Positions 1 through 64,000 of a stretch of 64,000 nucleotides of DNA are shown piece by piece (positions within the stretch are counted from its first letter, which is position 1; each line of letters begins with the position of its first letter). The position numbers were made by a program, and so were the translations under genes. Origin of the DNA: Trichosphaerium sp. ATCC 40318 (lineage: Eukaryota > Protista > Tubulinea); assembly GCA_038496445.1 (NCBI GenBank), contig JALMLS010000525.1, positions 188,264 to 252,263 of the forward strand, in the 5' to 3' direction. The notes beneath the pieces are model-generated. The model did no database searches. It was given only the letters and a program-made list of their open reading frames with translations, and was not told the DNA's origin.

Positions 1-1
1 A

Positions 2-1129
2 GCGAGAGTAATTGCGAAACATTCAGGTATTCTCCAGCACACAAACATCAATCTTGCGGGCACTTCATTTCCTGATGATATGGTCAAAGTACTTGCTGGT
101 GATCGTTCCATTGACATTGGTGGATCTTTTACGGATAAAGGAATAAAGCCTGTTTATGGTGTCCGTCAAATTAATCTCGGCGATACAAATATAACAGATG
201 AAGGATTAAAGGCACTCAAAGGAGTACATACAATTAATCTCAAAATCTGTCACTCCATTACAGATGAAGGAATAAAAGCTCTTGAAGGTGTCCATCATAT
301 TGATCTCAGTTATACAAGTGTAGCAGATGAAGGGTTAAAGGCGCTTGCTGGAGTACATACTATTAATCTTAGGGGCTGCCAAAAAGTGACAGATGAAGGC
401 ATTGAGGCTCTTGAAGGCGTGCATGCTATTGATCTTACGGGCTCTCACCTAACAGATAAAGGGTTAAAGGCTCTTGAAGGTGTCCATGAAATAGAGATTG
501 ATTTTACAAATATAACAGATGAAGGATTAAAGGCACTCAAAGGAGTACATACGATTAGTCTTAAAGGCTGTAAGCTGATTACAGACGAAGGGATAAAAGC
601 TCTTGAAGGTGCCCATCAAATTGATCTCAGTTACACAAGTGTAGCAGATGAAGGGTTAAAAGCGCTTGCTGGAGTTCATTGTATCAACCTTAGGGGCTGC
701 AAACACATGACAGACGAAGGGATAAAGGCACTGTCTGGTGTTCATACTATTAATCTTATGGGTTCTTATCATCTAACAGATGAAGCGATAAAGGCTCTAG
801 AAGGTGTTTATATGATTGAAGTTAGTTATACAAACATAACAGATGGAGGATTAAAGGCACTCAAAGGAGTACATACTATTTATCTCGCAAATTGCAAACA
901 CATAACAGATGAAGGGATAAAAGCTCTTGAAGGTGCCTACGAAATTGATCTGAGTGATACAAATGTAACAGATAAAGGGTTAGAGGCTCTCATTGGAGTA
1001 CATACCATTCACCTTATGGACTGTACACGAATCACATACGAAGGGATAAATGTGCTTGTTGGTGCCAAAGTTAATACAAATACGAATTATGAAGAGTTAA
1101 CAGGACTTTTCGGTTGCCTTGAGGATTGA
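2..1129 (+). CDS. Leucine-rich repeat protein, 5' partial, intronless within the window
   Basis: The frame is open from base 2 (ARVIAKHSG...) to TGA at 1129. It has about 14 repeats of 21-22 aa of the form GVHTINLxxCxxITDEGIKAL. Confidence 0.85.
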   Translation, partial: ARVIAKHSGILQHTNINLAGTSFPDDMVKVLAGDRSIDIGGSFTDKGIKPVYGVRQINLGDTNITDEGLKALKGVHTINLKICHSITDEGIKALEGVHHIDLSYTSVADEGLKALAGVHTINLRGCQKVTDEGIEALEGVHAIDLTGSHLTDKGLKALEGVHEIEIDFTNITDEGLKALKGVHTISLKGCKLITDEGIKALEGAHQIDLSYTSVADEGLKALAGVHCINLRGCKHMTDEGIKALSGVHTINLMGSYHLTDEAIKALEGVYMIEVSYTNITDGGLKALKGVHTIYLANCKHITDEGIKALEGAYEIDLSDTNVTDKGLEALIGVHTIHLMDCTRITYEGINVLVGAKVNTNTNYEELTGLFGCLED

Positions 1130-1389
1130 ACGACGTCACGTATCAAGGTAGTATTGACGCTTTCTTTGGCGGTCACTGCCATGACTATGTTTCATGAACA
1201 TCAACAGCTATTTGATAGTCTGGAATAGTAGCAAAGGCGCTATTGAATTGGTACTATTCCAAACAAGAAAGAGTATTCTGGTTGTTCCTACCAACAACCA
1301 TGAAAGTTCCTTAGTTTTTCCTGATAAATAAATAAATTCTTTGCTTCTACTTTTCATCTTTTATTACAAACGGTTTTCTCATATTTTTT

Positions 1390-4259
1390 TTACAGGATTT
1401 TACAAAATGACTTCTTTTTTTGTTTCTTACATGATGCAGTAAGTACGCTTCTAATTGCAGTATCGAAAACTTCCTTAAGTCCCTTTTGTGTAAGAGAAGA
1501 ACATTCTACATACTTGAAAGCCTAAAAAGGATTTAAGAAAGTGATAATCCAACAAGAATCTGACTTAAAAAAACAATTGACGTACACCAATTTCTTTTGC
1601 AACTGCTTCAGCAGCTTCTTGTGTAATAACAGATCTTCCTGTGCTTTCTAATTTTTTTATCGTGTCTTTATCTTCTCGTAAATCTTCTTTTGTACCAACA
1701 AGAACAATTTTAACACCCGGACAATGATGTTGCACTTCAGGCCACCATTTTGATCTGAAGGAAAAAAAAGGTAAGCAGGTTGTATTTAAAAAAATGATCA
1801 CGTGTGAACTTACTTTATATTTTCTAGAGATGTGTTACTGACTACAGAGAACGCGAACAAGAAAACATCTGTTTGCTGCAAGAAGTATAAGGCTCTGAAA
1901 AAAAGACTCGATCGCAAGATGCAAGATCTGAAATCAAAACAAAATTAAATCCTAGACGTACTGGATAAGAAAGAGGTCTTAGTCTATCATAGTCTTCTTG
2001 TCCAGCTGTGTCCCAAAGACCCAACGAAATTGGTTTCGCATCGACCATTACATTAGCGCTATAATTGTCGAAAACACTTGGAATGTATTCTGAAGGGAAT
2101 GCATTTGTTGTGTACGAGATCAACATGCTTGTCTTTCCTAATCAAAAATAAATCAACGCCGAAAACCCAACATCAAAAACAGTCTCCAAGTAACGACCGG
2201 GAGAGAAAAAAAGAAAAAAAACTAGAACATACCTACAGCGCCATCTCCAACAATGACAAGCTTGATTTGGCGCATACCACCGCTGTATGAGGCTTCAGGT
2301 GGCTTGTACGAGGAAGATGTCTTTGACGGTGAGTACGTGTGCCTTCTTGATGAGCTGTATGATGAGCTGGAGTATACTGCTGTATGGCCTGTAGGTAACC
2401 ATTCTTCTGCCTTTTCGTCCCATTTGTATTGTGGTTTTGTATTGGTATCAAGGCTGAAATCGAACCAAGGTTGTGAACATTTCTTTTTTTCTTCTTTGAT
2501 TTTTTTTCCTTTTTTTTTTGATTCTTCATTTTCTTTCTTTTTCTTTTCTGCTATTTGCTTTTGTGTCTTCTTCTCAGCATTAGGTTTACTCAATTGTGTG
2601 AATACATCTCCCATATCTTCTGTCATTTTACCTTCCTCTTTCATCTTTGCTTCGAATTCTTCCTAAATAACAGTCAGGACCAGTAGGAATGAGAAGAGGT
2701 AACGAAAAAAATTCGGACCAATTTTTCAGGGCTTGCTTCACGATAGCATATAGCCAAAAACATGTCTGTTATCAGATTGAAGTTTCTAAAATGAATAGAT
2801 ACTGCTCCAGTACGTTCGCTTATTTCTTCATAGAAAGGTATAGCAGCAACTTGATTCAAGGCACGAACACCGTATACTTTAATGTCTAATTCGATCAAAT
2901 TATCCTGCGCAAAGATTAGATTTAGGCGAATTAATAATAGTTTAATCAAAGAAAATGCAGGCAACTTATTTTTGTTTTCTTTCTTTCCAAAAAAAATAAT
3001 GTGTAACGTACGAGTTCATCCATCCAATTAATCTTTTCACTAGTATAAGAAGGGGGATGTGGCCAACAATCTCCAATAACAACAAGTGCTTTAGATGTAT
3101 CTTCACTCCAAGAAAGCTTTTGACAATCTCTATTTGACAAACACGTGAGCTTGTGAACGAAACGTTTTTTGGGTTTGTTTTTTGTGTTTCTATTTGCGTA
3201 CCTTAGTGCAAGTTCATAGCATTCTGGCGCGTCGCCACCACCTGTTGCTTGTGCATTTTCTACGAATGCTGTAATTTTCTTGACGTTATTGGTGAGATCA
3301 AGCATTTTAATGACATATGTTGATTTTTGATCGCAGAAGTCACCATGAGCTATAATGCCAATCTTTATATCTGGTATATCTGCAATGAGGCGCTTAGCTG
3401 TCTCTGTAATCTTTTTTCTTACTTCAGCAAGGCAAGAATACATAGAACCAGTTGTATCAAAACTGAAAACAATCTCTACTTTATTCGATCCACCCTAAAA
3501 AATAAACTTTAGATACACGTGTTTTAAGTACAATGTCACGTGCAGTTGCAAAACTTGACAATAGTTCGTCCTTCTTTTCGTCATTTATGCTATCATCTCG
3601 TACTGGGTCGGGTGTGGCAGACTTGGAACATCCACCTGATGCCTTTGAGGCACATGATTTTTTCTTTTTAGGTGCTCCTTTTTTGATTATTATTTTGTCG
3701 CCTGTCTTTAGACCTGAGGCTGCTAGATTCGTGGTAAATGAAAGGACTGTTCCATCAGCCTTTGATATCTGTGGTAGAGAACGCCCGAAAGATTCTTCAT
3801 CCGGAAATGCATTACGAACAATGCTAAACGAAAAAGGTCAGCCCAGGTACTTTTACAAGCGAAAACAGCGTACCGTGCTATGTCTCTGACCGTTACCGTT
3901 TTTCTGTTAGGTACTTCTATTTCTTCGCAATCGCTTTCAAAGATAGCGTTGAGCTTTAGTGGAGGTACGACCATTAGGTGAATAGTTGCTTCCTTGGCGA
4001 TCGTTAATATCCTTTAAATCGCTCTTTCCGTACCTCTGTGAGTCCGAGGGATGCAACAGTGCCTGTTTTAAGAAGTTTACCCTTAAAAACAAGCTTACCT
4101 TCAAGCGACGCATCTACGGCCTTTATTTTGTTACGTATGTTGGCCACAGTATCACTTGGCTATAAAAACGCGTTATTCAAGCTAAATACCAAACTTCAGG
4201 TGTAATACCTCACAATCAATGGCAAAGGTGCGTGCATCAGCTTTGATAAGTATGAGCAT
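1390..4259 (-). CDS. Multi-exon fusion: ubiquitin-like domain(s) + vWA domain + C-terminal Rac/Rho GTPase with CAAX
   Basis: Spliced by eye. N-term [31 protein letters not shown] (UBL). vWA with MIDAS-type FSFDTTGSM and [13 protein letters not shown] 2222-2644 runs in one frame from the post-vWA linker into [13 protein letters not shown]3 [18 protein letters not shown]4 TKED, G5 ECSS; ends KKKSFCKIL*. Confidence 0.75.
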
Positions 4260-4658
4260 CGTTGGTTGGGTGTTTTAAATAAATATGAATCAAGTGTGAC
4301 ACGTTAGGCGAAGGAGAAACTGACATTAGGCTAAAGCCTCGTCGCAATATTTTCATGTGATTGCTTGATAACATCTAATACATAAAACAGAGCCTAGTGC
4401 CTGGTACGAGAACCGAGAAACTGAAAAACTGTAAGTTTTCTGGCAAGGTTAAGTTAACACTGTGAGCGAAAACGCGGTTTATTTTTCCTACAGTACAAGG
4501 TGGCTGTACGAAGGTTCGCGGGTACAAACGTCCGCACGTTCGATTTTCGTTGAAACAATAGTTGAGAACTAGCTTGTATACAGGTAAGTGTAAGCAAGCA
4601 TGCGTCTCGAGTTGACGTTTTGAGGATAACAAAAATATTTGTTCAAACGACCAACTGA

Positions 4659-7600
4659 CTAAGCGAGATAGTGGTACACTTTTCTAATTGGAGCAGTCAG
4701 TACAAGAAACATCTTGAGCAACAATTAAAGCCAAAATGATTTACCTGTTGTTTTTGGATCGCTCCAAGTACTCTCGCTCGATCAACGATTCCACACGCTT
4801 TTTGATAATAATAGGATTTGGTCGGAATCTAACGAATAAATGAGTTTAACAACAACAAAAGATGAGCGCCATTATTTACCTTGAAGCAAGTTGTTTTGAC
4901 ACCTCTGCGATCAAATTGCTGTGCTCCATCTTCTTTCTAGCCTTCATGACACGCACAACAGCTGCTTCGATTTGATGCTTCCTGTCTTCGTCAATCTTTT
5001 GTTGCGTAATAGTACGTTGTTTGGCAGTTTCTTTTTGAATAATCGTCATGACCTTGACACGGAACAGTTTGCTCTTAAACTTTGTGTTGTATCTGAAAAC
5101 ATCATCATCGTCCACAGTCTTTTTACGTGGTTCTTTGCGGAGTAGAATCCTGTATTTAGGGCACGACAACGTAATCAAATTACGTTTTAGATCAGGAAGT
5201 GGAATACCTGCGCCGAGTTAGATGATAGACTTTTAACGCATAACAACACGTTTTTACTTGGCTTAAAAACATTACCTGTGACTGATTGTATCTCTTTATA
5301 TGTCATGTGAGGGGTGGCGTTAAAACTCATCAAGATACACATTTGAAAGGTCGATAACATGAGTTCGTGTTTCTAAACAAGTCAGCACTTTGCACCAGCA
5401 TTTGAAAAAAAAGTCCAATTAGGTACACACCTTGATAGGGAAGAATGCTTTGAGTTCACATGTTCCCTAAACGAGTAATTGGTCAGTCATTTACGCCGTT
5501 ATAAGATTATATGGTACCATGTTACTTTGCCAGCTAAGACGCCTGCCAGTGTGGTTTGACAAGTAGAATTTTTTAAATACGTCACAACATACAAGTACTT
5601 CTGGTGGAAGAATACACTTGGCGGACGATTGTGTTGGCCAAAATCCGGTTGTGAGTACGTGTACATTCATCTCAATACCGCCCAATGGGTGCTTGCGAAT
5701 ATATTAGGAGAGATAACAATAATAAAAACATACCACATCGAGACTTGATACGTGGTTTTTGAATGCTTCCATTGTATCGTGGGAGGTCTTCATATCCTTG
5801 AACATACCTTCAAGTTTGGATGTAAATTGATAACCACATTCAGTCTACAAAGAAATTAGTTTGGAATAACTACGAAGCAGGCCTTTGGAGTTTTGACTTT
5901 TTTTGTCAATTTTGAATCTACTGCTTTAAAATACCAACCTTCAATTTAGAGATCATGGTGCGCTCAGCATCATCGGACACGCTGCGGTTAAGGAGCAATC
6001 GCTTGGCAAGATGCTGTTTGTAGTACTTTTCGAATATATCTTTTTCTTGAATAAAGCGGAACAGCATCATCACCTTGTCTAGTGTCTTTTCAACATCTTC
6101 TTCTGTTAAGCCCTTGAGACCACGTCGTAGTTTCTCATCAATAAACAAAGAAATAAATTCAGGAGAGCGGTTGTTCATGTTGATAAAGAACTCGAAAGCC
6201 TATAAAAAAACAAACCAGTTAGAACCGTGAACACTGTGCAACCCGCTTCAACGTACAGAGTTCAATGTGTGTTGGAAGTTTTTATCATTGAAGAAAGCTT
6301 CAGTGAGTATGCGATCATATTTATCTTTCAAGTCGAGGAGAGCTTGAACGTAAGAGTTTTGTCGTTTTTGGTTTTCAGGGTCAGTCACTACGTCCTTTCC
6401 AGTATCTTTTACCAACTGGCCCATTACTTCACGCATGAGATCGTGGCCCTTTGTCACACGGCCCAATAGGTTGTACATTAGCACAAGATCTAAATCACAT
6501 ATTAGTTCAGAAATTGTTTTAAAATGTTGGCATTAGTCAACTTTAAAACAACACATCAACTACACTCATAAGTACATACCATCTAGTTTATCGTCCTTGA
6601 GCATAGCAATTTGACCAGAACCGCCCATCTAAAAAGCCATTAATTTTGAGTTGGTTGGATGAGATAAAAAAAAAAACAGAAAAATAACTTACCTCAACGA
6701 GTGTCTTCATGTGTACAGAAATAAGTTCGCGCTCTACAACGTCTTTGATTTGAGGCTCTGTGCCAGAATCGAGGTAATGTTGTACGCGATCCATTTCCTC
6801 CTTGATACGTGCGTCTACCTTTGGTGGGTTGAGCACAAACCGCCAAAATAAAAGGCTCTGAGAGTACCTTTTTCATGTAATCCGAAGCACTATTTTCGGC
6901 AATGAAGTTTTGAGATTCGCCCTTGTAAAAATCTGCAGAAGTGCTCAAGAAATGCTGTTCAAAGTCTTCCTCGTAAACAGTCCTTTACAAAAAAAAAAAA
7001 AAGAGTTGGTTTAGTTGCTCAAAGCGTGGTATAATGCGCACCTAGAGTTTACGCCGAGGTCTACAAGCATTTGTGTGACATTCTTCATAAGACCTCTTTC
7101 AATTACTTCACCGCTTCTCTCACGGTGTATCATAGCGAGCAATGTTCTCAGAAGACGCGGCTTTATGCGCTTGTTACTTGTGACATTTTGTTTAAATAGC
7201 TTCAAACCGAGATCGTATACGCTTGGGACATTGTTTTGCAAAACGTAAACGCGATCCTACAAAAAAAAAACGTATAAGTTACTTTGGCGCCGTACGAGTT
7301 GGTTGGGGTTTGTATATACTGCGTATATTATCGTTTTAGAGCCGTACCATATACATAAGAATATCTCGTATCATGAGCATAGAGATCTTGTGGTCTTGCC
7401 ATGCTTGGTTCAAGCTGGGCAAAAAATTATCGTCAACAGAAGCGCTCACGTCATCTGCGACTTCTTTGAGGTGTTTGTCGACAACGCCTGTCAATCCTTG
7501 GTAGAGCTTGTCTCCGTACTTGTGAAGCACCATGTTGTATGCGTTTCTATGTGTTGTATTTTATTACGTTGAAGAGAAGGTATTTTAAACGGTTTCTGTT

Positions 7601-7881
7601 TACAGGCGCGGCATGGTGTAGAAAAGCCGTAAATATATTGCCAATAATTGTACAAACTACTAGAGTATTGTTTGTACCTATAAAGTTCTTCAAAGCTCAA
7701 GCCAGAAGCATTCTTTTTGTGGATCTCTTGAATAGCGTTTGAAAGCAACGACCATGTATTCTCTGCGTAGTTGGGGTCCATAGAGACAGCATGGTGGCGG
7801 AAGGGCCGAATCTGTAGCTAGGTAAGCACAACACGAACAAAACCGGCTTTGTACGGTTATTTTTGTTTTCCTTCCTGCCAT
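4659..7881 (-). CDS. CUL3: Cullin-3
   Basis: Exons encode [60 protein letters not shown] and the neddylation motif [12 protein letters not shown]; ends KVYHYLA*. Confidence 0.95.
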
Positions 7882-8057
7882 GATATGTAAGACAAGCTGT
7901 AAAACTAAGTATGCTTCAAGTCACGAATAGCGTCTTTATTTTAGGTGAAATTACACAAAGAATTTTTGCACAGAACAAAGACTCTTCTTTGAGGCGGGAA
8001 CCTATACACATATCGCCAATATTGCGTTTGTTGGTTTGTTGTAAAGCACGACGGTGT

Positions 8058-8689
8058 TTAGTCAAATTCTCGGCGGGGGATTTTCTTATCTACCCATGTA
8101 TCTAGATCCACGCGCTCTTCAAGCTGTGCCAAGGCCTGTTCGAGATCTAAAGCTTCGAGCTAGCAACTTTATCAGTACAACCTCAATTTTGATTGTTAAC
8201 GAGCCGTACACTGCCAGCCTTTGCACGGTTTTGCTGCTCTTCAATGTAAGCGTTAGCCACTTCTAACTGACGCTTTTGTTCAGCGGCAGGCGTAACACCA
8301 AGAAACTAGTCGAAATTATTAACAGCTATTTACAACGCGTTGGCACCTTTGGCCGTTTGTCATCATGGATGAATCTGTTTCTTGACACTGAAGCTGCAAC
8401 AAAGCTACTGTTTGCAGAAATTAGTTTTTGATTTAATTAAAAATTGGCTAGGTTACCTTGCATACACGATAATTCCTAGTGGGATGCCTTGGACGCGTTA
8501 GATTTAATAATGTGGTAAAGTCACCCACCAATTTTCCACACATGGTCATATTTCATTATCTTACGCACTGTGCTGTAGTTTTGCGTCAGAATTTACTTTT
8601 GTAAGTGTAACATTTGTTGTAAAACGTTATAATAACAGCCCGATCGCGTACCGTCTGTCAAAATAAGTACTAAGTATTTTCTGAAGCAT
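8058..8689 (-). CDS. COX16: Cytochrome c oxidase assembly protein COX16-like (5 small exons, absent from the ORF track)
   Basis: GT-AG splicing gives MLQKILSTYFDRRTVRKIMKYDHVWKIGIPLGIIVYASFVAASVSRNRFIHDDKRPKFLG...LEALDLEQALAQLEERVDLDTWVDKKIPRREFD*. A single TM after GIP and the C-terminal DLDxWxxKxIPR match the Cox16 pattern. Confidence 0.7.
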
Positions 8690-8872
8690 TTTGTGCTTTC
8701 AGTGACGATAATGCGGTGAAAACGCGAGAAATATCAATTTCGATACAACACCTAAGCTACTCACTAGTTTACGCGGTTTTGGTGATAAGCGCTTCAATGA
8801 AGAAAATGTTACCACTTAGCCAGTTCTAAGTCTCGAGCTATTTAAAACCTCAGACGATTAAAGCCAACAACA

Positions 8873-10201
8873 ATGTCACTAAAGGAGTCACGTACAATTA
8901 AAGTCCCTGCAGAGAAGTACCAGATAGACACAATCATTACAGCATGCCCTCAAATGAAATCATTAGCGATACGTGCGCTAAAGTATGAGGACTTAGAAGC
9001 TCGCACACGGTAAACGGTTTTTTTTACCTCCAACTTTATTTCTTACACTCCACAAGCGTGGGAGAGATTCGCTGGAAGCAATTCGAAGATGGAATGCCAA
9101 ATTTAATGATAAAAGAGATTTCTGAAATACAAGGAAGAGATTGCGTTTTTATTGCTGACTTCTTGGGTACAATCAAACTAATTAGGCCTTGGTACTCACT
9201 GAGTTAAATTTAGATCCAAAAGAAATGTTTGAACAGCTCTCGGGTACGTTAACTGGAAATTATCGTTGATTTATTAACTCAATATAGTTATATACGCGCT
9301 TCCGCGATACTTTGTGAGGTCTTTAACAATTATTCTTCCATATTTTCCAACTGGTACTATGGAGCGCGTAGATGAGGAAGGGCAGATTGCAACGGCTTAC
9401 ACCTTAGCAACCATGCTCTCTGCAACACCTCTCTCAATAATGGGACCTGCACGCCTTGTCATTTTTGACATTCACGCCTTGCAAGTACGTACTACGCGTT
9501 TGTAAAGGCACTTGTTGACACTATTTTTAGAATCGCTTTTATTTCGGCAGCCAAATCATCCCTCTGCTTCAGACTGCCATTCCTTTGTTCAAAGAGGCCT
9601 TAAAAGCCAACCACAAAGGAGAAGATATTGCAATCGCATTCCCAGATGAGGGTGCAAGTAAGAGATTCGGCAAGGTGCGTTGCGTTCTAACTTGGAAACG
9701 CAGTATAATTGGTTTAAAACAGCAAATCTTTATCCCTTTCTTTACATTATTTTAACTTGCTTTCAACCAGATGTTTAAGAAGTGGGATAACATCATCTGC
9801 ACCAAAGTGAGAGAAGGTGACAAGCGTATTGTATGCGTAAAGGAAGGTAATGTTGCTGGCAAGTCTGTGTTTATTGTAGACGATTTGGTAAAGACTGGTG
9901 GAACACTACTTCAGTGCAAAGGTGCTCTATTAAAACAAGGGGCCAAGTCTGTGTCTGCCTTTGTCACACACCCTGTCTTTCCTCAAGGTACATCATTTGC
10001 TGTGTGGCAACACGTCTAATAGACCTCGTAGATTCATGGAAACGGTTTACAAGCGAGAAGGAGAATCCTTTCAAACACTTTTACGTTACAGATTCTTGTC
10101 CTACTGTGTCCAGTGTCCTTGCTGGCAAAAAGCCTTTTACCGTACTCTCGTTAGAGACTTTGATTGCGAATGTTATTTCTACATACACCACTGGTATCTA
10201 A
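8873..10201 (+). CDS. PRS: Ribose-phosphate pyrophosphokinase, class II (plant PRS3/PRS4-like)
   Basis: Motifs [49 protein letters not shown] and [12 protein letters not shown]. Confidence 0.9.
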
Positions 10202-10307
10202 TTTCAATGCTGTTAAATAGCTTATACATAGAGCTCAATTGTATAAATTGCAATAAAGACAACAACGCATTCAAATGTCAAAACAAAAGGTGTTTTTTTA
10301 GCACTAA

Positions 10308-11668
10308 CTACATGTTGGCGTGTTTGCTTGATAGGTAGTCTTTTACGTTTGAGAGTATTCGCGCTTGAGTTGAGGCTTGTGTTGGGAATGAAAATTTTTT
10401 TCCTGTGATGCGTTCGTAGAGCTCAATGTACCGTGAAGACAACTCAGCCTTGTGTAATGTTAGAATATTGTTTGTAGTGCTATTGTACCTTTAGATGGTT
10501 GGGACATGGTGGAATAGTCTTGTCTTTGTAAGGATCGCAATTCTGTTTGTACCACCGTCTGATGATGTCCTTGTCGATATTCTCTGGATACAACCCATTT
10601 TCAAAGCGCTCTTCGTACGTCGAAGCGATCCAGTATCTAGAGCTATCTGGGGTGTGCATTTCATCAATGAGCATAATTGTTCCTTTTTTGTGACGTGTGA
10701 GAAGTGTACACTTTGTAAAGTTCATGGTTACCTGATGAGTCAACACCAAATTCATATTTAGTGTCTACCAGTAATAGACCTTGTTCCAAAGCACGTTTTT
10801 GGCCAAATGCGAATATTTCAAGTGCCTTCTTGCTGCAGTAGTCCCATTGCTCTTTTGTCATCCATCCCTGCGTGTTGTTAGCAAAAGATTGAAAGTACTA
10901 TTATTGCAGTACTTCTGATATGATATGAGCTGGGTCTATAAGACGGTCGTGGTCATCTTCCTTGGTTGTGGGTGTCACAATATTGGCATCAAGTCTTTGG
11001 TTCTCTATGAGGCCTTCTGGTAATTTGTGTCCACAGTAGTCACGAACGCCTTTTAGTAATCAACATGTTAGCATTATCTACTTGTGTACTCAGGTGACTT
11101 TGTACCTTTTGAGTAATTGACCCACATGGATGTCTGTGTAGTGCCTGTTATGAAGCCGCGGACAACCATCTCTATCGGCAAAACTTTACATTTTTTGCAA
11201 ACAACGACGTTCTAAAGGTTAAAGTCAGTCTATCGAGTGATAAGGAGTACGCACTGGATCAGGATGGGCTATGATGTGGTTTGGTACAATTGCACGTGTC
11301 TGATCGAACCACCACTTGCTCACTTGTGTTAACACTTGTCCTGTATTGGAGAGATTGTCATGAATGCGTCCAAACAACGTCAAATGCGTATTTTTTAAAT
11401 AAACTCAAAGTACTGTTGCGCTGCGTACCTTTGAATGGTATGTTGGCGAGAATTCTGTCAAAACCGCTTACACGATCGCTACATACGAGAATGGTCTCCT
11501 TTTCCGTAAAATAAACATCACGAACCTTTCCCTGTATATTTTGATTAATAACAGAGCGAATTGTGGTAAAGACACACTACTTTCCTGTTTACGCGTTCCA
11601 ATACGCAAATCTGTTGTATCCAGTACGTTATTGCCCTCTACAGCGGCATTTATTTTATCTTTGTACAT
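10308..11668 (-). CDS. ADE1: SAICAR synthetase (phosphoribosylaminoimidazole-succinocarboxamide synthase)
   Basis: Motifs GKVRDVY, DRVSGFDR, PIEMVVRGFITG, LLVDTKYEFG, LIDEMHTPDSSRYW, IDKDIIRRW and RYIELYERITG. Confidence 0.92.
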
Positions 11669-11996
11669 TCTTATGTCGTTCCTGTCAACCACACCGAAAG
11701 AATTGTAAAACAAGGAAAAAAGTCAACGTAAAACCAAATGTCAAAAAATTTTGCTATTATGTACGACCGTGTGAGGTTAAGCAGATCTTAAAGCGTAGCT
11801 CTCAGCTACAAGTTTGTGGTAACATGTCAAAATAGCAGTTTTATGGTCCTTATTAAAATTGTGCGGGAAAACCTGTTAAGTCAGTACATCGAACAGGCAA
11901 AATATCATTCCGTTATATCTCGTACTCTCAAGGTGTTCGTTGTAACACATGGAGTGCTTGTTGTGGAATTGTAGATTTTAGCCACGAGGTTTAAGA

Positions 11997-14900
11997 ATGG
12001 AACGTATTGCATCTTATTTCCTCACCAAGTACCTTGGCGAGTATGTAGAAGGTACTAGTTGTTGCTAGCTCTCAGTATTTACTCTTTTCAGGACTAAATG
12101 CGTCAAACCTAAACCTCAAGCTTACTACTGGGCGTGTGACGCTCAAGAACCTTCAGTTAAAGCAGTCTGCTCTTGATCAGTTAAACCTACCTGTTACAGT
12201 TAAAAAAGGTACTTGTACCTGTTTACGTTGCGTATTAACGATGTCAAAAGGGTTTATTGGGTCGCTGTCTTTGGAGGTGCCATGGCGTTCACTCGATACA
12301 AAGCCTACAATTGCCAGAGTACACGATCTTCATATCATCGCTTCTCCTAGAAAGCCTGTGCGTAAATAAGGCGAGCCGTGTGCACGTGATGTCACACGTT
12401 TATTTTTTTGTGTTTATCTTTCACACGTACTTAAAACTGTTTGGTTGTAGGGTACACAGGAGGATGAGACGCGTCGTGCTGCACAAACGAAGAAAAAACA
12501 ATTGCAATTGGCAGAGATGCTTGGTTATGATAGGCCCGAGGTAGAGGAGAATAAGACAAAGAGTGACGATGGTTTCTTGGATCAATTAACTGCAAAGATT
12601 GTGGATAATCTTCAAATATTTATAGATACAGTCCACATTCGCTTTGAGGTAAGACTTGTTCTTTTCTTGCACTGATTCGACAAGGACGAATTATCTGATA
12701 CAGAACCTTTCAGTTTTGGTATTACATTGGAGCGCTTGCATGTTGAGTCTGCCAATGCAGATTGGAAGCCTGCTCTCCTTAAAGTTGGACAAAAACAAAT
12801 TCTGAAGGTGGAGCACAATTTTGCAGTTGTTCCATTTCGTTAATGAAAACATAGTTGGTTTCTATGGAGAATTTGGCTGTTTACGCAAATACAGCTGGCG
12901 TTAAATTCGTTGACTTGACTGATCAGCAGAGAATGAGGGCTGAAATGACTGCTTTGGTAACACTTGCATCGTATACTTCTTACATTAACTCACCGTTAAG
13001 ATATACACCAAGACCAATATACCAAAGGTATCATATGTAATCAAACCGATTAGCATTGAACTAAAAGCACGTGTTGACAAAGAGCGTGACTTATCAAGGT
13101 ACTTCAATCTAAGTACTTTGTTAGTGACATATCATAGGGCTCGTGTTGAAGTTGATTGCACAGTAACCCGTCTTTCAGTTCACTTAACTGACGTGAGTAC
13201 AACTGCTGAAAAATATTTTGCTAATAGTGCTCTATTTAGAAACAATACCATCGCGTAATAGCCCTACTAGATTTCTTTACAGCCTATGTCAAATCCCTCA
13301 AGTACTTTAAATATAGACCGTGTGTAGTGTGTAGACCTACTGCACGTCCGGATTTGTGGTGGAAATTCGCAATTGATTCAGTGTTACACAATATTAAGCG
13401 CACAGCAAAAGCGTGTACTTGGGAAGGCATTAAGAAGAGGAAAACTGATAGACTTTCTTATATTTCGCTATACACTAAGAAGGTACAGGGCAGTATTGGT
13501 GGCAGCGATAAAAAGCTGCTGCATAGCCTTGAAGCAGAGTATGGCTATGAAGATTTAGTCTTGTGGCGCAAATTGGTTCGTTCTATACTTGACAGCAAGA
13601 CAATATTGACGCAAACCTAAAGGCTAATGCGAGCATCTTAAGAAGTAAAAAGCAAAAAAGCGGAGGCTACCTATCATGGTTCTTTTCTAAGTCTGATACA
13701 CCGGAAAAAGTAATCTGCTAAGTACTCAAGAAATGAGACTAACGCCATTACAGAGCGAAAAATGGAGCGAATCCGTTTGGAAGGAAATTCATAGGGTAGC
13801 AGGATACAACCTGGACTCATCTGATAAGCAAATTAAAGTCCCTGAAGACGTACGTGTTTGACTGTTTTTAGTGGATGCGCTGACATTGGATGAAGTACGT
13901 ACAATACAAGATAAATATCATTATCAATCGCATGGCTATACATATTCGAGAGAACACGAAAACGCAAATAGTAGAGTTAGAGGCTGAAGACATGGTGATT
14001 GGATTGCAGGCCAGAGTCAATGGTCTACATGTAAGGCTCAAAAATAATTTAGAATTGTTTTTTGTTAACTTCAGCACTTATAGGCTACAACGAAATTGCG
14101 AACTGTGGCAGCCTACGATTTCTACACCCTCGGTAAAAAGATCATTATGGCTGCAGACAAATCATCGACAACTGCTAACATCTTAGACTTGGAGTTTGAC
14201 ATCAATCCGATTGAGCAGAAGGAGGTCTTTGTTATGATAAAGGTTACTTTTTCTACAAATCTATTTCCTGTTATTACTAACCAATATGCAGGGTACAGCA
14301 CTGCCCATCCACGCCACATTCTCTCGCCCAGTCTTAGAACGTTGTATAGAGTTCTTTAAGGTGACATCCACGTGGCTAGTAGATGTTCAAACAGCTGCAC
14401 AAAATCAATATGATGCTCTTCTGAAACGCGCTGAGACTCAGCTTAAGTATGCCTTCACGAAAAAGAAACAAATTTTACTGGACGTGCAAGTACAAGCACC
14501 TACAATTGGCATCCCTAGAAGCCACGATGGTATCCACTACCCAGCGATGATCTTTGATCTTGGTAGTTTGTCAATTCAAACTGATTTAAACGCGGTACCC
14601 AAATGTCTTGATAGTTAATCTATTTTTCTACTAACACTGGTGACAAGGCTCTTGGCTCAGTTGTATTTGACGGAGTTGATCCAACGATATCTCAGGACTA
14701 TTTTTATGAAACGTTCAATATTGACTTGAAGGGCATTCGCGTACTTATAAAATATCCGTACCGTGTCCTTTGTTAATCAGTGGATTAGATGGCAGCTTTG
14801 AACGAGTACAATGTTGACGATTGGATTGCTGAAAAGAAAAAATCCTCTGTCGCCAGTTGTGATTATGTGATTAGAGACTTCTGCATTAAAGGACAAGCCA

Positions 14901-17900
14901 AATTTTGCCGAGTACCAAACAATGAGTTGGCCAGGTTAATGTACGTTCATATCGACAATTCACACTCTAATTGTAATCTTAAGAATGCACGTGACGTTGC
15001 CGTCCCTAACTCTAGAAGTGAGCAAGAATAAGGTTAACAGAGTATTGCAGATATTAGAAAAAGTTTTTGAGGGTGACTTGTTAAGGGTACACACTACCTT
15101 TTTGGCAAGCGTTTACTTACAACATACAGGCTGGAAAGGCAGACCAATTTCGCTCCACGTTTGGAACTTTAGCCTCAGTTACTGCAGATAAGCACTCGAT
15201 TGTAAAGTATTTAGTTTCTGCGGATTTGAACATAAAAAAAGTAACAGTAAATATGAGTGATTTAGTTGGGGGTAAAGAAATACCGCTTCTTTCAGTACGT
15301 TCTATCAAATCTACCCAGGAACTTACACCAAATAAGATCCAACTCAAAGGATTGCAACTCAAGTCGCAAATCTACAATGAGAAGACCTCTGCGCTCATAA
15401 AGTTACAAGATCTGATGGTTATTGACATCTCTGGAAAGAGAAAGACTAACACTCAAAATTACATTCTGACGTCACTAACAGACAAGATTGACTTGATAAC
15501 CATCAAATATGACCTAGTGTCACAGGTAAATAACACCATTTTAAGGCGTATTGAGCGATACTAAAAAAAGTAGGTGTCAGCAGAGTGGGAAGGTTGCCAT
15601 AACAGTGTCAATGTGTACGGCTCAATTGATGCACCTGAGTATGTTTAATCCGACTTAGAGATTTTAATGGACTAGATGTTTATGCACACAGACCAACCAT
15701 AATTGCTGCGGCTCACTTCATTAGAGGCATGCTAGAAGAAGTAAATAACTCGTTCCTTGGAGAGTACGGATGTGAGTGTTGGCATGTTGTTAATGTAAGC
15801 TTAGAAAGAAGGAGGCAGATGATCAAAGTACACTCGTCAAACCACAGGCTAAAAAAAGCAGTGGCACTAGAACTCTACTAAATGTTCGCTTTATCATATT
15901 GCGTTACCACTGACATATGAACAGGTTGTTGTCAAGGTCGACAATGTTCGAGGTTACCTTATATCAAATGAGAAACAATTCTTGTCCCTAGAAATCACCG
16001 AAGGATTTGTGGATGTAACTGTCCTCTCCAACGATACATTCAGCATTATTGGGCGCTTGGGATCTGTTACAGCGATTGACCACAATAATAACGTTTGGTA
16101 CGCTTTTGCCTATTTGTTTACTACTCTAGCTCACATACATTTGAAGGTCTGATCTCATACGCATAAAACGTGATGTTGTAACTTTTCAGCTTCAGACGTT
16201 CAACAAGGAAAATGACTATCCAGGCCATGACATGCTGGTTAAAGGTCAGATTGGGAAGATAAAAGTCGTCTTATTGATGCCAGTTATTCGAGAGCTCATT
16301 GAGTTCACGAAGCCTTTGCTCATCATACGTAGGAACATGTTGTCGGTGTACTAGCCTTGGCGTAACACTTTTTGTAGGAGATATTTTTGACTATGCCCGA
16401 AAAGAAGTCAAAGACCCTGCTTTGCGGCTGGACACTCTGAATGAACTTAAACGTTGGTGCACTATTGCATCGCATGGCCTAACAGCATGTAGGTGTGAGG
16501 ATTGAATTCTCAGCGAAACATCCTCGTATTTTAATACCTTCATCGTTCACGTGCAGAGAATACCTACTGGCGGATCTTGGTAATATTGTTTTGAATAGTG
16601 ATGTCCAAGTTAGTAGTTTGCTCACCTTATTCCCTGCTTTTTTTCTAATGATGGCATAGGCGACGTCGGGCAAGAGCACAGACGTGTTAGTACAAGAAAT
16701 AGACGTAAACGTGGAATCATTAAAACTGTCCACCCGTGTAGACGCCGACTATGACAACAAGAAAGAGCTCGCTAAAACCAATTTGTCAGTCAAAGTGGCT
16801 GTTCCTCTAGAAGGCAATGAGGCACATGCGCTCTGTGACCTTGATGTACTCCTATTCGCACTTATTCGCGTTATACTGATAAAGTTAGATACGTCTTATC
16901 AGTGAATCGATCAATTTTGCTATCGATAGGGTCCAAATAGAGCTCATCTTACAAGTACTATGCAATAATCTCGCTGGTTCTCCTAGATCAGAATCACGTA
17001 CGCCAATTTTGAAGGTTGCCTAGCTAATGTGAATCAATGGTAGAGGAGAGCACATTGTTAGTACGATATCCAAGCCTTGTTACTCCCGATGACAAAGCGC
17101 CTCCTGTTTCTGAAAACATAGGCAAGCCTTGGACAACGCTTGGTTTAGAAGTCGCAATCCCTAGCGTTACAGTGTTGTTCCATGATGATCCTTGGTTACT
17201 GGAAAGCGAAGTGTACACCATCGCAAATTAAAAAGTTTAACGCTCACCTCTGTTATAGGTATTCGCAGAATCTACAATGCTCCTTGAACTCCCTTCACGT
17301 ATCGGTTATCAATAAATCAGATACTTCCTTCAAAGTAGGAGTAGATTTGGAATCCATTTGTATACAAAGTGCCTCTAATACGAGTAACCTGGATCAGATG
17401 CATATATTGAACGTGCGTGTGTTGCTTGTAATTCCTGGAGTAACGATACATGTAGGATGTATTCCAAAGCTCCCCAAACTCGAAAGACACGCTAACAGTT
17501 CGCATTACGTCAACAATTCAAGGTACTAGTCACGTGATTGATTTTTTGTTGACAGTATGCTAGATATGGAAATAAAAGCAACACTGCTTGAACCAATTGT
17601 ATTTGTTAATGCAGCCGTAGTATGCGCTATTAACGTATGGCTCGTATCCCCAACACTATTTAACTATAATTAGCGCATTGTATTTCCACTTATTACCGAG
17701 AGACTACCACAGGCAGTGACTGAAGTTACAACCAAATTGTATAGGCTCGCCAACAATGGTCAAGATCCACCACTTGTAGATAAGGCTACTGTTATTTCAG
17801 TCAGGTGCGGATTGATTGCCTTTTCACATATAGCTAAGCTGTGCATAGGGTAGTCAAACCAAGTTTAAGTGCATTAGATACACTTCTTCCAGTAAATAAG

Positions 17901-20900
17901 ACTATGCTTGCGTCCGCAGTAAACATCGATAAAGTGGTTTTAAATGTGACAGCGGATCCTATAAAAAATAATTCGGTCATTAATCTCAATATAAAGGATA
18001 CGTATCTCGCACGTGTTCGTTTGAACGAAACGGTAATAAGGTTAATAGCCAATAAGTATCTAAAAAATGTGTTTAGTTCCAAATTCAGGATAAGACAGCT
18101 GTCTTTGATAAGTTCTCAGTGCAGTTCTCCTTAAACGCAGATATGGCTAAAAACCACCATAATATTGCACTGGATATAGGTCATCTCAATGGTATAATCG
18201 CGTACACGGTAAGTATTGCTAATTTCTATTGTAAATAACTCTTGGCTAGGAGCTTATTGATATTTTGTATGCCTCACAGAGTTGGCTACCAGTGCTTGAT
18301 TCATACATTCAAGATAACGACTCGAGTAGGCATATAAGTTAAAGAATCTCCATCTAATTACTTTGTACAGGTGACTTATCTGCTTCTTCGTCATCGTATG
18401 ATACAAAGCCAACGGCTAGGTAATACTATTGCTGCATAACGGTTTTTAACAATATTAGGCCTATTCCCGCACAGTTAGTCCTTGTCAAAGCATCATGTGC
18501 AGGCCTTTCCCTTGGTATTATCAATGATACATATGCTGTCAGTTTGCCGGTAGCTCGGATTAATATGACCACATTGAATTGTCACATCAACCAAGCTTCG
18601 GATCAGCCAACCAGAATAAAGGTGAAAAGTACTGTCTTGGTTTACCACTTACACGTATCAGTTATGGTTCCCCCATGATAAGCATAACGTTCCTGGAAAC
18701 ATTGCTATAGATGTCTACAATGGAGTTCAAGATGTTTGGGAACCTTGTATAGGTGCGTGAGGATGTCCCTGTCACTCAACACCAAGCTCACCTTATTCCA
18801 TAGAACCTTGGTCTGTTCGAGCCACCATGCTCATTGGTGATACTACAACAGCAAATATAATGTACGCTACGTAACTAATTGGTTTACCTGACACATAGTA
18901 GTGCGAGCAAGTTGAACATGAACGTAAACAACGCGTTAATATGCACGATATTCGACTTTGAAACATTGTTCACTGAACAAACCAAAAAATTTGAAACAAC
19001 GCCTAAAATGAGCAAGTTTGCAAGTGTGCAGGACAAGATAAATGAAACAATATTACATCCGTATCACTTGAATAACTTGACTGATTACAACATAAAGTAC
19101 TGGATCACTGGCCACAAAAAACATTCGCTCAAGCCACAGAAACTCACACCAGTTAAATTATCGGATACTCGCTCTCTTGATACTGCCTTAGATAGACTCA
19201 ACTTCGAAATAGCCGACAATGAATCTTTCAAAGCAACGCTCAAAGTACGTATCAATGTGAAAGCAATCACTTTCTAATAAGTGTAGCACATTCCAGTGAC
19301 TCGCGTTGGATCACAAGTATACCGTATAAGGTACCATCTACTTTTATTCTTGTTCTGCATCTGATTTGTGGTCTTTTAAACAGGGGTAATATTAATCGAT
19401 TGATATCTGTTGAAGTGTCCTACAATGGGAGTACAAAACTGATCACTTTGCGCGGTGCATATGCCATTGCCAACTTGACAGCAAAGGACATTGACGTCCA
19501 AATTCGAAACGCCAACAAACTGAGTTTGTATAGCTGCACTATCAAACCTGGTACTCGCCTCTCTGTCCCTCCAAAGATTTTAGAGAGCAACTTGTTTCTG
19601 GCTATTAAACCAAGCAATACTCCATTAGGTTGGAGTCAGTTATTACACTTAAGAAGTACGTTGGATAACGCAAAGTTAACAGTGTTCACAATATTATTAG
19701 GCAGCCCACGAACATACCTTAAGTGTGCGGATGCAGACAACACAACATTGTGGTATTGCCTAGCCGATTCAATTGATAAGAATGATGTCAGCGTCAGCAT
19801 TGAATTGCGTGTCCCATTACGCATATCTAATTTGCTGCATTCCCCAATCACTTATAAGGTACATTTCTCTACAGCCTCCTTTACCTTATTCGAAATCTAG
19901 GTAGTACGTCATTTGGGACCCAATGACGACATAACTGTCAGCCACGACATGATTTGTAATGGTGAGCATGCAGACGTAATGGCTTTGGAAGACAAGACTT
20001 TACGCATTGAGCTTACAGTTGCTGGTATTTAAACAATGCTTAGAATGTGTACCGCCTTAATCGAACAATGTTATTAGGTTTCGAAAAATCTGAAACATTC
20101 AGTCCATTTGTGGATGTCCATCACCACATCTACAGCAGAGACACAAATGGAAATCCAATAGAATTTCGTGCACACGTGGAGTAAGTCCTTTACTTTTTCT
20201 GAACATTTCTAACAGTTGTAGTCGCTCAAAGAAACTTGTTACAGTAGTTATATTTGCAAAGTACTGGATAAACAACTTGACAGGGCTACGGCTACTCTTT
20301 AAAAAGCCGAAAAATGCACTCTCTGCTGGTCAAGGTATTGTGTTATTATTGTTTACTAGTACTAACATATTAGACCATACCATAGAACAGATGAATCCGC
20401 TGAAAGGCGATCCACGTTTGTGGTAGAGAACAAAAGATGTCGTGTTATTGTTGATAACATGTGATAGGTATGAGAAAGACAAGACTCAATTGAGGCTTTC
20501 GCGCAATAGCGATCAGAGTGGTTCTTCACTTCGTGTTGGTAGTTTTATGATTAAAAGAGGTCCTTCATTGGCAAACAAAATAGAGTATGTACACCAGACA
20601 CCCTCACCATTGAAACAGCATAACATGTATTAGGTTATTGTCAAGTGGAGACCTTGCTAGACAATGGAAATACCATAGTTCCCGAAGAATATCGCTCAAA
20701 ATTGAAACGTCAAGCTGGTCTAAAGTACGTACTTTACCAGAGCTACCTAGCTCACATAAAGACAGGAATGCGTGATATCAAGACGTGGTGAGCATGTGGT
20801 ATCAATGGTTGATACTTCAGGTCAATCGTTTGAAGTTGTTGTGTCGTCCTGGCCAGCACCTGGTCGATTCTGGAGAACAACGTTAGTTCGCATAACACCA

Positions 20901-23900
20901 AGGAACATTCTGGTAAACCAGACAAAAACTCCTCTTGCATACAAGCAACGAGGTGGTAAGGCATTTTTGCTTGAAAAGAACTCTGTTCTACCTTTTCATT
21001 GGATGAATGCATCAGATGATTCCAAGGCCTTGCTGGTAAAACGTGACGATGATAGCGGGGGATGGTACTAATTCAAAAACAGCTGTACTGAAACTAAGTA
21101 CTGATGATTTAGGTCAACGCCAATTAACCCTGTCATCACTGGGGAGTTTCAAACAAGACTGAAGCTTAACGATCCGAACGCAGATCCAGGATTCGAACTC
21201 ATCAACTTTCGCATAAAGCTTGCAAATGCAACTACCTATGTCATATTTACAGAAAGAGCAGACGACATACCAACCACTTTTGAAATCGACAATATGACCA
21301 AACACAAATTCACACTCATTCAACAAGGAACTGATGAACAGCATTTTGTGGATAGCAACAGCAAAGGTGCGCGTCTCTTTGGTTGGACATTTTCCTTACT
21401 GTGTACCAATAGTACCCTTCTTCTTGAACGATCCACAAACACCTGACCCCATTGTAAGTTCAAACTTCTTTGTGTTTCGAAACAAGCTAACTTTGCTAGC
21501 TGGCGATTTACGTTGGCCGGGACCTTACTAATAAGCCAAAAAAAATATCGTTTCAGAAGATTAAGTGAGTATTATCAGTTTTCCTCAACAACACTAACAA
21601 TGGGGCACTAAGGATACATAAACCTTATAAAATTGGTAACAGTGCTGTGGTATTCGAAGTATCGCTATCACATGGAGCACGGAGGCTTCATATACGTAAC
21701 AAAGAGAGCTTGTCACAATCACAACTGGTTCCTAAACACAAGGCACAAAGTAGCGACAGAACATGGATTTTATACTAACGACAACGCACAGCTTCTGTCA
21801 GTTGAAGTAAATTTTTCGAGGATTGGGATATCAGTGATGAATAGCACACCACGAGAGATTGTGTACGTACTCATAGAAAATACAGATGTGACGTACTACA
21901 CCACGGACACCACTGCCAACTTTGAATTGCGTGTGAAGAGCATGCAAGCTGACAACCAACTGTACAATACGCCATATCCCGTAGTGTTGTTCTCCAGACC
22001 ACCAAAGGATAAGCCGTTCATTCACTTTGTTCTTTGCCAGAAAACGAGCATCACTTCACTGCAGTACTACGAATACTGCGCTTTCATCATGCAAAAGATG
22101 GACTTGCAAGTGGATAGAGCATTTGCTACCTATTTCCTGGATCACTTGGCATTCTTGTTTGATGAGCTCGAAAAGAGACATGGTGCAGACTTGGAAAGCA
22201 AATTATTGACACAACATGAGGTAAACATAAGATGAGGCACCTCGATAAACTAACAACTCGGTTTTCTTTCTAGGATATTATCAGCATCACGTCTGCTGAA
22301 ATCAACAAAACTGACTCGACATTGTTGTATTTAGAACTCTTACACTTTAATCCAATACAGTTTTACCTTACCTTTGCACCTGCCACTGTAGACAAAATGG
22401 CATTGTATCCTTCTTCATTCTTTCTAATGGATCCCAATTTTCTTTGACATACAATCTAGCAACCCTCGATTGACTAGATACCTCAGTATACTAAAGCGTG
22501 TACCAACTAGAATAGATAGAGCCCCAATCTCGTTGAATGCATTGATGCTCCAACACCCTTTAGCAAATCCTGCTGATTTGACTTTGCAACTTGTAAATCA
22601 TTACGTCAGAGCACTTGTCGGACAGGTAAAACGACAACAGTTCAAGTGTTTGCGCTAATAGCTTCGGTTAATATAGTGGTACAAAATAGTTGGGAGCGTA
22701 TCATACATAGGAAATCCTGTGGGACTGGTACACCATTATGGCACTGGATTCAAGGAATTCTTTCATGACCCAGCCAAGGCACACTCAACAAGTAATACTG
22801 AGTTATCATCTTACAGCCTACTGTTAGGGCATAGTGGTCAGCCCAAAAGAGTTTGCAAAAGGAGTCGGAACTGGAACAATATCACTCTCTAAGCACGTGG
22901 TGTATGGCACTTTGGATACACTCTCCAAATTTTCAGAAACCCTTGGAGATCTAGGTACATCCTACCAAACCTTTTTTTGACGTAAGGGCGTCAGCATCTG
23001 ACAATAAATACGTAGGAGGGCTAGTGAGTATGGATAGAGAATACCAAGAAAAGCGTAACCTGAACAGACACAAACAAGCCAGAAACGCGGGTGAAGGTAT
23101 TGTTTATGGAGCACGTGATCTTGGTAAAGGTGTCATGCAAGGTGTCACTGGTATTGTGGTACGCACATTCACCGAAACGGCGATTAACAAACTGTAGTCA
23201 CAACCTATTAAAGGCTACAAAAAATCGGGAGGAAAGGGTTTATTGAAAGGCATTGGCCTCGGTATAATAGGGTACGTATATTTAACTACTTACAAATTAT
23301 TGATTTCCATGTAGACTCCCTCTCAAACCTCTCGTTGGCGTTGCGGATCTTGCAACTCGCGTACAAGAGGCATGGTTATAACGTTTTTGAGTAATCTAAC
23401 TTACATCAGGGCGTGAAAAACAATGTGACTAGCTCGGAGTACTCGCACACAAAGAGAAAAAGACTACCTCGATTCTTTGGCGTTACCAAAGCTTTAGAGG
23501 TATACAATACAGAAAAGGGAAATAGCATCTCAACATGTACCTGTTTAGGTGTATGATGAAGAAAAAGCCGAGGGCCAATACTTGCTTTCTAGAACAGACA
23601 ATGGAAAACATGCCAGGTAAGGCTTGTGAGTAATTTGATACTAACTACATTGTTGTAGAGAAACTTACCTGTTTCACAACTTGCTAAATATTAAACAAAC
23701 GCAATGCTTGCTTGCTAGCACAACGCACATTATGCTAATTCAAAAAGCAGTGGCTGGTAATATAGCCACACTCGATATCGAATTCAGGAAGGAGTGGCGT
23801 TCAGAATGGTGCTTTCCAATACGATGTACGTGATATCTCGACTAAAGACAAGCTGCAACAACTATATACAAGTGCTAACAGAGGCCGTTTGTAGCACTCG

Positions 23901-24713
23901 CTCGCGAACTAGTATTGAACACAAACGACTTATCCATCACGCTTCAATTTGACGGTGTAGACCTAAAGGAACGACGCACAATTAAGACACACTCCGAAGC
24001 CATCTTAACAGCCTGTTATACATCGCTAAAGTTATCAGTGGCGGACGCACTGGACATACAGGGATCAGTGTGCGTGATAACCTACCTTTAAAAGTAGACC
24101 ATATCATCTGTTAATGGTTGTTAGGGTGATACACAGCATTGTACCAGACGACGCCGAAGATAAATCGCGCCTTTCACCATCAAGTGACTCTCAATTCAGT
24201 CACCCACGCGCGCTGTCACATAGATCAGGTACTTCTGGATATATCACAAATGTGTACGTCTACAAAGGAGACGACTTTGAACGCCTTCATGAAAATGGGA
24301 AGATACAAGGATGCACAAAGAACTTGAGTGAAGGTGTCAAAGGCAAAACGCCTCGCTTTTTATGCTGGGAATTGTCTACGCAAGGCGCAGCAATCAAAGA
24401 GTTGTCAATCGTGTCTCATAACCACAAAGCGAGCAAGCTACCAAAAGATCAAGGCGGAAAGTGGATCAAAGTGGGGGTGGATATAAATCCAGGAGGTACA
24501 AAACACTTGTCACAACAACCTAATCAAACTTACTTTTACGTAGGTCACGGCATGTATTTGTACTATAGGATAGGCGGGAAAGGCAAAAAGATAGCAGAGT
24601 TGGACGTGGTGTACTCGAAGAAGCCAAAGAAGGATTGGAAATTAGTGTCCAACAAAAGTGGTAATCCATTGAGTTTCACGAGGCTCGAACTAACTGTACA
24701 ACAGGTGAAATAG
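11997..24713 (+). CDS. VPS13: VPS13-family bulk lipid transfer protein with a C-terminal extension
   Basis: Chorein-N start (YLGEYVEG..LKNLQLKQSALDQLNLPV), WWKFAI, VAB/SHR-BD region, QADNQLYNTPYPV, ATG2_C-like GNPVGL...QPIKG...GLLKGIG and RLPRFFG. More than 50 short introns. Confidence 0.92.
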
Positions 24714-24922
24714 ACATCAAGGCAAGCGGCTTTGGGATAAGCGCAAAAGTTTTTAGAAAGGGCCACACATACATTGCATACAAATATTTGTGACCAAATG
24801 TGCCACGTGACACGTGTCAAATGGAAAATAATAAAAAAAACCAGAAAATTGTATCCTACGAAAAGTAGTACTACTATTCGATCGAAAATGATTTATTTTG
24901 CTTTGTTGTTCAAAAAGTGGGC

Positions 24923-26047
24923 TTAGCACAATTCAATTTTTTGGCAAGCAACCAAAGGAGGAAATGCGGTCTCGACGTAGCTAAATATTAAAGTTAGTGA
25001 GTGACGATGATAGATAGGTGCAAGTGCAAGAGGTACATACTGAACGAGATCTTCAATTCTGCCTGGGACTACAAGGCTTTCGCAAGAATATTTGAAAGTT
25101 TCTGGGAGTTTTGAGCAGAGTTCTTCGAGAGATTCGTGAACCATCTCGACGGTTTTGTTGGAAGCCAAATATTTTTCAACGAAACCAGTAGCAACCTTGC
25201 AGAGAGAGCAAGTGACACCATTAGCTTGTTCACCAACGTAGATGTTAAGTGCGCTTGCAGGGCACATTGATTCCTACAATGCAGTAAGCTCAAACCCAAA
25301 ATCCCATCATTTAATGTAGACAAAAGCGTACAGGGATCAATTTGTGGCATACAGCTTTCGGTGTAAGATGGTTTTTGAAAAACTTGATCATTTTAGCAAT
25401 GTTTTCTGTGGTGTCCAACTCGTCGCACTGCACATAACATGGTTAGTGAAGGAGTCCAATTGATTTCGAGCTAAGCGTACAATGGCCTCAGCAGGACCAG
25501 GAAGACTAATACAGATTTTTTCAATAAGCTTTTGTGCACCTGCTTCGTGGTGGTTGTTAGCCTCCACTTCAGCGGCGTTTACTACAAACTCGCAAACATC
25601 ACAGGCGTTAACCATTGATGCAGAAACCTTGAAAGAGGCATGGTTAGGTATAAGGTATTCAGTTTTTCAGTACTAACCTCTTCGCATTGTAGGAGAAGTA
25701 TGCAAATTTGGGTAGGTGAATTATTAAGTAGGAGATCAATTGTTTTGTCACCGAAGTCGTGAACGAAATTCCTGCACTAAACCGTATAAGCCAAGAGAAA
25801 TCTACTAGCAAGTCCGTACCAAGTTTGCGAATGGTCCTGTGAAGTTGCAATCTCCGTTAAGTTGGTCAATGATAATTTCTTTGGTTGCATTGTTTTCTAG
25901 CCTTTTATCAGCAAGCTCTATTACCTAGCACTGAGTTTGTATTGCAAATCGCACAGGGGAAAGTCTTACCTTTTTGCAAATAGCGCATGTAGGTGAGGCA
26001 GCAGCCAGAGCAAATAGAGCGAGGGTAAATACAAGCGCGAGGTGCAT
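24923..26047 (-). CDS. Secreted saposin-like (SAPLIP) precursor with three SapB domains
   Basis: Signal peptide MHLALVFTLALFALAAA, then three CxxC...C...C...C...C modules (CAICK, CDVCE, CSLCK). Confidence 0.85.
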
Positions 26048-26525
26048 TGTTCTTGATGTTTGAAATCTATTGAAATATAATGGAAAGAAAACGAAGTACG
26101 TTGCAAAAATGGAGAACTACCAATAATTAGTTGTAAACCTAATATAGAGACTTTTTCGCTAAGTAGTTGAATGCTACGGCGTAAGCCCACATACTTTGAA
26201 TCTACACGGTAAGTATAAGAGCTTAATATACAACTGTAGCCGTGAGAAAAAATAATACGTTTAACTGTTCTAATGGTATGACGTTTTTGTAAAATGTGAA
26301 AATCTCCTAGCTAGGTATTTGTTGTTCATCACATTTCCCTTAAAAGTGTATAAAGAGTAGTAGTGCATCGAACCTGAGCGTACACACTAAAATGATAGTT
26401 GTGGCTCCGCTAAAAACGTCAAGTTCAGCTCATTGATCTTTATTAGCGACATAAAACCCAGCTAAACGCTTTTCATTTGTGTAGTGTGCTTTTTCAAAAA
26501 ATGTTTACAGTTTTTTTTCTCTTTC

Positions 26526-26630
26526 TAACTTATGCAACATCCCAAACAGCCAAAAACGATGCATTGTATTCGCAAAGTGCATGTAGTATGTAAGTATCAT
26601 TTTTGGCTGTTTGGGATGTTGCATAAGTTA
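26526..26630. mobile_element. MITE-like ~100-bp palindromic element
   Basis: Perfect 32-bp inverted repeat CTAACTTATGCAACATCCCAAACAGCCAAAAA (26525-) / TTTTTGGCTGTTTGGGATGTTGCATAAGTTAG (-26631). TA at 26526 and 26629 could be a TSD. Confidence 0.6.
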
Positions 26631-26971
26631 GTGAACACAATTTTTTTCTTAACTGACGTTGTTTGCGACCTCACGGCAGGGATAAGTAGTACATCACTGT
26701 TTAAGAGGATTTAGCCGTATTCATTTGATGGTAAAAGGTGTTGATGCTCTTAAATAAGGAATTAAAAGTTCCTTTTTTGCTGAAAAGATCACGACACATA
26801 TTTTCTGTGATAATTACGCATAATGTACATATTGTGCATCGGCAGTTTCAGGAGAGTAGCTGACTGCTGTGTGGTTGACACATTTTTTACTTTTTCATCA
26901 ACTGCTTAGAGAAAAATTCTCTAGAGCTGAACAACTTGGTTAGCACATATTTTAACGGATGAGCAAGTCAA

Positions 26972-29812
<2,841 letters not shown>

Positions 29813-30059
29813 GTGTGACTCAGATGTAAAGATCTCAATAAACCGAATTGTATTGTAGTCAAAAAAAGCCTGTATATCTGCATCAAAAACTGTCCAACAA
29901 GGAATTGGCAAAAAATTGAGGCTTTCACTTTTTGTCTCGCCTTGGCGTTGTGTTTCAGTTCACATGTGCTGATGCTGTTTTTGTTCTTAATCCGACTGTA
30001 ATTCCTTCGCATTCACTGGTGGGTACAACTCGGAACAAATTACTGGTGGGAATCTAGTG

Positions 30060-33000
30060 ATGGCTTACTTCTGGTTTGGGTACTTTACAAATAAGGAAAG
30101 ATACTAGCGTAGAAAGTTAGTTTACAGCTGTCAATATTGGTCAAGTTGCAAGGCATCACCAGTCACAGCCCACCCGAAGGTATTGCATAAACTATTTACG
30201 CTCAATTTGATATTTCGTTTTTATCGCGTACAATTATTTCATTTGTTGTAATAACAGTGTTGTTTTGAATGTAATTAGGTTTTGCCGTTGTACCACGTAC
30301 GCTATCTTCAACAAACGCAAAAAATGCAAACACCCGCCACATTGCGTACTATAAGCAGCGACATCCAGGTATAAACAATCGTCTTGCGTATACGAGTAAT
30401 AGGCGTACAAATATCACCAATTTGCGTATTGACAGTTTATTTATACAGGGTCAGGATGACCTTGAAGAGTACTCTACTGAAACAGGCACAACCAACACGG
30501 GCGAAAACTTCCACTCTAAAGATTTCGATGAATCTACACGGCCAACGCGGTTCTACGCGCTTCCAGAACTGCACTTCACTCAGAAACTAAATGTGGTTAA
30601 ATTTCTAAAATCTAAAACAGCCAAGTACAACAACAGGACCGCACTCATCTATGCCAACAAGAAAACAACTTACTCACGCCTTTGGCAGCGAGTTAATGCG
30701 GTTACAGGCAAATTTAGAGAGTCAGGAATACAAAAAGGTGAAACAAGAAAAAAAATACTTGTCTCAACTCAATTTTCTCATGCCACATCTAGGTGATCGT
30801 ATCATCGTCGCAATCAATACTTCTCCAAATTTGAGTACGTTTTGTTGTAGTTTATTGTTGCAGTTGCTGCTAACATTTTTTGACTTGTGTGTTTGCTTTC
30901 TCTTTAATTTTTGTTGTAGTGTACTCGTTTCTGGCAATCCTACAACTTGGAGCAATTTATGTCCGTACGTGGGATGTCTTCACGAGGTAGCATACTGACA
31001 TGGGACGTTTAGCTGTAGCATCTGATATAAAACATGCAAATCTACGTGACATTATCAAGGTACACACAAAAACACACCATGACCTTGTCAGAGCATTTAA
31101 GTCCATAAAAAATGTAGGCCACTGGTGCGACATCTATTATAACAATGGGAGATATCCTGCAAGGTATTAGATTCTTGGGTTTTTTGGCATTTCATATTCG
31201 TTTGCAATAATTGCACATGTAAAATCTATTTCGTCGGTATAATAACTCTTACATTATTTAGAGGAGTGGATAGTGGATTTTAAGAGAGTATTTGTTTATG
31301 GAACAATAGCACAGCGGTTGCTTGTAGAAAATTTGAATGTGATTCCAATGCGCAACATCAGCAAGTTAGTCAATATACCTTTTTGGTTTTACAACCACCA
31401 CGTTGGGCCATACTAACACTAAAACCACAGACCTACACCAGCACTTGCAAGAATAGAAACAACTGTGACATCTTCAGTTGGAGCAATTTTTCCAACGTAC
31501 TATTGAATCGATGGTTTGCGTGACTATTAACACGTGCTTTGAATAGGGCAGGTACTGGTAATGGAAAGATCAAACTGTGCATTGCCGATCACGCAGCACT
31601 TCTAGCACCAAGTATCATTGTGGCACAGTACTACCTGCGCGCATCATCCAAAGTACTGCCTTTTTTTTTTTTACTATACCAGAACTACTGACACCTGGTA
31701 TAGGATGTATTCCTTTGCAGCAACATTGATGCCACATCATGCTTAACTCTGCAGGTTCAGTTATTGTGGCCAATGCTATGTGGTGGTGCGAGCGTCTGTC
31801 TTAAAGACCTATCGCCAACTACAGTGCTTCAAGCAATAAAAGATCACTCCGTTTCAGTACTGCTGGATAGTGCGTTTACCAGCTGTATGCCGTTGTTCTA
31901 AATGTGCTAGCGCCATGGGGATTTTCCGAAATCTTAAAAGCGGCCAGGCCAACTCCAATGTTCATGCAAGCTCTTTGTAGACTCAGATTTGCTCTATGCG
32001 GCTGCGCACCACTGAGGAGCAAATTAGCAACCATGTGGCGTCAGGTGCGTAGAGTTCCATGTTGTTGTGGACACGAATAACTACATACTATAAACGTTGC
32101 TGACAGTATGCGCTACAGGCAACAAAATCTGAGCTTCTAAACTTTTACGTGGTGACAGAACTGTACGACAAGACTTTTAGTATACTAGACTACTTTGTCA
32201 TTGCTAATCACAGGATAGTGCTGGCATACCTATTGCAGTGCGACCTGGTACTAGTGAGCCTGATTTGCTGGGGTCACCTCTTCCTGGTTGGGAAACACGT
32301 GTAGTTGATGAGCACCTATGTGAAGTGCCTCATGGCACGCCTGGATACTTGGCTGTCAGAGGTCCTACTGGCTGTTTTTATTGTTACAACGTCGTTACAG
32401 ATCCAGGTGCGAGCATATTAAATTGCCAGTCTATGTATTTCCCTAAGTTTGACATTTGTGATCTAGATCGCATTTTACAAAAGAAGATGGTAAAACAACG
32501 CTGGAATTTTCCAGGTGATATTTGTAAACTGAGTGCGTACTATTTCCTACTTTTGTTGTTTTACCACCCCCCCAACACAATTGCAAAGGTGTATACTAAC
32601 AACACACCTCAGGTAAAGGCACGCTCCGCAAACTTGAGCGTAAGTGGTATTGCTAACAACTAAGGTAGACGGTGCTAAATTGTATTACGTATCAGCAATT
32701 GAAAATTGCGTTACCATCAATAACACCCCAGTGTATCCAAACTTAGTACGTGCTTCTTGAGACTGAAATGATCTTCTTTGTGCTTATCTTTATCGCACAG
32801 ATTGAGGAGCAGCTATGCTCTCTCGCTGAAGTAGGGGATGCGTGCGTTGTAGGCGTACCAGACACTGGCCAAGAAGCTGGTATGATACAGCTCAAAGCGT
32901 ATGTCGTGCCCGAAGAGGGCTTGCCGGAATCTAGCCTCCCAAAATCCTCCGCAGTCTTCTATAGAAGGTACAGTCGCAATTGTAGTCAACGCGCGGCTCT

Positions 33001-33276
33001 AATTTGTCTTTCAGACGCTTCAAAAGATCAACACAGGAAGATGACTTACGTGCTAAAGTACAGCGTGTCATAGACACTATAGAACCTATAAATGCACGAC
33101 CAAGTGAAGTTGAGTTTGTAAAGTCACTGCCACGCAATAGGCGAGGCATGGTCAATCGATTCTCTATGATTGAAGGTACACAAATTTGTTTGCCTTGTTG
33201 GTCTATTTTACTAAGATGTCTTCTTTCATCAGGGTCATCACGCAAGAACCACCTCATTAGAAAGGCGGCCACTTAG
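30060..33276 (+). CDS. AMP-binding (ANL superfamily) protein resembling 2-aminobenzoate/benzoate-CoA ligases, with degenerate catalytic motifs
   Basis: FYALPELHF.QKLN, PLPGWETRVVD, GYLAVRGPTGC, WNFPGD, DACVVGVPD, LKAYVV and EFVKSLPR; many introns. Start is approximate. Confidence 0.75.
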
Positions 33277-33580
33277 GGTAATACTCTTGCCCATGTAAAA
33301 CAGTAATGTGCTTTAAAAGCTCAAAATATAACGTTATTCGTGCAAACTATGATGCTACATCGCAAATTATTTTTTTTTTTTGATTTGTTTTCAAATTCAT
33401 TCAAATTTCTTTTTACGCAATTCTACAAAAACAATTGTACTGTCGCCTCCTTCGCCCAATTTGTGCTTCACTCATGATTTACCACGTGAAGCGTGAAAAT
33501 ACGTGCAACGAAATTAGAGTCAACGACCGTCAAAAAAGCCGGTTCCTCAATACCTACGAACATAACAACAAGAAGCAAGC

Positions 33581-34469
33581 ATGGAGTGGTTATTTGGCAA
33601 GAAAAAAACAATGAAAGGTACACTAGCCATTAACAGCTGTAACGCGCTTACGTGATTCAGAAATTTTGCGGGAGCACCAACGCACAATAAACAGATCAAT
33701 ACGCGAAATAGAGCGCGAACGAAATAAAATGCAGCGTTCAGAAAAAAAGATAATTGCTGATATTAGACGAGCAGCTAAGCAAGGCCAAATGGTACGCAGA
33801 ATTTCATTACAGCAAATTGATGTTTACCTGGTTTTTTTTTGTAACAGAACGCTGCCAAAATTATGGCTAAGGACTTAGTGCGCACACGAAAACACGTTGA
33901 GAGCATGTACAAAATGAAGACGCAACTTCAAACAGTGAGCCTAAGGTTGCAGGTACAAATCTCTTGGCTGACCGACAACAACGCCTCTTTTTGACACTTG
34001 TAATAGACAATACGCTCCCAAGCTGCAATGGCGGATGCCATGAAGGGTGTAACCAAAGCAATGATGCGTATGAACAGACAGATGAACCTACCCGCCATGC
34101 AACGCATCATGATGGAATTCGAGCGACAATCACAGATAATGGACATGAAAGAAGAGACCATTGGGGACGTCATGGACGATATGATGGAAGACGACGACGA
34201 GGAAGAAGAGATGGACACCATTTTAAATCAAGTACTCGATGAGATTGGCATAGATCTCGGCACAGAGGTAACGTAGCCCAAGGACACTAATTCAATTTTT
34301 ACCTTTTTTGTTGAGTTCTAAAGAGTTAACAATATCCCCCTAGTTGGCAGCAACGCCAGTCGGTGGTGTACCAGAAAAGGCAGGTACAGGACGTGTCGCA
34401 GTAGCAGAGTCTGAGACTGCCGAGGATGCCGAGTTACAGCAGCGCTTGAATAACCTACGCCAATTGTAA
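33581..34469 (+). CDS. VPS2: ESCRT-III subunit CHMP2A/Vps2
   Basis: MEWLFGKKKT, AKIMAKDLVRTR, MKGVTKAMMRMNRQMNLP, VLDEIGIDL and C-terminal MIM ELQQRLNNLR. Confidence 0.95.
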
Positions 34470-34633
34470 AAATTAAAACCTAAAGTCAATGACTTGGTAT
34501 CAACAACCTATTTGTAAATAAACGAAAACAGCAACTATTTTACATTATACACACTAGTCCAAAAATAATACAAAGAGTTCCATTTTATTATTTTATTATT
34601 TTTAAATTAGTTGTGCACACAAAAGATTGGAAA

Positions 34634-36231
34634 TCAAAAGTCGTCTGCCACTGAAAATCTATGGGCCTCCGTTGCTTGCGCCACGCGCATTGCCTGCTTC
34701 ATGAAAAACGATTGTTCAAAGCCCTAGTAAAAATGATTAGAAAATTGTGCGATACAAACAACAAGTAGACAAACGTACGTTGGACCTGTTGATGCCATCC
34801 CAATATTTACCAGGCGGGATGTTAAATCTGTTGGGAGGGAATGGCCTGGAACTCCTCTTGTCCTTTTTACTCTTCTTCTTTTTGTCCTTTTTGCGCTTCT
34901 TTTTGCCAGTGTCCTGTAACAGTGCTTGTTAGTAAATCTGCAACAGCGGTATTAACGCTACACGTACATCGACAAGGTCTGCCATCGGATCACCCCACCG
35001 CAACTCACGCTTTTGCCTTTCGGTCAAGCGATCGTCGTTCTTTGTTACACCAGCATAACCGTCCTTTCCGTCATCTGAAATTTCCGAAGCCTCCTCATCC
35101 GAGAGTGCGCCACCGCCCCAAGCAACCCTTGGTTCTTCTGCTTCTCTTTTTTTACGTTCCTCCTGCTTTCGCATAAAAGCGTCTATGTGATCGACCTTTC
35201 TACCGCTCTTCTTGTCACGAATGACAGTGCCTGCACCTCTACCCATCAACTTTGGGTCCTTGGCGTTTATTCTAGCGTCTTCCCGTTCTCTATGCTCCTT
35301 TACCTCTTGTGCAACGTCACTGGCAGTCCATAGACCTGCACGCGCGCCTGACGTCATTTGTTCTCCTTTGGCTATCTTCTGTTTCTTGCTAGAGCGCCTG
35401 TCATCATCACGCGGCTCTCTTTGTCTTTTTTGCCTATCAGAACCTGCCCTAGAGGACGATTCAATGCCACTGCGGCGGCGAGGCGAAAGGTCGTTGTCTC
35501 TACGCCCTCTACGCGGCGGTGACAGATCTGTGTCCCTAACAGAACGCCCTCTGCGCGGCGGTGATAAGTCTCTGCTACGTTGTGGCGCCCTCTCCATGCG
35601 TTTACGTGGTGGAGATAGATCGTTATCCGTTCGACGTTTACGTGGTGGAGATAGATCGGTGTCTCGTGAGCGATTACGTGGTGGAGATAGATCAGTATCT
35701 CGTGAGCGATTACGTGGTGGAGATAGATCGGTGTCTCGTGCGCGATTACGTGGTGGAGATTGATCACTGTCTGACAAGTTCCTTCGTCTAGGACGCCTTC
35801 GTGGAGATAGATCGCGTTCGGTGTTGCGCACTGGCGACATATCATCGCTACTAGAGTCTGCTTGGCGCCTACGCGGTGGAGACAGGTCAGCCTGTTTAGT
35901 GTTGTTAACTGTCACCCAGCTATTACCACTCTTTTTGCTACTTTGACGCAATAACTCGTCTTGCATTTCGTCGGGTATAACGAGTTGAGGCTGATTTTCT
36001 AGATGTAACGTGTTAGATCAATCAACCATCAAATATTAATTGCCTACCGTCTTCATCACTCTTGTAGCCGTAGCCTGGTTGCGTCACTTCGCCTGCATTC
36101 GCATCTATTAAACCAATACCTCTAGTTTCTTTTACTTTGCGTTTTTTGCTCTTTTTACGCCGTTTGTAGTCTCCTGGAGTACTCTTCGCCGGTTTTCCTT
36201 TGTAACGCGCTAAAAAATCCTCCTTGCTCAT
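34634..36231 (-). CDS. BUD13: RES complex splicing factor BUD13
   Basis: DLSPPR repeats, GARAGL, TVIRDKKSGRK, RWGDPM and PPNRFNIPPGKYWDGINRSN. Confidence 0.92.
35470..35885 (-). repeat. Coding tandem repeat in BUD13 (DLSPPR units; three near-identical 36-bp units at about 35640-35760)
   Basis: Repeated CGTGGTGGAGATAGATC on the + strand. Confidence 0.85.
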
Positions 36232-36373
36232 GTTGTGTATCAGTTATACCGTCAGAATTATAATGCTAGTACGCATTCGCAATGCTTTGGCTCGTATACT
36301 TAGATTGACATTTTTTTTTTTTTCTTTTCAACAAAATTAGTTAGGTGCCTTTCAACTTTCGGACTACGCTAGC

Positions 36374-37532
36374 ATGAGCCGCGTGTTATCCGTTCAATCT
36401 CATGTACGCTCAAAACAGCGTAATTCCCTTAACAGCGGAAAAATAGGTTGTGTCAGGCTATGTGGGTAATAAATGTGCCGTTTTCGCACTACAAACGCTT
36501 GGCTATGATGTAGATCCAATTAACACTGTACAATTCTCTAACCACACTGGTAAAGTAAAAAAGGGCGGCAATGTGGTCACCAACAATCATTGTAGGCTAT
36601 GGTAGTTGGAAAGGAACAAAGTTGCCAGCGGAAGAACTGTACGCTCTATACGAAGGCTTGCAAGCCAATAATCTAGCTTCATACTCGCACGTTTTGACAG
36701 GTACGTCGATACGATTCCAAAGCGCTGCTAAAGTTCTAAAACGATGATCAGGCTACGTCAATAATGCCAAGACACTAGAACAAATATCTAAAATCGTGTC
36801 TGGATTGAAGAAAGACAATCCTGAATTAATTTACGGTGCCTCCGACAATATTACCAACTTCAATGTCACTGACACATACACAAGTCTGTGACCCTGTCAT
36901 GGGCGACGATGGCAAACTGTACGTCGAAAAAGCAATGGTTCAAGGATACAAGGTACCCTTCACCGTCAATACCAGACACAAGACTTAATGACAATTGCCC
37001 TAAAGGACATATTGGCATTTGCGGATGTGTTATTACCGAACCAATTTGAGGCAGAGTACGCCAACCGTTGCTTCTGTTTTGGTTTTTTTTTTTCGCAGGT
37101 TGTAACAAGGTACTTACAAGGTTGCTCACTGGCATCCCTATTGCCAATGAAGAAGATGTTCGCAAGGCGATAGATGCACTTCACAACCGCGGAGTGGGCA
37201 TTGTTATCATCACCAGCGTGTCTTTTCTAGAGCACAAGGATGAGATTGCCATTTATGGGTCATGCAAGGACACCAAAGAGGTCTTCAAAATTGTACTCGA
37301 CAAAATTGATGGGTATTACACCGGTTGTGGCGATCTTTTTGCCGCGACGTTTCTCGCATACAGTCACAAAACTAAGACTGTGAGTGTTGCGTGCCACAAA
37401 ACTGCGTCTTTGCTTCATCACACAATCACCAGAACCAAGACGTTGGCTGTGCCTAACAAAGAACTAGCCATAGTACAATCAAAAAGCGACATTGAATCCC
37501 CTTCAATCGTTGGTGTAGTAACCAAGCTGTGA
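36374..37532 (+). CDS. PDXK: Pyridoxal kinase
   Basis: [45 protein letters not shown] and YTGCGDLF. Confidence 0.93.
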
Positions 37533-37713
37533 CAACTAAAACCAAAAAAACAAAAAAAAAAAAAAGATCATGTATAAAAAAATTGCACCGAACCTTGCTT
37601 TTTTTGTTTGTTGTTAAATGAGCATTTTATCTAAATTTTCAGTTTTATTGGGATATATTAGTTATAGCGTCCTCGGTGTAAAATACATTGCGCAAAAACA
37701 AGATTGTAGCTGT

Positions 37714-38882
37714 CTAGTTGTTGCCAAGGGCACCACCAATACCTTGTTGCATGGCTCTTTGCTTTCTAATGAGACCTGCATCACGTACACTACGGAGGTT
37801 GTCTACAATATCTTTTGTTTTACCAAAGTAGATGGTGTTGAGCGTCATGCGCAATTTAATTTCCATCTCTTCTACCATTTTGCCAATGTTCTTTACGTGG
37901 GCACCACGGGCTGGGACTGGGTGTTGTTTAGTGTCCTAAATGGGTGTTACATTGAATTGCAGGGCAAGAACCAAATAAAATATTTAATAATTCTTTTTTC
38001 TTTTTGAATTGTGACGCAGACTATCGAAACAGCTACCTAACGCTTACATTTGATCGACAGGACAAGCAAATTAAGGTTTTGATTCAAAAAAACCAAAAAA
38101 ATAAAGCACGTACTTGACGAGTGAGACTTCCCGCAAGATTTACTGTACCAGTTTGCTTGGTTTCAGTTTCAATGCCTAACATGACAGTGGAAGTTAATTT
38201 GTATTGCGCTTTTTTGCCAGACACTTCTACTTCTACCACGTGTATACTATCCCACGTTCCTTTCATAGGTTGTCCTTGACGGGATTGGTCCTGTGCTGTC
38301 CAAAGGAGTTAGTTTTGCTCATTAGCACAAATCTGTTAACGCACTCTTTTTAATCAAAATACATGCCGCAAAGTCACTACCGTCCAAGTCCCAGCAATAT
38401 ACGGATGAAACGCCACCCTCAAAGTAACTATAAAACAAAAGTCAACCCTCATCGCTAAAACGAGCATACAGGTCACGGTAAATGTCAAAGCCGTCATTCA
38501 ATTCAACCTCGAGCTCACGTAGACCTTTCGAAGGTACGTTACCATCGCCAATAAAAGGATCATACTTGTTGGACCAAGGAGACCTGTTTTACATGTGAGA
38601 CACGCACCACATATATCCTGGGTACCTGTATGAGTCACCATCACGGTTATAGTCGCACAGTAAGTAATCTCTGTTTGATTCTTGGTCGTGGGCAATTTTA
38701 AGCGGTTGATCGACAGCAGAGAGCAAGTCTTCCACAAGATCTGGTACCATATCAATGAGACCAGCCAAATTGTCCTCGATGTTGCTACAGAAAGTTGGTT
38801 GTGGTGTTCACGTCATTGGCACTAACCCAGGAGGTAGGCGTCTCATCAAATCGAGGGCACAGTCTAGGTCGTCGTTTGCCAT
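37714..38882 (-). CDS. CAPZB: F-actin capping protein beta subunit
   Basis: [57 protein letters not shown] and [10 protein letters not shown]. Confidence 0.96.
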
Positions 38883-38988
38883 TGTGGTAGTTAAACTTTT
38901 TCTAACACAAATAGCTTTTTCCGTTGACTTCGTCCTTTTTTTGTCGCTCTTTTTTTTTTTTTTTTGCTAGTTAAATCGACGCAACGCA

Positions 38989-40654
38989 ATGCTACGTGCT
39001 GTACCCGTTTCACGTTTGAACCGCTCTTCTCAGGTAACTTTTACTTGGTACATTTAGTGTAACCAACTCCTAGCGCACTTCCATGAGGCGTTACTGCGCA
39101 ACACCGTCCCCTGACGGCGTTCGCTTTGAAAAAAGTCCAAGTGGTGTTGTACGTTAGAGTTTATTTCCATGGTGACTTCCATTGCGTTAATTCAGCGCTC
39201 ACCTAACAACGAAATGTCAATAACTGTTTATGTGCTAATTGCATCAGGTGGTGACGCTTGACCGCCCTAAGCAACTAAATGCGCTCAGTCTACCTATGAT
39301 ACGTGCGCTGACACCAAAGTACAAGGTTTGTAATGAGGATTTCCTTTCTCCAATTTAATCCCAACAATTAGGAATGGGAAGCCGATAGAGACGTCTCGTG
39401 CATTGTTTTAAAAGGTTGACACTTTAGTAAAGTTTTGATGGTGTAACCGTTGGATAGGCGCAGGGGGAAAAGCTTTTTGCGCAGGCGGTGACATAGTTGG
39501 TGAGTCGAACAAGTGCAGTTGTGGTTTGAGCTTACTATATTGCAGCCGTTCGCCAGTCCAAGCTTGATGGCACATCACTTGCACAGGACTTCTTTAGCGA
39601 AGAGTACAAGCTCAATTACCTGATTGGTACATTAAAGACACCACACGTTGCCATCATGAAAGGATTTACAAGTGCGTCTCAGCACACTCACTCTTTTAAT
39701 TGTATTCACTTCGTTTGTAACAGTGGGCGGCGGTGTCGGCTTATCAGTGCACGGCAAGTATCGTGTGGCAACAGGTTAGTAACTTAGCATTCTCGTGTCT
39801 CAACTGTTAAACACTGACTCGTTCCTCAGAGAGTACAGTATTCGCTATGCCGGAAACTCAGATTGGATTTTTTTGTGATGTTGGGGGAAGCCACTTCTTA
39901 TCGCGTCTGTCGTGTGGACTTTACTTGGCACTCACTGGCGCACGCCTAACTGGACCTCAAGCAGTGTAGGTTTGCGTTGGTTGGTATTTGGGCTAAGCAA
40001 GTGTAGGGACGTTGGTGTTTGCACACATTTCGTTCCAGAGGACAAGCTACAAGAGCTTGAAGATCAACTCGTACAAGTAAAGTCACAGGATATGGTCAAG
40101 GACGTACTTGATAAATTCCATTCTTCTGAGGCCGTTAAAGAGTCTAAAGTGCCAACAGAGGAAATCACCAAACATTTTGGCGATGTTTCATCTGTTGAAG
40201 AGATTTACAAGAGCCTCGAAAGTACCGACTCTGATTTTGCCAAGGGCGCTCTCAAGTTGCTCCGTCGCATGTCACCAACAAGTTTGAAGGTTAGATAGTT
40301 GTACCCCACTTTTATCTAACGACTTTACCATTAAAGGTCGTTATGGAGCAACTCAAAAGAGGAAAAAATTTATCTTTGAAAGAGACGCTCATAATGGAAC
40401 ACAGGATGGCACAAACCTTTTTAGTGAGTTATTTCTTGAAAATGTCATCACTTCCTCTCTAACAGCTAGCACAACAGGCAGAGAACGATTTCTTTGAAGG
40501 CGTCCGTGCATTGCTTGTAGATAAAGATAGAAAACCACAATGGAAGCCTCCTCAGATAGAGCAAGTGACAGATGCCATTGTTGACAAATATTTCCAACCT
40601 GTATCCGCTGATAAGGAATTGGTGCTCGTAGACCACGCTAGATCTAAGTTGTAA
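38989..40654 (+). CDS. HIBCH: 3-hydroxyisobutyryl-CoA hydrolase
   Basis: [52 protein letters not shown] and [14 protein letters not shown]; ends ARSKL*. Confidence 0.92.
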
Positions 40655-40814
40655 GAGGAATATTTTTATTCCTTTGCTTCGAGATATGTAAAGCCGTTTA
40701 CGGTTTAAGTCGGGTTGCAGTTATAAATAAGTCGCCTAAAGAATCTTCTTTTTAACATTTGTCAACGTCAAATACAACGCCACCTTCAGTGCTATGCGAT
40801 ACTAAAAAGAGACA

Positions 40815-43800
40815 ATGGAAAAGCGTGTACTTGCCGAGTTTTTCGACACGGCAATAAACAACAAAATGGGCGCTGACTCTGCGTTGCGAACCTTGTGTGA
40901 TGCGTCATTTACTGGTCAGTGGTGCTATAGCGTACAATTTGTTTTTTACATGCCTCTTTACACTTCTATCATTCAATAACTATCTCTTGTAGATTACAAA
41001 CGGTACATAATTCGGTGTTGTAATCAGCCTAATGGTACATATAATAATATGTAGCGTGTAACACTAAGTACTATGAATAGGCACTCAGCGGTTGGTAGCT
41101 TTACTTGATTCGGAAGATGTTGACACGCAAAAGTCGGTACGCAATTTTTTTTTATTTCAAACAGTCAATAACGCGACGAGTGACCTATTAATGCGCGCAA
41201 GGTGGCACTAATATTGGCAAACATTTGCATGTTCACAGGTAATCTGAATGTGGTTGATGGTGTTGGACTGACATGTAGTTGTAGACGAATACAAGCGCGA
41301 AAAGCAAGAAACGACAGCCTTTCAAGCACAAGTTGCTAAAAGCGGAGGCTTGACAAAACTGTTTGCGCTCCTACAATCCACAAAAGACAAGCAAGTCAAG
41401 GAAGTGGTCCTGTTGGCTATTGTTGCCATATCTTCAAACAACAACAACAAATTACAATTGGCCAAGATAGGAGGTATATCCACGCTTGTGCAAGGTATGT
41501 TTTAAAAGCTTTGGGATTTGTCTTAAATCCCGAGCAGCCTACCCCCTTTTGTACAAAGTCATCTCACATATATCTATTTTAGTATTGCGCCAGGGAACCA
41601 TATGGAACAAGTACCACGCTGCCATGGCGCTTGCCAATGTTGCTACTGTTTTGAGTACGTACAAACTTTACTAGCTCTCGCACAATGACCAACCACGTGC
41701 ACACACAGGTAATCAGGACGTTATCGGAAAGCAAGGTGTTATAGGTCCACTTGTCAATCATTTGGGCTCCAAAGATGCTAATCTACGCGTGCAAGCCGCA
41801 TTGACGCTATACCAAATCATTTGGAGGCACATAGGTACGTGCTCCCCTTTCGAATAAAACAAGAGACGACAACTGTGCCACGTAGTTTACAGTTGGATGT
41901 TTACCTGTCTCATAGGAAATCAGCGTCGACTTAATCAAGCCAATGGAGTAGCAAAGGTACAAGGCGATATTCAATACTGTGTTTGATGTATTTGCAGCTT
42001 GTGACAAGATACACTTCGATACATTCTGAGCACAGATTTAAAAACGCAATACTTCCTTGCCTGTATGAGATTTATGTCGCTGATAATGGTACGTTCGTTT
42101 ATCCCAGTGTTTTTGTCTGACCTATTATCAGATGTGTCTTCCAAGGCGTTGCTGGAGACGTCAGACGTTCTAGATAACCTCTTATATCAAATTGACAGTA
42201 AGCAAAGACAAGTGCGATTGTACGCTGCGCTACTACTGGCCAGCATAGCATACAACAATAGAGGTATGCTTCACATTCATAACTCTATTCTTCCGTGTTG
42301 TTGGATTGGCCTGTATGAGATGACAGCTTACATTTCATGTGCTATTAGATTGTCTTCGAGAACTGATACACATCAAACAAATTTCTGGTGTTATTGTTGT
42401 GCTGGAGGAAGAGAGTAGAAAGAAGAACGAAGGTGCACTTGAGGCACTTTTGTCATTCTTATGTTTTGGCAACAAAATGCTCCAGGATCGCATCTTTCAA
42501 GCTACCAAGAGACTAGCCTATGATCTGGGTACGCCCTTAATCACTTTTTAAAATAGTTACAGTACTTACATGTGCAACTACAGGTGTAATCGCTATATTG
42601 AGTGCACTGCTGGAACGCAATGACTGTCGCCATATTTTGGCGCACGTGAAACGCAACAAACAATTTTGGAAGGACTACTTTATTGACTTGTCAGCCAGAG
42701 GTCGAGCACTGGTTTTTATTTCGTTGGCAGTAATGTAATTAACGGGCAAGTGTAGATGTGGAACGTCACAAGACGCGGATGGTCATTGAAAAACTGCTTC
42801 GCTACAAGAATGAGAAATCGTCCAAGAGCGAGGCCTGCAAGTATTGGGCTGTTATTATGCTCGAAAATATTGGCATGGAGGACGATTTATTACACAGGTT
42901 GACAAGGTATGCTAACTTTGCGACCAGTTGCGGCTCTCATAGTCAATCGGTTGCGCTTTTGAATGATTGATTAAGATTTTCATATATAGTGTCATGTTTG
43001 GTTCATCGCCGCCTCCCATCCACAAGTTTTGGTTCAATATGCACGCTTACTTGAGGGAGTACCTCCAACACAAGGTCATACAGATGAAAAGCGAGAAAAC
43101 AGCAGGTATGTAGGGCGTATAGAGGTGTATCCGTTTAATAGCTGTCTCTCCAATTCTGACCTATTTTTTCCCGATTGCAGAAATGGTGGCTATCGCTGAC
43201 AAGAACAAATTCAAGCTCTTTAAATTTGGATCACGCGTTGTTGACATATCACAGATAAAGGCACGGCAATATACATCTTTTTCTATGGAGATAACGATGG
43301 GATGTGATTTAGTTGACAAAGACGCACCTCAGCTTTACAACGCAACAAGTGCTGGAGATAAATCGATCTTATCAGGACTTTTTTAACATACATTTCGAGT
43401 CTGCCTCTAACAAGACCATACCCTTTGTTATCAATGTGCCTGAGAATGAATCTTGGGAAATAATGGCAGAACCGAGAAGCGGTACTATATCGGTAAGTCC
43501 ATAACATCAATTGATAACTACTTGGACTAACACGTGTTGGGTCTTGTATTTAGAAGCAGCAATCTGTTAAAATAGTAGTCACACTGCTTGTAAATGTAGC
43601 TGTAGAACGGCTCAAGGATGTAGTGGAAGTCATATGTACGTTTATGTAACCACCACCCTCCCCTTCCCCATATTCCTGTACATCAAGCTTCCTTGCTTAT
43701 GCGTTAGTAAATAGTTACTTGTGGCGGCTCACCAATACGACAATTTCTGTTCATTGACCTGGCAGTGAACATGGGACTTGAACTACCCTTTGAAGAAGTA

Positions 43801-44962
43801 CAAGAAGCCTTTGTCGTACGTAACATTGCTTCAGTAGTTTATGTTGTGGCTCACGCAATCGGTACAGAACGGCACAATCATCGGGTCGTCAAATGCAGAA
43901 GTCAGAAAGTGCAGGTATGTGCGAGTTCAAGGGAGTTCGTTTGGATGACCCCCTTCTAGGTTCCGAAACCAGATATGGGCTATTAAACGTGTTCGTATCA
44001 TGGTCGATGAAGAGTCAGTTGCAAGGGAGATAAACTTGGTCAAGTCAGTATTCCATTCATTGTCCCAAGCTGACTCTTGGTTTCTTTTTTGTAGAAAAGT
44101 ACGTGGCCAAAACATACTGTCGTTCCTTGGATATTGCGGTGATCAGATACACATGTACATTGTCATGGAATTCATGGAGCGTGGTTGTCTGACAGACGTG
44201 CTGTTGGCGGACGGTGTAATGACGTGGAAGTATGTGTATCGCTCATTTCCTCACAGCTAGCCCTCCTTGTTAACGTCACCCTTAGGCGTAGAATATCAAT
44301 GGCAGTCGATGCTGCCAAGGGCATGTTAACGCTGCATCAGAACAACCTGGCACATCGAGACATTAAGGTGAGTTACCTACACGGACAGAAGTCTCCTGAG
44401 CGCGCACGTTACACGTGCTAATCGACTAACTGTATTGTGTAGAGCGCAAACCTCCTAATCAACAAGGATTGGACGGTAAAGCTATGTGATTTCGGCACAA
44501 CAATTGAGGCTGCGGAGGACTTGGGATTGTTCACCATGATTGGCACGCCCAAGTGGTGAGTGATTGCACAGTGTTTTTCAAACTAACTGTGTGTGCGCGT
44601 AGGATGGCCCCTGAGGTGCTTCAAGCACAAGAGTATAACGGCCGGAAAGTGGATGTTTACAGCTTCGGCGTAATATTATGGGAGATATTGGCAAGGGAAG
44701 TGCCGTATGGCGATGTTGGGTGGAGCAATCAACTCCTTACAAGCGTTTTGCAAGGACAGGTACTAACGACCTTTTCTTGTTTTATCGTGTACTAAATATC
44801 ACGTGTTTGCAGAGGCCGCCAATACCTAAAAACTCGGACGCGTCACCACGGTTCATAAAGTTGATAAAGCGCTGTTGGGACAAGAATCCTGAAAAAAGGC
44901 CTGACGCTCTTGAAATTTTACGCGAGCTGCAGGAGGTCTACGAACGTTATCTCGGCAACTAG
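40815..44962 (+). CDS. Armadillo-repeat protein with C-terminal TKL-type protein kinase
   Basis: ARM-like segments (GGLTKLFALL, IGGISTLVQ, YHAAMALANV); kinase WAIKR, HRDIKSANLL, KLCDFG, WMAPE, DVYSFGVILWE and CWDKNPEKRP. Confidence 0.85.
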
Positions 44963-45101
44963 TTGGTAGAGTCCGTTGGCAAGTAATAAACAAAAATCAT
45001 GTAACCAGCCAATGTTTTTTTCATTCAAAAAAAAAAAAAAAAGAGTAAATGACAAGTCAGTCGCCTTACTTCCCGCTCATTTTTGAATATACTACAATAA
45101 A

Positions 45102-45743
45102 ATGGACTTGAAAGGCTTACTAGAGGCTACTGACAGCGCAAAGCCAACATACTTTCCTACATTCACTGTTGCTCGACCAAACGCCACATTTGAAAATATT
45201 CGTACATTGTCGCGTTTAGAGAAGAAAGTAGCGTGTCACCGAACAAGTGATGGCGAAGGAAGCCCTCAACAGGATGTTTCTTCCACTGTTTATTTACACG
45301 AGCGCACCAAGGATTTAAAATCGCTCGCTGATCAATTTGAGGCGTGTAAAGTACCGTGGGTGATTGCTATTAACGGTAAAATTAGGCTGTACTAGCAAAC
45401 AAGCAAGAACTGTTGATGTATTTAAACAAACCGCAACAGGACGGTATACGCGTTGAAAAGCCATTACAAGAGTCTGTGCGCGCTCTACTCCAGACAATGG
45501 TGGCACAATTAAACGGATTAAACGACAGCAAAATGGGTCTCGATGCAATAAACAAGCTGCCTGCTACCGTGACGTGCGTGAAGCGTGACTTTCACGTGTC
45601 GTTGTAAATTCATTTTTGTACAAAGCCATTATTTCACATTTTTTAACATTTCTGTTTTTAGCGATCTCAAGGCCACCCTCACGTCTCTAAAACATGTCAA
45701 CGATACCTGTACTACCTTGTCAGACACACTAAGCAGCTGCTGA
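45102..45743 (+). CDS. Putative augmin subunit HAUS2-like coiled-coil protein
   Basis: Spliced product DVSSTVYLHERTKDLKSLADQFEA..NKQELLMYLNKPQQDGIRVEKPLQESVRALL resembles the conserved HAUS2/AUG2 segment by eye only. Confidence 0.45.
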
Positions 45744-45900
45744 AGCCATGACGGTGGGCGTTAGTAAATAAATTGTACTTTTAGAAAACAAAATAAGACT
45801 GGCAAGTCCTCAGGTGACTGCTGTTACGCTGATAATATTGTGGATTTGAGCTGCAAATGGATGTGATGATGATGACACTATTATATTAAAAAACTACAGA

Positions 45901-46558
45901 CTACTTGCCGACTTGCATGATTATATAGACACACGGGTGTGCGTGGATGATTACGATAGTATGCGACTTACCCACTGTCTGTAGTCGATATGACCTGTCA
46001 CATTTGGATCGGCTTCGGCTAGGAGCTCATCTGTACACAACAATTATTTTTATAGCGCGTAGAGATTACACCAAACGCACCAACTTCAACAGTGGACATT
46101 TTCTCTCCCAAATTGGTGAGTAAATAACGCATTTCTTCTGTAGACACCGTACCTGCAGTTTCCTCGGTTAGTCGCACCAACGCAAGATGTTTCAGTTCGT
46201 ACCATCGCCCTCCTTGTCAAATATTTTAAATGTTTCTCGAATTTCATCATCTTCGTTGTGCTCCAGAGTTTGCTGACGGGAACGCAGGGCATCCACCATT
46301 TGGTCATACGTAATGGCGCCACCTGTTTTGCTTTAGTGGACGCTAGTAATGGAAATTACGTTTTATGTACCAGCTTTCGCGCAAATATCGCCGACCTCTG
46401 CTTCTGACGGCTAAAACATAGGTGTAAGTGTAAGTAGGAACATGATTTGGTACTTTGAGTCCCAACGACCGCATTAGATTACCCAGCTCTTCAGGATTGA
46501 GCTTTCCATCAAAGTCTGAGTCGAAAATGCGAAATGCTTCTTTGTACTCCTGTGACAT
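45901..46558 (-). CDS. Calmodulin-like / myosin light chain EF-hand protein
   Basis: EYKEAFRIFDSDFDGKL, EIRETFKIFDKEGDG, LLTNLGEKMS and EADPNVTGHIDY. Confidence 0.85.
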
Positions 46559-46673
46559 GAACGTTAATTTTACAATTTCTTTTGACTCAAAGTAAAAAAA
46601 AACCCAGCGTATATTTCGCCTCCAAGTCAAATTCAGTCGAGCGTTGAGAACTGAAACACTACCTGCGCACAAG

Positions 46674-48256
46674 ATGGCACACATGTTTAAAGATGCAAAG
46701 CTTCAAGAGTTTGATATGGCCAATTTGACTCTACAAAACGATGATATTTACGACTACGACGCTAAAGCGCACAAGGCGTTGTCTGACCAAAAACCTTGGA
46801 CCAAAGAGTAACGCATAACGAAAGCTAACTCCAACATGACCTTTTTTCTAGTGTAAATTACTTCAAGCGCGTAAAAGTATCCGCTGTGGCCCTTATTAAA
46901 ATGGTACGATTCAACAAACACAAGGAAAAAACTGATCGCTGAAAATACTGTGTAGATCATGCATTGTCGCTCTGGAGGCAACCTTGAAGTAATGGGATTA
47001 ATGCAAGGCAAAATAGAGGATGAAACGTTTATCGTTCTAGACGCCTTTGCTCTTCCCGTTGAAGGAACAGAAACGCGCGTTAACGCCGCTCAAGACGGTT
47101 ACGAGTACATGATTAAATACTTGGAGCTGATTCAAGCGGTACGTTACGTTCTCCTCTTTTTTAAACACTACACTTTTTTTATTTTTCAATTAAAAAAAAG
47201 AACAACAACCAAGGAACGCTTTTTGACAAAGACCCTCAACAAGACTCTTTTTCAACAGCTTTTTTTTATTTCTTTTTTTTTGGTGAAAGACAAGCCTCCA
47301 TTGCTGACACCCATCGCTTAGGTTGGTCGCGAAGAAAACGCTATTGGTTGGTATCACAGTCACCCTGGATACGGATGTTGGATGTCTGGTATCGATTGTC
47401 AAACACAGATGCTCAACGAACAATACCAAGAACCATGGCTAGCTATTGTTGTACGTTTTGTGATGTGGTGTTATATAATTATAATTGCGTGCCAAGCCAC
47501 AGTTGCACATAAAATAGTGGAAATTAACTTTTGGCCTTTTTACAGATTGATCCTGTGCGCACTGTATCCCAGAACAAAGTCCACATTGGTGCCTTCCGTA
47601 CTTATCCAAAGGATTACAAACCACCTAAGCAGAGCAGTGAGTACCAAACAGTTCCACTAGAGAAGATGGAGGATTTTGGTGCTTACGCTGACAGGTTAGT
47701 TAGTTAGTTACTTAGTTAGTCAGTTCACGACCACCAGCTCTATTTTGTACACAACCTTATATACAACATAGATACTACCAACTCGATGTCACCGTTTTCA
47801 AGTCTGTTCTTGACGGCCAACTATTGGATTTATTGTGGAGCAAACAGTGGGTCAACACTTTGGCATCCTCTCCCCTAGCAACTGTACGTCCTGTGTGATA
47901 TGACCTCTTGTTGTATTTCTGTAAAAGTGCTTATTTGGTTGTTAGAACCGTGACTACGTTGCGTCACAAATTAGTGATTTGGCTGACAAACTAGAACAAG
48001 CTGAGACGCAATTGGCGCATTCTGGTCGCATGGGTGGTCTTTTCTTACAAGACAAGAAGAAGGACGAGTCCAAACTCACTAAATTAACCAAGGACACGTG
48101 CGCTATTTTTTCTTTATGAAAATTGTTAAATTGTAGCTGTAAACCTTTTTTTGCTAATGGTGTTGATGCAGGTCTAAGCTGTCAATTGAAAATACTCAGG
48201 GTTTGTTGAATCTTGTAGTTAAAAATATTCTCTTCAATACCAACTTCGAGCAATAA
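46674..48256 (+). CDS. CSN5: COP9 signalosome subunit 5 (JAMM deneddylase)
   Basis: [28 protein letters not shown] and [21 protein letters not shown]. Confidence 0.96.
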
Positions 48257-48487
48257 ATCAATCACCCCTCTTATTGTCCAAATCTGCCCTCATCCTAGGT
48301 TAACCACAACAAACAAACTTTGTAATGGAGTACTCGAAAGAATCGTGTTTAAGTAAAAAACTGTCTGTCTTTTTATTTGGACTTGCATTTTTTTTTTGTT
48401 CCTAGTAAGATTTTATTTGCTGGACACGCCAAGCTTCCTCTCTCGGTATGTTTTATATGTACACTACTGTTATGGCTCTTGCTTGAA

Positions 48488-49508
48488 TTACAGAGCAGTA
48501 CCTAAGGTGCAGGTGTAAGTCAAGGCTCCAAATGTTTGATGGCCAAATGTAAGATAGCGTACCGCGTTCAAGATTTTCTTTAATCTCCTTTGTGACGCCA
48601 CCATAAGCTCTTTCAATTTTTTGATTAAATTTGCGATTTCTCTCGTTGATAAAGCTGACATCTTTGCCTTCATCATATCTTCTACGGCGCGAGAACTTAG
48701 CACGTCTGGCGTCCTGTCTATTCATTTCCTCTACTAAACCATCGATCTGGCGTTGTATGTTAGTCACTGGGCAGCGCTACAAATTCGCGAGGAAAAGCAC
48801 CAACTGGGCCACAAAGTAAATATTTTGTTACCTTCGCTTTAGAGGGCGCGTGGTGGACAAAGTTGATACTGCCAGGGTCGTAAAACTCGTCTTGCATCTC
48901 CTCCTTTGTTTTTTCGTACTCGTCCTTGTCAAATTTTACAGACGCAATTCTCTTTTTAAATGATCTATATTTCGCTTCATCCGTATGAACTATAGCCGTC
49001 AGTACAGTGGCACGCCACATTTGAAAAAAAGTTAGTTTGGTTTTTTTTTTTTTTTGTAAAGGCAGTTGTAGGTTTCTAGTTACGCACTCTGTAGTCCTGA
49101 GATGCTGGCTTTGCGCTTCTTGCGCTTTGCTTTTTCATCTAGAGCGTAAGCTGATTGGTTATTTTTGTAGAAGCGCTCAGGGTCTATGCCATCATCCGCT
49201 AGATTCTTGAGGTGCCGTGCCATGTTTTCTTGCTTTTCTTTATTTTCGCGAAGTTTACGTTGCTCTGGCGTTTCGGCTTTTAACCGCGCTTCTGTTTTTA
49301 CAGCTACGATTGTTTTATTGCGAAGGGTGTTCATTTTGTCTTCTAGCATTCTAAATCGCTCCCGACGAGCTTCTGCAGTGTTCTTGGAGCCAGCGGACGT
49401 GGCCGATTTTTTTTTGGGCTTTGACAGCGTCGGTAAGTCCAAAAACGAGCTATCTTCGCTATTACTGGTGCTAGCTACTTGCCTAGCGTCGTCGTACGAG
49501 CTAAGCAT
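48488..49508 (-). CDS. SYF2: Pre-mRNA splicing factor SYF2
   Basis: KFSRRRRYDEGKDVSFINERNRKFNQKIERAYG..TKEIKENLERGTAL*. Confidence 0.9.
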
Positions 49509-49625
49509 GGTTGTGAAGCGCTGTGAAGAATGTTGTGGTTAAGTTTGTCGCTCAATTCATTTAATGCAAACAAATCAAAGCGAATGTGATTGTAAAAGCA
49601 TAAAAGCAAACCACAAACGAACGAT

Positions 49626-50462
49626 ATGGACACGGCTGACGTAATAGAGATATCAAGTGACGATGCTATGGAAATAACGGATGAAGAGAACAATGACTGC
49701 GTTATTGTTGAGTGCGAGGACCGTGTGGAGGGACCCAGATGCCCAATATGCTTAAATGCATTCACTGACCCCAGAATGTTGGACGTGTGTTTTCACACTT
49801 ATTGTTATCTGTGCATCATGCAATGGACGTCTGTATCCCGATCGTGCCCTTTATGTAAAGAAGAGTTTTCTTCATTGATAAAAGTTACAAATGACGACAC
49901 AAACGACTATGAACGTGTCTATTTAGATGATGCCAAAGCGTTGTCTACTGTACCGTCTACTTCTGGTCGTTCGCGCAGAAAAAAGTACACTGACACACAG
50001 TTCAGGGCTATGGTGTACAGCAAACATATGCAGCCGATAATTGATTTCGATTTGGTGCAAATACCGTTTGGACCAAGAGCACATGATTCATTTCCGCACA
50101 AGGCCAAAGATTACCTACAACAACGACAAAATAATTGGCTTTCCAAGTTTTCATCATGGCTGACACGTGAACTTGATGTATTACTGGACAGTCAACATGC
50201 AGATCAATCCTCTACCAAGACTTTGTTACTTCAAGTCATTGAAAAGATGTTAATAAAGTATGGCAATTTAAATGAACAAAAGGTGTATGAACAACTCCAT
50301 GGCTTTTTAGAAGAACACACATCACAGTTTATTTCAGAGGCTATGTTGTTTTTACAATCCCCTTACACACTGGCACAATTTGATAGACAAGTAAACTATC
50401 AAAGTCAGCATGGTACTATTTACACAGGCAAGTCTGGCAAATGGAAAAAATACAAACAATAA
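49626..50462 (+). CDS. RING-HC E3 ligase, Topors-like, single exon
   Basis: CPIC...CFHTYCYLCI..W...CPLC, followed by WLTREL, FLEEHTSQFISE and FLQSPYTLAQFD (Topors-like C-terminal segment). Confidence 0.8.
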   Translation: MDTADVIEISSDDAMEITDEENNDCVIVECEDRVEGPRCPICLNAFTDPRMLDVCFHTYCYLCIMQWTSVSRSCPLCKEEFSSLIKVTNDDTNDYERVYLDDAKALSTVPSTSGRSRRKKYTDTQFRAMVYSKHMQPIIDFDLVQIPFGPRAHDSFPHKAKDYLQQRQNNWLSKFSSWLTRELDVLLDSQHADQSSTKTLLLQVIEKMLIKYGNLNEQKVYEQLHGFLEEHTSQFISEAMLFLQSPYTLAQFDRQVNYQSQHGTIYTGKSGKWKKYKQ

Positions 50463-50841
50463 TGTACACTAATGTAAGTAATTAATAGTATTTTGTAATA
50501 TTTTTGATATTGTGTACCCTTCAAGGCAATCTTTTGATTATTAACAAATAACCACATTTTTACCATGTAATATCCTGTTTAAATAGCAATTGTTACATTT
50601 TTTCATAGTTCAAAATAGAAATCTTCATCTGATCATTCATCTGAGCTTTCATTGTCTGAATAATAGTTGTGCCTACTTGTCCTACATATGGGTGATGTTA
50701 GCGAATTAAGCTGTTGATATAAGTGGAATCTCATTATCAAATAAGAATGAATTCATGCATAATTGCACTGATATGTATAGTTGGCAAAATATTTAATAGT
50801 AGCCTCAAACCATCCATTCAGGTCTATGATGGATGAGCATT

Positions 50842-50891
50842 GAGATTTTGAACTGTTTCAAAAAAAAAAAAAAAAAGAGATTTTGAACTGT
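50842..50891 (+). mobile_element. Poly(A) micro-insertion flanked by a 15-bp direct repeat (retrotransposition scar)
   Basis: GAGATTTTGAACTGT (50842-50856) + TTC(A)17 + GAGATTTTGAACTGT (50877-50891). Confidence 0.6.
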
Positions 50892-50940
50892 ACTAAACTG
50901 TATGAAACCTGTATCTAATCTGTATGGATTCTGTACTGGA
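50877..50940 (+). repeat. Decayed remnant of the CCCGTAC subterminal array seen at 63681 onward
   Basis: GATTTTGAACTGTACTAAACTGTATGAAACCTGTAT aligns with GATTTTGACCCGTACTAAACCCGTACGGAACCCGTAC (63681), mostly through CG>TG changes. Confidence 0.6.
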
Positions 50941-50943
50941 TTT

Positions 50944-50961
50944 CAGTGGTGGAATCGGACA
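50944..50961 (+). repeat. Left terminal inverted repeat CAGTGGTGGAATCGGACA
   Basis: Exact reverse complement of 63359-63376; both are followed inward by TACGCG after a 1-3 nt spacer. Confidence 0.9.
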
Positions 50962-50969
50962 GTACGCGA

Positions 50970-51340
50970 ATGGCACGTTTTGGGCACGTTTTGGGCACGT
51001 TTTTTTTCCACGCAAATTGCACGTTTTGGGCACGTTTTGGGCACGTTTTTTTTCCACGCAAAAGGCACGTTTCTCTTCCACATGCTGGCCACGCAAATGG
51101 CACGTTTTGGGCACGTTTTGGGCACGCGGATTTTCCACGTTTTGGACACGTTTTGGGCATGCATATTTTCCACGTTTTGGGCACGTTTTGGACACGTTTA
51201 TTTCACACGTTTTGAACACGTTTTGGGCATGCATATTTCACACGTTTTGAGCACGTTTTGAGCACGCATATTTTCCACGCAAATGGCACGTTTTGGGCAC
51301 GCGTATTTTTCACGCAAATGGCACGTTTTGAGCACGCATA
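50970..51340 (+). repeat. Left subterminal array, 11-bp unit GCACGTTTTGG interspersed with CCACGCAAATG
   Basis: More than 20 copies of (G/A/C)CACGTTTT, visible directly. Confidence 0.9.
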
Positions 51341-51413
51341 ATACAGCAGTTGTTAACAAATTTTATAATATTTATTTAATTATATAAACCAACAATCGTT
51401 ACAAATAAATACA

Positions 51414-53869
51414 TTACTGCTCACTATCATCATCTTCATCTTGACTATCATCATCACTTTCAACAATATCCTCCAAAGAAAATGGCAGAGCAGCATCGTA
51501 TAATGTTAAAAAATGTTGTCTGGGTTTTAGTACAAATAAAACTAAGTATTTTTTAAATAAATCATAATGTCTTATTAACAACCTACCTCCTGGATGTTCA
51601 TCAGCAAATTTAATGTTTTTTGAGCTCCATAAAGAAGTGAATAGTTGTCCTAGTTTGTTTTGACGTGCTTTTTTTACAGTAGGATTTCGGCAAAAAATGT
51701 CAGGTGTTTTTATCTACAAAATAGTCAATTGAATATGATAAAAAGAACAAATAAGGCTTACCTTGGTGCAAAACTGTTTGACTGCTTCTAAAGTGGTTAA
51801 AGCAGCAGTACCTGGGTTGAAAATACTGCTGGATTTATATTGTATAGGTTCAAAAGAACTTTTCTTGCAATTGAAAGTTTGATTACAAACAAGTTTTGCA
51901 AATCTTGCAATAACATCTGCATCGTACTTGCAAGCTGTTTAAAATTAATGTCATTAAGTTTATTTGATAAAAACTATAACGTACTTGCAAAGTAGTAAAC
52001 TTTGGCAAAAGAAGGACGTATAAAAAACAATGTCCAAGTGCTAATGTTGAAATAAATATTTACGATCGGAATAAAAAAAAAAGTACCACAGTGGTAGAAA
52101 ATCATTATAAGTATCTACAGCAATTAGTTTGTCTTGTATTGGTACTGGCAATATATAATATTCTGCATAATCGTCATCTTCTGATTCTTTCTCTGAGTAA
52201 CACAATACTTTGCCCACTTTAGTTTTTTTCTTTGAAAAAAAATTATTAATAATTCCCAATATTGAAATGATTGATCGTACTCTGGTAAGCATTTTTGCTG
52301 TTCTAGTTTTAGAAAACAATCCAATATTAGGTTCTTTAGCATCCACTAAAACTCTAAATGCAGCATGAGTAATGAATGGTGGCTATGGTTTGTACTGAAG
52401 TATCATATCGGTAAATGCTTGTAAAGAAGGAGCAACAGATTCTCTTGTAAATAAAAAACAATAATCTGCAATTGTACTGTGCTTTAATAAGCAATACATG
52501 GGAGTATTCCATTGTAGTGTTGTGTAGTACTGTTCATCATCATCTATTGAAGTTCCATCTGATGGTCTGGGTTGTTCAACGATTGGTGATTTTTGTTTTG
52601 TTTTTTTTGGTTTCCTCTTTCGTAATAGACTTGATTCTTCTTTTTCTCCTTGTGCTTCATGTAATTTAAATGGAGTTATCAATTTTGGTGTAGTAGTTAA
52701 TTCAGATGAGTCAGACGATTCACTACAACAATCAATGAATAAAAAGGAAACAACCAAAAAAAAAAGAAAGCAAGCAATCGTACTCTAAACTGTCAACAGG
52801 TGTTGAGGTTTTTTGTTGTTTGGAGGTGTTTTTTTTAGCTTTTATAGCTGTGAGATATAGTTCCATACCTTCTTCATCAAGCTGTCTAATAAATATCAAT
52901 AAAACTTGAAATAAATGGAAAAAAAATTGTACTTGAACGATAGAGGTAAACTGGCCATCCCAATAAACATGCCCTTTTGTACAGGAACAAAAGGAATATG
53001 CTTGTTTTGCCATGCTTGTTTAGTAACTGCTTTTAAGTTGGCTATTAATCCATCAGTGCTTTGTTTGTAAAAACTATTGTCTGTATTTACGAATGCAATT
53101 AATTTTTTCTCTATATGAATGTATCAGTTCAAATTTGTTAAAAATGGCTTGCCTGCAAGTTCAAAAGCATGGTCCTCATTCTCAGTGATATAATTGAAAA
53201 ATTTTCTAGCAAATTGTCCCAATCGCCTGTTTACAGAATCTCTAATAAATTTTGACATTTTTGTTTTATGTATATCCTCCATTTCCGATCCAAATTGCAC
53301 TTTGAATTGTTTGGCAAGCTCCACATAAAAAGTGTCATCTTTAATGTGAGTATAAGGAAAGGCAAATAGCAATTTGGATCGTATCCAATCCTAATTATTT
53401 TTTAATTGTTAAGGGTTTTAAACAGATTTTTGGTTCAACGATCGTACCCATTTTCTCTTTTCAATGTCCTCAATTTGTTTGTGAGTTGTTATAAATTGTT
53501 TGAAGTTAGCTTCAATGGTCTTAACAGCTTTGGTTATTTCTAAAACACCTTTTTCAACATTTGAAAGTCTTTTATCCATCGCATCCTTCATAACATTTAT
53601 TGAATTCATCAATTCATCTAAAAACAATTAAATAAGGCAAAAACTAGGTAAACGATCGTACTGGTGGTTATGTTACCATAGGAATTTTCCAAAATCTCTT
53701 CAACTGATTCTGCTTCATTATTATTAACCAATCGCCTTCTTTTCTCAACTGTGCTATTTGTTCTGGATCGTTTTCTTTTGTTTGGTTGTTGTTTGCTTTT
53801 TTGAGGAGAAAATTGTTCCATATAACTATTTAGATCGTTTATAGCATTCATACCTTGAGAATTGTCCAT
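51414..53869 (-). CDS. Transposon accessory protein: NLS-like basic patch, coiled coil, possible catalytically dead Ulp1/C48-like C-terminal domain, acidic tail
   Basis: Multi-exon frame from MDNSQGMNA through KRKRSR and MDKRLSNVEKGVLEI to YYILPVP...TWTLFFIRPSFAKVYYFAT...FNPGTAALT...EDIVESDDDSQDEDDSEQ*. The domain call is by eye. Confidence 0.6.
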
Positions 53870-53947
53870 TGTATTGCTTTAATTAATTTAGAGATCGTAA
53901 TTGAATTAATTTTACCAATCGTAAGTCTTGGCTTTTCAAAATTACTT

Positions 53948-56900
53948 TTATTTATATACATTATCCATAGTAACTACTCCTACATACAATAAATCAGTCT
54001 GTACATGGAGATTTTAAAAACTTACCTTTATTGGCCATCATTTGATTGAAGTTATTGATTTCTTCATTGTGATTTGTACTTTGATCGGAATAAGAAGGAA
54101 CATAATAAGGAAGAGATTTACAACAACAACAATTAATGTTAGAAATACTGTAATCGTCTTCTATTTGATTAAAATGTAATCTTTCCTTACGAAATCTGGC
54201 AAAATCTTTACCATGCCATTTTGTTATGCCATGAAAATACCATTTTGTGATAACCCCTAAAGGTTTTTGACCTAAATTGTAAGTAAGTTGGAGTAGTATA
54301 TATGTACTTACTTGGTAAATGAGAAAATGCTTTGACATGGGCATCGTTATAATTAATTATTGGACATGGAGTTATAAAAAATGTACTTCCTTCATTTGAA
54401 TCGTTTCCCTTCCAGTTTTTTTGTAAGAAAAGAGACTGAGTCAGTATTGTTTTGGCATGAGTTAAAGTGTTAGGATCTTCTGGCATTTCAATAAAAGCCC
54501 AAGAGTCATGTACAAATCTGTAAGAAAATAAATTATTATTAAATGGAAAATAACATTTGTTGATCGTACTCATAAGAAACAAATCTATTCTTAAGCACAA
54601 CCTTTGCTCCAACAACTACACTTCCTTGGAAAGTTTTACATTCTTGAGAAATCAAATTCATTAATTGCAAGCTAATCACGATTAGTAATTTCAAAAATTG
54701 ATTTTTTTACCCATAATTATTGTAGATAATTAAATCTCCTTCATGTATTGACTGTTGATTAGTTTGTGGGTTAACTGCAAAAGCAGCACGGATAAGTAAG
54801 TGTTTGTTTGCTTGGGTTAAAGGATCATTTAAATCCAAATACAAGGCATGCTTCCAAACAAAGTTTCTTTTATAAGGATTGTCCCATCGTAATAAATTTT
54901 TCCTTAATAATTTCATTTTTTGTTGTACCACTGATGATATTTCTTCCTCTGGTTGCAATTGACGAAGAATGACACTGTAGAAGCCTTTATGCTGGTTGTT
55001 TTTAAATTGTACCCTTGCTCTATGTCTTATCGTTGAAGGCATGCCACCATGCAATGCCCAAGCAAAACTAATTCCATCTATTTGTACTGTTTTTTTTCTG
55101 GCTATTAAAAAAAATTGAACAATAAAAAAAATGTACATGCCATTACTTACCAATATCAGATAATTCAATCGTTTTAAAACAATCCACATGATTTACATCA
55201 TTTTTATCAGCAGGAAAACCAATTATTGTGATACCAGCAGTTGGATGTGCATGGCCTCCATCGGTGTGCCATCCCAAAGTGTTACTTTGTGTGTAATACT
55301 GTAAAAAAAATTACAAAAATATCAAAAATCGTAAAGAAATACCTTTATCTCTATGCTGTAATATTTAGAGTCATATTCTGTTTTAGTTTTACTGTGACCC
55401 CATAATAGAAAGTGTAGTTTATATAAACGGTGCAAAATAGTATTGTCAGTGGCAGATAAAGGGTTAGGAGGATGACAATGATTATTGCCATAAAGAATTG
55501 GATTATCAGTATCGTAAGGAGACAACCAAGGACCAGCTCCAAAAAAAGCTGCAGCATGTTTTGTCATGTAATTACATGTTAATAGATCAGTTGCTTTGCT
55601 TGCACGATACTAAATTCAAGTTAATACTTGTAAGAAAGAAATATGTACCATGTAATGTAATTTATCTTTATGTAATTCAATAAATTGTCTTAAATCGTTT
55701 ATTGTGTTTGCCATATACTGAGACTCATTCTTAATAACATATAGATTAGTTGTAACTCCATCTTTGTCCAGTTTATGATATTTAAGATGTATATCACATT
55801 CAGCTGTAGTCAGCTAAAGGTTTTGTAAGCACTTAAAACAAAAAAAAAAGTACCTTATCTGATTTAAATGTACGATTTCTTGAGTCATCAAAATGAATCG
55901 TAGGAATGTTGGATTTTGCTCTTTTTTTAATTTGTTTATGATAGCCATCCTTGAACACTTCTTCAGGATAGTCTGATCCTATATAAATGGTTTACAAATA
56001 AATGGTTGCAAAATGTCATTACTTACTTCCTGTTGTTATTGAATCGTAAGCCAACCGGATTTGTTTAACACTAGGAGCTTTATTTAAAGCTGATTTACTA
56101 GTGTGTTGATTTGTTACACTATCATATAAGGCTATATTACCAGCCACTTCATATAAGTGTTGTATAGAGCATTTTTCTCTACTACATAACTTGAACAAAA
56201 AATGTAAATATCGTAATAAGAATTCTGGATAATGTACCTCAACAATGACTTTTTGAGCAGCTTTTGATAACTGTTGTTGTGTAGGACGATGTATAGTTTT
56301 GATTTTATTCAATATGACATCTCTTTGTGGTTTTTGGACTTCTAATTTTATCTTAAAGTCTTCAGATGAATCTTTTTGTAAACCCATGCCATTGTTGTAT
56401 TTGTATAATGTGAGTACTGCATCGTATATGGCCTTTGTATATTCCTTTCTAAGTGTCTTATTTATATCTATTGTAGTTTTGTTTACTACAGCTATCTAAA
56501 TTCGAATTAGCCATTGACAAGTAAAAAATTAAACATATCAAACAAAACTCATTGTTGGACATTGAACAGCATGGCCAATCGCAATATAACCCACTGACAG
56601 CATATGAAGTGCAACATAATTGATAACAACATGTCTGATGGCAGCATAACAACCAGCACAATTGACATGGTCAACACGATTGTAACAAGCTGACACGATT
56701 GACATAGCCAACATGATTGACGATTGCAGCATAGCCAACACGATTGACATGGCCAACACGATTGACATAGCCGACACGAGCCGACACGAGCCGACACGAG
56801 CAGCATAGCCAACACGATTGACATAGCTGACACGATCGCAGCATAACCAACACGATTGACATAGCTGGCACGATCGCAGCATAGTCAACACAATTGACAT

Positions 56901-59749
56901 AGCTGACACGATCGCAGCATAACCAACACGATCAGCAACGATTGCAGCATAGCCAACACGATCAACATAGCCGACACGATCAACATAGTCAACATGATTG
57001 ACATGGCCAACACGATTGACATAGCTGACACGATCAGCATAGCCAACACGATTGACATAGCTGACACGATCGCAGCATAACCAACATGGTCAGCAACGAT
57101 TGCAGCATAGCCAACACGATCAACATAGCCGACACGATTGACATAGCTGACACGATCGCAGCATAACCAACACGATTGACATGGCCAACACGATTGACAT
57201 AGCCGACACGATCAGCATAGCCAACACGATTGACATAGCTGACACGATCGCAGCATAACCAACATGATTGACATAGCTGACACGATCACAGCATAGCCAA
57301 CATGATTGACGATTGCAGCATAGCCGACACGATTGACATAGCTGACACGATACAGCACAGCTGACATGATTGCAGCATAACTGCCATGATTAAAGCATAG
57401 CTGACACAGTACAGCACAATCGACACGATCACTGCAGCATAACCAATACGACTGCCACAGCATAGCCGATACAATACAGCACAGCCAACACGATACAGCA
57501 CAACCGACACGATCACTACAGCATAGCCTATACGATCACTGTGGCATAGCCAATATCAATTACAGCATAATCGATGCGATAACTGCAGCATAGCTGGTAC
57601 AATCACCGCAGCATAGCCGATACGATCACCACAGCATAGCTGATACGATCGCTGCAGCATAGCCGATACGATCACCACAGCATAGCTGACACAATCACTG
57701 CAGCATAGCCGATACGATCACCACAGCATAGCTGACACAATCACTGCAGCATAGCTGATACGATCACTGCAGCATAGCCGATACGATCACTGCAGCATAG
57801 CTGACACAATCACTGCAGCATAGCTGATATGATCACTGCAGCATAGCCGATACGATCACTGCAGCATAGCCGATACGATCACCACAGCATAGCTGACACA
57901 ATCACTGCAGCATAGCTGATACGATCACTGCAGCATAGCCGATACGATCACCACAGTATAGCCGATACGATCGCTGCAGCATAGCCGATACGATCACCAC
58001 AGCATAGCCGATACGATCACCACAGCATAGCCGATACGATCGCTGCAGCATAGCCGATACGATCACCACAGCATAGCTGATACGATCGCCGCAGCATAGC
58101 CGATACGATCACCACAGCATAGCTGCACAATCACTGCAGCATAGCCGATACGATCACCACAGCATAGCCAATACGATCACTGCAGCATAGCCGATACGAT
58201 CACTGCAGCATAACTGACACAATCGCTGCAGCATAGCCGATACGATCGCTGCAGCATAGCTGACACGATCGCCACAACATAGCCAATACAGCATAGCCAA
58301 TGCAGCATAGCTGGTACGATCACTAGTACTACGCAACATAGCTGACACAGCATAGCCAACAAGATCGCCAACGATGCGCAGCATAGCTGATACACAGCAT
58401 AGCCAACACGATCGCCAAACAATACATAGCATAGCCAATACACCATAGCCAACAAGATCGCGACGCAATCGCTAGCCGATACACAGCATAGCTGATACAG
58501 CAAAGCCGACACGATTGCCAACCGATACGCAGTATAGCTGATACACCAAAGCCGACACGATCGCTAACCTATACACAGCATAGCCGACACGATCGCTAAC
58601 CGATACACAGCATAGCCGATACAGCAAAGCCAACACGATCTAACCGATACGCAGCAAAGCCGACATGATCACCAGCCAATACGCAGCAGAGCCGACACGA
58701 TCGCTAACCGATACACAGCAGAGCCGAAACGATCGCTAAAACCGATACGCAGCATAGCAATACAGCAAAGCCGACACGATCGCTAGCCAATACGCAGCAG
58801 AGCTGAAACGATCACTAACCGATACGCAGCATAGCGATACAGCAAAGCCGACACGATCACCAGCTGACACGCAGCAAAGCCGACGCGATCGCTAACCGAT
58901 ACGCAGCATAGCCAATACAACAAAGCCGACGTGATCGCCAGCCGATACGCAGCAGAGCCGACGCGATCGCTAACCGATACGCAGCATAGCCAATACAGCA
59001 AAGCCGACGCGATCGCCAGCCGATACGCAGCAAAGCCGACACGATCGCTAACCGATACACAGCAAAGCCGACGCGATCGCTAACCGATACGCAGCATAGC
59101 CGATACAGCAAAGCCAACGTGATCGCCAGCCGATACGCAGCATAGCCGACGCGATCGCTAACCGATACGCAGCATAGCCGATACAGCAAAGCCGACGCGA
59201 TCGCCAGCCGATACGCAGCATAGCCGACACGATCGCTAACCGATACGCAGCCGACACGCAGCATAGCCGACGCGATCGCCAGCCGACACGCAGCATAGCC
59301 GACGCGATCGCTAACCGATACGCAGCATAGCCGACGCGATCGCCAGCCGACACGCAGCATAGCCAATACAGCAAAGCCGACGCGATCGCCAGCCGACACG
59401 CAGCATAGCTGACGCGATCGCTAACCAATACGCAGCATAGCCGTAACGATAGCCGATAGACGATGCAGTAGCCAATACGATACACCTAGCTGATACAACA
59501 CACCAATAGAGCCGATAGCCATCGTTTAGAGCATAATAGGTCAAAAATTCGTCAAAACATAAAACGAAGGCCTAAATAACAATAAATAGAGACATACCTC
59601 CTGTTTTAGCTTCAATTTGATCTCAAGTTCGTCTTTTGTTGTTTTTTGCCTTTTGGCTCTCTAAAGCCATATTTAATTACGAAACTACTTTAAATAGATA
59701 GAAAAGGTACAACAGAAGTATTGGGATCATTTATACTCCTCTTTGCCAT
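53948..59749 (-). CDS. Transposon-borne AlkB-like 2OG-Fe(II) dioxygenase with a possible C-terminal SRA/SAD-like domain
   Basis: Spliced core YYSIEIK/YYTQSNTLGWHTDGGHAHPTAGITIIG...VQIDGISFAWALHGGMPSTIRHRARV...GFYSVILRQ. HxD at 55268-55260, distal His at 55024-55022, terminal Arg at 54964-54962. 5' exons MAKRSINDPNTSV/RAKRQKTTKDELEIKLKLKQE lie at 59749-59598, beyond the satellite; that linkage is inferred. Exons from 56496 to 53948 join without stops. Confidence 0.7.
56600..59520. repeat. ~2.9-kb composite minisatellite (GCATAGCCGA/ACGATC core), probably intronic
   Basis: Three zones: about 56650-57340 (GCATAGCCAACACGATTGACATAGCTGACACGATC), about 57540-58260 (23-bp GCAGCATAGCCGATACGATCACT) and about 58540-59440 (32-bp ACGCAGCATAGCCGACGCGATCGCTAACCGAT plus variants). 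Confidence 0.92.
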
Positions 59750-59996
59750 CGTACAAGTGAGTTATTCGCAATTTAAGCAAAATTCAGAGAATTGTTGTTT
59801 TTTTACCTTTTTTAGAATTTCTTAGCTTAAATCGCACAGAAACAAAAAAAAACCACAAAACCAACATACCAGTAATAATATCTTTGTTTTAGAGACATCT
59901 TTTCATCATTACTTAATTACTTGAGATTTGGATTAAGGCATGATTTTATCAACAATTTTTTTTGGTCTCATCGTCATTTATTATTAGATTATTACC
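59750..59996. promoter_or_regulatory. Putative bidirectional promoter between the dioxygenase gene and the transposase
   Basis: A 247-bp AT-rich gap between divergent ATGs at 59749 (-) and 59997 (+); positional inference only. Confidence 0.45.
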
Positions 59997-62900
59997 ATGG
60001 CTTCTACCTATAAAAGATGTGTTTCTTGCAATATAGAAATTTCAGCTAGTAACTTTGCTAGACATCTTGCTTCTAAACAACATATTCAAAATATAACTTG
60101 GATTACACAAAAAGAGGTACCTACGATACCTTCTCCAAAACGATTCAAGTCAAACAACCATAAATCTGACTCAATTACTTCTCAACAATTTGCTTCATCT
60201 GCTGAAACTTTACAACCTGTTAATCATTCTTTCCAATTCTCACAATTATTACAACAAAATTTGACACAATTACAACATCAATCGTTACAACCATCTCAAC
60301 AACCTTCACAACAACCTTTGATTGAACTCCATTCTTCCATCACACCAGCCACATCAATTGATGTACTTAATGAAACAGTTCCAGTAGAACAACAATTGCA
60401 GTACATTAACGATCAACAGCTTACTCCTTTACAACAAGTAAAATATTTATTGGTTGCTTTACAACACGATAAAAAGCTATCACAAGTCCATATACAAACA
60501 ATGATACAATTTTTTAACCTTGCACGCTGTATTTTAAAAAAGGACAAACAACCAATACCTTTAAACATCAAAACTTTCCAACAACAGCTACCACAAGTAC
60601 TTTATCAAATAATTTAATTATTATACTTACATTATTGTAGTTTAATGTAAAGATAGCCACGAAATTATTGGATGTACAATACAAAGCATATAATCAATTC
60701 CATTCTATGTCTGTTCCCTATGTATCAGTTAAAGAATATATACGTTGGTACATGTATTCTTTGCCTACATTGGATTTAATCATTCCTAAAAAAGTACCTT
60801 TTAATGGATATTATTCTGGTATTGAAACTGGAGCGAAATATGCTGCCCTATTTGAAGATGTTACAGACAATGATGCAATATGCTTAGCAGGTTATTAATT
60901 ATTAATATTACCATGGTTATTAACTATTCATAGTGTACATAGCATGGGATGACTTTACCTTTGATAAAAAAGATTCTTTTGGACCAGTTTATATGTGTGT
61001 GTGGAACTTACGATTAACAAAAGCTGATGAAGATCCCATACAAGTTGTATTGACTATATTACCTAAAGGTACTTTGTGTGTACATAACTTTTATGCTAAG
61101 AAGATATTAGGAGTTATAATAGAAAGTGTTATTGCAGAATTGGTTGAAAATTTCAAAGAACTGTGGCATGGATTTGATTGTTTCGTAACTGCAAAGAATA
61201 AGGTTCTCACTTTCAATTAATCAAAAATCTTTAATATTTTATCAGCATTGCAAAGTGTATGTACGTTGGACAATGATGCTGGGAGATAGTGTTGGTTCCA
61301 ACAGGTTTATATGTAAGAACTTTGTAATTCATTATTTGTTTAATATATTATGTAGCAATGGCAGCTCCAACAAACAAAAGAGCATGCAGACTTTGTACAC
61401 AAAGACGTGGTCAATTTCATATTGACAATGTACATTTACGAAAACTAAGAAGAGCAGCTTCTATTGAAACAGTTGTTGGAAAAGTAAGTGTATTTACTTA
61501 TAAGTTGTTGATTTGATTTATTGTTAGTCAAATTACCCTGAACTTAGTGACAATTTAAAAAACAGCTATGGCATGAAAAGAAAAAGTCCTTTATTCGGCT
61601 TAATGCCATATAAATTTAATTTATTTTGGGATACTCCTTATTGTCCTTTCCACAACATGTTTTTGGGAATATTTAAAATATTACTATCTGCTACAGTTAC
61701 ATGGATGCAAATACAACCATGGACTCCTGAAGTTGGTGTAAAAACAAGTAGAACATGGATTCAAACACTAATCAGCAATAGAATTGACAAATACAAAGCT
61801 TCACCTGGTGTTGACATCGTAAAGTAAGTAAATAAACATGACATGCACATATTTAGTTTATATTAGAACCAAGCCCATTTGGAATAATGATGCAAAATTA
61901 CAGCTCAGTTCTTGGGATGGAGCTGACTGCCGATCATTTCTAAGAATGGCTTTATGGGTTTTTAAAGGTTTTTTACCCACTGAAAATGATTATGATTTAT
62001 CACAATTTGTTACCAAAACAGATACAAAAGGCCAATCGTACAAATACACTCCTAGTCAATGTGACATGATGCCAATGTGGTATTTTACATTGTTTATTTA
62101 CTTAATAACTATTATAGGATTTTGTTGGTGCATTTTATAGAAATAACTCAAAAAGACAAATTGTCAATTGACGAAACTGAAGCAATAACTGATTATTATG
62201 CCAAACTATTCAATACCATTGAAATTGTATTGCCTGGTACTGTTTGTATTAAATTTATAGCTGACTGTTACCAAGGGTTGAACAGAAACACAGTTAACTT
62301 TCACATTCCTTTTCATTATTCATTTATGGTAAAACGATTTGGAGTGTTTAAAAATTTCAGCACTTATGCTTGTGAACGGAGACAAAAAACAATCAAAGAT
62401 TGGAAACACAGTATTAAAAACAAACACAAGATACAGTACAAGCCAATAACTCTTTTAATCTAAATTATCTATTAGAGAATTAATGCAAAAAGAACTAACT
62501 TACATGCAACTCAAATTTACAAAGCAAAACTTAGTCACTATTTTTGAGACTCATGGATTTGAATATGAAAAACCTGTTAAATTATCTGATGCATGGCAAT
62601 TAGGTGAGTAAAAATGGTAGGTTATATATCTAAATATTTGATAGCAAATAGATACAATAATAGAACACTTACAAAGGAAGAAAAGTTTGTGTTTATTCGG
62701 GATACAAGATTTTATTTTGCTAAAGATGATACATTCCAAAACTACAATGGATTAAGTTCTTCTTTAAAAGCTGTGTCTATAAAAACCACTCAAAAGACAT
62801 GGTTTAAAGCAAAGCACCCAGCTAATAATACACAACATATTTTTGTTGCAACAGAAGCAATATTAAAACATGTTGACTTACAGCCGATATTTATTTTTGG

Positions 62901-63135
62901 CAGGTAAGCAAACATATGTTTAGTTTGTTAATTAATCTAAAATAGTGCACTTATTGTTGATGAATGTTTAACATACGATCCTGTTAGCACAATGTTACGG
63001 TTGAGAACAAGCAATGATTTTAAGACAGTGTGCATTAATGCAAACAACATTATTTATAATGCAGTGGTTATAGCAGATCCGATGGAACCAAACATTTATC
63101 TGGAAAATCACTATGAACATACAATACCAAATTAA
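59997..63135 (+). CDS. CMC-superfamily (EnSpm/CACTA/Plavaka-like) DDE transposase with an N-terminal C2H2 zinc finger
   Basis: CVSC...HLASKQH zinc finger. D1 in VYIAWDDF..GPVYMCVWNL, D2 in MMLGDS followed by CRLC, CPFHNMFLG, and NFHIPFHY..MVKRFG...NFSTYACER (catalytic E). About 10 GT-AG introns join without apparent stops. Confidence 0.8.
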
Positions 63136-63244
63136 CATCTATTTTACACTGTATACCCACACAATAAACATTCTGAGTACAAACACTGAATTTTATGTAG
63201 ATACAAGCTATTAATAACAGGGTACAAAAATCGTATTAGCAAAA

Positions 63245-63356
63245 TACGCAAATTGCACGTTTTGAGCACGTTTTGGGCACGTTTTTTTCCCACGCAAATG
63301 GCACGTTTTGGACACGTTTTTTTCCCACGCAAATGGCACGTTTTGAGCACGCGTAT
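63245..63356 (+). repeat. Right subterminal array, same GCACGTTTTG motif and same orientation as the left array
   Basis: CGCAAATTGCACGTTTTGAGCACGTTTTGGGCACGTTTTTTTCCCACGCAAATGGCACG..., nearly identical to 51011-51060. Confidence 0.9.
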
Positions 63357-63358
63357 TT

Positions 63359-63376
63359 TGTCCGATTCCACCACTG
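63359..63376 (-). repeat. Right terminal inverted repeat
   Basis: TGTCCGATTCCACCACTG is the reverse complement of 50944-50961. Confidence 0.9.
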
Positions 63377-63665
63377 TACTTAATTAGGCAAAAAATCTCA
63401 AATCCAATAAACGTCTTTAAAAAGGGGTTTAATGGAGTTATTGAGCCATAATATCCTTAAACTACTCTAAATATCTTTTTTCTATCGTTTTTGCCTTAAA
63501 AAGGCACTGAACCCCAAACCACCATAAAACCATGCATCATACCTAATAGTGGGCCATACTTCATTTTGTAAAGGATTGGGCAACAGAACATCTTTATCCT
63601 TCCACTTTGGTGGTTTCAATTCCAAACCTATCTATTGCCAACAACTTTAAGGCCTTTTTGTGATC

Positions 63666-64000
63666 CAGTACTGGAATCGGGATTTTGACCCGTACTAAAC
63701 CCGTACGGAACCCGTACTTTTGACCCGTACTTAACCCGTACGGAACCCGTACTTTTGACCCGTACTTAACCCGTACGGGTTCCGTATTGTTGACCCGTAC
63801 TCTACCCGTACGGGTTACGTACTTTTGACCCGTACTCAACCCGTACGGAACCCGTACTTTTGACCCGTACTCAACCCGTACGGAACCCGTACTTTTGACC
63901 CGTACTCAACCCGTATGGGTTCTGTACTTTTGATCCGGATTAAACCCGTACGTAACCTGTACTTTCGACCTGTACAAAACCCGTACGGAATCCGTACTTT
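63666..64000 (+). mobile_element. End of a second, related TIR element with a CCCGTAC subterminal array (runs off the window)
   Basis: CAGTACTGGAATCGG resembles the TIR start CAGTGGTGGAATCGG (13/15). It is immediately followed by a 35-bp unit containing three CCCGTAC motifs spaced 11/11/13 bp. Confidence 0.65.

Follow-up and report, generated by a model that had tools for sequence, protein, structure and literature searches.

Introduction

Plant CACTA/En-Spm transposons encode the transposase TnpD and a second protein, TnpA, which binds the subterminal repeats and makes the element lose methylation. To our knowledge, transposons with a DNA-demethylating dioxygenase of their own have so far been described in fungi only, and the enzyme is always of the TET/JBP type. 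We know of no described AlkB protein that a eukaryotic DNA transposon carries as cargo; a literature search found nothing relevant. In fungi, TET/JBP genes are carried by several groups of DNA transposons, including EnSpm, Plavaka and ESTA (Iyer et al. 2014; Kojima 2025, PMC12730594). Cargo of the fungal PE type is invisible to sequence search and was recognised by structure comparison (PMC12730594). Among retroelements, DIRS retrotransposons encode Dam-like 6mA methyltransferases (bioRxiv 10.64898/2026.05.21.726589), and others carry DNMT or TET domains.

Trichosphaerium sp. is a marine amoeba belonging to the Amoebozoa. Transposons and DNA methylation are unmentioned in the paper on its genome (PMC10521059); in another amoebozoan, repressive 5mC on repeats is documented (PMC12344493). 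Here we describe a 12.4-kb element located in a 64-kb window of Trichosphaerium DNA, the window being the whole stretch that was analysed. The element is a genuine DNA transposon. Like the fungal TET+ transposons, it has 5'-CA..TG-3' termini, and its terminal inverted repeats (TIRs) enclose a gene with an HxD...H...R pattern, oriented divergently from the transposase gene, as well as a third gene without known function. The cargo is highly divergent in sequence, as is the fungal PE-type cargo, and by analogy its presumed role would be escape from methylation-based silencing. Unlike in the fungal TET+ transposons, the host is an amoebozoan, the cargo exons match neither TET_JBP nor any other profile, a target-site duplication (TSD) is not visible, and the subterminal repeats have the same orientation at both ends. 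Moreover, a 2.8-kb ACGAT satellite parts the divergent genes, and ACGAT is enriched across the whole element.

With plant CACTA/En-Spm elements the transposon shares TIRs beginning with CA, dense short subterminal repeats, a transposase with one or more accessory proteins and, by analogy, a possible connection to the methylation state of its own DNA. It differs from them in its terminus (CAGTGG, not CACTA), in showing no 3-bp TSD, in having separate genes instead of one alternatively spliced transcript, and in that its exons match neither the Transposase_21 nor the TnpA profile. As in the DIRS, DNMT and TET retroelements, a mobile element may here have its own enzyme for writing or erasing a DNA mark on itself; both the element class and the enzyme class are different, and the enzymes of the retroelements are recognisable by sequence.

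The explanation that we prefer, and to which we give an even chance, is that of an autonomous EnSpm/CMCT transposon with a divergent 2OG dioxygenase as cargo that would counter methylation silencing. If an amoebozoan element does follow this strategy, "bring your own eraser" would be a response to methylation-based silencing that recurs among DNA transposons. The enzyme, too divergent for sequence searches, would then form a new branch of the 2OG oxygenases that modify nucleic acids.

Results and Discussion

Boundaries and gene content of the element

The features of the element are listed in Table 1. The two TIRs (CAGTGGTGGAATCGGACA) are identical at 18 of 18 bp and form the sole such pair within the window, where, by our own arithmetic, ~0.03 perfect 18-bp inverted pairs are expected per 64 kb. 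The relaxed pattern CAGTNNTGGAATCGG gave three exact matches in the window versus 0.88 expected with 2 mismatches permitted. The ends read CAGTGG...CCACTG, corresponding to the TIRs with 5'-CA..TG-3' termini of CMCT elements. At the one copy examined no TSD of 2-5 bp was visible; the flanking DNA is a decayed repeat, and the flanks ..GGATTT and TACTTA.. are mismatched for both the 2-bp (TT/TA) and the 3-bp (TTT/TAC) candidate. The left flank contains an old related fragment, in which CCGTACGG has decayed to CTGTATGA.

Table 1. Features of the transposon, in positions of the 64-kb window
Feature	Position	Strand	Remarks
Left terminal inverted repeat, CAGTGGTGGAATCGGACA	50944-50961	+	5'-CA terminus
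Left subterminal array, 16 CACGTTTTG cores	50964..51340	+	Periods 11/35/46 nt; CpG o/e 1.5
Accessory gene 3	51414..53869	-	Model: 12 exons, ~635 aa; introns 42-61 nt, one GC-AG
Dioxygenase-like gene	53990..56387	-	Gene model, ~636 aa
Dioxygenase-like gene, confident exons	56387-56027, 55978-55854, 55813-55649, 55609-55343, 55298-55151, 55101-54711	-	
Dioxygenase-like gene, uncertain 3' exons	54517-54312, 54271-54026	-	
Dioxygenase-like gene, exon 5	55151..55298	-	YYTQSNTLGWHTDGG...; Tyr308, His317, Asp319 of model; 49 aa
Dioxygenase-like gene, start of exon 6	54955..55101	-	...LHGGMPSTIRHRARVQF...FYSVILRQ; His373, Arg383 (His+10), Arg402
Central satellite between the divergent genes	56650..59450	.	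2.8 kb, GC-rich, strand-asymmetric; CpG o/e 1.36
Transposase gene	59997..63135	+	Gene model: 11 exons, 905 aa
Transposase motifs			N-terminal C2H2 finger, Asp289/290, Asp387, C(2)C at 406, H(3)H at 670, Glu694
Right subterminal repeats, 4 CACGTTTTG cores	63255..63345	+	Orientation as on left
Right terminal inverted repeat, ending ..CCACTG-3'	63359-63376	-	Pairs with left TIR

Three genes lie inside the TIRs, and each was modelled as an open frame via short GT-AG introns of ~40 nt, a size typical of the host. The cargo gene and the transposase gene are placed head-to-head, with start codons at 56387 (-) and 59997 (+). An earlier note on this DNA had described a TIR-bounded 12.4-kb element with this head-to-head arrangement. 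Both points are confirmed, the former by the perfect inverted repeat with outer ends at 50944 and 63376 together with the CACGTTTTG arrays. The note had also spoken of three spliced, apparently uninterrupted genes; all three could indeed be modelled without stops, with the 3' exons of the dioxygenase-like gene left ambiguous.

Rfam and tRNA scans of the 64-kb window gave no matches. A search for related loci in metagenomes and IMG/VR found none. The 18-mer TIR has 18 exact matches in metagenome contigs, none of which comes with element-protein matches or subterminal-repeat arrays, and these matches are taken as chance. The search of a protein collection that includes the MMETSP peptides of the host brought up no transcript-derived peptide.

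The transposase carries the catalytic motif order of CMCT elements

The transposase model is stop-free and contains ten GT-AG introns of 38-44 nt. Inspection of motifs, as distinct from a profile match, revealed the EnSpm/CMCT catalytic order D..D..C(2)C..H(3)H..E in the spliced protein, in the form of AWDDFTF (D289/290), MLGDSVG (D387), CRLC at 406, HIPFH at 670 and YACERRQK (E694). This order and 5'-CA..TG-3' termini are hallmarks of CMCT transposons (PMC12730594). No homologue was detected with single exons in Pfam, PDB or word-index searches. Seven exon ORFs, each submitted singly, had no Pfam match at E<=10, Transposase_21 included; exon 8 gave zero candidates in the word-index search; PDB sequence searches, run with four exons of the transposase and cargo genes taken together, returned noise only and no RAG1 match. 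The exact product of one transposase ORF, when looked up, was not on record, nor was that of a host peptide. The CMC/EnSpm-type DDE transposase proposed in the earlier note is thus borne out by the order of its catalytic motifs and by the CA..TG ends, but not by profile homology or a visible TSD. Taken together, anatomy and catalytic motifs support the view that the element is a cut-and-paste DNA transposon of CMCT/EnSpm-like type, autonomous and apparently intact. The DDE transposase would presumably recognise the CAGT..TGGAATCGG termini, and the two other genes are likely to be accessory.

The cargo gene as a putative 2OG-Fe(II) oxygenase

The six 5' exons (486 codons) of the dioxygenase-like gene came out the same in a manual model and in a dynamic-programming search, and its 3' part contains either a 193-nt intron or additional small exons. 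The satellite was considered as an internal part of this gene and rejected, the modelled ATG being downstream of the array. Pfam at exon level gave no support for an SRA/YDG domain encoded by the 3' exons.

The motifs YYTQSNTLGWHTD, LHGG and FYSVILR reported earlier are in place. His317-T-Asp319 and His373 are present, with a Tyr at His-9, a His-to-His distance of 56 and an Arg at His+10. Motif order and spacing would be those of a double-stranded beta-helix (DSBH) core, and this presumed core is interrupted by a 49-nt intron. His317, Asp319 and His373 are the candidate metal ligands, and 2OG would be bound by Arg383 or Arg402. The protein is His-rich, and when it is shuffled, 24-48% of the resulting sequences also contain the loose pattern Y..Hx[DE]..H..R, so that the "complete HxD...H triad" of the earlier note does not exceed chance.

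In a language-model search of the ESM atlas, the named neighbour clusters listed for exon 5 were nearly all 2OG-Fe(II) oxygenases (PF09859, PF13640, PF03171, PF13661, HalD and DUF6445), with scores of 0.79-0.83, which are at the level of a lead and rest on the same HxD motif that had been noticed before. These oxygenase clusters belonged to neither AlkB nor TET/JBP. The PF13640 family set made up 64 of the 100 matches. The second part of the presumed core was submitted as the 52 N-terminal aa encoded by exon 6 and had no oxygenase neighbours, only C2/beta-sandwich-like ones with low scores; the whole exon 6 was uninformative. AlphaFold models of the single exons reached a pLDDT of 46 for exon 5 and 44 for exon 6, at the start of which four beta strands were predicted with low confidence. 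The Tyr/hydrophobic pattern ahead of HxD and the strand-rich stretch of ~110 aa are compatible with a DSBH core. Sequence searches were negative throughout: the six dioxygenase-like exons had no Pfam match at E<=10, PHROGs and NCBIfam gave no match on the cargo exons, HMMER with exon 6 against 1.84 billion representative proteins returned 0 matches, PDB sequence searches with the cargo exons yielded noise only, and tblastn of exon 5 against phages gave no match. A 2OG-Fe(II) dioxygenase is a lead, suggested by the motif order and by the language-model neighbours of the HxD exon.

These data also bear on a different reading, in which the divergent gene encodes an orphan accessory protein without oxygenase activity, such as a partner of the transposase that binds DNA or has a regulatory role, comparable to maize TnpA, and HxD...H...R is coincidental. 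We regard this as a real possibility, if short of an even chance. It would agree with the frequency of the triad pattern in the shuffles, with a cargo that lacks profile, PDB and large-scale homology matches, and with the low-scoring, C2-like neighbours of the exon 6 fragment; the transposase and gene-3 proteins are orphans as well. It is opposed by the concentration of exon 5 neighbours in the 2OG oxygenase clan, by the hydrophobic/Tyr pattern and strand-rich stretch just described, and by the precedent of other members of this transposon superfamily that carry dioxygenases (PMC12730594). We favour the oxygenase, and the gene divergent from the transposase most likely encodes an Fe(II)/2-oxoglutarate dioxygenase of very divergent sequence.

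Such an oxygenase might act on protein, RNA or a small molecule, for example as a captured P4H-like hydroxylase of host or giant-virus origin, and be a passenger or have a role other than demethylation. The nearest atlas clusters are of the PF13640/PF03171 type and many of them are viral, ~1,600 genes of the Trichosphaerium genome derive from giant viruses (PMC10521059), and Pfam detected no DNA-binding or methyl-reader domain in the exons flanking the cargo core. The gene is, however, intact within the TIRs and runs divergently to the transposase gene, an arrangement shared with fungal TET+ transposons, and we consider this option quite improbable.

The cargo compared with AlkB and TET/JBP

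The earlier note had assigned the cargo to the AlkB type rather than to TET/JBP. Indeed, the order Tyr...HxD...His, a similar spacing and a last strand ending in Arg-Gln are shared with the AlkB family (E. coli AlkB, ALKBH1-8, FTO). The distances Tyr308-His317 (9) and His317-His373 (56) equal those between Tyr122, His131 and His187 of E. coli AlkB, and the terminal Y-S-V-I-L-R-Q resembles Y-N-L-T-F-R-Q of that enzyme. Unlike AlkB proteins, the cargo shows no recognisable nucleotide-recognition lid and lacks the first 2OG-binding Arg: the R-x-N-x-T-x-R motif is replaced by F-Y-S-V-I-L-R, with Phe for the first Arg and Ser for Asn. Exons 4-6 had no match to PF13532 (AlkB, 2OG-FeII_Oxy_2) in Pfam at E<=10, and PF13532 was absent from the family sets listed for the atlas neighbours of exon 5. 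An enterobacterial AlkB HMM did not match the spliced cargo protein at E<=1000. The hhalign comparison with the AlkB profile, a narrow one built from an E. coli AlkB query with all 120 members >=77% identical to the query, gave 1% probability and aligned LGWHTD to the AlkB lid motif LGWT, not to HxD. Membership in the AlkB family finds no support in these comparisons, and a PF13532-like enzyme that removes 1mA/3mC/6mA-type lesions or marks appears very unlikely.

Arg383, within R-A-R-V-Q-F, follows His373 at His+10, and this would agree with a P4H/TET-like arrangement of the ordinary kind no less than with that of AlkB. In TET/JBP enzymes, the 2OG-binding Arg is found ~10-15 residues past the distal His, a spacing taken from NgTet1 and TET2. 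TET/JBP (PF12851) had no Pfam match on the cargo exons at E<=10; this null is weak, because fungal PE-type members also escape sequence search.

CpG depletion and ACGAT sites

The CpG observed/expected ratio is 0.35-0.48 in the three genes of the element, with an excess of TpG/CpA, versus 0.90 in the host. Together with the fungal precedent (PMC12730594), this depletion is consistent with an anti-silencing role of the cargo. By analogy with the fungal TET/JBP transposons, the enzyme would act on a methylated base in the DNA of its own element, oxidise it and thereby counter methylation-based silencing, and 5mC at CpG would be the candidate substrate best matching the CpG decay. The strength of the depletion counts against efficient 5mC erasure, because an element with an efficient eraser would be expected to keep more CpG.

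Half of the surviving CpGs are held by ACGAT, which is 8-fold enriched and occurs throughout the element. The central satellite is composed of units of 18-23 and up to 188 nt that contain ACGAT (72 copies, on the + strand only). CpG decay and ACGAT enrichment point to a process at the DNA level, which argues against a cargo acting on protein, RNA or small molecules. The ACGAT sites, both scattered and packed in the satellite, may serve as targets or for recruitment. In a further-reaching version, which we think unlikely, an EnSpm-like family of amoebozoan transposons would be accompanied by Fe(II)/2OG dioxygenases of a family that is an orphan in sequence and removes a methyl mark from the DNA of its element, ACGAT serving as an address label that recruits the enzyme or an accessory protein and whose CpGs stay unmethylated. 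If true, the enzyme would be the first DNA demethylase of a transposon found outside fungi, with a built-in targeting code. The enrichment of ACGAT in an element otherwise depleted in CpG is a concrete and testable signal that is independent of the enzyme question, and it may reveal how the element is marked or protected.

The protein of the third gene, for which six ORFs had no family match in Pfam, has a basic N-terminus, a coiled coil and an acidic tail.

Anatomy of the element

The element is bounded by terminal inverted repeats (TIRs) and carries intact reading frames, CMCT-type catalytic motifs, CpG-decayed genes and an excess of the pentamer ACGAT. Its genic parts have a GC content of 31%, compared to 41% in host DNA, and a 2.8-kb block in the middle reaches 43-48% with marked strand asymmetry. 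The ends form a perfect 18-bp inverted repeat, CAGTGGTGGAATCGGACA. This was the single such pair within the 64-kb window, where ∼0.03 pairs are expected by an arithmetic estimate. Arrays of the CACGTTTTG core lie directly inside both ends (left n = 16, right n = 4). All of these repeats are on the plus strand, the left and right arrays being direct and not inverted relative to each other; the inverted part of the ends comprises the outer ∼18 bp only (to about 25 bp with mismatches). No target-site duplication (TSD) was seen at the element, the flanks of which read ..GGATTT and TACTTA...

Features of the element and its surroundings
Feature	Position	Strand	Description
Host BUD13-like gene (PF09736)	34637-36231	minus	introns about 40 nt
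Host ORF	34932-35966		matches transcriptome peptide
Flank copy	50840-50943		decayed subterminal repeats
Element	50944-63376		composition departs from surroundings
Left CACGTTTTG repeats	50974-51322	plus
Gene 3 (third, accessory gene)	53869-51414	minus	12 exons, about 635 aa; introns 42-61 nt, one GC-AG
Dioxygenase-like gene	start 56387	minus	divergent from transposase
Satellite	56650-59450		between the two divergent genes
Transposase gene	59997-63135	plus	11 exons, 905 codons without stop; ten GT-AG introns, 38-44 nt
Right CACGTTTTG repeats	63256-63337	plus
Second related element	63666-64000		left end at 63666, runs off the window

In the gene models all three frames are open, in agreement with the TIR-bounded element with three predicted spliced, apparently unbroken genes described in the earlier note. 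For exons 1-6 of the dioxygenase-like gene (486 codons), the model made by hand was identical to the result of a dynamic-programming search. Its 3' part is ambiguous, with either a 193-nt intron or added small exons, giving a protein of about 636-700 aa. Intron size in a host gene of the window, the structure of which is set by a transcript-derived peptide, equals that of the element genes. Gene 3 seems to require its GC-AG intron (53110-53153, minus strand; GCAAGC...ATATAG, 42 nt) for the frame. Several further donors of gene 3 read GTACGAT and overlap with the enriched pentamer.

The host ORF is 100% identical to an MMETSP0405 transcriptome peptide of Trichosphaerium sp. ATCC 40318 (Amoebozoa, Discosea), and the assignment of the DNA to a protist is therefore correct. 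The BUD13-like gene equals its MMETSP0405 Trichosphaerium peptide at 100%, save for one DLSPPRNRSRDT repeat copy fewer in the genome.

The transposase is EnSpm/CMCT-like by motifs

The spliced transposase model contains an N-terminal C2H2 finger, followed in order by AWDDFTF (Asp289/290), MLGDSVG (Asp387) and CRLC at 406, and further on by HIPFH at 670 and YACERRQK (Glu694). The exon-encoded pieces had no match in Pfam, PDB or a large protein collection. Three of the four CMCT marks are present in the element; the fourth is a TSD, and none is visible. Motif order and termini agree with the proposed DDE transposase of CMC/EnSpm type. We therefore class the element as putatively EnSpm/CMCT-like on the basis of its anatomy and motifs rather than of proven homology.

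CpG depletion and enrichment of ACGAT

The three element genes are depleted of CpG (observed/expected 0.35-0.48), with TpG and CpA raised to 1.2-1.4. The ratio is 0.90 in host DNA (50.9 kb) and exceeds 1 in both the satellite (1.36) and the left subterminal repeats (1.5). In the 9.1-kb non-satellite body (51341-56640 and 59451-63250), 53 of the 99 remaining CpGs lie within ACGAT/ATCGT, where a first-order Markov model predicts 6.5 ± 2.6 (maximum 15 in 500 simulations). In host DNA the pentamer was not enriched, with 80 sites observed against 80 expected. The body sites occur on both strands, in exons and non-exons, most commonly in the extended form TACGAT (27/53). The satellite holds a further 72 ACGAT copies, all on the plus strand. 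Because ACGAT density is 3.7-fold that of the host, selective survival alone is insufficient to explain the excess. ACGAT is a candidate binding or protection motif.

Identity of the dioxygenase-like cargo

The motifs reported for the cargo were found in exon 5 (Y307-Y308...W-H317-T-D319) and exon 6 (L-H373-G-G...R383...F-Y-S-V-I-L-R402). The "complete triad" read from them carries little weight, because shuffling this His-rich protein yields a loose Y..Hx[DE]..H..R pattern in 24-48% of cases. The presumed core is divided by a 49-nt intron.

Searches of Pfam, PHROGs, NCBIfam, PDB and (by tblastn) phages with cargo exons gave no match, and neither did scanned metagenomic and viral loci or the 1.84 billion protein representatives searched in full with HMMER. 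The main rival reading is that the divergent gene simply encodes an orphan accessory protein. The one positive signal came from a protein language-model atlas, in which nearly all named family sets listed for exon 5 (49 aa) were 2OG-Fe(II) oxygenases (PF09859, PF13640, PF03171, PF13661, HalD and DUF6445), the PF13640-bearing set making up 64 of 100 matches, at scores (0.79-0.83) graded by the tool as no more than leads. No 2OG oxygenase signal was obtained in the atlas with the first 52 residues of exon 6. Single-exon AlphaFold models of exons 6 and 5 were of low confidence (pLDDT 44 and 46, respectively); in the former, the start of exon 6 is predicted as four strands followed by a helix. On balance, we consider it slightly more probable than not that the cargo is some type of 2OG oxygenase.

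The AlkB-like assignment was not borne out. With a threshold as loose as E ≤ 1000, an AlkB HMM had no match in the spliced protein; the profile was narrow, being built from E. coli alkB plus 120 relatives that share no less than 77% identity with it. Hhalign gave a probability of 1% and aligned LGWHTD with the AlkB lid motif LGWT, not with the AlkB HxD. The cargo reads F-Y-S-V-I-L-R where AlkB has R-x-N-x-T-x-R, and the spacing of its Arg at His+10 (R-A-R-V-Q-F) presumably agrees no less well with the widespread P4H/TET-like arrangement. Neither PF13532 (AlkB) nor PF12851 (TET_JBP) was among the exon 5 family sets listed. We rate membership of the AlkB family as very improbable; the cargo may be a divergent TET/JBP or another nucleic-acid-modifying oxygenase.

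Exon 6 had no match in a protein collection that includes Trichosphaerium transcriptome peptides, which is weak evidence against strong cargo expression in that sample.

Relation to known transposons and a possible mechanism

Dioxygenase cargo is established for fungal DNA transposons, including EnSpm and Plavaka (Iyer 2014; Kojima 2025, PMC12730594), and DNMT, TET, MBD and Dam genes are known on transposons (bioRxiv 10.64898/2026.05.21.726589). The published Trichosphaerium draft genome paper does not mention transposons or methylation (PMC10521059). Here the host is amoebozoan, the putative enzyme is unrecognised by any sequence method applied, and an ACGAT signal and a satellite are present. 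Conditional on a fold test, these three features would be new.

The transposase would cleave at the CAGT..TGGAATCGG termini, and one or both accessory proteins may bind the short repeats. The putative dioxygenase of the divergent gene would, in the manner proposed for fungal TET+ transposons, oxidise a methylated base on the element, and it would maintain activity of the promoter region that lies between the two divergent genes. In this scheme, protection or targeting may apply at the ACGAT sites.

Related termini and decayed copies

At three sites within 57778-58205, the minus-strand reading of the 23-nt satellite unit (CAGTGATCGTATCGG) agrees with the TIR pattern CAGTNNTGGAATCGG in 11 of the 13 positions that the pattern specifies. 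The likeness may be accidental, or the array may consist of terminus-like sites.

The second element begins with CAGTACTGGAATCGG, after which come CCCGTAC-type tandem repeats of 35 nt; the two elements have a common terminal motif family and differing subterminal repeats. The subterminal repeats of the second element recur in decayed form as the left flank of the first, with CTGTATGA where the intact copy has CCGTACGG. All CpGs in this flank copy are now TpG or CpA (CCCGTACGG to ACTGTATGA), suggesting both that insertions are nested or clustered and that old copies undergo methylation-type decay. Such decay is the signature expected if transposons of this genome were CpG-methylated; in the amoebozoan Acanthamoeba, repressive 5mC on repeats is documented (PMC12344493).

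Follow-up and report, generated by a model that had tools for sequence, protein, structure and literature searches.

Retained and over-represented ACGAT words in a CpG-eroded, apparently intact DNA transposon of the marine protist Trichosphaerium sp. ATCC 40318

Element layout and gene content

The window is the whole stretch of DNA analyzed, 64,000 nucleotides from Trichosphaerium sp. ATCC 40318, and positions are counted from its first letter. The sequence from 50944 to 63376 is apparently a 12.4-kb DNA transposon of this marine protist, intact in appearance, with the following features.

50944-50961, plus strand: left terminal inverted repeat (TIR), CAGTGGTGGAATCGGACA, 18 bp, an 18/18 perfect match to 63359-63376 inverted
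50962-51340, plus strand: left subterminal array of GGCACGTTTTG-type units, 33 CpGs, CpG observed/expected ratio (O/E) 1.56
51360-56510, minus strand: cargo-gene region, AT-rich and CpG-eroded, GC 0.31, CpG O/E 0.47
56600-59450, plus strand: central tandem array, units of ~18-23, 32, and 78 bp
59997-63135, plus strand: putative transposase gene, introns of ~43 nt, CpG O/E 0.36
63236-63358, plus strand: right subterminal array, GCACGTTTTG units as on the left side, 11 CpGs, O/E 1.86
63359-63376, minus strand: right TIR, perfect 18-bp pairing with the left TIR

The cargo and putative transposase genes form a divergent pair, with the central array (2.9 kb) between them. The transposase assignment is a lead from language-model features, by which the exon at 60924-61217 resembles Transposase_21/Plavaka/RAG1 RNase-H clusters (score 0.89). 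Exon searches of this gene gave no Pfam match, exon 1 had 0 matches in a homologous-protein search, and a metagenome scan returned 0 confirmed matches for the 98-aa exon and 0 matches for the TIR pattern. The gene models under the codon tests below are crude predictions made in this analysis.

A dioxygenase encoded by the element had been proposed in the earlier note as the protector of its CpGs, and this proposal found no statistical support. The HxD...H-like cargo exons, with HTD and LHG residues, were searched as single exons and had no Pfam match at E ≤ 1 and no PDB match, and the 161-aa cargo exon had 0 phmmer matches among 1.84 billion representatives. The best cargo exon feature similarity in the atlas was 0.71, C2-like noise and uninformative. 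No TET/JBP or other 2OG-Fe(II) oxygenase domain was detected in single cargo exons, a search that an intron-split divergent domain could escape, and no DNA-binding, dioxygenase, or SRA domain was confirmed in the cargo by exon searches. On the host side, the RING-finger protein flanking the element has identical counterparts in an MMETSP transcript and in a contig of a JGI metatranscriptome (sample 3300016894), which indicates a cultured marine microbial eukaryote as host. No Pfam domain was found in two host ORFs of 200 aa.

CpG erosion and the retained context

CpG O/E in the two gene halves (0.47 and 0.36) compares with 0.91 in host DNA, and CpA/TpG O/E is 1.27-1.39 in the element versus 1.19 in the host. 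The CpA/TpG excess, the purging of NAC|G to NAT|G (N, any base), and CG>TG and CG>CA variants in the satellite support the CpG erosion by C-to-T change suggested earlier. NAC stands before G in 1 of 83 cases in the element when GAT is excluded, versus 157 of 353 (44%) in host genes, which show no ACGAT-exemption effect at these codons. Before GAT, NAC is used in 13 of 30 cases (Fisher 4e-8 against the 1/83), and before bases other than G in 117 of 321. Likewise, Thr is encoded by ACG in 6 of 21 cases before AT versus 1 of 135 elsewhere in the element, and for Arg the CGA:AGA ratio is 10:5 within A_T versus 6:42 elsewhere in the element and 76:163 in the host (P = 0.009 for the host comparison). 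Counts of intact, TG, and CA forms on the left side of the satellite are 7/11/8 for AGCCGACA, 0/0/7 for CGACGCGA, and 25/5/1 for ACACGAT[C/T]; in its units, GCCGAC has become GCTGAC or GCCAAC, with CACGAT kept.

Exact counting in 51360-56510 gave 57 CpGs, comprising 45 ATCG/CGAT, 6 TTCG/CGAA, and 6 others, identical to the earlier hand estimate. The view that one context is exempt stands, and the context has to be narrowed from ATCG/CGAT generally to ACGAT: 37 of the 57 CpGs, that is, 37 of the 45 ATCG/CGAT sites, are ACGAT/ATCGT, and 19 sites are TACGAT/ATCGTA. CGAT is preceded by A at 37 of 45 sites and by T at none (P = 5e-9), ATCGA/ATCGAT has zero occurrences in the cargo region, and GCGAT (=ATCGC) decays inside the satellite. 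Over all cargo-region CpGs, the -1 base is A or T in 55 of 57. The strongest context information lies at -1, +1, and +2 around the CpG; weaker but significant preferences follow 3' of the word on one side only, at +3 (not A, P = 0.002; A follows CGAT in only 6 of 45 sites) and at +4 (G/C, P = 8e-7).

The 45 ATCG/CGAT sites compare with 10.9±3.3 under a first-order Markov (dinucleotide) null (maximum 23 in 300) and with 19.6±4.7 under a second-order (trinucleotide) null (maximum 36). Synonymous-codon shuffling of the predicted CDS, which holds the protein and codon usage constant, gave 18.4±3.6 (maximum 30 in 1000) versus 35 observed for ATCG/CGAT, and 9.4±2.6 versus 28 observed for ACGAT. Since the observed counts exceed the shuffle, the enrichment stands against the composition- and codon-matched null earlier chosen to challenge it.

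The pattern extends along the element much as first described. In 59701-63200, which covers the transposase region, 16 of 30 CpGs are ATCG/CGAT (12 are ACGAT/ATCGT), and in the internal satellite 167 of 245 are. By the crude gene models, the motif is found in exons and introns alike (5.3/kb in predicted exons, 4.7/kb in introns, and 5.6/kb in other DNA). Host DNA at 2001-50000 (CpG O/E 0.91) has 250 of 1860 CpGs (13%) in ATCG/CGAT. Of the six sense-strand GTACGA(T) found, two coincide with predicted donors. The sites show a strand bias (34 ATCG versus 11 CGAT, ~3:1, P = 0.0008) that comes solely from predicted exons (5-mer split 22:6 in exons and 3:3 in introns), so coding shapes the orientation of the word. 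In intact reading frames, the motif sites are found in each of the three codon phases.

The window holds no second CpG-eroded repeat family to show ACGAT survival outside the element. The only other CpG-poor stretches, 201-1000 (800 bp; 1 ACGAT among 10 CpGs) and the flank at 50167-50943 (777 bp; 1 CpG and 0 ACGAT), have ~1.2-1.3 expected and are too small to tell.

Over-representation and spacing of ACGAT

Survival, the term used in the earlier note, is too weak, as the word lies above even a CpG-penalty-free expectation. This expectation, in which the same proteins are recoded by the codon usage of the host with CpG left unpenalized, was added because a synonymous shuffle cannot separate exemption from positive selection. 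The cargo CDS has 28 ACGAT versus 12.0±3.1 (maximum 21 in 200) and the transposase half 10 versus 5.9±2.4; both gene halves together have 38 versus ~18. Non-motif CpGs stand at 12-17% of the same expectation. ACGAT O/E is 3.66 for the cargo region, 1.75 for the transposase half, and 0.74 for the host. Its density is 7.2/kb in the cargo and 5.5/kb over the element when the array is left out, rises to 25/kb within the array, and is 1.57/kb in host DNA. Among 60 5-mers of the same composition, ACGAT ranks first in the cargo region (37 versus a median of 9-10) and 45th in the host; TACGAT ranks 1/102 and 90/102, respectively. CGAT is followed by TG at 8 cargo sites versus ~2.4 estimated from base composition, resembling the array core ACGATTG/ACGATCG.

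CpG spacing is even, with coefficients of variation of 0.50 (no value this low in 5000 random sets) and 0.58 (P = 0.0004). Short and long gaps are both depleted, and 1 gap >177 bp was observed versus 8.4 expected. Tests of strict CpG periodicity from 40 to 400 bp gave nothing over random expectation.

Central and subterminal arrays

The central array carries 72 ACGAT, all on the plus strand (56600-59450); in 56600-59520 there are 74 ACGAT versus 0 ATCGT. Its left part is decayed, with CACGAT nearly the sole remaining CpG; to the right, CpGs are plentiful and stand in many contexts (O/E 1.5-1.9). ACGAT has few copies (1-3 per 200 bp) in this right-hand portion, the best preserved of the array, and CpG survival there therefore does not follow the word. 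CpGs of the left subterminal array are retained in CACGTT/CACGCA contexts, and CACGTTTTG, the CpG word kept in the subterminal arrays, is plausibly a candidate binding site.

Explanations considered

ACGAT is fully retained, over-represented, and evenly spread, and it therefore looks like a methylation-escaping context accumulated by the transposon. The explanation tentatively preferred is that the host CpG methyltransferase is blind at the ACGAT flank and that the transposon lineage exploits this blind spot by keeping and accumulating the word. The element (50944-63376) would be under CpG methylation, and C-to-T deamination over the family history would strip CpG from both gene halves. The A-CG-AT context would escape this loss completely, for which the simplest cause would be that its CpG is unmethylated or that methylation there is not maintained, as expected of an enzyme whose flank preference leaves ACGAT as a blind spot. 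The lineage would keep and accumulate ACGAT along the body, leaving hardly any CpG-free gap >~175 bp, and in the 2.9-kb array; the outcome would be a scaffold of CpGs immune to silencing and mutational loss. The information at -1, +1, and +2 falls on the positions of the strongest known methyltransferase flank effects, those of DNMT1 being largest at -2 to +2 (PMC10359454), and DNMT3C has a flank preference matched to young mouse retrotransposons (PMC11099192). Against the blind spot, no methyltransferase gene was seen in the window, the exemption looks complete, unlike the flank effects of mammalian DNMT1, which are only ~10-fold and on hemimethylated DNA (PMC10359454), and the one-sided information at +3/+4 looks more like a protein-binding site. 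The CACGTT kept in the subterminal arrays and the many contexts kept in the right satellite suggest that something besides a blind spot also protects CpGs.

It is possible, if somewhat unlikely, that ACGAT(B)(S) is instead the binding word of a specific factor, either a host protein or an element-encoded one (the cargo protein or a transposase N-terminal zinc finger). Such a factor would shield the CpG from methylation or recruit demethylation, and selection would maintain the word as a "self" tag, crowded in the array and thinly spread over the body; the dioxygenase proposal is one version of this. The over-representation, the first rank among same-composition words, and the one-sided information at +3/+4 agree with a bound word, as do the single orientation of 72/72 array copies between divergent genes, the even coverage of the body, the second CpG word in the subterminal arrays, plausibly itself a binding site, and the precedent of VANC21 (PMC5735166). 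However, 5-7 bp is weak for specific binding and the word occurs at 1.6/kb in host DNA too, it lies in exons and introns alike, whereas VANC motifs are mainly non-coding, the exon searches confirmed no suitable cargo domain, and ACGAT is rare where the right array is best preserved. The narrower proposal that an element-encoded protein, the HxD...H-like cargo or the transposase finger, reads ACGAT(B)(S) as a CpG "self" tag, maintains these very CpGs in an unmethylated state, and makes the central array a nucleation point for anti-silencing is doubtful.

A pure methyltransferase blind spot acting with no selection is rather improbable. Here ACGAT would just not decay, its apparent excess would come from nulls and gene models that are too crude, the array word would be a decay by-product (CGCGAT to CACGAT), and the even spacing would reflect self-limiting erosion, since isolated CpGs would lose maintenance methylation. 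The transposase-half count (10 versus 5.9±2.4) is indeed not significantly above the penalty-free expectation, nor does NAC|GAT, at 43%, significantly exceed the 36% of the non-CpG baseline (P = 0.55); array ACGAT demonstrably arises from the decay of neighboring CpGs (CGACGCGA, 0 intact and 7 CA in the left part), and the depletion of short and long gaps fits cooperative maintenance. Against this stand the cargo CDS, whose 28 words exceed all 200 recodings (12.0±3.1, maximum 21) under a conservative, GC-richer host codon usage, the CGA:AGA ratio of 10:5 versus 76:163 in the host (P = 0.009), the rank of ACGAT ahead of CpG-free words of equal composition, and a density 4.6x that of unmethylated host DNA.

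Blocking of cytosine methylation by 6mA at the ApT adjacent to the CpG, set by an MTA1c/AMT1-type enzyme, is very unlikely. The ApT lies inside the word and the rarity of A after CGAT (6/45) resembles a V-A-T-B preference that has been reported, but ATCGAT, where ApT flanks the CpG twice, does not occur, the ApT-containing ATCGC/GCGAT decays in the array, and the A needed at -1 (37/45, never T) is unrelated to ApT. 6mA of the MTA1c/AMT1 type is located where active genes have their 5' ends and is not known to cover entire transposon bodies, and it would leave the over-representation unexplained.

Equally hard to credit is directional creation of the word, by context-specific T-to-C change or by repair of T:G to C:G at A-T-G-A-T, or by small conversion tracts from the central array. 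It would account for the over-representation and for the CGAT-TG sites that resemble the array core. Repair-type creation was rejected because its substrates are not depleted (O/E of ATGAT 0.88 versus 0.81 in the host, and of ACAAT 1.67 versus 1.41), and satellite conversion tracts would disrupt the intact frames in which the sites occupy all three phases.

A coding or compositional artefact or classical RIP is scarcely credible and largely refuted, the exon-restricted 3:1 strand bias being offset by counts above the codon-matched shuffle, by the same density in introns, and by host genes that show nothing alike, and RIP by TpA/ApT of 0.87-0.90, (CpA+TpG)/(ApC+GpT) of 1.25-1.28, and CpA in excess instead of depleted.

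Comparison with known systems and significance

In Arabidopsis, the VANC21 motif is enriched in VANDAL21 itself, forms one-orientation tandem arrays, and is a point from which hypomethylation spreads (Hosaka et al. 2017, PMC5735166). The Trichosphaerium word is likewise enriched in its own element, with dense one-orientation arrays near element genes. VANC motifs span 9 bp, lack CpG, and sit mainly outside coding sequence, whereas the word here is 5-7 bp, contains the CpG itself, and lies in exons and introns alike. VANDAL21/VANC21 ties the motif to escape from DNA methylation in a plant; in this marine protist, a like tie would be inferred from the sequence, and any VANC-like protein would be hypothetical. 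The DNMT1 (PMC10359454) and DNMT3C (PMC11099192) data likewise show that bases at -2 to +2 alter the methylation rate and that enzyme preference and transposon context can match; those are measured enzyme rates, and here there is an evolutionary footprint that looks all-or-none.

The element has TIRs and an extra gene beside a putative transposase whose exon resembles EnSpm/Plavaka-type cores (a lead). TET/JBP-bearing DNA transposons, reportedly cut-and-paste elements that also carry an extra gene beside the transposase, are said to have been proposed in a 2014 study to counter methylation-based silencing; unlike theirs, the cargo exons searched here showed no TET/JBP or 2OG-oxygenase domain. 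In a term search of that paper, the words "CpG" and "tandem repeat" were absent, so a CpG-context signature or central motif array is apparently not described in it. The CpG-poor body with isolated, A/T-flanked survivors is also like methylation-depleted repeats and the solo-WCGW hypomethylation reportedly described in mammals by Zhou and colleagues in 2018. Ordinary CpG depletion, in contrast, leaves no single pentamer as frequent as, or more frequent than, expected without the penalty.

That methylated repeats lose CpG is ordinary; what is not ordinary is a pentamer that does not fall below its unpenalized frequency when all other CpGs drop to 12-17%. If the preferred blind-spot reading is true, the word would give a handle on the flank specificity of a protist CpG methyltransferase and on a transposon writing CpGs in that blind spot. 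A binding factor, if real, would mean sequence-specific anti-silencing outside plants, and a "self" tag read by the element's own protein would be VANC-like anti-silencing in a protist, possibly with an oxidative eraser of a new family. Either the blind-spot or the binding-factor reading, if true, would show how a mobile element can hold CpGs free of methylation, and thereby a promoter region that is active, inside a methylated body.

Element architecture

The 12.4-kb element, a putative DNA transposon, comprises the following features.

50944-50961 and 63359-63376: perfect terminal inverted repeats of 18 bp, bounding the element
50962-51340 and 63236-63358: subterminal arrays, one at each end, built of GGCACGTTTTG units
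51360-56510: minus strand, AT-rich cargo region
56600-59450: central tandem array of 2.9 kb, between the cargo region and the transposase gene
59997-63135: plus strand, putative transposase gene with uniform introns of ~43 nt (crude gene model)

Exon 60924-61217 of the plus-strand gene scored 0.89 for likeness to Transposase_21/Plavaka/RAG1 RNase-H clusters, a lead from language-model features only. The two subterminal arrays share one orientation, being direct rather than inverted, and they keep their CpGs (O/E 1.6-1.9) as CACGTT/CACGCA. Just 3 decay variants, reading CATG, occur among them, which points to a second protected CpG word within the same element.

CpG content and context

The cargo region has a GC content of 0.31 and 57 CpGs (O/E 0.47), compared with a GC content of 0.40 and a CpG O/E of 0.91 for the host genes left of the element. 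When every CpG was listed with its flanks, the earlier note's hand count was reproduced exactly, with 45 in ATCG/CGAT, 6 in TTCG/CGAA, and 6 in other contexts. The 45 sites compare with 10.9±3.3 expected under a first-order and 19.6±4.7 under a second-order Markov model. The context makes up 16 of the 30 CpGs in the transposase half (59701-63200), about half as previously noted, 167 of 245 in the central array, and only 250 of 1860 (13%) in host DNA (2001-50000).

All 45 cargo sites were turned to read CGAT before the flanking bases were tallied. The preceding base was A in 37 and never T (P=7e-11), the base directly after was A in only 6 (P=0.002), and the second base after was G or C in 30 (P=8e-7). 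ATCGAT did not occur, and ATCGC (GCGAT in reverse complement) was lost within the central array. The enrichment claimed for ATCG/CGAT stands, but that word therefore only approximates the pentamer ACGAT (reverse complement ATCGT) with a weak 3' extension; ACGAT/ATCGT accounts for 37 of the 57 cargo CpGs, and TACGAT for 19. The motif is found in exons and introns alike, as first described, with 5.3 copies per kb in predicted exons, 4.7 in predicted introns, and 5.6 in the rest. Its 3:1 strand bias is confined to predicted exons and is therefore probably a coding effect. The 8-bp palindrome ACGATCGT, in which the motif is doubled, occurs twice, at 53438-53445 and 53652-53659 (214 bp apart), each time inside AACGATCGTAC.

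CpG spacing in the two gene halves was far more even than random, with a CV of 0.50 (none of 5000 random sets was this even) and 0.58 (P=0.0004). Only 1 gap exceeded 177 bp versus 8.4 expected, short gaps were scarce too, and no strict CpG period was found in these halves. The even spacing fits selection for coverage and also self-limiting erosion, in which isolated CpGs would lose maintenance methylation.

CpG erosion and excess of ACGAT

The CpG erosion claimed for the element was borne out by a CpA/TpG surplus (O/E 1.27-1.39 vs 1.19) and by TG/CA variants among array units. In the left part of the central array, ACACGAT[C/T] was intact in 25 units with 5 TG and 1 CA variants, AGCCGACA gave 7 intact, 11 TG, and 8 CA, and CGACGCGA gave 0, 0, and 7, so that both deamination products are present at the unit's other CpGs. 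The CGACGCGA counts show that the array ACGAT derives from CGCGAT when the CpG next to it decays. In the right part, which adjoins the start of the transposase, CpGs remain in many contexts (O/E 1.5-1.9). RIP was rejected on its indices in the element.

Among words of the same composition in the cargo region, ACGAT ranked 1 of 60 5-mers (37 copies versus a median of 9-10 and 25 for the best CpG-free word) and TACGAT 1 of 102; their ranks in host DNA were 45 and 90. Among the 16 A-xy-AT words, ACGAT reached an O/E of 3.66 in the cargo region, where the next highest word had 1.67; its O/E was 1.75 for the transposase half and 0.74 for host DNA, and its density was 7.2/kb in the cargo region versus 1.57/kb in host DNA. 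The excess withstood the codon-matched null that had been set as the refutation test, with 38 observed versus 13.6±3.2 under a synonymous-codon shuffle, which demonstrates context specificity only. As a sharper null, the same proteins were recoded by host codon usage without a CpG penalty. This gave 150.7 CpGs and 12.0±3.1 ACGAT for the cargo region (44 and 28 observed) and 98.2 and 5.9±2.4 for the transposase half (26 and 10 observed), placing non-motif CpGs at 12-17% and the motif at 170-230% of expectation. Two findings are secure: CpGs have been lost across the element by C-to-T change, and ACGAT was both exempt from this and enriched.

Codon pairs were counted on crude splice-aware gene models predicted here for the element and 15 host genes. 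The contrasts at synonymous sites show that the ACGAT exemption is at the DNA level and independent of protein.

Table. Codon-pair counts (NAC, any codon ending in AC)
Context; element; host
NAC before GAT; 13/30; 34%
NAC before other G-starting codon; 1/83 (Fisher vs NAC before GAT, 4e-8); 44%
NAC before non-G codon; 117/321; 51%
Thr ACG before AT / elsewhere; 6/21 / 1/135; 13% / 19%
Arg CGA:AGA in A_T context / elsewhere; 10:5 / 6:42; about 1:2 in both

Neighbouring DNA and introns

The left flank (50167-50943, the end of a RING-finger gene plus intergenic DNA) has 1 CpG in 777 bp, as if erosion spread out of the transposon. The RING-finger gene (49626-50462) is intronless. Its 278-aa product has identical counterparts in an MMETSP transcript and in a JGI metatranscriptome contig (sample 3300016894), and no further homologue reached E<=0.001 among candidates of similar length. 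Only one further CpG-poor island lies in the window, at 201-1000 (O/E 0.34), in an ORF with LRR_6 repeats (80-1129), where the 10 CpGs are in mixed contexts with only 1 ACGAT. To the right, a 35-bp tandem array (63683-64000, ~9 copies, continuing beyond the window) abounds in ACCCGTAC / GTACGG CpGs, and the CpG O/E over 63377-64000 is 1.33. The array may be subterminal to another element next to this one, which would keep a CpG word of its own.

Introns are tiny: those of the transposase gene are uniformly 40-44 nt long, and crude models of host genes give a median of ~45 nt. With 65 copies against 21 expected, GTACGT belongs to the most over-represented hexamers of host DNA and is probably the preferred host splice donor; inside the element it is nearly gone (1), replaced by GTACGA (7) and GTAAGT (8).

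Origin of the exemption

A host CpG methyltransferase with a flank blind spot at ACGAT, exploited by the transposon family, is narrowly favoured, since the core information lies at -1 to +2, the positions at which flanking bases affect DNMT most strongly (PMC10359454), and since matching of CpG flanks between methyltransferase and transposon has a precedent (PMC11099192). Nearly as likely would be a sequence-specific factor bound at ACGAT in the manner of VANC21, whose target motifs are arrayed (PMC5735166) much as ACGAT is here; the oriented central array and the one-sided 3' extension would both fit such a factor. Methylation as 6mA at the ApT adjoining the CpG is a poor fit: both ATCGAT and GCGAT contain this ApT, yet the former does not occur and the latter decays. 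Protection by the element's dioxygenase, suggested in the earlier note, is unsupported: cargo residues could make an HxD...H triad on inspection, yet the putative exons carrying them, searched singly, had no match in Pfam (E<=1) or PDB, nor had one of these, the 161-aa cargo exon, among 1.84 billion representatives.

Because the reading frames appear intact and the terminal inverted repeats are perfect, the CpG pattern would be a property of a living transposon family and not of a decaying dead copy.
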